DNA from: a virus
Strand: one strand, 5' to 3'
DNA length: 22,657 nucleotides
IMG/VR virus record: IMGVR_UViG_3300024256_000983
How positions within the stretch are numbered: the first letter of the stretch is position 1; each line of letters starts with the position of its first letter. Shown here piece after piece: positions 1-22,657 of the stretch. Both the position numbers and the translations under genes were made by a program. The notes under the pieces are model-generated. The model was not told the origin of the DNA. It saw nothing but the letters and a program-made list of their open reading frames with translations, and did not search any database.

Positions 1-875
1 ACCACCACGATGACTTAGAAGATTATAAGAAGACATTAAAGTATGCATACTTATATGCAAAAACAGTTACTTTAGGAAAAACTCATTGGCCAGAAACTAA
101 TAGAGTAATGTTACGCAACAGACGAATTGGTACATCTATGAGTGGTATAGCACAATTTGTTACTAATAATGGATTAAACACATTAAAACTGTGGTGTGAA
201 GAGGGATACGACGAACTTACAAAATGGGATAAAATGTATTCAGATTGGTTAGCAGTACCGAGAAGTATAAAGTTGAGCTCAATAAAACCGAGTGGGACGG
301 TGTCTTTGTTAGTAGGAGCAACACCCGGAATGCATTATCCAGAAAGTAGGTTTTATATAAGACGGATGAGATTATCCAAACAATCGGAATTGATCGAACC
401 ATTAAAAAAGGCAAACTATCATTTAGAACCAGCATTCGGGTCAGAAGATAGTACAATGGTAGTAGAGGTTCCAGTTGATGTAGGTGAGGGAATTAGAACT
501 GTAGGTGATTTATCTATATGGGAACAATTCAATTTAGCCGCATTCCTACAACGACATTGGGCAGACAACCAAGTGAGTTGTACGGCGACATTTAATCCAG
601 AAACCGAGTCTGCCGAATTACCACAAGTTTTAAATTATTTCCAATACAGATTAAAGGGAATATCGTTATTACCACGCCACGAACTCGGTGCATACCGACA
701 AATGCCATACGAAGCCATTGACGAAAAGACATATAATAAAATGGTGAAAAAACTAGGCAAGTTGAGTTTTGTTGGTATCGAGGGTGAAGAAGCTGACGTG
801 GAAAAATTCTGTGATTCATCTGGATGTGAAATAATTTACGGTACGGGTGATAATGACGACCAAGAATATTCTTGA
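1..875 (+). CDS. nrdJ: Class II (adenosylcobalamin-dependent, monomeric RTPR-type) ribonucleotide reductase, 5'-truncated by the window edge
   Basis: Frame is open from position 3 (HHDDLEDYKKTLKYAYLYAKTVTLGKTHWPETNRV) into the tracked ORF. Motifs NRRIGTSMSG, IKPSGTVSLLVGATPG and WADNQVSCT, plus C-terminal redox pair FCDSSGC. Confidence 0.92.
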   Translation, partial: HHDDLEDYKKTLKYAYLYAKTVTLGKTHWPETNRVMLRNRRIGTSMSGIAQFVTNNGLNTLKLWCEEGYDELTKWDKMYSDWLAVPRSIKLSSIKPSGTVSLLVGATPGMHYPESRFYIRRMRLSKQSELIEPLKKANYHLEPAFGSEDSTMVVEVPVDVGEGIRTVGDLSIWEQFNLAAFLQRHWADNQVSCTATFNPETESAELPQVLNYFQYRLKGISLLPRHELGAYRQMPYEAIDEKTYNKMVKKLGKLSFVGIEGEEADVEKFCDSSGCEIIYGTGDNDDQEYS

Positions 876-900
876 CTTTTACGATTTTCCGTCGTATATT
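872..900 (+). promoter_or_regulatory. Sigma70-like promoter upstream of the DNA polymerase gene
   Basis: TTGACT (872-877), 17-nt spacer, TATATT (895-900). A second TATAAT lies at 920-925. Confidence 0.7.
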
Positions 901-951
901 CACATCAAGATTATTACAGTATAATACCAATTAAACAAAAGAGGTTATAAG

Positions 952-2712
952 ATTTACCAAAATATATTCGTAGAACCATTCAAGGGAAAGGTCCACATTT
1001 GGGACGACAAAGCCGGATATGTTTCAACACAATACAAAAAGTATGCTTATGTTAGAGACAACTATGGAACTTTTGCATCCTTATACGGTGATAAATTAAA
1101 GAAGATATACAGATGGGATAAGACTGCAGAAGGATTATTTGAAAGTGATGTAAATCCTGAAATGCGGACATTAATAGATATGTACGGTCAAAGTGAAGAA
1201 CCATCTACTGGACATAAAATATTCATATTTGACATTGAGTGTGAAGTAACAGAGGGCTTTCCAGACCCAATGATTGGTCCAAATAAAATCACATCTATTG
1301 CAATGTGGGATAACATCAGTAATGTTTATACGTGCTTAGCATTAGACGAACATAAGACACTAGACACAACAGGATTTGGAAAGAATGTCGTAGTTGAGAG
1401 TCACCAAACAGAGTATGAATTATTACAAAGATTTTACCAAAAGTATTTAGAGCTACGACCAACTATTATTACAGGTTGGAACGTAGATGGGTTTGATATT
1501 CCATATTTATACAACAGAACAATTAAAGTTCTCGGTCAAAGTGTTGCTGACAATCTATCACCAATATCAAAGGTGATGTATAGTAAATACACGAAACGAT
1601 ATAAAATAGCAGGTGTAAGTGTATTAGATTACTTACTACTCTATAAGGATTTTACATTTGGGTCAAGACCATCATATAGATTAGATGCCATTGGTCAATT
1701 TGAAGTTGGATCACCAAAAATAAGTTACGATGGAACACTAAACGATTTATTTGAAAACGACTTGAGAAAGTTTGTGGAATATAACATTCATGATGTTAGA
1801 ATAGTAAAACAGTTGGATGATAAATTAGATTTCATTGATATTGCCCGTGGTATTTGTCATATCGGTCATGTTCCATATGAGGACATATATTTCAGTAGTA
1901 GATATTTAGAAGGGGCAATCCTCACTCATTTGAAAAAATTAAACATCGTAGCACCAAACAAACCAGAAAAGGGTGAATATACAGATAATAAGTTCGTAGG
2001 AGCATACGTAAAAAGTCCACAACGTGGTAAACATGACTGGGTTATAGATTTGGATCTGACAAGTATGTACCCAAATTTAATAATGAGTTTGAATATCAGC
2101 CCAGAAACTAAGTTTGGAAGGGTAGTTGGTTGGAATGCTAAAGAATTTATATCAAAGAAAAAAAAGACACATTCTATCATATTAAATGGAAAGAAGAAGG
2201 GCCAACTAACAAATACAGAATTAGAGGACTTTTTTAATGATAATCAAATATCTATTTCAAGTGCTGGTATATTATATAAAACAGACAAAGCAGGTTTAAT
2301 ACCAACTATTTTATCCAAGTGGTTTGATACAAGATCAGAGTTTAGGAAATTAGCTAAGAAATTTGCAGACGACGGAAATGACGAAAAATATGAATACTTT
2401 AACAGACGACAATATATTCAGAAAATTTTACTTAATAGTATGTACGGTGTTCTTGGACTTCAGGGTTGGAGATTTTACGATTTAGAAAATGCAACCTCAG
2501 TTACAACGGCAGGGCAAGAATTAATTAAGTTTACTGCAAAAATAACAAATCATTTTTATAATAGTGAGATTGGTACTCCAGTTGAAGTTGAATTAGAAAA
2601 CGGTGAAGTTAGAAAGTTATATGAAAACAATAGAGTTGATGTAATACGAAATGGTAAAAAAATGGAAATAAAAGTAAAAGATTTACTGGAAACCGATGAT
2701 TTTTTGAGTTAG
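952..2712 (+). CDS. polB: Family B DNA polymerase, N-terminal fragment (3'-5' exonuclease, motifs A and B), probably starting at ATT 952 and ending in a 44-aa intein-like tail
   Basis: ExoI FDIECE, ExoII GWNVDGFDIPY, ExoIII YNIHDV, motif A DLDLTSMYPN, motif B KILLNSMYG. Frame is open 70 codons upstream of ATG 1162 (IYQNIF...HIWDD), with GAGG at 941-944 seven nt before ATT 952. Confidence 0.93.
   Translation: MYQNIFVEPFKGKVHIWDDKAGYVSTQYKKYAYVRDNYGTFASLYGDKLKKIYRWDKTAEGLFESDVNPEMRTLIDMYGQSEEPSTGHKIFIFDIECEVTEGFPDPMIGPNKITSIAMWDNISNVYTCLALDEHKTLDTTGFGKNVVVESHQTEYELLQRFYQKYLELRPTIITGWNVDGFDIPYLYNRTIKVLGQSVADNLSPISKVMYSKYTKRYKIAGVSVLDYLLLYKDFTFGSRPSYRLDAIGQFEVGSPKISYDGTLNDLFENDLRKFVEYNIHDVRIVKQLDDKLDFIDIARGICHIGHVPYEDIYFSSRYLEGAILTHLKKLNIVAPNKPEKGEYTDNKFVGAYVKSPQRGKHDWVIDLDLTSMYPNLIMSLNISPETKFGRVVGWNAKEFISKKKKTHSIILNGKKKGQLTNTELEDFFNDNQISISSAGILYKTDKAGLIPTILSKWFDTRSEFRKLAKKFADDGNDEKYEYFNRRQYIQKILLNSMYGVLGLQGWRFYDLENATSVTTAGQELIKFTAKITNHFYNSEIGTPVEVELENGEVRKLYENNRVDVIRNGKKMEIKVKDLLETDDFLS
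2578..2709 (+). other. Vestigial intein-N-like segment at the end of the PolB N-fragment
   Basis: PVEVELENGEVRKLYENNRVDVIRNGKKMEIKVKDLLETDDFLS* aligns by eye with the end of the RFC IntN in this window (EIELENGEVVVCTEDH...VKTNQL...ILSP*). It lacks Cys1/block A and the TxxH motif. Confidence 0.65.
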
Positions 2713-3173
2713 ATTATACAGATGATAATAGAAGAAAAATTTGGAATTTACTTTATAATACAACTAAAATTGAGTATTGGTTACATAATGGATATACAGA
2801 AATAGAGGCTGAAAGTAAACGTGTTAAATTTAATTCAAAATCAAAATTATCTATTTCTGTAATGAAGGAAATAGAACGTGAACTTAATATTGAGATCCAA
2901 CCAGAAGTTCGAATTGGGTGTTATGTGGCAGATGGTAAATATGAAAATTATATTATAGAATTTTTTGGTGATTATTGGCACATGAATCCGCAGTTATATA
3001 ATGAGACTCATACTATTAGAGGGGGTAAAGTTGCCAATGAAATTTGGGAGTATGATGAAATTAAAATAAATTTTTATGAAGATAATGGATATATCCCAAT
3101 AATAATTTGGGAAAATGATTGGAATTTGAGTAAAGAAACCGTTTTAGAACATATAAGGAAAATTATAATATGA
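2700..3173 (+). CDS. Free-standing putative homing endonuclease (Vsr/DUF559-like PD-(D/E)xK) inside polB; start codon uncertain
   Basis: YVADG...IIEFFGDYWH...IWENDW nuclease motifs. Frame is open from 2700, with YWLHNGYTEIEAE upstream of the tracked ATG 2862. Lies between the polB fragments. Confidence 0.75.
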   Translation, partial: FFELDYTDDNRRKIWNLLYNTTKIEYWLHNGYTEIEAESKRVKFNSKSKLSISVMKEIERELNIEIQPEVRIGCYVADGKYENYIIEFFGDYWHMNPQLYNETHTIRGGKVANEIWEYDEIKINFYEDNGYIPIIIWENDWNLSKETVLEHIRKIII

Positions 3174-3238
3174 AAATAAAACAAATAAGGAGGCAGCCAG
3201 ATCTCGATGTTGATAGAATTATCTACGTCGACACTTGA
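3170..3238 (+). CDS. polB: PolB middle mini-fragment (22 aa, MKIKQIRRQPDLDVDRIIYVDT*): IntC-like start plus first half of motif C
   Basis: ATGA overlap with the endonuclease stop. IIYVDT is the first half of YxDTDS; the rest (TDSIF) continues in another frame from 3235. Confidence 0.7.
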   Translation: MKIKQIRRQPDLDVDRIIYVDT

Positions 3239-4086
3239 CTGATTCTATATTTTTATCAGTTGTAGACCTCATTAACCACCGTTTCAAAGGTCAAAGCCTG
3301 AGTGATGTAATGATGACTCAACGAATAAATGAAATTGCAACTGAAGTTCAAGAATACTTAAATGGTTCATACGACTATTTCGCTAAGAAATTCTGTAACT
3401 TAGACACACACCGATTTGAAATCAAACAGGAAATTATAGCAAAGTCTGGTTTATTCATTACAAAGAAACGATATGGTATGAAACTCATTAGTGATAATGG
3501 AGTTCAAGTAAATAAGACAATGGTAAAGGGATTAGATACTGTACGTAGTAATTTCGCACCGGCATTTAGAAAACTATTAAACGATGTATTAGAGGACATT
3601 TTAGCAAGTGTTCCACGGGATAAGATAGACCATAGAATAACCAGATTTAAGAAGAACATGAGATTAAAAGATTTAGATGATATTTCTTCTCCAACCGGTG
3701 TAAAGGGAATTAAGAAATATATTAAAAAGGACAAAGAAAATACTTCAGTATTTACAGTATTGAAGAACGGTATTCCAGTCCATGTAAGGGCAGCAGTAAG
3801 TTATAATGATTTATTGCGATATTACAAACGAGATAAAAAATATGGATTTATAAGTAATGGGGATAAAATCCGGTGGGTATATTTAAAGAATAACTCATTA
3901 GGATTATCAGTAGTAGCATATAAAGGTTATGAAGATCCACCCGAGATTATGAAATTCATAGAAGATAATATGGATTATGATAAAATCTATGATAGAGCAC
4001 TCACTAAAAAACTCAATCTATTTTATGAATGTTTAGATTGGGGTAAACCAGTAGATGAAGCACAAAGTATAGAAAGATTTTTTTAA
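3235..4086 (+). CDS. polB: Family B DNA polymerase, C-terminal fragment (second half of motif C, palm and thumb)
   Basis: TDSIF, KQEIIAKSGLFITKKRY, KGLDTVRS, PVHVRAA and YWV-type GDKIRWVYLK motifs; ends QSIERFF. TTG 3235 overlaps TGA 3236-3238. Confidence 0.92.
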   Translation: MTDSIFLSVVDLINHRFKGQSLSDVMMTQRINEIATEVQEYLNGSYDYFAKKFCNLDTHRFEIKQEIIAKSGLFITKKRYGMKLISDNGVQVNKTMVKGLDTVRSNFAPAFRKLLNDVLEDILASVPRDKIDHRITRFKKNMRLKDLDDISSPTGVKGIKKYIKKDKENTSVFTVLKNGIPVHVRAAVSYNDLLRYYKRDKKYGFISNGDKIRWVYLKNNSLGLSVVAYKGYEDPPEIMKFIEDNMDYDKIYDRALTKKLNLFYECLDWGKPVDEAQSIERFF

Positions 4087-4102
4087 TTTTGAATAATCAA
4101 TC

Positions 4103-4120
4103 TGATATATATGTATATAC
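4103..4120 (+). promoter_or_regulatory. TGATATATAT motif (putative phage promoter) upstream of the clamp gene
   Basis: Intergenic TGATATATATGTATATAC followed by SD AGGAG at 4136-4140. The same core recurs at 15706 and 18382. Confidence 0.45.
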
Positions 4121-4148
4121 GTCAGAACAAATAACAGGAGAGTAACAA

Positions 4149-4868
4149 ATGAACAAACATAAATTAACCCGCTTTATTGCCAAATACCATTTAGGTGGCA
4201 ATGTAAATGCGGTAGTTATAAACAGTAAAGATGATACATTGAGTACCCGTTTTATCACAGGAGATAAAGCACTTCTCGGTGAATTATCAATGACTAATTG
4301 GTCCTTCCAAGATGCCGAGTTAGGTGTATATGATACAGAACAGTTTAGTAAATTGTTAGGAGTTTTAGATGATGATGTAACACTCAATCTAACTCAAGCT
4401 GGTGACAAGGCAATTGCATTAGAGGTGTCAGATAAACACTCTAAAGTTAATTTCATGTTATCGGATAAATCGGTTATCAATCAACCACCACCACTAAAGA
4501 AACTTCCAGAGTTTCAGTTGAAGATTAAAGTTGATACCAACTTCATCGTTAGGTTCATCAGTGCAAAAGCAGCATTACCAGATACAGATACATTTACTGT
4601 AATTACTGAAAATGATGAAGCTAAATTGGTTATTGGTTACTCGTCAATTAATACGAACAGAGTTACACTTCCAGTAGAAACTGAAGTCTATGAAGATATT
4701 GATAAAGTATCTTTTAATGCTAACCTATTTAAGGATGTATTGACGGCAAACAAGGAATGTGAAAGTGCAACACTTGAAGTAAGTTCAGATGGGTTGTCCA
4801 GAATTAACTTTAAGGTAGATGATTACGATGTGACGTATTATTTGGTGGCTGTCGCAGACGCTTCTTGA
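4149..4868 (+). CDS. DNA polymerase sliding clamp (T4 gp45/PCNA-like)
   Basis: 239 aa, good SD, directly after polB. Pattern ELGVYD...F.KLL and terminal YDVTYYLVAV are typical of gp45-like clamps. Confidence 0.85.
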   Translation: MNKHKLTRFIAKYHLGGNVNAVVINSKDDTLSTRFITGDKALLGELSMTNWSFQDAELGVYDTEQFSKLLGVLDDDVTLNLTQAGDKAIALEVSDKHSKVNFMLSDKSVINQPPPLKKLPEFQLKIKVDTNFIVRFISAKAALPDTDTFTVITENDEAKLVIGYSSINTNRVTLPVETEVYEDIDKVSFNANLFKDVLTANKECESATLEVSSDGLSRINFKVDDYDVTYYLVAVADAS

Positions 4869-4888
4869 TATTTTTTAATTATTTCCAA

Positions 4889-4915
4889 TTTTCCTAACGA
4901 TTTTTTTCCTAACGA
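4889..4915 (+). repeat. 12-bp direct repeat, two copies with 15-nt period
   Basis: TTTTCCTAACGA at 4889-4900 and 4904-4915. Confidence 0.85.
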
Positions 4916-4917
4916 AC

Positions 4918-4925
4918 TATTTATA
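4918..4925 (+). promoter_or_regulatory. TATTTATA motif (putative phage late/middle promoter)
   Basis: Intergenic, 3 nt before ATG 4929. CTATTTATAGATATGG is identical at 4917-4932 and 19551-19566; the core recurs at 9150-9157. Confidence 0.5.
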
Positions 4926-4928
4926 GAT

Positions 4929-5084
4929 ATGGGAAGAAAGAAATTAAATAGAACGCCCGATGAAATACGAGAACAAAATCGTATTCGTCAAAGGCGTTAC
5001 TATGCTAAACATCGTGAAGAAATAATATCCAAGAAGATGGAGAAATATTATGAAGGTAAAAAAGACACTACAACGAGGGCTTAA
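4929..5084 (+). CDS. Small basic helical protein (51 aa) overlapping the HNH gene; not in the ORF track
   Basis: MGRKKLNRTPDEIREQNRIRQRRYYAKHREEIISKKMEKYYEGKKDTTTRA*, directly after TATTTATA. Confidence 0.65.
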   Translation: MGRKKLNRTPDEIREQNRIRQRRYYAKHREEIISKKMEKYYEGKKDTTTRA

Positions 5085-5670
5085 TCATAGTAGGAGAAAT
5101 GAAAAACCAATTTGGGAACATATTCCGTTAGATGGTTTAGATCCAAGAACCAAAGACTTTACAGGTAAAAGAATTCACCATCTTAAAGTTTTATATTCTA
5201 CGAGAGTAGAAAAATCTCAACGATGGTGGTGGGTTTGTAAATGTGATTGTGGTATGTATGCCTTGAGGCCTAACTGGCAATTAATTGGTAAATATCAATC
5301 TAAAAGTTGTGGCTGTCTAATGGGAAAGTCAATCCCTGAAACAGCTGGAACTGAAAATCATCCACTTTTTGGTGGTCATAGAACTTACACAAGAGAAGGA
5401 TATGTTTTGAAATTTGCACCTGACCATCCTAAATCAAAAGATAGACGAGTCTTGGAGCATCGTTTGGTTATGGAAGCACATATTGGTAGGACTCTCACAT
5501 CCAAGGAAACAGTTCATCATAAAAACGGAATACGAGATGATAATAGAATTGAGAACTTGGAACTTTGGACTGGTTCTCATCCCCACGGCGTAAGAAAAAA
5601 TGACCTAACAGATTGGGCAATAAGTTATTTACAAAAAGAAGGTTACAGGGTGATGAATGATAGACTTTGA
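5050..5670 (+). CDS. HNH homing endonuclease (HNH_3 type) with N-terminal Cys-rich DNA-binding region
   Basis: EHRLVME...VHHKNGIRDDNRIENLELW; N-terminal WVCKCDCG...SCGC. Confidence 0.9.
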   Translation: MKVKKTLQRGLNHSRRNEKPIWEHIPLDGLDPRTKDFTGKRIHHLKVLYSTRVEKSQRWWWVCKCDCGMYALRPNWQLIGKYQSKSCGCLMGKSIPETAGTENHPLFGGHRTYTREGYVLKFAPDHPKSKDRRVLEHRLVMEAHIGRTLTSKETVHHKNGIRDDNRIENLELWTGSHPHGVRKNDLTDWAISYLQKEGYRVMNDRL

Positions 5671-6631
5671 TAATTTCCCAACTTTTAGTGAAGAACATTT
5701 TCAATCTTGGACAAATGAATTAACACCGATTGAAGAACATAAAGGTTATTTGGTCAAGCGTGACGATAAATTCAACCTTGCAGGCGTTTCAGGTGGAAAA
5801 GTCCGCCAATGTTCTAAACTTGTCTACGATAATTTAGACCATATACTCAATGAGTGTAATGGTGGGATATTAACGGCTGCCGGTATACCGTCGCCTCAGA
5901 GTTGTATCACATCCGCAGTTGCTAAGTATTTTGGTCTAAAATGTTTGGTTACAGTACTACATTATCCCGACCACATTAAAGATAGTTACAGAGTGAATGT
6001 GTCATTGGCACAGAAGTTTGGTGCCAAGGTATATGGAGTAGGTAATCCGAATATATCGGGTCCAGAACTTGATGCCAAGAAATTAGTAGGTGAAACGGGT
6101 TATTTTCAGATAAAATTTGGTATGAATGGACGACAAGTAATGAAAACTATTGCCCAACAAGTCAAAAATGTTCCGGATCACGTAGAGACTGTGGTGGGGA
6201 TCGCTGGGAGTGGTTTGTCTATGTTGGGTGTAGCTATGGGTTGTAAGTTGTATAATAAGAATATTAAAACGATATATCCTGTAGCATTAAGTGGTTATGT
6301 GTATAAAAACAAGAAAATGTGGTATGATCGTCTCAATGATCGTCACAAATTTGACGGAGATTTTAAAGTTGTTCAGTCAGATTATCCATACCAACATAAA
6401 CTAAAACTTGATGAGTCATTACCACTTGATCAAACATACGAAGCAAAGGCATGGGATTGGATGGTTAAGAACATAGAACCATCTGAAAATGTGTTATTTT
6501 GGGATGTTGGGATTAAGGAATATGATTTGAGTTATATCGAACCAATCAAATGGCATAAATCAGAATACGAAATGATTATAGATAGAGAATTAAGAAGGAA
6601 ACATGAGCAAGTTAAGCACAACTTTTTCTAA
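5657..6631 (+). CDS. PLP-dependent enzyme, fold type II (ACC deaminase/D-cysteine desulfhydrase-like)
   Basis: VKRDD...SGGKVR (PLP lysine), SPQ motif, GIAGSG phosphate loop, LDQTYEAKAW. Confidence 0.85.
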   Translation: MIDFDNFPTFSEEHFQSWTNELTPIEEHKGYLVKRDDKFNLAGVSGGKVRQCSKLVYDNLDHILNECNGGILTAAGIPSPQSCITSAVAKYFGLKCLVTVLHYPDHIKDSYRVNVSLAQKFGAKVYGVGNPNISGPELDAKKLVGETGYFQIKFGMNGRQVMKTIAQQVKNVPDHVETVVGIAGSGLSMLGVAMGCKLYNKNIKTIYPVALSGYVYKNKKMWYDRLNDRHKFDGDFKVVQSDYPYQHKLKLDESLPLDQTYEAKAWDWMVKNIEPSENVLFWDVGIKEYDLSYIEPIKWHKSEYEMIIDRELRRKHEQVKHNFF

Positions 6632-7157
6632 ATCCTGGCTAGAAAAGAAAATAATGTGCGGGCTATGCAACTTCGGCTGCTGTAATCATCCAACGTTTCA
6701 TGTTGAAATTTCGGAAGATGAACAAGAATTCTATCAAAAAAAATATGGATTAGACCTTGAATTGGAATGGAAGCAAGACGGTTGTTGTAAGTTATTGGAA
6801 GATGACAATACAGGTTGTAGTTTAGGAGATGACAGACCAGTATTTTGTAAGTTGTATCCATTAGTAGAAAACAAGTCTAATAGATTAGTGATGAATAATT
6901 GGGGATACTTACATTGTCCTAAATCACAACATTATGAATTGGATAAGATAGTGGAAGGAAAGTATCATTATAAACTAAAACCAAAAGTGAGAAAACACAA
7001 CAAACGAGAAGAATTAATACTCGATGACGAAATAGACAACGTGGTTCATCAGATTTGGTTACAATCTAAAGATTCCATCATTCAACGATATGGTCAAGAA
7101 TATTACAATAGAATAAAAAATGAAATGAAACAAACAATTAAACACGAGTTCTTTTAA
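6603..7157 (+). CDS. YkgJ-like cysteine-cluster (putative Zn or Fe-S binding) protein
   Basis: CGLCNFGCC...GCCKLL...GCSLGDDRPVFCKLYPL...C matches the CxxCxxCC / RPxxCxxYP pattern. Confidence 0.75.
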   Translation: MSKLSTTFSKSWLEKKIMCGLCNFGCCNHPTFHVEISEDEQEFYQKKYGLDLELEWKQDGCCKLLEDDNTGCSLGDDRPVFCKLYPLVENKSNRLVMNNWGYLHCPKSQHYELDKIVEGKYHYKLKPKVRKHNKREELILDDEIDNVVHQIWLQSKDSIIQRYGQEYYNRIKNEMKQTIKHEFF

Positions 7158-8386
7158 TGTATATAGATTACTTTGACAAATTTTACAATATGGAGCCCTA
7201 TCTCAAAATAGACGAGAAAGATTGGGAATACATAAAAGAAACATTTGAAAAACAAGATGTAAAAGAAAGTCTTGCCACGGTAGCAATGACATATCCACTT
7301 CCATATCCTGATTTAACCGAAAAGAGAGCATATAGAGATTTCCAAAAACTAAAAGGTATGAAGTGGAATGAAATAATGGTAGAGGGTGAGTGGTATGCAA
7401 GAGAGGGCACCAAGTATAGTTATAATCTAAACTACGATGGAAAGCAGTTAATGTTTAGACGACTAAATGTAGGAAATAGTTGTAGTAATTATTTCCAGAT
7501 TGAAAACAGATGGTCAGTAGATGGTTCAGTATCACCAGGTCCAAAACGAACTTGGGAAAGTAAAAAGTTTATGACTTCATTAATGGGAAGTGCATACTCA
7601 CTCAAAGTTCCAAAGATGGACAAGTCAACGTTACGAGTAATGTTAGCTCTACGAAAATATATCTGTTCCCAGTTTAAACCAAATGTGGCAAAATCAATCT
7701 ACGATATGTTTAAGGCAGAAACCATCCTTGATTTCAGTGCTGGTTGGGGTGATAGATTGGCAGGATTTTACGCCAGTGACTATGGAAAACATTATGTAGG
7801 TTTAGACCCACGAAAAGAGAACCATCCTATATACAAAGAACAGGCAGAGTTCTACGAAAAACATTTAGGATATTTTGAACACGAGAGAAAGTCAGAATTC
7901 CATTGCTCACCAGCAGAAGATTTTGACTTCACTCAGTTCAATGACTATTTCGATGTGGTATTCACTTCACCACCGTATTTTTCAGTAGAGAGATACAGTT
8001 ACGATGACACTCAAAGTTGGGTCAGATACAAAGACATAGAAGATTGGAATAGAGATTTCCTACAGGCCACCCTCGGTAAAATTTGGCCAAGTATTAAACC
8101 AGGAGGTCATCTATTAGTGAATATATCAGATGTGTATTCAGGTACAAAGGGGGTCACAAAAAAGGGTTGGTTAGAAATCTGCAACCCGATGAACGATTAT
8201 TTATCTGAAATAGAAGGTAGTGAATATATGGGGTGTATAGGTTACCAGTTAGCAAAAAGACCAAATTCTGGTGGAGCTGGAACGGCAAAAGGCTACGAAG
8301 ATAGTAAATGGACAGAAAAATCCCTTGAAAACAAAGATGATAAAAGTTTTGGAGAGCCAACGTGGGTATTTCGTAAATTAATTTAA
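7157..8386 (+). CDS. SAM-dependent amino (N4-mC/N6-mA type) DNA methyltransferase-like protein
   Basis: Motif I ILDFSAGWGDR (aa ~192) and motif IV FTSPPYF (aa ~271), with a ~190-aa N-terminal region. TAATG coupling to the upstream gene. Confidence 0.85.
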   Translation: MYIDYFDKFYNMEPYLKIDEKDWEYIKETFEKQDVKESLATVAMTYPLPYPDLTEKRAYRDFQKLKGMKWNEIMVEGEWYAREGTKYSYNLNYDGKQLMFRRLNVGNSCSNYFQIENRWSVDGSVSPGPKRTWESKKFMTSLMGSAYSLKVPKMDKSTLRVMLALRKYICSQFKPNVAKSIYDMFKAETILDFSAGWGDRLAGFYASDYGKHYVGLDPRKENHPIYKEQAEFYEKHLGYFEHERKSEFHCSPAEDFDFTQFNDYFDVVFTSPPYFSVERYSYDDTQSWVRYKDIEDWNRDFLQATLGKIWPSIKPGGHLLVNISDVYSGTKGVTKKGWLEICNPMNDYLSEIEGSEYMGCIGYQLAKRPNSGGAGTAKGYEDSKWTEKSLENKDDKSFGEPTWVFRKLI

Positions 8387-8433
8387 TTTATTTGTAAAAA
8401 TGTTATGAATAATACTTATTATAGAGAGATAAC

Positions 8434-8481
8434 ATGGAAATAGATGTGAAAATAAAAATTATAAAACTTGGAAGAAATTAA
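8434..8481 (+). other. Possible 15-codon upstream mini-ORF abutting the clamp loader start
   Basis: MEIDVKIKIIKLGRN* with GAGAG at 8424-8428; its TAA is immediately followed by ATG 8482. Confidence 0.35.
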
Positions 8482-9114
8482 ATGTTACAAAACAAACAAA
8501 ATTCTGAACATACTCTTTTTGTTGAGAAATACAGGCCAATATCATTAGACACTTACATAGGAAACGACCACCTAAAGGAAAAGGTAAGGGTTTATTTGGA
8601 AAGTGGAGACATCCCACACTTACTATTATTTGGTCCAGCTGGAACCGGTAAGACAACTCTCGCAAAAATACTCTCAAATAGTATTGAATGTGACTATATT
8701 TACATAAATGCGAGTGATGAAAATAGTGTAGATTCTGTTAGAAATAAAATAAAAGGATTCGTATCAACTATTGGATTTAAAGATTTAAAGGTGGTCGTAC
8801 TTGATGAGTGTTTGGATGAAAATACATTAGTTACTGTATTATCGAATGGGGAACAGATTCAAGTTCCGATAAAAGATGTTGATGAAAACAATGATTTAGT
8901 TAAATCTTGGAATGTTGAAAAAGAAGAATGGCAGTGGAGACCATTCCACTTGTGGGATAAGGGTGAACAAGAGGTGTATGAGATTGAACTTGAAAATGGT
9001 GAAGTAGTTGTTTGCACTGAAGATCATAAATGGTACGTCGAAGATAAAAATGGTAATCCAATTGTAGTTAAAACAAATCAGTTGGATAACTATAATCATA
9101 TTTTATCACCATAG
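8482..9114 (+). CDS. rfcS: Clamp loader (RFC small subunit/gp44-like) N-fragment fused to split intein N-part
   Basis: FVEKYRP, Walker A GPAGTGKT, INASDE, Walker B VVVLDE followed directly by intein block A CLDENT. Confidence 0.93.
   Translation: MLQNKQNSEHTLFVEKYRPISLDTYIGNDHLKEKVRVYLESGDIPHLLLFGPAGTGKTTLAKILSNSIECDYIYINASDENSVDSVRNKIKGFVSTIGFKDLKVVVLDECLDENTLVTVLSNGEQIQVPIKDVDENNDLVKSWNVEKEEWQWRPFHLWDKGEQEVYEIELENGEVVVCTEDHKWYVEDKNGNPIVVKTNQLDNYNHILSP
8809..9111 (+). mobile_element. Split intein N-part (101 aa)
   Basis: Cys1 CLDENTLV at TGT 8809; block B ELENGEVVVCTEDHKW; stop follows. Confidence 0.92.
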
Positions 9115-9149
9115 TTAGATTTTTTTACTCGAAAAACACAAGTTGGTTA

Positions 9150-9157
9150 TATTTATA
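9150..9157 (+). promoter_or_regulatory. TATTTATA motif upstream of the endonuclease inside the fractured clamp loader gene
   Basis: TATATTTATATAT at 9148-9160, then SD GGAG and ATG 9179. Confidence 0.45.
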
Positions 9158-9178
9158 TATGAACAATGGAGATGTTAA

Positions 9179-10072
9179 ATGAGTATAAAAAAATCTACAA
9201 GGCAAAAGTTAAGAGATGCCGCAAATAGAAATGGCCTTGGTGGAGTTCATTATTATGATAAGATTTGTGACAGTTGTGGTAAAGATTATGTAGCTAAAGC
9301 GTCGAATCAATTGTTATGTTATGAATGTAAAAAAATAGGTAGGTTGAAAGAATGTGAACATTGTGATTCTAGATTTCATACAAAAAATAATGGAAAATAT
9401 TGTAATCAGTGTGTCGGTAATAGAGTATGGATGCGAAAACGAGATAATATAAAAATTGCTAAAAAGATACAACATACAAAGAAAAAATGGTTACAATCGG
9501 ATGAAGCTAAACAATTTTATACACAACTTGGAAAACACAATTCTAAAAAGATGAAAGAGTTTAACCAGACTGAAAAGGGTAAGGCTAATATAAAAAGAAA
9601 TGCAAAATTAAACTCAAAGTTGATGAGAGAAAAGATTTCCAATGGTGAATTTACACCACCAATAACAAATACATTTACACATTGGGATGCTATAATAGAA
9701 GTTAATGGTAAAGTTAAAAAGTTTAGGAGTTCGTGGGAAGCTTGTTTTTGGTATAGTAATCAACATTTAGAATATGAAAGTAAGGAATGTAGAACTAAAA
9801 AAACGGATAATGGTAGAGTTTATATGGGTGATTTTTACGATAAAGATACAAAGATATTGTATGAAATAAAACCAAGAAGTTTTTTCTTAAAACAAACAAA
9901 AAAAATAGACAGCTTAATAAAACATTGTGATGTGAGTGGATATAAATTCAAGTGGATAAATGAAAATAATATTATGGATTATATAAATTCAGAAATATTT
10001 ATTGATAATAACAAAATACAATTAAATAAAATGTATGTGGGAATAGGTTATAGTGAACAAGATAAAGATTAA
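9179..10072 (+). CDS. Free-standing putative homing endonuclease: N-terminal zinc fingers plus TnsA/gp4-like PD-(D/E)xK nuclease domain
   Basis: CDSC...CYEC and CEHC...CNQC; FRSSWE...LEYE...YMGDFY...YEIKP. Sits between IntN and IntC. Confidence 0.75.
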   Translation: MSIKKSTRQKLRDAANRNGLGGVHYYDKICDSCGKDYVAKASNQLLCYECKKIGRLKECEHCDSRFHTKNNGKYCNQCVGNRVWMRKRDNIKIAKKIQHTKKKWLQSDEAKQFYTQLGKHNSKKMKEFNQTEKGKANIKRNAKLNSKLMREKISNGEFTPPITNTFTHWDAIIEVNGKVKKFRSSWEACFWYSNQHLEYESKECRTKKTDNGRVYMGDFYDKDTKILYEIKPRSFFLKQTKKIDSLIKHCDVSGYKFKWINENNIMDYINSEIFIDNNKIQLNKMYVGIGYSEQDKD

Positions 10073-10172
10073 ATCTATAAAAAAATTAAAAGACACCCAG
10101 CACGTGTATGACTTGTCAGTTGATGGTAATCATAATTTCGTAATAGGTAAAACAGAAACACTTACACATAAT
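10053..10172 (+). mobile_element. Split intein C-part (40 aa)
   Basis: MNKIKIKSIKK...VYDLSVDGNHNF (block F)...LTHN|C (block G, Cys+1 at 10173). Confidence 0.92.
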
Positions 10173-10781
10173 TGTGATTTCGTCACCCCACAAGGTCAAG
10201 CAGCACTACGAAATCTAATGGAAACGTTCAGTAAACATTCTCGGTTTATTCTAACCTGTAATTATGTAGAACGAATAATTGATCCAATCCAAAGTAGATG
10301 TCAAACATTTCAGATAATTCCACCATCCAAAAAAGAAATTGCAGTACATATAAAGGGTATATTGGATAAGGAAGAAATAGAATACAACGTAGAGGACATA
10401 GTATTGAACGTTAATAGTGGGTATCCAGACATTAGACGAATAATCAATTCAGTCCAACAGCAATCTATAAATGGTAAATTGACTGTTGATAAACGTAGTA
10501 TGGTTGAAAATGATTACAAATTAAAATTATTAGAAATACTAAAGTCACAAGATAAGAAGAGTGCATTTAAGAATATACGACAATTATTAGCAGACACCCA
10601 AGTTACAGAATTTGCTGATATGTTCAGATTACTATTTGATGAACTGGATTCATGGGCGAGTGGTCATGTCGCGGAATGTATATTAGAACTGGCTGAAGGT
10701 CAGTTTAGAGAAAAAAACATCGTGGATAGAGAAATAAATTTTATGGCAACAATGATTAATATATTAAATATAATAAAATAA
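10053..10781 (+). CDS. rfcS: Split intein C-part fused to clamp loader C-fragment (GTG start)
   Basis: 40-aa IntC, then CDFVTPQGQAALRNLMETFS, FILTCNY and the SRC arginine finger. The spliced product would be 311 aa with Walker B restored as DECD. Confidence 0.93.
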   Translation: MNKIKIKSIKKLKDTQHVYDLSVDGNHNFVIGKTETLTHNCDFVTPQGQAALRNLMETFSKHSRFILTCNYVERIIDPIQSRCQTFQIIPPSKKEIAVHIKGILDKEEIEYNVEDIVLNVNSGYPDIRRIINSVQQQSINGKLTVDKRSMVENDYKLKLLEILKSQDKKSAFKNIRQLLADTQVTEFADMFRLLFDELDSWASGHVAECILELAEGQFREKNIVDREINFMATMINILNIIK

Positions 10782-10796
10782 ACAGGAGTTACAAAA

Positions 10797-11006
10797 ATGA
10801 GTTATTACGAAGTACAGGTAGTTTTTATAGAAGAAATACAAACAAAAAACGGATCAAAAGAAAAGAAAGTCCGTAGGAATTATTTGGTAGAATGTGATTC
10901 AGTAAGTATCGCAGAAACCAAAGCACATGAGTGGTTAAAAGATTCACCATTTTCATTTGAAGTAAAATCAGCAAAAGAATCCAGAATAATGGATGTGATA
11001 GAATAA
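10797..11006 (+). CDS. DUF4494-like small protein
   Basis: YYEVQV...KKVRRNYLVECDSVSIAE...FEVKSAKES resembles DUF4494 from memory; SD AGGAG present. Confidence 0.55.
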   Translation: MSYYEVQVVFIEEIQTKNGSKEKKVRRNYLVECDSVSIAETKAHEWLKDSPFSFEVKSAKESRIMDVIE

Positions 11007-11007
11007 T

Positions 11008-11796
11008 ATGAATGTTTTAGTCATTGGAGATAAATGATTAGATGTGTTTATATACGGTGATATACATAGAATAAGTCCAGAGGCCCCAGTTCCAATATTT
11101 GTTCCAACACATGAAACTAAAAATGAAGGAATGTCTAAAAATGTGGTGAATAATGTTGAATCATTAGAAATGACTGTATATTCACTTACAAATGAAACTA
11201 GTATTGTGAAGAAGCGTTACGTGGATAGTCGGTCAAATCAAATGGTATTACGAGTTGATGAACATGATTATTGTGATAGAATAGATAAGAAAATACTAAG
11301 TGGCATAGTAGATAATTCATTTACTCCAATATTTGGACACAAAACCAAGCTTGACGCAATCATTATTTCAGATTACTGTAAGGGATTTTTAGAAGAAGAA
11401 GATATACAATTCATTTGTGAAAATAATAATAATGTATTTGTAGATACAAAGAAAAAACTTGGTAAGTGGATACAGTGTGCAGATTTCATAAAAATAAACG
11501 AGTTAGAATATCAGAAAAATCACGAACTACTATCTGAAGAAGGATTTGATGATAAACTTATAGTTACACTTGGAGGTAATGGATGTAGATATAAAGATAA
11601 AGTATTTTCAGTAGAAGAAGTTCCAGTTAAAGATGTTAGTGGGGCAGGTGATACATTTATAGCTGGACTTGTTAAGGAATATTTAGAAACAAATAACATA
11701 GAAAGTGCAATACAATTTGCACAGAAATGTACAACTCGTGTAGTTCAGAAACACGGAGTTGAAATGGTTACATTAGAGGAGTTACAAAATGGCTAA
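11008..11796 (+). CDS. rfaE: RfaE/HldE domain I-like heptose-7-phosphate kinase (PfkB family) with in-frame TGA at codon 10
   Basis: MNVLVIGDK*LDVFIYG then RISPEAPVP, ISDYCKG, VDTK, KINE and DVSGAGDTF. TGA at 11035-11037; the tracked GTG 11044 start would cut off the N-terminal VIGD strand. Confidence 0.82.
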
Positions 11797-12082
11797 ACGA
11801 AAACCACCACAACAGATTCAACAAAAGGTTGATTTAACAAAGGCAGACACAATAAAATGTGATGATTGTGGAAATTATCTATTTATTACTTCACACATAA
11901 TAAAGAGAATATCTGCAATCCTATCACCCACAGGACAAGAAGCACTTGTACCAGTTCAAGTTTATAGTTGTGGTAATTGTGGTAAAGTTCCAAAGATGTT
12001 TATAGAGGGAGCTGGACTTGGTTTAGAAGAAGTAAATAAACCAAAGAAAGATGCACTTTCACGACCAGATTTGATGGGATAA
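11789..12082 (+). CDS. Zinc-ribbon hypothetical phage protein
   Basis: CDDC...CGNC pairs in 97 aa; overlaps the upstream stop. Confidence 0.7.
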   Translation: MAKRKPPQQIQQKVDLTKADTIKCDDCGNYLFITSHIIKRISAILSPTGQEALVPVQVYSCGNCGKVPKMFIEGAGLGLEEVNKPKKDALSRPDLMG

Positions 12083-12101
12083 TGACAAAGAAGTTTGATA
12101 A

Positions 12102-12503
12102 ATGAAAGATAAACTTTATCATAATCCGAAATTAGAAGTTAGAAAATCTCCCCTACAGGGATATGGTGTTTTTGCAAAAGAGGATATAAAAAAAGGAGAA
12201 TTATTGGAAGAATGTCATTATCGTGTAGTGGAAGGATACTTTGAGGATGATGAATTTCAAAAATATATGTTTTTCTGTGAGGATGGAGAATTACCAAATG
12301 GTCAACCGAAAGAGCAACATTATGTGGTATTTGGATATGCAGCATTGTATAATAGTGCAATTAAATTAGAGGATAGAAGTGTTTATTGGAAATTTAAAAA
12401 ACATATTAATTATAAAATTTTTGTTTTGTAATCCACTAAAGATATAAAAAAGGACGAAGAACTTTTACAGTGGTATCCTAATGGATTGGATATTGATGAA
12501 TAA
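12102..12503 (+). pseudogene. SET-domain protein-lysine methyltransferase interrupted by in-frame TAA (pseudogene or sequence error)
   Basis: [19 protein letters not shown]...AALYNS. After TAA 12429-12431 the same frame continues STKDIKKDEELLQWY (SET DIxxGEELxxxY motif) to TAA 12501-12503, which abuts the next ATG. Confidence 0.75.
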
Positions 12504-12932
12504 ATGATTAAATTTAAACCAGATTTAATAAATTATAAAGAAGTTGAAATTATACCAGAAATAAATCAAGTTTTTGACTTAGATGAAGAAAAATTAAAAT
12601 GGGCTATAGATGAATTCGAAGTAGAATTGAATTGGAAAGATATGTGGTCGATGGAAGATGCAAAACAACGATTAAAAGATGGATGGTATTTTAATATTTT
12701 AGAAATAGATAATAAAATTGTGGGATGGGTTTGGTTTAATATATTAGAAAATGAACTTTGTAATTTATATGTGCATAAAGATTATAGAAATACGGGATAT
12801 GGAGGGCAATTAATATATTCAATTACAAATTTGGTAAATAAAGAGAGAATTGATATTTATAGTAAGATAGATGTGTGGAATATAAAAAGCATAAATGTAT
12901 TTAAAAAATGTAATTGGGAGGAAAGTAAATGA
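12504..12932 (+). CDS. GNAT-family acetyltransferase
   Basis: IVGW...NLYVHKDYRNTGYGG (motif A)...NIKSINVF. Confidence 0.85.
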   Translation: MIKFKPDLINYKEVEIIPEINQVFDLDEEKLKWAIDEFEVELNWKDMWSMEDAKQRLKDGWYFNILEIDNKIVGWVWFNILENELCNLYVHKDYRNTGYGGQLIYSITNLVNKERIDIYSKIDVWNIKSINVFKKCNWEESK

Positions 12933-14539
12933 AATTAAATTATTTTAATTTTAATAATTATAGTAGTTCTATTGCAACTCAGTCTTTGCAAGCTGCTGCC
13001 CCCTTTTTGACAGGAAGTAATCCTGAATATTGGACAGGAAAGGGTAATAATCATGGAGTAATTGCCGGATATGATTGGGTCCCTTCAAGTGGATCATTAA
13101 AGTTATTAGAACTTAACACGAATATTCAAACTCCACCTGAAACTAATTTTTTAGATAGTGCAGTTACTTGGTGGAAAGCAAATAATTATGACACTATAGT
13201 TTTGGTTACACGAAATGAAGAAGGAACTGTTATGCCACCTTTGGAGCTGGTAGGTGATATAACAGCCAGTTTGGACATAGATGGGTTTACATCAAGTATT
13301 TATGTTCAGCCCTCCTATCCTACTCCGGTACCAGATTTTGATGTTCCTAATACTACTTTTGTGTTACGATTTGGATTTGATTCTGCAAGTCCTATTGATT
13401 ATTTAGCATCGGATAAAAGAGAATTTAGGAATTTCGCATCTTCATCTGGAATTGAATCTTTGATGCCAAGAAAAATGGCAGATTTACCTGATGGATTTTC
13501 TAATGGTGTTGGTGTTCCAGATGTACTTATTAAAGACCCCACAGTAGATTATCAAACTTTACTTATGAATTCTTTTCAGTTTTATGATATAACGGATGAT
13601 AATAAAAATTATTTACTTTCTCAATCTTATTGTGAGGAGTTTATCCTACCCGATTTGAATTATAATGGGGCTTATTATTCTGAGGTGAGGGGTATTATGA
13701 TGTTGACTCCACAAGAAAATATTTTTTTACAACCACGGAATCCAATTACAGCGGATGTGAATGTTTTTCAAACTCATTTACCTCATTATATTTTATCAGG
13801 TGATTCGGGTTCTTATACGACAACTACTATTACACGAAAGGGTGCCATATCGGGAAGTCAGGTATTGATGTCAGATAACAGTTATACAAATATAGAAAAT
13901 GTAGTTACGGGGTCGTTCTTAAAAATTCGTAATATTAGTGGGTTACCCGATGAATCGGATGGGTACGCTAACAAGTGTGGTCATTATTTCTGGAAACTTT
14001 GGGAAACTTCAAGTTTATCAATACCATCCCAATCAAATGTTGAGGTTATTGATGTATGGCCCGATTTATTCACAGATTCATATACCGTAATAAATGGTGA
14101 TAAGAAATTTGGTACATTTACAAATCTTTTTACAAGTGGAAGCGAAAATACTTGGAAATTTAAACCAACAATAGAATTATCTATTGGAGATTATTTGGCA
14201 GACGAAGATGGTCAAGAATTAGAAATAACAAGTATTTCGGTTGTTTCATCTTCAACACAGTTGTTTCCTATTAGTGAAATTAATGTTGAACCCCAGGATT
14301 ATTATTATGCGAATGGAGTGATACTACATAATGCGGCGTGTAACGGTAGCCTCTGGTCCACCATGGTAAGTTATCCCACTTATGCTGAAGTCTCATATCC
14401 CAATACAAGTCCGCGCTGTGATTATTATTCACTTCACGGCGGGAATGGGGGCCATACGCCGACATATACCACCTCTAAGGGGACAGTAAACGGGTGCACC
14501 AGCACTTCATGGTGGCAAGCAAAGGGTTTATGTGGGTAA
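12929..14539 (+). CDS. Circularly permuted ATP-grasp-like domain + Hint (BIL-like) domain + 68-aa Cys/Ser/Thr-rich C-terminal peptide
   Basis: GYD...LLELNTN near the N-terminus, then VLIKD, CEEFI and SEVR. Hint from GAISGSQVLMSD (13841) to YYANGVILHN (14332), followed by AACNG...GLCG. Confidence 0.7.
   Translation: MKLNYFNFNNYSSSIATQSLQAAAPFLTGSNPEYWTGKGNNHGVIAGYDWVPSSGSLKLLELNTNIQTPPETNFLDSAVTWWKANNYDTIVLVTRNEEGTVMPPLELVGDITASLDIDGFTSSIYVQPSYPTPVPDFDVPNTTFVLRFGFDSASPIDYLASDKREFRNFASSSGIESLMPRKMADLPDGFSNGVGVPDVLIKDPTVDYQTLLMNSFQFYDITDDNKNYLLSQSYCEEFILPDLNYNGAYYSEVRGIMMLTPQENIFLQPRNPITADVNVFQTHLPHYILSGDSGSYTTTTITRKGAISGSQVLMSDNSYTNIENVVTGSFLKIRNISGLPDESDGYANKCGHYFWKLWETSSLSIPSQSNVEVIDVWPDLFTDSYTVINGDKKFGTFTNLFTSGSENTWKFKPTIELSIGDYLADEDGQELEITSISVVSSSTQLFPISEINVEPQDYYYANGVILHNAACNGSLWSTMVSYPTYAEVSYPNTSPRCDYYSLHGGNGGHTPTYTTSKGTVNGCTSTSWWQAKGLCG
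13841..14332 (+). other. Hint domain with Gly at position 1 and intact terminal His-Asn (+1 = Ala)
   Basis: Block A-like GAISGSQVLMSDNSYTNIENV; IELSIGDYLAD; blocks F/G EINVEPQDYYYANGVILHN. Confidence 0.75.
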
Positions 14540-14559
14540 ATTAATTTATAAGGAAAAAA

Positions 14560-15708
14560 ATGGTTACAAAAATAAAGTTATTTACATCATCAAAAATAAA
14601 AAATTGTCCAGCCTGCAACATGGCTAAACAATTATTTTCTAATCAATCTTTGGAATACGAAGAAATTGATGTGGTTACGAATAGAGAAGAAAGACGGAGG
14701 ATATTTAAAAAAACTCATTCATTTGTAGTTCCAATAGTAGAAATAGGAGATGATTTTTTTATTGGATTTGATAATAAAAATTCATTTTTAATTATTGAAT
14801 CATTGAAAAAACATGGATTGTGGAAACAAGAAACAGTAGTCGATATCAAGCCCGATTTAAAAAAAAAACTGATAAATAATAATAAAATTCTATGGATTGC
14901 AACTCATCCTCGAAGTGGGACTGACTGGACGAGAAGTTTTTTAGGAGCTTATTATTTTACAGAAGGTGGAGAGTTTTCCTATGAGTTATTACAAAAAATG
15001 CCACATTTTTTGACTGGACTTTTTTTTGGAAAATATAGATCAAAGATTGCTGAAAAAAAAGAAAGAATTGTAGAATATTGGCAACGAGCCCAACAACAAA
15101 TGGAGTGGACTCATGGTGATCCTGATTTAAATTTTGAGTTTATTGCAACTCATAATAAGAATGGCACTCTTAATGGTAATTTATTTATAGATGCTGCAAA
15201 AACTGCTGGTTATATTAATATAATTAGGGATCCAAGAGATGTGGTTATTTCTTATGCTAGATATATGGAAGTTAGTATTGATAATGCTATAGACCATATA
15301 GCAACTGATGGTATGAATATAACCGAGGAAGATGATTTTCCAGAATTTAGATTAAATTGGTATAAAAATTATATGTCTTGGAAAGAACAAGGAGAAAAGG
15401 ATGGTTATCCTGGAATAGTTGTTAGATATGAAGATTTATTACAAGATAGTTTTAAATATTTTTCTAAAATTATTAAATTTTTAACTGATGATGTGGGATG
15501 TGGTACATATGATGAAGATAAAATTAAAAAGTGTATTGAAAGTACATCATTTAGTAAGATGGCAAAAATGAATAAAGAGGCCAGTTATCCAATGAGTAAA
15601 AAATATTTTAAACACCAAAATTGGAAAGACATTCTCACTAAAAAACAACGAAAGAGAATTGAAAAAAAGTTTCACAAAGAAATGTTGGAATTTGGATATG
15701 AAATATGA
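14560..15708 (+). CDS. Glutaredoxin (CPAC) - PAPS-dependent sulfotransferase fusion
   Basis: NCPACNMAK...VPIVEIGD (Grx/NrdH); HPRSGTDW (5'-PSB), IIRDPRDVVIS (3'-PB), VRYEDL, NWK. Confidence 0.87.
   Translation: MVTKIKLFTSSKIKNCPACNMAKQLFSNQSLEYEEIDVVTNREERRRIFKKTHSFVVPIVEIGDDFFIGFDNKNSFLIIESLKKHGLWKQETVVDIKPDLKKKLINNNKILWIATHPRSGTDWTRSFLGAYYFTEGGEFSYELLQKMPHFLTGLFFGKYRSKIAEKKERIVEYWQRAQQQMEWTHGDPDLNFEFIATHNKNGTLNGNLFIDAAKTAGYINIIRDPRDVVISYARYMEVSIDNAIDHIATDGMNITEEDDFPEFRLNWYKNYMSWKEQGEKDGYPGIVVRYEDLLQDSFKYFSKIIKFLTDDVGCGTYDEDKIKKCIESTSFSKMAKMNKEASYPMSKKYFKHQNWKDILTKKQRKRIEKKFHKEMLEFGYEI
14859..14868 (+). repeat. A10 homopolymer in the Grx-sulfotransferase linker
   Basis: TT-AAAAAAAAAA-CTG read directly from the sequence. 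Confidence 0.9.
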
Positions 15709-15742
15709 TATATATATATAATAATAAGGAGAAGTTATAATG
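15705..15742 (+). promoter_or_regulatory. ATGATATATATATA tract plus ATAAGGAGAAGTTATAATG translation-initiation block, copy 1
   Basis: 14-mer at 15705-15718 and 19-mer at 15724-15742 are identical to those at 18381-18394 and 18392-18410. Confidence 0.65.
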
Positions 15743-16591
15743 CATAAAATAGTAAGGTTATTGATGATACTTGGAATGGTTTCAATGTTATCAGCCCAAT
15801 CATCAATCACAGTCAAAAATTCGGTTATTGGATATGCCGAAGTTGGAGATACGGTTTCTTGGAGTAAACCAATATTATTTTCTTATGTAAAAAGTGATGA
15901 CTCAAAATGGTTTGCAACCTTTTTTTGGGGACCCACTTGGAACGATGAGAAAATCTATATTGAAGAACTCTTTTATAAACCATATAGTGTCGCCAATGGT
16001 GGTAAGTTCAATATTGGATTTGGACAACAATTAGTTCCGTTTGGTTCTAATTTACCTTATCTCGATTTAACTCGTAGAGATATGTTTACTTATCAGACCA
16101 GTTGGGATGTCGGTGAATTAGTTCTTGGTCGAGGTGTTAGTGTATATGGTGCACTTGGTGAAAAAGGTTATCTTGAAACTTATTTCGGTGATAATCTAAA
16201 CAATAGATGGAGTGATTACGCTTCCGCTCGTGTATCATATGAAATAGCAAATCAATTCGTAGCACTTTCAGTTGATAATCAAGAAAGACAATCCATTGAT
16301 GTTAGTGGATTAAATGATAAGATAGAATATATCGCCGAGTATAGTTTGAGTGATGAGTATTATTTCGCCCGAGCAGTCATTAAACCTGGACTTTATGGGT
16401 TCAATCTACTCGCTGGATATGAGAGTTTTCCTGATAAAGAAGCAAAACCACTTTATGGGGTTATGTGGACTTTTGATGGAGATTATCCTGGTAGTTTCTT
16501 ATCTGTAGAGTTTGGTAATGAAGGTGATTTGTTATTTAAAATAAATGCCGACCTCGGTATTTTAAAGTTAGGGGATAGTAAAAATGAATAA
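15740..16591 (+). CDS. Secreted outer-membrane beta-barrel (porin-like) protein
   Basis: Signal peptide (MHKIVRLLMILGMVSMLSA|Q), alternating aromatic/hydrophobic strands, porin-like FNIGFGQQLVPFG. Confidence 0.55.
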   Translation: MHKIVRLLMILGMVSMLSAQSSITVKNSVIGYAEVGDTVSWSKPILFSYVKSDDSKWFATFFWGPTWNDEKIYIEELFYKPYSVANGGKFNIGFGQQLVPFGSNLPYLDLTRRDMFTYQTSWDVGELVLGRGVSVYGALGEKGYLETYFGDNLNNRWSDYASARVSYEIANQFVALSVDNQERQSIDVSGLNDKIEYIAEYSLSDEYYFARAVIKPGLYGFNLLAGYESFPDKEAKPLYGVMWTFDGDYPGSFLSVEFGNEGDLLFKINADLGILKLGDSKNE

Positions 16592-17495
16592 TTTTACAAA
16601 AGGAATAATGATATTATTCGGTTCAATTCTTGCATGGTCAAGTCTTGAAGTTACAGGTAGTTATATCTTTGCAGAAGGTGCCGGTCCAGTTACTTTGTTA
16701 TCTACAAGGTTCTTGATAGCAACTATTTTGTTTGGTGTAACCATCTTATTTCAAAAATATAGAACTGGTGAAAATCTGTTTCTTGTGGAAAAACAAGATA
16801 TAAAACGATTTTTGACCAATGGTGCATTTCTTGCCGTCCATTTGATTACATATTGGTTCGGTTGGGAATATCTGGATCCTAATATTCCAGTCATCTATGG
16901 TATTTTTTACTTTTATCCATTTGTATTGGCACTCGTCGCGGTGTATTTATACGGAGAGAAGTTCAGTACTAAGAGAAAAATAGCAGTAGGGTTGGGTACG
17001 GTTGGTTCATTGTTTGCAATTGAATTTCTGCCCACATTTTCAACTGAAGCATTGACTACATCTGGTGTATTGTTATGTGTAGTGGCAGTTGCAGCATGGG
17101 TTGGATATTTGTTAGTAGGACAATCTATAATGAAGAAATATAAACCACTTACTATCGTGTTCTACGATTTTCTACAAGTGTTTGTTTATACTTCATTATT
17201 ACAATCACCAGCAACTACAATTTCACAACTAACCACTCATAATCTATTGGCAATTCTCTATATTGCTATAGTGGCCAGTTATATTGCATACTTATGTTAT
17301 TGGACAGCAATTAAATACATTGGAGCCAGTAACGCAGGAGTTGGTGAACTTTGTTTTGGTTCATTCTTTGCAGTAATAATCGCCTATTTCTTTTTAGACA
17401 CGGCACCATCAGTATATCAACTATTAGGTTTGGGATTACTTTCAGGCGGTATCTTCTTGATTTATAAAGAAAAACAGACCGCGTATGACCAATGA
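16584..17495 (+). CDS. EamA/DMT-family transporter
   Basis: 303 aa, about 10 hydrophobic helices in two repeats; LLSTRF, YLYGEKFS...LGTVG, IKYIGAS. Confidence 0.9.
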   Translation: MNNFTKGIMILFGSILAWSSLEVTGSYIFAEGAGPVTLLSTRFLIATILFGVTILFQKYRTGENLFLVEKQDIKRFLTNGAFLAVHLITYWFGWEYLDPNIPVIYGIFYFYPFVLALVAVYLYGEKFSTKRKIAVGLGTVGSLFAIEFLPTFSTEALTTSGVLLCVVAVAAWVGYLLVGQSIMKKYKPLTIVFYDFLQVFVYTSLLQSPATTISQLTTHNLLAILYIAIVASYIAYLCYWTAIKYIGASNAGVGELCFGSFFAVIIAYFFLDTAPSVYQLLGLGLLSGGIFLIYKEKQTAYDQ

Positions 17496-18273
17496 GATTA
17501 AATATTTAAATTTAGGAAGTCTTACTCCCGACATATATAGTTCAGTTTGGGAGTATGGAAATTTAATTGATATAAATTGTCCTATAGTTATAAAATTTTC
17601 ATCAAAAAAACATATTGTAGCTTTTTTTGGAAATAGCAAATTAGATATTTCATCATTTTTTAATGGAGAAATAGAATATCCGATAGTAAGAGTTTACGAA
17701 GATCCAGATAACATAGATGATGATAAATTGGCATATTGGATAGAAGGTCCTAATTGTTTTAATTTTATTTTATATTTTTCTCGTGATGTAAAACCATTAT
17801 TCTTACAAGCGGTACGAGAATGTTGTTTTAAATTTGGAATTGAAACTTTTTGGAATGGTCGTAATGATATATTTTTTAAAATAGGGAATAAACAAAAAAA
17901 ATTCTTCGGTTGTAGTTATGAGGTTATAAATGATTGTCATGTAACTGTTGGAAGTATAACTTATCAGTTTGATTCTAAATTAGCAACTAAAGTTAAAGAA
18001 TTGGATATTAATAATGTACTTAAAACACCATCATTTGAATCTGATAGCGGAAATGTTAGTGATGTGGTTGGTGGTTTGTGGGAAGTTGATTCAACTATTG
18101 ATCCGATAAAATTTAATGATGAATTTTTGAAGATTTTGATGAAGAAACTCGGTGGAACATTAGAAAAAAATAATCTATCTGACGGAGAAATGCAACTACT
18201 TATTAGTAGAGGAAAGAAAAGATTAGAAGATGGAGAATGGTTGTTAAAAGGAAATAATGAAAACTTTATTTGA
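17485..18273 (+). CDS. Lipoate-protein ligase A-like (BPL/LplA/LipB) catalytic domain protein
   Basis: EGPNCFNFILY, GRNDIF...QKKFFG (GxND...KxxG), HVTVGSI. Confidence 0.7.
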   Translation: MTNEIKYLNLGSLTPDIYSSVWEYGNLIDINCPIVIKFSSKKHIVAFFGNSKLDISSFFNGEIEYPIVRVYEDPDNIDDDKLAYWIEGPNCFNFILYFSRDVKPLFLQAVRECCFKFGIETFWNGRNDIFFKIGNKQKKFFGCSYEVINDCHVTVGSITYQFDSKLATKVKELDINNVLKTPSFESDSGNVSDVVGGLWEVDSTIDPIKFNDEFLKILMKKLGGTLEKNNLSDGEMQLLISRGKKRLEDGEWLLKGNNENFI

Positions 18274-18415
18274 AGAATTTATGAAGAAGAGTGATTGGGA
18301 AAAATATTACAAAGACGTAGATTCTAAAGAAAAAATGAGAGTTATAGTTTTGTGTAGTGATGTAGAAAATATAATATTACATGATATATATATAAGGAGA
18401 AGTTATAATGAATAA
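18257..18415 (+). CDS. Small hypothetical protein (52 aa); not in the ORF track
   Basis: MKTLFEEFMKKSDWEKYY...RRSYNE*; AAGGA upstream; overlaps both neighbours and fills the gap. Confidence 0.5.
   Translation: MKTLFEEFMKKSDWEKYYKDVDSKEKMRVIVLCSDVENIILHDIYIRRSYNE
18381..18410 (+). promoter_or_regulatory. ATGATATATATATA tract plus ATAAGGAGAAGTTATAATG block, copy 2
   Basis: Same blocks as at 15705-15742. Confidence 0.65.
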
Positions 18416-18905
18416 TTCAATAATGTTTCAATATATTACGGATTTAGGACCAGTAGTGTATTTTTCTGGCAATAATGGGCTTTTTATAGATTTAATAATG
18501 ACGGATGAAAGGTCCAAAGAAGATGAAATAGATTTTGAAGAGTTATTAGAAGAACATTTAACTCAGTATTTTAGTGAACATGCACATCAATATATTTATT
18601 ATAGAGTTGGTGAAGAAGATAGTAATTGTCAAATGTCTCTAATCAAGGGTGGGTCTGATGGTAATATTGCTTTTAATTATGAAACAGAGTTTTCGGATCT
18701 TTCAAATAGTCAAATTGTTATGAATGGTGATGTCGTACATGATTCGGTTATAATATATCCGAACAATGTTGATATTTTTTATGATGGAACTCAAGAGTTA
18801 AAAACGATTAAATTAAAAATAAGTTTTAAAAAAAGTAAAAAAATGAAAAAAATTGATACTGGGAAAAATAAGCCGACAGTTGAAGTATCAAAGTTTAAAA
18901 ATTAA
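18408..18905 (+). CDS. Hypothetical protein (acidic N-part, basic C-terminus)
   Basis: 165-aa ORF with strong SD AAGGAG; no family recognised. Confidence 0.75.
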   Translation: MNNSIMFQYITDLGPVVYFSGNNGLFIDLIMTDERSKEDEIDFEELLEEHLTQYFSEHAHQYIYYRVGEEDSNCQMSLIKGGSDGNIAFNYETEFSDLSNSQIVMNGDVVHDSVIIYPNNVDIFYDGTQELKTIKLKISFKKSKKMKKIDTGKNKPTVEVSKFKN

Positions 18906-18921
18906 TTAAGGAGTAACAAAA

Positions 18922-19539
18922 ATGAATACTAATTTACATTTACAAACTATAAAATCGATACCAGTTCCAATGTATGCACCTTGTATTTTTGAAGGAGCAT
19001 TTGGGGATGTAGAGTTGAGAAGATTAAGAAAACAAGTAGAAACTTTCCCCGAAGAAGAAGCGTTAACACACGGAGATAGTATGTTTGGCTCATCAGACGA
19101 ATATTCTGAAAGAATTGCCAAACAAAGAGCTATACCACAAATAGAAGATTTTGCATGGTTATATTCTAAATTTGAATCTTTATGTATGCAAGCAAATTTT
19201 AATTTTAATTGGAATTTTGAAATGACAGGTATGTTTGAGCCAGCAATATATCTTACCTATGATGGTAAAGTAAAAGGTAAATATGACTCTCATATGGATG
19301 TTGGTGGTGATGGACCTATGTCATATAGAAAAATCTCAGGAGTATTACTTGTTAATGATGGTTATGAAGGTGGAGAATTGGTTTTCCAGGGACAACCTGG
19401 ACCAGATAAAGATACACCTAAATTAAAGGCCGGTACAATAATATTTTTTCCATCTTTTATGATGCATAGTGTAGAACCTGTTACAAAGGGAATTCGAAAT
19501 TCTGTTGTATTGTGGTTACACGGAAAACCATACAAATAA
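18922..19539 (+). CDS. 2OG-Fe(II) oxygenase (PKHD/prolyl-4-hydroxylase-like)
   Basis: YDSHMD (HxD), RKIS, YEGGEL, FFPSFMMHSVEPVTKGIR (distal His and 2OG-binding Arg). Confidence 0.92.
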   Translation: MNTNLHLQTIKSIPVPMYAPCIFEGAFGDVELRRLRKQVETFPEEEALTHGDSMFGSSDEYSERIAKQRAIPQIEDFAWLYSKFESLCMQANFNFNWNFEMTGMFEPAIYLTYDGKVKGKYDSHMDVGGDGPMSYRKISGVLLVNDGYEGGELVFQGQPGPDKDTPKLKAGTIIFFPSFMMHSVEPVTKGIRNSVVLWLHGKPYK

Positions 19540-19556
19540 TAATAAATAACCTATTT

Positions 19557-19632
19557 ATAGATATGGAAAATACAAAGTTATTGTTGTACAGTAATTCGGA
19601 TATGGAGATAAAATAGATATGGAAAATACAAA
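19557..19632 (+). repeat. 20-bp direct repeat duplicating a gene start and creating a 17-aa uORF (19563-19616)
   Basis: ATAGATATGGAAAATACAAA at 19557-19576 and 19613-19632. First copy reads MENTKLLLYSNSDMEIK*; second starts the 890-aa gene (MENTNL...). Confidence 0.85.
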
Positions 19633-22291
19633 TTTATTTGATAAGTTAAGCTATAAAATGATGTTGGGTTCGAGTGCCAATGCTTTAGGTAATTACTTTG
19701 CCAATGAAGTTAGAGGTTTGAAGAAAAATGAAGCAGTATTATATACAGTTGATTTATTACCAAAAGATTATGTTGGTTACGTAACAGAAATTAATACAAA
19801 TACAGCATTAGATGAAGATTTGATTGAATGGTTTGATTTTGGTGCACTTGTAAATTTATGTTCTCATTGGAAGTACAAAACTCTTGTTCTTTTATGTGAA
19901 TCTAAATGGAAGTCAATTACTCCTTCACATCCGTTTCGTGATAAATTAAGTAAAGAATTAAGTAAAAAAGACATTAAATTTGATATACATTATAGTTCTA
20001 ACCAAGATGATATTTGGGATGGGTTTGAGTATAATAGTCAAGAAGATTTCATATTAAGAGTGGGTTGGAATAGAGAATGTGAAATAGATCGAATTGCGGA
20101 GAATAAATTAAAAACTAAAAAATTAATTCAACATTTAAATGTTTATCCGACTCCAGAATATCAGACTATTGAAAATAACGATGGTTTCGAAAAAAATAAA
20201 TGGTATGTTTTTAAGAAAAGTAATGTTGATAGAAAGCAAGGTGTTGAGATTCGTAAATTTAAAACTAAAAAAGCTTTTATTACTCATTTAAAAGATTTTG
20301 ATTATTGTGAAGATTTCATAGATGCTGGTATAGATGTAGATACAGGATTAAAGACAGAAGTAAAATCCTATGGAATAATATTTAAAAAACAATTTTATGA
20401 TTTAACACCCAACTTATATTGTAAGTATTGGGAACATGAAGATAAGGGTGATGAAAAGTTATTTTATAAAATTGATCCTACAAACTGTATGCTTACAGAT
20501 GAAGTAGAATTGGCAGATGGTTCTACAAAACAATCATTTTTATTAGAAAGAAGGGATAATTTAAAATTAGGTGGTAAAATAACTAAAATAGATGAATTCG
20601 ATTCCTACATCAATAAAAATTATGTTTTAATAAACAATGAATATAAATTTACATATTCTACCAATGTTGTAAAGGCAGGCCACCTTTCTCAATATACTCC
20701 TGTAAGGTTTTTGGAAGTTGGTGATAAAATTCTTCGTGATAATATGGAAGAACTTGAAATTAAACAAATTGAATTTGTTAAAGGTGTTGTTAAAGGAAAA
20801 ATGATTAGAACTGCAGAAAATGTTATGAGTATTAATGGATTTTTTGTAAAGGCACAATCAAGTAACAATATTTCAGGATTGGATGATTTGATTTTTTCAC
20901 CAAAAATTGGTCAAGAAGCTATGAGTTGGAGTGATGAAGAACAAAAAATTGTAGCCGGTGTGATGAATAAAGTTGAAGATGAAAAAATGCCAAGTAGAGT
21001 TGTTGAGATTACTTTTAATACAGGTGGACATATTTGGACAGCAGAGTTTTTATTTGAAAAACCACTTAAAGTTATATATGCAGCATCACGTGAAGGAATG
21101 AAAGTAAGGGCACCAAAAGAGAAATTTTTCGGTTGGGCCTCATATAGACCCGATTTGACTATGGAAATTAAACATCAGGAAGCCATGCAATTGATGCCTG
21201 GTATGCAGTGTATTACACCCAAAAGACCTGATATGAAAGTAGTTGAATCACTTTATGGTGATATGGTAGCATCAGTAGTTGTGAGTATGAGAGAAGTAGC
21301 GGGTAAGAGATCACATTGGGATATTTATGAAATGAAACCAATGGATACTCCTAACCCGAATTACTTTATGAATAGATTGCACGTTCATAATGGTCCATCT
21401 AATTGGCCAATCCCACCATCATTTGGTAGTGAATTAGATATATATGGGCATTGGGATGTATCACATCCTGCGAGTTTTCCAAGCCCTTCTAATACTATTT
21501 ATGATTTAACTTCTCGTGGGGATATAGATGCATTAGTCCAACCTGGATCAACTGCCATGACTTCCGGCACTCTCATTTCCGCCCCTGCCCGCACAAATAC
21601 CATGAAAGCCATCACAATGCCTGGCACAAAAGGTTTTGTTATTACAAAACAACCCACTAATCCATATCATACTGGTGCTTATGGATTTTTTGGTCCAAGT
21701 TCATTTACTACTATAATGACATGGTCCTATACGGCTCGGACTCCACCTAACTACGGCCGTTTGTGGAGTGTGAGGCCTGGAAGTGATTTTGATATTGCAG
21801 TGAGAGATTACCCATCCGAAACGACCAAGGGGAAAATGTATTATTTTAAACCACCTTGGACTTCTGTTACACCGCCACAAGTTGATTTTTCACCATCACC
21901 AACCTATATAGAATCGACTGATCCCAAAGGCCTTTCAACTGCAGTTCCCGCTTTTATTATTACACAGGCTAGATATAATGCTCCATCTACCCCGGGACGA
22001 TGGTATTTCAGGAATTTTGCAAATCCAGGAGGCACTGGGTTTGGCCAGAGTCAAACTGAGCCCTCACCATCAACCCAACCAAGAGCAGGTAGTAATTATT
22101 GGAGTGTTTTTGGTAAAGCTCCCAGTGCCACCGCAACGGCAAACAATATCCAGGGCCACTTTTCAGAAGCTATATTTTTAGGTAAAGCACAACCCAGTTC
22201 AAATACGGCTGAATTGGCAGAAGGTATTTTACAGTATTATAACATAACACCTCCTGGAGCCCAACACCCCAGTTTCTTCTGGCAAATTTAA
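19619..22291 (+). CDS. Circularly permuted ATP-grasp-like domain + two tandem Hint domains + Pro-rich LamG/concanavalin-like C-terminal domain
   Basis: TVD...TEINTN, FILRVGW, YVFKK, CEDFI and TEVK parallel the 12929 protein. Hint 1 ~20483-20854 (ELADGSTK...INGFFVKA); Hint 2 ends YFMNRLHVHN (21391). Tail has WDVSHPASFPSPSNTIYDLT and IQGHFSEAIF. Confidence 0.68.
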   Translation: MENTNLFDKLSYKMMLGSSANALGNYFANEVRGLKKNEAVLYTVDLLPKDYVGYVTEINTNTALDEDLIEWFDFGALVNLCSHWKYKTLVLLCESKWKSITPSHPFRDKLSKELSKKDIKFDIHYSSNQDDIWDGFEYNSQEDFILRVGWNRECEIDRIAENKLKTKKLIQHLNVYPTPEYQTIENNDGFEKNKWYVFKKSNVDRKQGVEIRKFKTKKAFITHLKDFDYCEDFIDAGIDVDTGLKTEVKSYGIIFKKQFYDLTPNLYCKYWEHEDKGDEKLFYKIDPTNCMLTDEVELADGSTKQSFLLERRDNLKLGGKITKIDEFDSYINKNYVLINNEYKFTYSTNVVKAGHLSQYTPVRFLEVGDKILRDNMEELEIKQIEFVKGVVKGKMIRTAENVMSINGFFVKAQSSNNISGLDDLIFSPKIGQEAMSWSDEEQKIVAGVMNKVEDEKMPSRVVEITFNTGGHIWTAEFLFEKPLKVIYAASREGMKVRAPKEKFFGWASYRPDLTMEIKHQEAMQLMPGMQCITPKRPDMKVVESLYGDMVASVVVSMREVAGKRSHWDIYEMKPMDTPNPNYFMNRLHVHNGPSNWPIPPSFGSELDIYGHWDVSHPASFPSPSNTIYDLTSRGDIDALVQPGSTAMTSGTLISAPARTNTMKAITMPGTKGFVITKQPTNPYHTGAYGFFGPSSFTTIMTWSYTARTPPNYGRLWSVRPGSDFDIAVRDYPSETTKGKMYYFKPPWTSVTPPQVDFSPSPTYIESTDPKGLSTAVPAFIITQARYNAPSTPGRWYFRNFANPGGTGFGQSQTEPSPSTQPRAGSNYWSVFGKAPSATATANNIQGHFSEAIFLGKAQPSSNTAELAEGILQYYNITPPGAQHPSFFWQI

Positions 22292-22657
22292 TGAGTTATT
22301 ATAGTATTAGATTTGCAGTTCAAACCAATGTTGATGTGATATCTGGTTCATTAGATCCAGGAGATTATGATTGGATTACAGACAATCAGAGTGAAATAGA
22401 TGAATATGATGATAAAATTATAGTTTGGGGTTTAGTTGATAGTGCAAGTTGGAATTGGAGTTCAATACCAGAGTACAATCAAATACATATAACAGGTTCT
22501 TTATTAACCAGAGTTTGTGAAAATGTAAATATTTCTGCATCATGGTTTGTTGATTTTCATAGGGTTCAAATCGAAAACCAGGAAGTAATCAATAATCCAG
22601 ATTCAAATATAACTGGCAGTTATAGTGGATTGGATTATGGTAGTACTGATGGTGTTT
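22291..22657 (+). CDS. Hypothetical protein, 3'-truncated by the window edge; not in the ORF track
   Basis: TAATG overlap with the previous stop; 122 open codons (MSYYSIRFAVQTNVDVISGSLDPG...) to the end of the window. Confidence 0.75.
   Translation, partial: MSYYSIRFAVQTNVDVISGSLDPGDYDWITDNQSEIDEYDDKIIVWGLVDSASWNWSSIPEYNQIHITGSLLTRVCENVNISASWFVDFHRVQIENQEVINNPDSNITGSYSGLDYGSTDGV

Follow-up and report, generated by a model that had tools for sequence, protein, structure and literature searches.

A T4-type phage DNA polymerase gene split at an endonuclease remnant, with intein-like termini and a proposed short ribosomal hop

The Aeromonas phages 44RR and 25 are said by Petrov and Karam to make their T4-family DNA polymerase (gp43) from two cistrons, 43A and 43B; a free-standing endonuclease gene lies between them, 43B also carries a group I intron, and the two products reportedly form an active complex. 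To our knowledge, intein-like tails have not been reported for this split gp43.

In the class known as fractured genes, split inteins flank a free-standing homing endonuclease (Dassa et al. 2009, PMC2677866), as in gp41-1, NrdJ-1 and IMPDH-1. Association of the intein halves is held to be driven by opposite charges on two long strands, and the same paper describes a Vsr-like homing endonuclease family (PMC2677866). Split inteins of the Ser1/Ser+1 kind are also known from family B polymerases (PolB) of the Aes123 PolB1 type (PMC11923092, PDB 9hth). In the arrangement nrdA-a / mobE / nrdA-b of Aeromonas phage Aeh1, the tails brought in by mobE are essential for the split NrdA (Crona et al. 2011, PMC3045599); they are dispensable for the heterodimer and needed only at a later assembly step, and the authors speculated that such tails may be degenerate intein remnants (PMC3045599). 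The T4 gene 39 / mobA / gene 60 locus contains a 50-nt translational bypass (10.1101/2022.08.31.505936; PMC5009743). Recoding reviews expect shorter stop-hop events as well, which are known only from synthetic constructs (PMC5009743).

Here we describe a split PolB gene in a stretch of viral DNA of 22,657 nucleotides (IMG/VR record IMGVR_UViG_3300024256_000983), the whole of which is referred to as the window. All features of the locus given below lie on the plus strand.

Anatomy and distribution of the split polymerase gene

The gene encodes a family B DNA polymerase of the T4 gp43 type, whose exonuclease domain precedes motifs A, B and C in that order, motif C being complete only across a 5-nt break. 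The N-fragment ORF (1162..2712; 516 aa, stop TAG 2710-2712) consists of a core (1162..2577) with the exonuclease domain, palm motif A and fingers motif B, followed by an acidic tail of 44 aa (2578..2709; residues 474-516 and the preceding Pro). Homology to intact PolB stops at residue 473 (..NSEIGT; phrog_262, protein 3-473), and residues 2-472 aligned by tblastn with the intact PolB of Microcystis phage Mel-JY01. A Shine-Dalgarno sequence, AAGGA (3155..3159), was read from the sequence 10 nt upstream of ATG 3170; the relative L004 has AAGGAA 5 nt upstream of the homologous ATG. The C-side polymerase ORF opens there with the basic head MKIKQIRRQ (9 aa; 3170..3196) and resumes PolB sequence with PDLDVDRIIYVDT (3197..3235), the strand leading into motif C, which aligns to ..DYCIYIDT of intact relatives. 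This head ORF is closed within YVDTDS by TGA 3236-3238, and the polymerase frame resumes 5 nt past its end. The five extra bases (3236..3240) are TG and the ACT codon at 3238-3240, with which the C-fragment (3238..4086; stop 4084-4086) begins; it holds the rest of motif C (TDS..), the palm and the thumb to ..ERFF. Pfam matched PF03104 and PF00136 in the N-fragment and PF00136 in the C-fragment, and the two fragments covered phrog_262 positions 101-569 and 579-850, respectively. The C-fragment is 40% identical to the Mel-JY01 PolB and 38% identical to LR756508. The region 2300-3500, searched for a group I intron with Rfam (E <= 10), gave only chance snoRNA/miRNA rows, and an intron was ruled out on these. 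A search of INPHARED phages for DNA similarity found none.

A sequence-only reading of this DNA had described a PolB fractured around an endonuclease with a second fragment beginning MKIKQIRR. What it described does lie at the coordinates that it gave, but the endonuclease proved to be a decayed remnant, and the ORF opened by MKIKQIRR has only 22 codons, with its TGA inside motif C. The remnant (2700..3173), between the N-fragment and the head ORF, stays open for 157 codons, read in frame -1 with respect to the PolB N-fragment, and has no ATG, GTG or TTG before 2862, its first start codon being ATG 2862. What survives is an N-terminal motif (about 2769-2825) together with the nuclease core, which is Vsr-like and reads EFxGDYWH (about 2952-3125); phrog_22677 and phrog_559 were matched in the C-terminal part only. 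BLASTP with the 337-aa endonuclease of L070 gave two separated matches (24-42 to 9-27 and 85-142 to 257-319), and about 180 central residues are gone relative to full-length relatives.

The contents of the gap differ between lineages. Its nuclease is of the HNH type in L066, GIY-YIG in L067 and Vsr-like in L069, L070 and the window remnant, and L004 and L075 carry another type. Tail and head persist without an endonuclease in L076, L081 and LR756508; the gap is empty in L076 and filled with unrelated genes in LR756508. The motif C break accompanies endonucleases of the ARTLQYW type (window, L004, L069, L070, L073 and L075) and is absent at HNH and GIY-YIG loci. This correlation suggests that the 5-nt insert may protect against the endonuclease of its own cassette.

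Among 58 close relatives in IMG/VR, 55 have an uninterrupted polymerase without tail or head, and the intact ones (C-fragments 60-80% identical) read ..ELGT-xDDYCIYIDTDS... The split was shared only by L004, which is the same as L058 (90% identical, two samples). Mel-JY01 also lacks them. With 55 of 58 close relatives free of the pair, tail and head are not a normal PolB insertion, in agreement with the earlier reading. We searched 1.8 billion representatives by phmmer with N-fragment residues 401-516 and found that a homologous tail ends PolB N-fragments in at least 30 distant clusters. The protein ends directly after the tail in 32 of 33 tail-bearing clusters, and every sequenced partner of these N-fragments starts with MKIK. 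In one sequence, P0024, the PolB is contiguous (918 aa) and has a tail-like insertion, so a tail can exist without a split. The segment of P0024 past the tail resembles intein blocks F and G by eye; its match to the profile of intein C parts (IntC) was not significant (E 0.07). On the PolB tree, well-supported branches force at least 6 state changes, and the window and L004 are nested among intact genes. This scattered distribution and the different endonucleases in the gap make lateral movement of the module, with endonuclease cassettes, more likely than the decay of a split intein in place. The earlier proposal of a split intein reduced to a remnant stands as to intein homology and lost catalysis but is modified on this point.

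Relationship of tail and head to split inteins

We compared a profile of 33 tails with a profile of 14 split-intein N parts (IntN) by hhalign and obtained Prob 95.8, an E-value of 7.3e-9 and a score of 43.0, with 100 column shuffles scoring 9.4±2.1 (maximum 16.6) and the reversed profile 16.1. Tail positions 2-43 aligned to positions 78-120 of 122 in IntN, its C-terminal end, so that the segment corresponds to the Hint block B hairpin through the last IntN strand. The match, far above the shuffles, bears out the proposed homology to the end of split-intein N parts in the proposed register. BLASTP of the tail against the IntN of the clamp-loader intein in the same window gave that register again (E 6e-5). 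The tail also aligned locally with the block A region of that intein (E 6e-6), as the internal symmetry of Hint leads one to expect; this shows that the register is not unique at the pairwise level. The 44-aa tail had no Intein, Hint or Hom_end_hint match in Pfam at E <= 1 and no sequence match in the PDB at E <= 10.

The clamp-loader gene (8482-10781) is also of the fractured kind; its split intein is complete (8482..9114 and 10053..10781) and matches PF14890 weakly. As had been claimed, the N part of this intein has ELENGEV close to the end, and the C part, of 40 residues ending THN/C, opens with KIKIKSIKK. Over ELENGEV the DNA of the PolB tail and of this intein is identical at 21 of 27 nt, the likeness being at the protein level only. 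Recent gene conversion between the two was rejected on this identity, with its synonymous differences.

The splicing residues were missing throughout, as the sequence-only reading had stated. The tail follows ..EIGT directly and begins with Pro, so neither Cys nor Ser opens it, and the position-1 nucleophile and block A region are absent. The TxxH position reads YENN in the window (Y..N at the aligned positions), and T..H was kept in 0 of 33 tails, in which one Asp is invariant. The head has only 9 residues, lacks the blocks F and G with their terminal His-Asn, and is followed by Pro (PDLD.. of PolB) instead of a +1 nucleophile. About 52 of about 140 Hint residues are retained (~43 + 9). Ligation of the halves is ruled out by the loss of all catalytic residues.

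AlphaFold2 (AF2) predicted the tail as a beta meander of 4-5 strands (pLDDT 80-90), and the low-rmsd Foldseek matches to this model were inteins or Hedgehog (1.6-2.0 Å over 40-43 columns). The VIA match of the tail lay at about residues 66-120 in mini-inteins of 168-170 residues and at 45-95 in Npu DnaE, a segment just before the split or endonuclease-insertion site. We also modeled the L076 junction as one chain (tail, TAA read as Q, 6 codons and head) on a 16-row alignment. In this model (pTM 0.66) the head formed a 9-residue strand with a pLDDT of 91, the top 50 entries were all Hint domains, and the matched ranges spanned the split site (Npu DnaE 53-115, gp41-1 41-104), extending over the head into the position of the first C-part strand. 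The VIA Z values, 5.3 for the tail alone and up to 9.3 for the L076 tail with head, are middling by VIA's own calibration, and VIA lists re-examine Foldseek candidates; AF2 may favour a known fold in the junction model. The models agree with the earlier expectation of a Hint-like fold, of which the window element would have the central lobe only. A complex prediction for the unbroken L066 pair of tail (53 aa) and head (32 aa) gave an ipSAE of 0.30 against a mark of 0.32 and was counted neither for nor against binding. The models support the prediction that the tail adopts the matching part of the Hint fold, and profile and fold together support its descent from the end of a split-intein N part.

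The head was MKIK at its start in 16 of 16 partner C-fragments examined, and a start of this type occurred in 2 of 411 other ORFs. Mean net charges were -4.3 for tails and +3.4 for heads, the same polarity as in the real split intein of the window (-5/+5). Comparison of the head profile with the IntC profile gave the expected register and a score of 11.9 against 8.0±2.1 for shuffles (maximum 15.4), which was not significant because the head is too short. The likeness of MKIKQIRR to the start of an intein C part, as first suggested, is seen in its first-strand position in the model; by sequence alone it was not significant. We infer an intein C part as the ancestor of the head. The opposite charges and the single-chain read-through model suggest that tail and head would bind each other, and this binding may matter for polymerase assembly.

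The break in motif C

In the window the break has the geometry ACT-TG-ACT, with a putative take-off codon ACT at 3233-3235 and a putative landing codon ACT at 3238-3240. The same +5 geometry was found in eight lineages (window, L004, L069, L071, L075, L076, L078 and L081), with the pattern ACY/ACG-T(G/A)-ACT-GAY. A stop followed the take-off codon in all eight, and the landing codon was ACT in all eight while the third base of the take-off codon varied. The codon overlapping the stop is TTG in the window (3235-3237), and the series over the eight lineages is TTG, CTG, CTA, CTA, GTA, GTA, TTA and TTA, which leaves at most two of them with a usual start codon there. In L071 the break lies in an otherwise unsplit gene and leaves 40 residues, including the catalytic Asp, without a start codon. 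The gap length was 8 and 6 nt in two relatives. In L070 the stop TAA is followed directly by ATG (6 nt), which fits termination-reinitiation, and L073 has GTG ahead of the landing codon. A -1 or +2 frameshift was rejected since the Thr tRNA has no cognate codon at those offsets. From these patterns we propose that ribosomes hop from Thr to Thr over five bases, which would restore YVDTDS. If so, the linked interruption offers at least 10 natural variants of a short stop-hop.

Interpretation and comparison with known systems

We consider the following explanation, taken as a whole, to be moderately probable. A homing-endonuclease cassette would have inserted into a surface loop just before the motif C strand of a T4-like phage PolB. 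On the upstream fragment it would have left ~43 residues from the very end of a split-intein N part. The downstream fragment would have gained a ribosome-binding site and start codon, along with a short basic strand placed where an intein C part has its first strand. With no splicing residue in either piece, no peptide bond would be made. Instead, the acidic tail and basic head would re-form the central lobe of the Hint fold, the region whose electrostatic pairing first joins real split inteins, and thereby dock the C-fragment (motif C, palm, thumb) non-covalently on the N-fragment (exonuclease, palm, fingers). The C-fragment would be made only if ribosomes that start at ATG 3170 shift peptidyl-tRNA(Thr) from ACT 3233-3235 to ACT 3238-3240. 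A wider proposal, possible rather than probable in our judgement, is that tail, endonuclease, head and 5-nt insert form one mobile unit, a portable, non-catalytic half-Hint heterodimerisation module with an obligatory Thr-to-Thr stop-hop within the catalytic YxDTDS motif, whose insert would also destroy the target of the unit's own endonuclease.

The evidence for a clasp has to be set against the reading in which tail and head are passive passengers of the cassette that contribute nothing beyond a stop codon, a ribosome-binding site and a start codon, with the halves joined via their own palm and thumb surfaces, like those of other split PolBs, and conservation reflecting recent spread or a role of the DNA in homing or in expressing the endonuclease. 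The DNA of the window and L004 is only 9% diverged in the tail and 20% in the flanking polymerase, a difference that may stem from recent transfer or from a role of the DNA itself instead of from protein function; the module is also patchy and mobile, and the Aeh1 NrdA heterodimer forms without its tails (PMC3045599). We nevertheless regard passengers as unlikely. Tails sharing only 25-50% identity keep their length, strand pattern, invariant Asp and acidic charge across at least 30 clusters, heads remain MKIK and basic, both pieces outlast the endonuclease (L076, L081 and LR756508), and the head strand completes the Hint lobe in the model. Between the tails of the window and L004 (88% identical), synonymous codon changes (7) are more numerous than nonsynonymous ones (4). 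An ordinary accessory domain of PolB unrelated to inteins, beside which endonuclease genes happen to land, would account for the contiguous P0024 and for the lack of a Pfam intein match, and small beta meanders are common folds. Against this very improbable reading stand the hhalign match (E 7.3e-9, well over shuffles), structural matches that are only Hint domains at the right position, the 32 of 33 clusters that stop directly past the tail and the 55 of 58 relatives without one, together with the look of the P0024 post-tail segment as blocks F and G (by eye, not significant).

Two further readings concern the products of the locus. The enzyme could consist of three pieces, with a 22-residue peptide (head and first motif C strand) released at TGA as a loose staple from tail to palm and the C-fragment restarted at TTG 3235 by termination-reinitiation. 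The TTG of the window is usable and overlaps the stop in TTGA coupling geometry, and L070 and L073, with ATG and GTG respectively, have suitable codons too. But the overlapping codon is a non-start (CTA, GTA or TTA) in 6 of 8 lineages and CTG in L004, the landing ACT is invariant where the take-off codon varies, the unsplit L071 gene has no start codon for the 40 residues with the catalytic Asp, and a hop yields the exact universal motif in all cases, which makes three pieces distinctly unlikely. That tail and head are a working non-canonical splicing element, for which only their Hint ancestry speaks, is close to inconceivable for a pair without position-1 nucleophile, TxxH, block F/G, terminal Asn or +1 nucleophile and with so little of Hint left (about 52 of about 140 residues).

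If the half-intein clasp is real, it would show how a selfish endonuclease can cut an essential gene without killing its host: with the cassette comes a prefabricated clasp for the protein, the half of a split intein that does the capturing, free of its chemistry. In the wider proposal it is the dimerisation module of the mobile unit that renders the cutting harmless. The intein would here be reduced to a binding device, and T4 gene 60 bypassing would have a natural short-range counterpart in the hop. Tail and head could also serve as a compact, orthogonal, non-covalent tag pair for split-protein assembly. Such polymerases are now annotated as truncated or missing genes, and pipelines should join the pieces.

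The locus resembles the fractured genes of Dassa et al. in that an essential replication gene is read from a pair of ORFs on one strand, separated by an endonuclease gene; the first ORF ends as an N part ends and the second starts where a C part would. The facing strands are oppositely charged, and the break falls at the canonical endonuclease-insertion point of Hint. Unlike those genes, it has no splicing-competent halves, only ~43 + 9 Hint residues without a catalytic one. The insertion site, in the loop before the motif C strand, also differs from DTD/S of the real PolB split inteins found here and from the YxD/TDS intein of LR756508. With the split gp43 of 44RR and 25 it shares an endonuclease gene between the cistrons and a second interrupting element in the downstream cistron, but this element is a 5-nt insert here and a self-splicing intron there. 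As at T4 gene 39/mobA/gene 60, an endonuclease cassette splits a replication gene, and the insert is found in many phages, at times without the endonuclease (hit and run). The gap, however, is 5 nt and not 50, the codons are for Thr and not Gly, a stem-loop is neither apparent nor required, the insert interrupts a catalytic motif, and bypass is here a proposal.

A further parallel is the Aeh1 NrdA, where an endonuclease insertion likewise splits an essential gene with neither RNA nor protein splicing, and where the insertion brought C- and N-terminal tails of opposite charge that intact homologues lack. The polarity is reversed, the upstream tail being acidic and the downstream head basic in our case. 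Intein ancestry of the tail is here backed by profile and fold comparison, and the module occurs in many lineages with different endonucleases; its clasp function is a prediction. The sequence-only reading had not recognised such a clip as described, but the idea of a remnant had already been voiced as a speculation for Aeh1 NrdA (PMC3045599), where it is not known to have been demonstrated. The PolB family gives that suggestion a widespread, sequence-defined case in which to test it.

Broken PolB gene of the window and its relatives

The window carries the replication module of an AT-rich, T4-like phage, with genes for ribonucleotide reductase, PolB, the sliding clamp and the clamp loader. 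Its PolB N-fragment (1162..2712, 516 aa) matched the PolB profile up to residue 473 (..NSEIGT) and ended with 44 extra codons at 2578-2709, the acidic tail, before a TAG stop at 2710-2712. An endonuclease-remnant frame of 157 open codons followed (2700..3173), its first start codon being ATG 2862. The next ORF began at ATG 3170, preceded by AAGGA, with MKIKQIRRQ (the basic nine-residue head) and then PDLDVDRIIYVDT, and stopped at TGA 3236-3238; the PolB C-fragment resumed as TDSIF.. and ran from ACT 3238 to 4086. No intron was found in this region by Rfam. The mapped ORF anatomy (PolB profile matches and translated ORFs) and the Rfam result indicated that the sequence-only reading had described the locus correctly; the nuclease gene that it placed in the gap is only a remnant, and its next fragment, which does start MKIKQIRR, is broken again after 22 codons.

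The remnant at 2700-3173 is internally deleted relative to a ~335-aa endonuclease of related loci (L070 4697-5710 and L069 1386-2390) that combines an N-domain (ARTLQYW..GY..EEAE) with a Vsr-like nuclease (EFxGDYWH). The endonucleases of three other relatives, L004, L075 and L073, have the N-domain in common with it and a different C-terminal nuclease domain. At the tail end, T TTT TTG (2700-2706) forms a classic -1 slippery heptamer, which joins the PolB-N frame to that of the remnant, where a start codon is missing. The run encodes the conserved DDFL and may be there by chance; alternatively, it could be the scar of a pseudogene or serve to express a fusion. The clamp gene is separated from the operon that follows by a free-standing HNH endonuclease gene (5050-5670, PF13392), the third mobile nuclease within 10 kb. 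At 8482-10781, a complete split intein breaks the large subunit of the clamp loader at Walker B; its N part has 101 aa and its C part 40 aa, with the end THN|C, and a 297-aa endonuclease lies between the two. This site is intein-less in most relatives (..ILDECDYITP..) and holds a contiguous mini-intein in L067.

PolB was unbroken, with neither tail nor head, in 55 of 58 IMG/VR loci (C-fragments 60-90% identical) and likewise in Microcystis phage Mel-JY01. Among the 58, the window's arrangement was common only to L004 (= L058, assembled from two samples), whose gap holds an intact 277-aa endonuclease different from the window's; DNA homology between the two ends precisely at the tail end and restarts at the head ATG. 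When 1.8 billion representatives were searched by phmmer with residues 401-516 of the N-fragment, PolB N-fragments terminating in a homologous tail were found in at least 30 clusters. On the contigs fetched for several clusters, the order was tail, gap and a C-fragment beginning MKIK, a start that was rare elsewhere (2 of 411 other ORFs across all fetched loci), and the gap contained an HNH, GIY-YIG, Vsr-like or other nuclease gene, unrelated genes, or nothing. The exception was P0024 (L074 3609-3896), a contiguous PolB with a tail-like insertion, which may represent an intermediate stage or a gene that was re-fused. A stretch after its tail-like segment resembles intein blocks F and G by eye (..VFDV.., ..LHEN), a resemblance that was not significant by hhalign.

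Intein ancestry of the tail and proposed intein ancestry of the head

Pairwise, the tail matched the end of the N part of the window's own clamp-loader intein (E 6e-5) and also its block A region (E 6e-6), the latter being expected because the Hint (intein/Hedgehog) fold has internal symmetry. When the profile of 33 tails was compared with that of 14 N parts, the last 43 N-part residues paired with tail residues 2-43 (Prob 95.8, E 7.3e-9, score 43.0), while 100 column shuffles scored 9.4±2.1 (maximum 16.6) and the reversed profile 16.1, bearing out the claim that the tail matches the end of an intein N part. Tyr and Asn of the tail stand opposite the block B Thr and His, and no tail keeps both of these, in agreement with the reported absence of TxxH. 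AF2 modelled the tail alone as a beta meander (pLDDT 80-90). Foldseek gave no significant E-value with this very short query; its low-rmsd matches were to inteins and to Hedgehog (1.6-2.0 Å across 40-43 columns). VIA-align, at a middling Z of 5.3, always picked the segment directly preceding the point of the split or of endonuclease insertion. We read the tail as a fragment of an intein.

The head aligned best with C-part profiles in the expected register, yet inside the shuffle range, and it cannot be assigned to an intein C part by sequence alone. Its intein origin is indirectly supported by its position, which is constant across loci; by KIKSIKK, found unchanged both in the consensus of the heads and in the real C part of the window; by charge, heads being basic (+3.4) and tails acidic (-4.3) with the polarity of the window's real split intein; and by a fold model. 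The model was built for L076, a relative that has lost the endonuclease and has tail and head in one frame with TAA plus six codons between (10736-10759). With TAA read as Q, a purely in-silico linker, AF2 on this single chain with a shallow alignment gave a pTM of 0.66, the head forming a nine-residue strand (pLDDT 91) and the linker and the part before motif C being disordered. The top 50 VIA entries for this model were all Hint domains, with middling Z (up to 9.3), and the matched ranges spanned the split site (Npu DnaE 53-115, with IntN at 1-102 and then IntC; gp41-1 41-104).

Second interruption inside motif C

The head ORF halts at YVDT-TGA, and the frame picks up five bases on at ACT-GAT-TCT. 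A move of peptidyl-tRNA(Thr) from ACT 3233 to ACT 3238 would give back YVDTDS exactly. This break of motif C (YxDTDS) was seen in at least 10 lineages, the stop directly following one Thr codon and another Thr codon preceding GAY. It reads ACT tg ACT in the window (3233-3240), ACC tg ACT in L004, ACC ta ACT in L069 and L071, ACG ta ACT in L075 and L081, and ACT ta ACT in L076 and L078 (all +5), with ACC tagtg ACC in L073 (+8) and ACG taa ATG in L070 (+6).

The break in L070 and the TTG of the window would also fit a three-piece enzyme whose C-fragment is started separately, and we keep this explanation alive. However, the would-be start codon is CTA, GTA or TTA in 6 of the 8 +5 lineages, whose landing codon and stop never vary while synonymous positions do, and L071 carries the break alone, in a gene otherwise unsplit, with no endonuclease and no start codon downstream. 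A ribosomal stop-hop is the reading that these patterns favour. The break goes with one endonuclease lineage (ARTLQYW N-domain), HNH and GIY-YIG loci being without it; since it tracks this lineage, it would fit target-site immunity against the endonuclease, as proposed for mobA and gene 60 (10.1101/2022.08.31.505936). The proposed hop would be a short-range form of the bypass in T4 gene 60, and such short hops have so far been reported from synthetic constructs only (PMC5009743).

Split and hop geometry remain without an endonuclease in L076 and L081; tail and head of the latter lie 286 nt apart with no ORF between (1098-1384). In L070 (2118-6614), PolB is divided into no fewer than four translated parts: 384 aa, 220 aa with the tail at its end, a head peptide of 24 aa, and 280 aa. 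Two nuclease-like ORFs lie between these parts. In LR756508.1 (L001/L002), an uncultured phage of 484 kb, the N-fragment terminates in the same tail as the window's, the head is MKTKKIKNI, and the 3 kb between them hold four ORFs, none for a nuclease, which include two paralogues and one deaminase-like gene. Its PolB has full inteins at motif B (end ..GQ|S) and at YxD|TDS, where others have the 5-nt insert.

Proposed clasp, its origin and known systems

On the PolB tree, the tailed state changed at least 6 times on well-supported branches, and intact genes surround the window and L004. Tail and head flank unrelated endonuclease families, outlast the endonuclease and have a scattered distribution among the branches. 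Lateral spread, with the module travelling as the flanks of endonuclease cassettes, is therefore most likely; these flanks would also provide a viable split with its stop codon, its ribosome-binding site and its start codon. That a resident split intein decayed in place is less likely.

In split inteins, the beginning of the C part first meets the latter, disordered half of the N part, and opposite charges on the two long strands steer their association (PMC2677866). The segments surviving here are exactly those of this contact, with no catalytic residue left. The best-supported reading is a non-covalent clasp, in which we infer that tail and head would bind and dock the fragment with motif C, palm and thumb onto that with exonuclease, palm and fingers. 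Tails from endonuclease insertion can be essential in Aeh1 NrdA, their role not necessarily being simple heterodimerisation (PMC3045599).

We found no published account of a split polymerase bearing a natural half-intein that does not splice. Split inteins in fractured genes, assembly tails on genes split by an endonuclease, and split gp43 are already known, and a degenerate-intein idea for such tails was voiced earlier as speculation (PMC3045599). Real split inteins of the same PolB clade occupy the DTD|S site with Ser1 and Ser+1 (13 N parts and 19 C parts recovered). They form a large cysteine-less family (Ser1, T.DHS, ..VHN|S), with N parts P0041, P0048, P0054, P0061, P0072, P0096, P0100, P0111, P0116, P0130, P0132, P0135 and P0148 and C parts P0156 and P0170-P0188. 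These inteins resemble the characterised Aes123 PolB1 intein, and their basic N end and acidic C start are the reverse of the polarity of the tail and head.

Follow-up and report, generated by a model that had tools for sequence, protein, structure and literature searches.

A five-nucleotide interruption in the catalytic motif of a split T4-like phage DNA polymerase gene, probably crossed by a programmed +5 ribosomal hop

How can a DNA polymerase be translated from a gene whose catalytic motif is interrupted by a stop codon and a change of frame? This question is raised by a locus within a stretch of 22,657 nt, the window of this study, from a viral record (IMG/VR record IMGVR_UViG_3300024256_000983). 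Positions 3227-3246 read TAC GTC GAC ACT TGA CT GAT TCT. Five extra bases are located within the catalytic motif, and without them Y-V-D-T-D-S is encoded, i.e., the YxD/TDS stretch that is the most conserved one of family B polymerases (PMC549080). As it stands, a 22-codon ORF (3170-3238) terminates with Y-V-D-T-stop, and the remainder of the polymerase follows two bases out of frame. The interruption is situated 21 codons into the downstream polymerase gene, 43B, between the D and T codons of YxDTDS. The TGA (3236-3238) shares two bases with a TTG codon at 3235-3237, from which a frame of 283 codons extends up to position 4086; this frame comprises the rest of the palm and the thumb (Pfam PF00136). 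The original prediction had described this break and its TTGA overlap as well as ATGA overlaps at 3170 and 12929, all of which are present, and had placed the break at the pol-c intein site, in agreement with the published position YGD/TDS (Ogata 2005, PMC549080).

The window represents an uncultured marine T4-like phage, in which a T4-type family B DNA polymerase gene is split by a homing-endonuclease cassette into 43A and 43B (Table 1). Assignment to the T4 gp43 type of family B follows from matches of PF03104 and PF00136 to 43A and of PF00136 to 43B and from the visible motifs A and B, while motif C is complete only after a +5 shift. The first ATG of 43A is found at 1162, yet conserved coding begins with ATT 952 in a frame that is open from 925, and 43A of the relative L089 starts with GTG at the equivalent codon. 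Due to a dN/dS of 0.04-0.07 in comparison to L089 and L003, the frame downstream of the break is regarded as being under strong purifying selection; in the other two frames pN exceeds pS. In a relative of 174,750 bp, which is about 90% complete, the two polymerase pieces are the only polymerase matches above threshold. The closest cultured relatives are 40-48% identical in 43B, and the gene of Pelagibacter phage HTVC008M is unsplit and unbroken. Megablast of the region against GenBank phages gave no match, and in the nearest virus record, G001, the polymerase lies outside the covered part.

Table 1. Features of the split polymerase locus in the window.
Feature	Positions	Strand	Remarks
PolB N-terminal gene 43A: exonuclease, motif A, fingers/motif B	952..2712	+	Pfam PF03104, PF00136; PHROG DNA polymerase families
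43-aa C-terminal extension (CTE) of 43A, non-polymerase	2581..2709	+	pattern L-E-N-G ... N-G-x-x-K ... D-D-x-L
Homing-endonuclease remnant, truncated, 103 aa, nuclease core only	2862..3173	+	stop overlaps ATG 3170
43B start: 10-aa N-terminal extension (MKIK-x-I-R-R type), then polymerase residues to Y-V-D-T-stop	3170..3238	+	
RNA hairpin: 7 bp, U.U mismatch, 4 bp, loop GAAU	3204..3231	+	3' arm = I-Y-V-D codons
Candidate take-off codon ACT (Thr)	3233..3235	+	ACN in 11/11 lineages, third base variable
TGA stop, in the A site at take-off	3236..3238	+	TGA or TAA in all lineages; next base always C
Candidate landing codon ACT (Thr), sharing the last base of the stop	3238..3240	+	ACN in 11 lineages; decoding would resume at GAT 3241
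43B remainder: catalytic Asp, palm, thumb, C-terminal clamp-binding-like tail	3241..4086	+	Pfam PF00136

At the position of the CTE, unsplit relatives continue directly into motif C. The extension is conserved in all cassette-bearing lineages of the MKIK type and has no match in Pfam. On the other side of the cassette, 10 lineages carry a basic N-terminal extension of the form MKIK-x-I-[KR][KR] at a distance of approximately 14-21 residues from the P site, where a nascent-peptide signal in the exit tunnel is conceivable; the leader of L191 is different. The last 12 residues of the ORF at 3170..3238 align with unsplit relatives. The endonuclease remnant matches the C-terminal part of phrog_22677, the N-terminal part being matched by the full-length 277-aa endonuclease of L003. 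Furthermore, the remnant aligns with the endonucleases of L003, L170, L171, L175, and L179, and the corresponding slot is empty in L089. Across lineages, the cassette endonucleases are either DUF559/Vsr-like (weak Pfam match, phrog_22677) or of the GIY-YIG type with NUMOD3. Searches of PDB sequences with the endonuclease and its profile returned nothing useful, and no clear identity gradient, as a sign of co-conversion, was observed beside the cassette. Relatives of L191 without the break are split yet contiguous, and it is therefore only in the clade of the window and in the clades of L170 and L169 that the split is always accompanied by the gap. A split intein distributed over both extensions was considered and rejected: the CTE begins with P-V-E-V instead of Cys or Ser, the N-terminal extension lacks His-Asn before the Thr, both extensions total about 55 aa only, and no Hint match was obtained in Pfam.

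The original prediction had called for a comparison with related genomes, and the same five-nucleotide break was indeed found at the same codon in the closest relatives L089 (95% amino acid identity) and L003/L088 (90%) and in eight further diverged lineages. Altogether, the gapped set contains 11 diverged lineages, which stem from at least 17 independent assemblies and show 28-95% amino acid identity in 43B. A contiguous YxDTDS was observed for 154 of 160 other relatives of this polymerase. Independent substitutions flank the shared break in L089 and L003/L088, and the interruption exceeds chance or error. In all 11 lineages both Thr codons retain AC and the stop retains T-R-A, while the third positions vary. 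On the level of the sequence, this fixed Thr-stop-Thr design shows a genuine break that is maintained by selection.

A shift of +5 is the only one by which the P-site tRNA reaches a cognate codon for re-pairing. Reading on from the second ACT yields exactly Y-V-D-T-D-S without any indel in the alignment with unsplit relatives and with the 154 unbroken ones. Wobble matching of the two codons is uninformative, as 9 of the 11 pairs fit one tRNA compared to about 75% by chance. Transfer RNA genes were not found in the window. A Shine-Dalgarno-like element a few bases 5' of the second Thr codon is likewise absent in the window, where the sole such run (3187-3193) is located about 45 nt upstream of this codon; it is confined to the clade of the window and L172.

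A second conserved element is the RNA hairpin, which in the window ends one base before the first Thr codon. The homologous 12-bp helix co-varies across 8 lineages, with 95.8% of the cells paired and 6 of 12 pairs changed on both sides. None of 500 shuffles matches the real helix, and slid controls pair in 17-43%. Due to the presence of G-U pairs the helix is considered to act in RNA. It is absent from 92 distinct unbroken relatives, for which the folding energy of the same stretch averages -2.5 kcal/mol and does not go below -6.1 kcal/mol. In case of L333, which is 99.6% identical to L330-332 over 6.86 kb, 10 of the 26 differences are concentrated at the break site. They consist of the five nucleotides and of five third-position changes, all synonymous, by which the 3' arm is abolished (-23.8 kcal/mol with the arm intact, -2.7 kcal/mol without it), and hairpin and gap are therefore regarded as one unit. 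From this pair of alleles it is predicted that a hairpin lacking the gap would be harmful. The gapless L330 allele encodes plain D-T-D-S, and the gapped allele of the L333 type should, according to its sequence, encode the same protein. No conserved structure was detected downstream of the site by RNAalifold (-45 to +75). We presume that the hairpin functions on the mRNA exit side, where it would favour forward movement. A ribosomal hop had not been considered in the original prediction; it is suggested by the conservation of the Thr-stop-Thr design together with the hairpin beside it.

We consider it likely, with a probability of roughly three in four, that the exact YVDTDS is restored by a programmed +5 hop of peptidyl-tRNA-Thr and that the hop site belongs to the homing-endonuclease cassette, as known from T4 mobA/gene 60. 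In detail, a ribosome with its P site on ACU 3233-3235 would carry peptidyl-tRNA-Thr there, while its A site would be occupied by UGA, whose context UGA-C is poor for termination. The 3' arm of the upstream hairpin would then reside in the mRNA exit channel. Refolding of this arm with its partner outside the ribosome would draw the mRNA forward, and the tRNA would let go of its codon and re-pair with the second ACU five bases further on (3238-3240). Decoding would restart at GAU and give a 43B protein of a predicted 303 aa with an intact YVDTDS, which would assemble with 43A. At the protein level this hop product is deduced from the nucleotide sequence. In this reading, the cassette supplies four things: the 43-aa tail of 43A, the endonuclease gene, of which a truncated remnant is left here, the new start of 43B with its basic extension, and the five-nucleotide interruption. 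By analogy to the 50-nt gap that serves this function against MobA in T4, the five bases probably exist to break the recognition or cleavage site of the cassette endonuclease. A published description of this hop was not found.

Several observations count against the hop. The third bases of take-off and landing codon are unequal in 7 of the 11 lineages, and in two of these (ACC to ACA and ACG to ACC) one E. coli-type tRNA is insufficient for both codons. Hairpin, Thr codon, and TGA are kept without a cognate landing codon in L324/325, which read TGA TT GAT, and in L346 with a 6-nt in-frame insert. Moreover, the hairpin of the window is the weakest of the set (-11.1 kcal/mol, z = -2.2), and a gap of 5 nt is too short for a take-off stem-loop, an element indispensable in gene 60. 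An essential enzyme also demands a fair yield of hopping, and this too speaks against the hop, as does the overlap of the stop with TTG or GTG in the window, L089, L184, and L191, where some restart is possible.

The lineages without a cognate landing codon are also where a different recoding event at the same site finds its support, because re-pairing to ACN is not always on offer there. A +2 shift with a new Thr-tRNA on the second ACU (D-T-T-D-S) or a -1 shift (D-T-L-T-D-S) would bring about the identical net frame change of +2, equivalent to -1, at the cost of one or two extra residues in the motif. Such an insertion within the invariant D-T-D turn is, however, without counterpart among more than 270 unbroken relatives, and the gapless L330 has D-T-D-S. 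A slippery heptamer is missing, tRNA-Thr is unable to re-pair at -1 or +2, and a hairpin adjoining the E site attenuates -1 shifts (PMC6321510). Recoding of this kind is thus deemed unlikely.

Slightly less probable still is the three-piece polymerase put forward by the original prediction, in which a 22-aa peptide is released at the TGA, translation restarts at the overlapping TTG, and both products assemble non-covalently with 43A around a broken DTD turn. A TTG overlaps the TGA in the window and L089, and a GTG overlaps the stop in L184 and L191. In L273/L274 an in-frame insert of 42 nt at the same site contains a stop, a stem, a Shine-Dalgarno-like G-rich run, and an ATG just before T-D-S, so that a true restart at this turn may exist in this one lineage. 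Nevertheless, the overlapping codon is a usable TTG or GTG in only 4 of 11 lineages and is CTG in two and GTA, CTA, or TTA in five. Since the codon before the second Thr is GTA, CTA, TTA, or CTG, separate initiation is excluded in most lineages. In the window, no Shine-Dalgarno sequence precedes the TTG and a stop lies six codons upstream in its frame. Under this restart model, the duplicated Thr codon and the conserved hairpin would have no role, and the near-identical gapless allele L330 encodes a contiguous motif. The scar of a lost element, also mentioned by the original prediction, holds in so far as an endonuclease cassette directly upstream ties the site to a mobile element, whereas the micro-peptide mechanism that it favoured is unsupported.

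The remaining option of that prediction, an error or a lethal lesion, here taken as a dead gene or an assembly or sequencing error with replication by another enzyme, can hardly be credited. It is true that a stop and a frameshift in a catalytic motif normally indicate a pseudogene and that a second polymerase could sit elsewhere in this phage, as the window represents no more than 22.7 kb of its genome. However, at least 17 independent assemblies share the identical design, dN/dS downstream of the break is 0.04-0.07, the adjacent hairpin co-varies, and no other polymerase lies above threshold in the approximately 90%-complete relative.

The proposed +5 hop has its nearest relative in the T4 gene 60/mobA element (Manning and Atkins, 10.1101/2022.08.31.505936; reviewed in PMC5009743), in which a split gene and added tails go together with a bypass and with an endonuclease that has frequently disappeared or been exchanged. 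In both cases a homing-endonuclease cassette splits an essential replication gene, with a C-terminal tail upstream and an N-terminal extension downstream, and a non-coding insert is located a few dozen codons into the downstream gene, where a take-off codon is followed by a stop and then by a matching landing codon. As in the homologues of the T4 element, the endonuclease is degraded, lost, or replaced (Vsr-like, GIY-YIG) while the gap persists, and some lineages retain the split but lose the gap. The differences concern the host gene (PolB instead of topoisomerase II), the length of the gap (5 instead of 50 nt), and the codons (Thr ACN instead of Gly GGA). In contrast to gene 60, neither a stem-loop in the gap nor a Shine-Dalgarno-like element before the landing site is present, and the conserved hairpin lies entirely upstream of the take-off codon. 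The homologues of gene 60, in contrast, do not conserve its 5' stem-loop. The endonuclease of the MobA element is a Mob-type HNH enzyme in the gene of the topoisomerase II large subunit; those described here are not of the Mob type.

Individual steps of the proposed hop have precedents in bacteria. Matched codons flanking a stop give rise to "stop-hops" in E. coli (PMC5009743). As far as the review describes these and the related bypassing at hungry codons (Weiss, O'Connor, Gallant, and others; PMC5009743), a peptidyl-tRNA leaves its codon before a slow A-site codon and re-pairs a few bases downstream, and the cases are artificial or adventitious, non-programmed, and of low efficiency. Here, in contrast, a natural conserved site in an essential gene is associated with a candidate dedicated stimulatory structure, and 8 nt would be passed for one residue with a change of frame. 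On 70S ribosomes, a refolding hairpin beside the E site stimulates forward shifts while attenuating -1 shifts (PMC6321510). The +1 frameshift of prfB (RF2) at CUU UGA C (PMC6321510, PMC3639245) likewise places UGA-C in the A site, and forward movement is promoted there by a duplex that adjoins the E site. It differs from the present site by a shift of +1 instead of +5 onto a non-overlapping codon, by an SD:anti-SD duplex instead of an intramolecular mRNA hairpin, and by its autoregulatory logic, which is not known here.

A T4-type PolB encoded by two genes with an endonuclease gene in between is also reported for gp43 of Aeromonas phages 25 and Aeh1 (Petrov, Karam; as cited in PMC2677866), and Vsr-like free-standing endonucleases break the marine "fractured genes" of phages (Dassa 2009, PMC2677866). 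In these accounts no recoding site is described, and the fractured genes use split inteins, which are absent here. The hot spot YxD/TDS is shared with the pol-c inteins of archaeal PolB, of Mimivirus PolB, and of Nanoarchaeum with its split intein (Ogata 2005, PMC549080), but at the present locus five nucleotides are probably resolved in translation and no protein-splicing domain is involved.

For phages, a single system of programmed bypassing is known, namely T4 gene 60 together with its homologues in topoisomerase genes, and short natural counterparts have "long been presumed" but were not found (PMC5009743). With somewhat less confidence than for the hop itself, we are inclined to regard the uncultured marine T4-like phages as carriers of a natural family of programmed translational bypassing that is the second of its kind and, with 5 nt, the shortest known. 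Its signals, minimal and portable, would comprise a hairpin directly at the E site, two Thr codons, and between them a stop that is overlapped by the second one. The forward pull would come from refolding of the hairpin, and in L324/325 and L346 this may suffice even though a cognate codon for re-pairing is missing. The five bases would confer self-immunity against homing endonucleases at the pol-c hot spot. If this is true, a minimal bypass with a simple stimulatory element exists in a different essential gene, and the site could reveal how refolding of mRNA at the ribosome exit drives forward sliding. It would further mean that homing-endonuclease cassettes arrived more than once at splitting a gene and adding a bypassed gap, in this case at the hot spot of the pol-c inteins. 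Since gene callers will take such polymerases for truncated genes or pseudogenes, surveys of marine T4-like phages that rely on PolB would be affected as well.

Direct reading of window positions 3227-3246 gives TAC GTC GAC ACT TGA CT GAT TCT. The five extra nucleotides that, according to the original prediction, break the catalytic YxDTDS motif (motif C) within 3170-3250 are thus present, and the ATGA overlaps claimed at 3170 and 12929 were both found. Y-V-D-T-stop forms the end of a 22-codon ORF, the leader, and the 283-codon frame that opens with TTG ACT GAT TCT, two bases out of frame relative to the leader, encodes the rest of the palm and thumb of the family B polymerase (PolB), hereafter the C-fragment. 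Removal of the five bases restores the canonical Y-V-D-T-D-S. The gap is situated exactly at the pol-c intein site YGD/TDS (PMC549080).

The polymerase is additionally split a few codons upstream of the gap. The leader begins with a basic extension of 10 aa; the residues after it are true polymerase sequence and can be aligned with unsplit relatives. A perfect SD-like AAGGAGG within the leader (codons I-R-R) shows DNA-level conservation in the clade of the window and in the related contig L172, and is replaced by AAA AAA in the other lineages. In case of the N-terminal gene, AUU is the probable start codon, because no ATG, GTG or TTG occurs ahead of the first ATG at 1162 (region 925-1162), approximately 70 codons upstream of 1162 are conserved with contig L089, and the ATT at the beginning of this conserved coding sequence is the equivalent of the L089 GTG start, 6-7 nt after AAGAGG.

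Features of the split polymerase genes in the window and in two related contigs
Feature	Contig	Position	Remark
PolB N-terminal gene	window	stop at 2712	exonuclease domain, motifs A and B
Probable AUU start of the N-terminal gene	window	952-954
43-aa tail of the N-terminal gene	window	2581-2709	sequence departs from polymerase here
Homing endonuclease nuclease core, 103-aa ORF	window	2862-3173	matches C-terminal part of phrog_22677
22-codon leader ORF	window	3170-3238
SD-like AAGGAGG	window	3187-3193	within leader ORF
283-codon frame	window	3235-4086	C-fragment
GIY-YIG/NUMOD3 endonuclease	L184	6797-7699	between polymerase halves
N-terminal polymerase gene, 946 aa	L273	27-2867	LAGLIDADG-type insert in exonuclease region
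Motif-C site with 42-nt insert	L273	2881-3010	upstream hairpin retained

The break in motif C is real and conserved. When related genomes were checked for the five nucleotides, the same interruption was observed in L089 (GenBank WGS contig, C-fragment 95% identical) and in L003/L088 (two IMG/VR samples, 90% identical), surrounded by independent substitutions. Pattern scans of IMG/VR revealed eight further diverged gapped lineages. All 11 of 11 lineages share a common design: a Thr codon ACN, TGA or TAA, a second ACN starting at the last A of the stop, and GAY TCN. The combinations ACT-TGA-ACT, ACC-TGA-ACT, ACC-TGA-ACA, ACG-TAA-ACT, ACC-TAA-ACT, ACT-TAA-ACT, ACG-TAA-ACC, and ACG-TGA-ACA occur, and third-base agreement between the two Thr codons is not above chance. 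Unsplit and contiguous genes predominate among the other relatives of the window's gene (154 of 160), the relatives of L170 (75 of 80), and those of L169 (48 of 58, a count that takes in matches cut by a contig end). In a tree of C-fragments, gapped lineages are dispersed among unbroken ones.

Restart of translation at the TTG overlapping the stop, which had been proposed to yield a three-piece polymerase with a separately translated C-fragment, fails in this comparison. At this position the downstream frame reads TTG in the window and L089, GTG in L184 and L191, CTG in L003 and L169, GTA in L170 and L179, CTA in L171, and TTA in L172 and L175; a start codon is therefore absent in five lineages and very poor in two. 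In the window, no SD was found for the TTG, whose frame carries a stop six codons upstream. Among the window, L089, and L003, the downstream frame is under strong purifying selection (dN/dS 0.04-0.07), and pN exceeds pS in the two other frames downstream of the break. In a relative of 174,750 bp, with an estimated completeness of 90%, no polymerase match apart from the two PolB pieces exceeded the threshold. Due to this selection, the lack of another polymerase match, and the failure of restart, the C-fragment must be produced, judging from sequence, and be reached from the leader ORF.

Directly 5' of the take-off codon, i.e., the Thr codon preceding the stop, a hairpin is located in every gapped lineage. 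The I-Y-x-D codons make up its 3' arm, and the codons of the leader residues just before them its 5' arm. Predicted energies range from -11.1 kcal/mol (window, z = -2.2) to -26 kcal/mol, versus a mean of -2.5 and a best value of -6.1 kcal/mol for the same stretch in 92 distinct unbroken relatives. When eight lineages were aligned without gaps, the 12-bp helix showed 95.8% pairing, and 6 of 12 pairs had changed in both arms; no shuffle out of 500 was as good, and slid controls were paired to 17-43%. Since the helix contains G-U pairs, the structure acts in the sense-strand RNA. L191 shows the same arrangement despite a C-fragment of only 28% identity and a leader and tail unrelated in sequence. 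On these sequence comparisons, the hairpin is a dedicated RNA element of gapped alleles.

Near-identical alleles are given by L333 (the L191 contig) and the three gapless contigs L330-332, with 99.6% identity over 6.86 kb. Of the 26 differences between them, ten fall at the motif-C site (around L333 2990-3010): the five bases, and five synonymous third-position changes in a row that each disrupt one pair of the hairpin 3' arm, so that stability drops from -23.8 to -2.7 kcal/mol. The genome of the gapped allele thus has a near-twin encoding plain Y-S-D-T-D-S. Due to the unchanged 5' arm of the gapless allele, the hairpin is regarded as ancestral in this group. The two elements thus act as a single unit: where the gap is missing, the hairpin apparently does not persist. 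The difference is explained either by a conversion tract of very small length or by rapid selection against a hairpin that lacks its gap.

We infer a +5 ribosomal hop. At take-off, peptidyl-tRNA-Thr would occupy ACU in the P site with UGA-C in the A site, and decoding is therefore proposed to be slow. Twelve nt of the hairpin 3' arm would lie within the exit channel, loop and 5' arm outside. Sliding forward five bases would allow the first base pairs to form and place the second ACU in the P site, with GAU decoded next. The conserved basic extension possibly contributes as nascent peptide. Such a mechanism would unite three principles from the literature: hops between matched codons flanking a stop (PMC5009743), a refolding hairpin beside the E site, which on 70S ribosomes stimulates forward shifts and attenuates -1 shifts (PMC6321510, PMC3639245), and exit-side mRNA pairing, proposed as driver of gene 60 bypassing (bioRxiv 10.1101/2024.12.09.627546). 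Full-text literature searches returned no report of bypass in a phage polymerase; the known cases found were gene 60 and topoisomerase homologues, yeast mitochondrial byps, and synthetic hops.

Some lineages deviate from this design. L324/325 retain hairpin, ACC, and TGA, with the non-cognate landing triplet ATT (TGA TT GAT). L346 retains hairpin, Thr codon, and TGA, followed by a 6-nt in-frame insert (TGA TCT) without a cognate landing codon. In L273 and L274 the 42-nt insert is in frame, and Y-I-D is followed by TTC TAA, a CCCCG/CGGGG stem, an SD-like run, ATG TAC, and ACA GAT TCA. This ATG just before T-D-S may represent a true restart splitting the enzyme at the D-T-D turn; the alternative is a longer bypass. 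Besides its motif-C cassette, L273 carries the LAGLIDADG-type insert, probably an intein. In the distant L191 clade, the genes of most relatives are split yet contiguous at motif C, with no hairpin; split and gap can therefore separate. L334-L409, relatives of L191, form a large marine phage PolB clade permanently split approximately 25 codons before motif C, whose halves are separated by one to three small genes, among them a conserved ORF of approximately 90 aa; gap and hairpin are both absent.

The endonuclease slot between the halves is variably occupied. DUF559/Vsr-like nucleases with zinc-finger or NUMOD3 modules were observed in L003 (277 aa, matching the N-terminal part of phrog_22677), L170, L171, L175, and L179. 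The window retains a truncated remnant and L089 only a 3' scar. The enzyme of L184 is of GIY-YIG/NUMOD3 type instead, so endonucleases have been swapped within one cassette site. The position of the gap at invariant pol-c DNA would fit endonucleases recognising that DNA. Similarly, in the MobA/gene 60 element of T4 an endonuclease cassette splits a gene, C-terminal and N-terminal extensions are added, and a gap is carried, which in T4 protects against self-cleavage. By analogy, the layout of the PolB cassette, mirroring this element, would provide the reason for the gap.

Follow-up and report, generated by a model that had tools for sequence, protein, structure and literature searches.

A predicted permuted ATP-grasp ligase, a Hint domain and a hypervariable CBM5/12-like tail joined in a single protein from an uncultured T4-like phage of the sea

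Introduction

The permuted ATP-grasp ligases GspS, YgiC and glutathione synthetase each link a peptide carboxylate to an amine through an amide bond. Known enzymes of this class are 370-600 aa in length and carry an acidic/Asn motif ahead of their Lys, Glu and Arg motifs. Type A BILs, which use an N-terminal thioester, are Hint domains with a terminal His-Asn, no +1 nucleophile and a variable module behind them. BILs give chiefly cleavage products, and Asn cyclisation requires the intein active site, although the His at F:13 is dispensable in some inteins (PMC4031507). A Hint placed directly before a variable, exchangeable C-terminal module is likewise found in polymorphic toxins (PT-HINT, PF07591). 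Small beta domains of the CBM5/12 type, and the similar tips of phage spikes and fibres, are joined to a glycosidase or to a fibre shaft.

We analyzed a stretch of 22,657 nucleotides (the window) from an uncultured marine T4-like phage, in which one protein contains an amide ligase domain, a Hint domain and a small tail domain:

12929 to 14539, + strand: whole gene, 536 aa plus stop codon (ORF reading; homologues in marine metagenomes)

All three domains are of known fold classes, but we found no publication that describes their fusion in a layout of ligase, Hint and lectin-type tail. Ligase-Hint proteins are frequent in viral metagenomes of marine and lake origin, and 33 homologues of the 536-aa protein with 62-99% identity were found in marine metagenomes; a tblastn search of 50,697 phage records gave no match in cultured phages to the whole protein or to its N-domain. 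Searches of the whole protein against Pfam (E up to 1) and NCBIfam returned nothing above thresholds for any of the three parts, and PHROGs gave a single weak match, in which the Hint part hit a "virion structural protein" family. The domain arrangement goes beyond chance: separate fold searches assigned aa 1-304 to the permuted ATP-grasp ligases and aa 305-468 to the Hint domains.

The N-terminal ligase domain

12929 to 13840, + strand: circularly permuted ATP-grasp ligase domain, aa 1-304 (AF2 model, VIA, Foldseek)
13073 to 13117, + strand: D49 ... E61-x-N63-T64, putative Mg/ATP-phosphate binding motif, N-terminal through permutation (conservation; weak profile match)
13532 to 13690, + strand: K202 (13532-13534), E236-E237 (13634-13639) and R254 (13688-13690), putative nucleotide-binding Lys, hinge Glu and Arg (conservation)

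A sequence-only reading of this DNA had proposed a permuted ATP-grasp from the order of its motifs, and both the order and the fold assignment were borne out. As in the known permuted ligases, D49...E61-L-N63 comes before K202 (in VLIKD), E236-E237 (in EEFI) and R254 (in EVR). The AF2 model of aa 1-304 had a pLDDT of 84.8, and its ten best VIA matches were without exception ATP-grasp ligases of the permuted type, with Z 11.1-8.6 over 219-250 aligned residues; the matches, which include 3kaj, 2wyo, 1m0t, 2io7, 7uka, 3n6x, 9cjn and 2vpm, span model residues ~5-286. Classical ATP-grasps, in contrast, reached a Z of at most 4.7 and aligned only from about residue 86, leaving the N-terminal 85 residues unmatched. 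The Foldseek search for this domain gave a probability of 1.00 with E 4e-6.

The fold and the permuted topology are shared over ~220-250 residues with eukaryotic glutathione/homoglutathione synthetase (3kaj, 1m0t), and equally with the synthetase domain of E. coli GspS (2io7), the YgiC/YjfC peptide-spermidine ligases (7uka, 7uk6) and fungal Cp1B (9cjn). Identity to the known permuted ligases is only 7-14%, the phage domain is shorter at ~300 aa, and none of the permuted ligases compared is fused to a Hint. Pfam at E up to 1 gave no match to GSP_synth (PF03738), CP_ATPgrasp_1/_2 or GSH_synth_ATP, and no NCBIfam ligase family matched; the domain thus shares the fold class but falls outside these curated Pfam families. 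An Atlas search returned GSP_synth and GshA clusters together with several viral clusters with PT-HINT. The ligase is fused upstream of a Hint in at least five viral clusters, and clusters of stand-alone N-domains were also found.

Conservation of the motif residues was determined among diverse relatives with 18-35% identity. D49 and E61 are each kept in 32 of 35 and N63 in 33 of 35, while K202 is kept in 28 of 32, E236 in 23 of 28, and Arg or Lys at position 254 in 24 of 28. The stretch from D49 to T64 also gave a weak profile match (E 2.5) to the motif region of a biotin-carboxylase-type ATP-grasp. Fold and residues together suggest that the N-domain is probably an active carboxylate-amine ligase of the glutathione-synthetase/GspS/YgiC fold class.

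The Hint domain and its predicted cleavage site

13841 to 14332, + strand: BIL-like Hint, aa 305-468, which begins with Gly, has T396-x-x-N399 without a His as block B and ends in H467-N468 (VIA, Foldseek, profile, block B alignment)
14327 to 14332, + strand: codons for His467-Asn468, where C-terminal cleavage through Asn cyclisation is predicted and where the cassette described below has its exact 5' boundary (conservation; identity drop)

The second domain superimposed closely on type A BILs in VIA, with Z 18.2 and an rmsd of 1.7 Å over 139 aa for Tetrahymena BUBL BIL2 (6tmm) and Z 17.8 for the Clostridium thermocellum domain (2lwy). Twenty-nine chains matched it at a Z of at least 8, and those listed were all inteins, BIL, Hedgehog or Vint. 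The fold search in Foldseek gave E 1.3e-8 and a profile search against PDB sequences E 1.4e-11. No match to PT-HINT (PF07591) was obtained for this Hint in Pfam, and the downstream Hints of the relatives P0036, P0164 and P0071 do match that family. Structural alignment placed the first residue at G305 and the last at N468 (codon 14330-14332), followed by A469, which agrees with the Gly1 and the His-Asn before Ala that had been picked out from the letters.

Although the likeness to type A BILs extends to the terminal His-Asn, the missing +1 nucleophile and the variable module behind, three positions differ. Position 1 is without a Cys, Ser or Thr nucleophile here (G305), is G, V or T in close homologues, and is not conserved as a nucleophile across 23 family representatives. 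In block B, T396-F-T-N399 aligns to the T-V-N-H of BIL2, with N or Y at the His position in homologues. In block F the His (F:13) has given way to an Asp, D457, that is invariant, and F:4 is unconserved; efficient Asn cyclisation is therefore not assured. Unlike type A BILs, the phage Hint cannot form the N-terminal thioester, and it would be capable of C-terminal cleavage at most. At +1, the residues A, V, T and I predominate, with P in a single aligned homologue, and the first Cys is found at +3; the +1 nucleophile for splicing is missing.

All of the 30 close homologues compared keep H467-N468, with variation at +1 and +2. Among the 23 family representatives, those with at least 60 residues directly after the Hint have His-Asn in all 11 cases but two poorly aligned ones, whereas, of the nine in which the Hint is followed by 2-13 residues and no module, six have lost it. 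Three cargo-less relatives retain His-Asn with just 4-5 residues behind it, and the dipeptide may therefore serve some other purpose. In several relatives the C-terminus of the Hint is fully degenerate and the domain is still kept. We consider cleavage after N468, with release of the tail, plausible from these sequence patterns.

The phage arrangement differs from PT-HINT of polymorphic toxins on both sides of the Hint, in that the cargo resembles a binding module and not a toxin, and the part upstream is an enzyme and not a secretion or filament domain.

The tail domain

14333 to 14536, + strand: hypervariable CBM5/12-like beta domain, aa 469-536, with four Cys, C471, C497, C523 and C535 (model, VIA, identity, GC)

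The tail was predicted to be folded, with five strands and a pLDDT of 86-93. Its VIA matches included the CBM of ChiB (8yug; Z 6.4, rmsd 1.8 Å over 46 aa), 5zl9 (Z 6.3), the RBD of the cyanophage Pam1 tailspike (7eea; Z 6.2) and the ChBD of ChiC (2d49; Z 5.6, 28% identity), followed by the CBM matches 4hmc (Z 5.4), 4tx8 (5.3) and 4ny2 (5.2); lower matches to 1ed7, 1aiw and 8gul had Z 3.8-4.0. The CBM5/12 matches lie within model residues 174-241. In total ~20 independent CBM5/12 and phage fibre or spike matches were obtained, at model residues 178-240. With CBM5/12 domains (ChiB, ChiC) and phage spike or fibre tips (Pam1; Pa193, 9b45) the tail has a small beta domain in common, over 43-51 aligned residues (rmsd 1.3-2.4 Å, 14-28% identity, Z 5.2-6.4). 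It differs from them in having four invariant Cys and an insertion, in lacking a match to a sequence model, and in being joined to a Hint. The CBM fold is thus a prediction from structure alone, and a Z near 6 over ~50 aligned residues is middling for a small domain.

Six tail sequences were without a Pfam family at E up to 10, CBM5/12 (PF02839) included, a tail profile found no match among PDB sequences, and the ESM Atlas feature search gave no usable match. A word-index search for other host proteins of the tail returned only two near-identical family members. A candidate stand-alone tail, P0055, was rejected as a fragment beginning at base 1 of its contig.

The tail had at first been taken for a releasable Cys-rich peptide. 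Its four Cys are invariant in the homologue tails compared, as are the aromatic residues W476, Y482, Y499, Y500 and W529 and the lysines K517 and K532; acidic residues are few, with E487 the only conserved one. The Cys-rich part of the claim stands, and the core-peptide part is not supported, given the folded five-strand domain and the LamG lectin domain (PF13385) that lies behind the Cys tail in two homologues, P0030 and P0032. From the models, the tail looks like a folded CBM5/12-like binding module and not a RiPP core, and it is probably braced by disulfides, the putative pairs being C471-C535 and C497-C523. The 536-aa protein is without a signal peptide, and disulfides and sugar binding would need release on lysis or incorporation into the virion.

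The tail is also a sharply bounded hypervariable cassette, which runs from the His-Asn codons to the stop codon. Nucleotide identity between alleles falls from 85-100% to ~50% at the His-Asn codons (60-nt bin from 14321) and is regained past the stop codon. The mean pairwise identity among close homologues is 48% in the tail compared with 81-82% in the remainder, and in pairs with 94-97% identical bodies the tails are merely 40-49% identical. The GC content of tails is 45-52% and that of the body 34% (52% and 34% at this locus), GC3 in six alleles is 41-50% in the tail compared with 20-23% elsewhere, and dS is saturated in the tail while it is 0.09-0.37 elsewhere. Base composition in the tail is near-uniform, at 25% each, between AT-rich flanks.

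Proposed working and alternatives

The best explanation that we can offer, and one on which we are evenly poised between acceptance and doubt, is a permuted ligase with a one-sided Hint and an exchangeable CBM5/12-like tail, in a marine T4-like phage. The Hint would cut once, after N468, via Asn cyclisation, leaving the ligase-Hint body on one side and, on the other, a lectin-like module of ~7 kDa that begins with a free Ala. At its N-terminal end the Hint has a dead junction, with Gly in position 1 and the block-B His missing, and it would therefore remain on the ligase. The Hint junction would in addition be the joint at which binding modules are swapped between phage lineages, these modules being the Cys domain, the Cys domain with LamG, or further Hints and repeats. 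If the Hint does cut at its C-terminal side only, the protein would hold a naturally occurring device that, with one cut, releases an exchangeable binding module from an enzyme, and would be of interest to intein engineers. The cassette boundary falls on the His-Asn codons, a clear case from outside polymorphic toxins of modules being exchanged at a Hint joint, and for phage ecology the hypervariable lectin-like domain points to a possible role in host or particle recognition under diversifying pressure.

Whether the module is cut off at all is the point on which the most substantial alternative turns. The protein may instead stay intact, its variable sugar-binding domain serving to target or anchor the ligase, with the Hint as a decayed rigid spacer and recombination joint. 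The loss of Cys1, of the block-B His and of the block-F His would fit such decay, as would the relatives that keep a Hint with a degenerate C-terminus, and CBM modules are usually tethered to the enzymes that they target. This reading leaves unexplained an invariant His-Asn beside highly variable +1 and +2 residues, and a His-Asn whose presence tracks that of a downstream module; moreover, an ATP-dependent enzyme is unlikely to work extracellularly, where a disulfide-braced lectin would act. We consider it unlikely, with a real claim to attention. Protein tagging, the next alternative, accepts the cut and gives the ligase a part in what follows, either by joining the new N-terminal amine to a virion or host carboxylate or by activating the C-terminal Asn of the Hint body, so that the module becomes covalently attached. 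A free, unanchored 7-kDa lectin would serve a phage poorly unless it were attached, in the viral clusters mentioned the Hint invariably has the ligase fused upstream of it, the catalytic-type residues of the ligase are conserved, the enzymes of its fold class form just such bonds between carboxylate and amine, and the tail has two invariant lysines. Yet in many members of the family the ligase-Hint body carries no cargo or its Hint end is degenerate, and the job of the ligase would therefore be independent of a released module; stand-alone N-domains exist, and the substrates of the known relatives are small peptides and polyamines, not proteins. On this evidence we regard tagging as quite improbable. 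The particular form in which the cut primes an ATP-driven reaction, by freeing the amine of the lectin module for amide bonding to a carboxylate of a virion or host-surface protein, is in our view a long shot. If it were true, a fixed scaffold could be re-equipped with exchangeable binding tips while the structural genes stayed unchanged.

Two further readings concern the nature of the tail, and to both we assign hardly any probability. The idea of a RiPP or graspetide-like unit, in which the fused ATP-grasp would macrocyclise the released tail core through side-chain ester or amide bonds, had been drawn from a tail rich in Ser, Thr and Tyr and fused to an ATP-grasp. It is not supported by the fold predictions, with CBM5/12 matches for a tail predicted to be a beta domain and with the macrocyclase AMdnB (7m4s) matching the ligase only partially (Z 3.7, residues 85-284) against a Z of ~10-11 for glutathione synthetase and GspS. 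The scarcity of acidic acyl donors in the tail and its lengthening in homologues by a 150-aa LamG domain also speak against it. The other reading takes the tail as the variable region of a diversity-generating retroelement or of some other targeted hypermutation system, which would be consistent with a sharply bounded hypervariable block at the 3' end of a gene, with saturated synonymous sites and with the near-uniform base composition between AT-rich flanks. Substitutions between close alleles, however, are of all types, with many G/C transversions and third-position changes, and are not adenine-specific. The 22.7 kb window has neither a template-like repeat of the tail nor a reverse transcriptase among its ORFs, and tblastn against the window and the loci found no second tail copy, which also argues against a silent cassette.

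Genomic context

12504 to 12932, + strand: upstream GNAT acetyltransferase gene, syntenic in L002, L007, L008 and L009
19619 to 22291, + strand: distant paralogue (890 aa) that shares the N-domain and the Hint region and has a longer cargo at its C-terminus (BLASTP)

The ATG of the ligase-Hint gene overlaps the stop codon of the GNAT gene. The paralogue, which was taken into the alignment of relatives (A2), has 19% identity to the 536-aa protein over 411 aa (E 4e-6, BLASTP). It was without a match in a Pfam search, and its cargo was not significantly similar to the LamG domain of P0030. No candidate partner microprotein is encoded directly beside the ligase-Hint gene; a 97-aa zinc-ribbon ORF is located at 11789-12082, three genes upstream of it.

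Architecture of the protein

The ORF under study encodes 536 amino acids, a new architecture built from known kinds of domain:

12929-14539, + strand: ligase (N-domain, aa 1-304), Hint (aa 305-468) and tail (aa 469-536)

It has 33 homologues (62%–99% identity), all from marine metagenomes, and an exhaustive HMMER search gave 171 cluster representatives of more distant relatives. A sequence-only reading had proposed a ligase and a Hint joined to a releasable Cys-rich peptide. What it had observed was confirmed on inspection, namely a ligase motif order with D49...E61-x-N63 first, a Gly at Hint position 1 (G305), His-Asn followed by Ala at 14327-14335 and four Cys within the last 68 residues, while its interpretation was supported in part.

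Ligase domain

The N-domain (aa 1-305) was modelled from an alignment of 35 diverse relatives (pLDDT 84.8, pTM 0.84). Foldseek against the PDB placed eukaryotic glutathione and homoglutathione synthetases on top (E 4e-6), followed by glutathionylspermidine and trypanothione synthetases, YjfC and YgiC, and an independent structural search against representatives gave Z scores of 11.1-8.6 over model residues ~5-286 (3kaj, 2wyo, 1m0t, 5oeu, 2io7, 5oet, 7uka, 3n6x, 9cjn and 2vpm). Classical ATP-grasps (RimK, LysX/ArgX, Ddl, PurK, TTL and the graspetide macrocyclase AMdnB), in contrast, reached Z <=4.7, a gap below the permuted enzymes, and their alignment started only at about residue 86. The first 85 residues, which bear D49...E61-x-N63, found a structural match in permuted enzymes only, as is expected from circular permutation. 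Structure prediction and fold search thus bore out the proposal that this is a circularly permuted ATP-grasp.

Residues D49, E61, N63, T64, R147, K163, K202, E236 and R/K254 were kept in most of the 35 relatives at identities to the query of only 18%–35%, a degree of conservation which argues for an active enzyme. Since no curated HMM of Pfam or NCBIfam recognizes the N-domain, we have filed it as a separate family inside the permuted fold class, outside GSP_synth and CP_ATPgrasp. An Atlas fold search found the family to be viral (Uroviricota) and to occur both solo (a 303-aa cluster) and in fusion with Hint domains.

Hint domain

Hint and tail were modelled together (aa 296-536, 43 sequences, pLDDT 84.9). 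Residues 305-468 superimposed on Tetrahymena BUBL BIL2 with Z 18.2 and an rmsd of 1.7 Å over 139 residues; for the BIL domain of Clostridium thermocellum the Z score was 17.8. Many inteins and Hedgehog ranked after the BIL domains. BIL2 was also reached from sequence alone with the family profile (E 1.4e-11).

Catalytic positions of the Hint domain, canonical residue and residue found
Position 1: Cys/Ser/Thr; G305 (G, V or T in close relatives)
Block B (T-x-x-H): His; N399, in T396-x-x-N399
Block F, F:13: His; invariant D457, placed by eye from sequence
Last two residues: His-Asn; H467-N468, invariant
Position +1: Cys/Ser/Thr; variable, nucleophile not conserved

Type A BILs likewise have His-Asn and lack the +1 nucleophile; cleavage is their main outcome, and Asn cyclization is catalyzed by the intein itself (PMC4031507). 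Read against this background, the catalytic positions indicate that splicing and N-terminal thioester formation are impossible for this Hint, which may still cut at its C terminus. Of the earlier suggestion of a non-splicing, C-terminally cleaving Hint, Gly1, the missing +1 nucleophile and the retained His-Asn therefore stand, with cleavage itself a possibility.

Across 23 ligase-Hint representatives, His-Asn was kept wherever a sizeable module directly followed the Hint, the exceptions being two poorly aligned sequences and the first Hint of the paralogue (an 890-aa ORF in the window), and was lost in six of the nine that had no such module. This apparent tie between His-Asn and a downstream module is suggestive only, because the groups share phylogeny.

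Tail domain

The tail had been proposed to be part of a RiPP-like or protein-tagging unit, and modelling did not support a graspetide-type core peptide: the last 68 residues were predicted to be folded and not floppy (pLDDT 86-93, five strands). Hint matches aside, nearly all other structural matches spanned exactly model residues 174-241. One group comprised CBM5/12 chitin- or cellulose-binding domains, with ChiB 8yug (Z 6.4, rmsd 1.8 Å over 46 residues, 24% identity), 5zl9 (Z 6.3), the ChiC ChBD 2d49 (Z 5.6, 28% identity), 4hmc, 4tx8, 4ny2, 1ed7, 1aiw and 8gul. The second comprised small receptor-binding domains of phage tailspikes or fibres (cyanophage Pam1 7eea, Z 6.2; Pa193, 7-7-1, phiAB6, APK16 and Carin-1). 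Sequence models (Pfam, PDB sequences) gave no match to the tail.

The invariant scaffold consists of C471, C497, C523 and C535, the aromatic residues W476, Y482, Y499, Y500, Y513 and W529, and P491, P511, K517-G518 and K532-G533. In two homologues the last Cys is followed by a LamG/ConA-like lectin domain (PF13385, E 1.5e-13). The aromatic and Cys scaffold and these extensions fit a CBM-type reading, and the tail is probably a CBM5/12-like binding-type domain, Z scores near 6 being middling. In this subfamily it would be a folded CBM-like cassette, with LamG in relatives; such a cargo of carbohydrate-binding-type modules is at odds with a graspetide core.

Variation of the cassette

In three related phage contigs nucleotide identity was 85%–100% up to 14320, fell to ~50% across 14321-14534 and returned to 93%–97% directly past the stop codon. 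The dS of the tail was saturated (1.4 or undefined) versus 0.09-0.37 in the remaining gene. Over six alleles, tail GC was 45%–52% versus 34%–35% and GC3 41%–50% versus 20%–23%, the window's own values being 52% versus 34% and 50% versus 20%. Mean pairwise identity among 30 full-length homologues was 48% for the tail, 82% for the ligase and 81% for the Hint. Body and tail identity were weakly correlated (Spearman 0.33), and tails were 40%–49% identical in pairs whose bodies were 94%–97% identical.

A classical DGR was considered as the source of this variation. Substitutions between close alleles were of every type, tail base composition was near-uniform, and no template repeat, second tail copy or reverse transcriptase was found within the searched DNA. 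A DGR therefore appears unlikely from the substitution types and the missing components, and the simplest reading is that old alleles are exchanged at the Hint joint.

In both ligase-Hint genes the cargo region (14333-14536; 21001-22000) was GC-richer than its surroundings, that of the paralogue having ~41% GC versus 28%–31% around it.

Proposed mechanism

With three folds assigned, the conservation patterns recorded and the cassette boundary located, we propose that the Hint would cut once, after N468, an event to which we give an even chance; that the tail, with two putative disulfides as braces, would bind a sugar or surface; and that modules would be exchanged at the Hint joint. Tagging, in which the ligase would attach the released module, is attractive and in our judgement improbable. 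A serious alternative, albeit on the unlikely side, is that the protein would stay uncleaved and act as an intact, targeted enzyme. The biochemistry of the protein is open to testing.

Wider family

Distant relatives had four layouts: ligase-Hint only; ligase-Hint with terminal His-Asn and a 4-5 residue stub whose last residue is Lys or Glu; ligase-Hint with between one and four bona fide Cys1 Hints behind it (PT-HINT, AXH and Intein_splicing matches); and such tandem Hints with Gly-rich repeat regions downstream. Ligase plus N-terminally inactive Hint make up the constant unit, and the downstream part varies. Ligase and Hint regions of the paralogue were 19% identical to those of the 536-aa protein (E 4e-6). 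A Pfam search of the paralogue gave no match, and its cargo was not significantly similar to the LamG of P0030, a homologous protein.

The same Hint subtype was also C-terminal in hundreds of other, mostly viral proteins with FN3, PASTA or collagen-like parts. Among the metagenomic, largely viral proteins P0049-P0182, many had a C-terminal bona fide Hint, its Cys1 often behind a Gly run, that ended in T-H-N with 1-10 residues after it, very frequently a lone Lys. Their N-terminal parts were mutually unrelated, with BFVD relatives carrying FN3, PASTA or collagen-like domains. A C-terminal Hint is common to these proteins and Hedgehog but, unlike in the Hedgehog layout, His-Asn is conserved though almost nothing lies downstream to be released.

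Phage context

Genes in the window lie on the + strand only (GC ~28%–41%) and include a T4-like set of family B DNA polymerase (46.6% identity to the Microcystis phage Mel-JY01 counterpart), RNR fragment, HNH endonuclease and a gp44-type clamp loader gene broken up by intein pieces. The polymerase was split over two ORFs, 1162-2712 and 3235-4086, which flank a 103-aa ORF, and the HNH endonuclease gene (5050-5670) lay nearby. The clamp-loader gene formed three ORFs (8482-10781): an AAA N-part together with the beginning of an intein splicing domain, a 297-aa ORF whose zinc-ribbon matches were weak, and an ORF that opens with the C-terminal block of an intein and continues into the gp44 lid. The arrangement resembles a split or fractured intein.

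The protein is surrounded by a series of auxiliary-type genes:

PfkB-type kinase
11789-12082: zinc-ribbon ORF, 97 aa, two Cys pairs, weak zinc-ribbon Pfam matches, three genes upstream of the ligase-Hint-tail gene
SET-domain protein
GNAT
12929-14539, +: ligase-Hint-tail protein
Glutaredoxin-sulfotransferase
283-aa ORF without annotation
EamA transporter
LplA-like protein
165-aa ORF without annotation
18922-19539: 2OG-Fe(II) oxygenase (PF13640)
19619-22291: distant paralogue

The order GNAT, ligase-Hint-tail gene, glutaredoxin-sulfotransferase was kept in related contigs. Twice, in contexts unrelated to each other, a PF13640 oxygenase gene adjoined a ligase-Hint gene: ahead of the paralogue (18922-19539) and after the relative P0164 (2702-3879 of locus L006).
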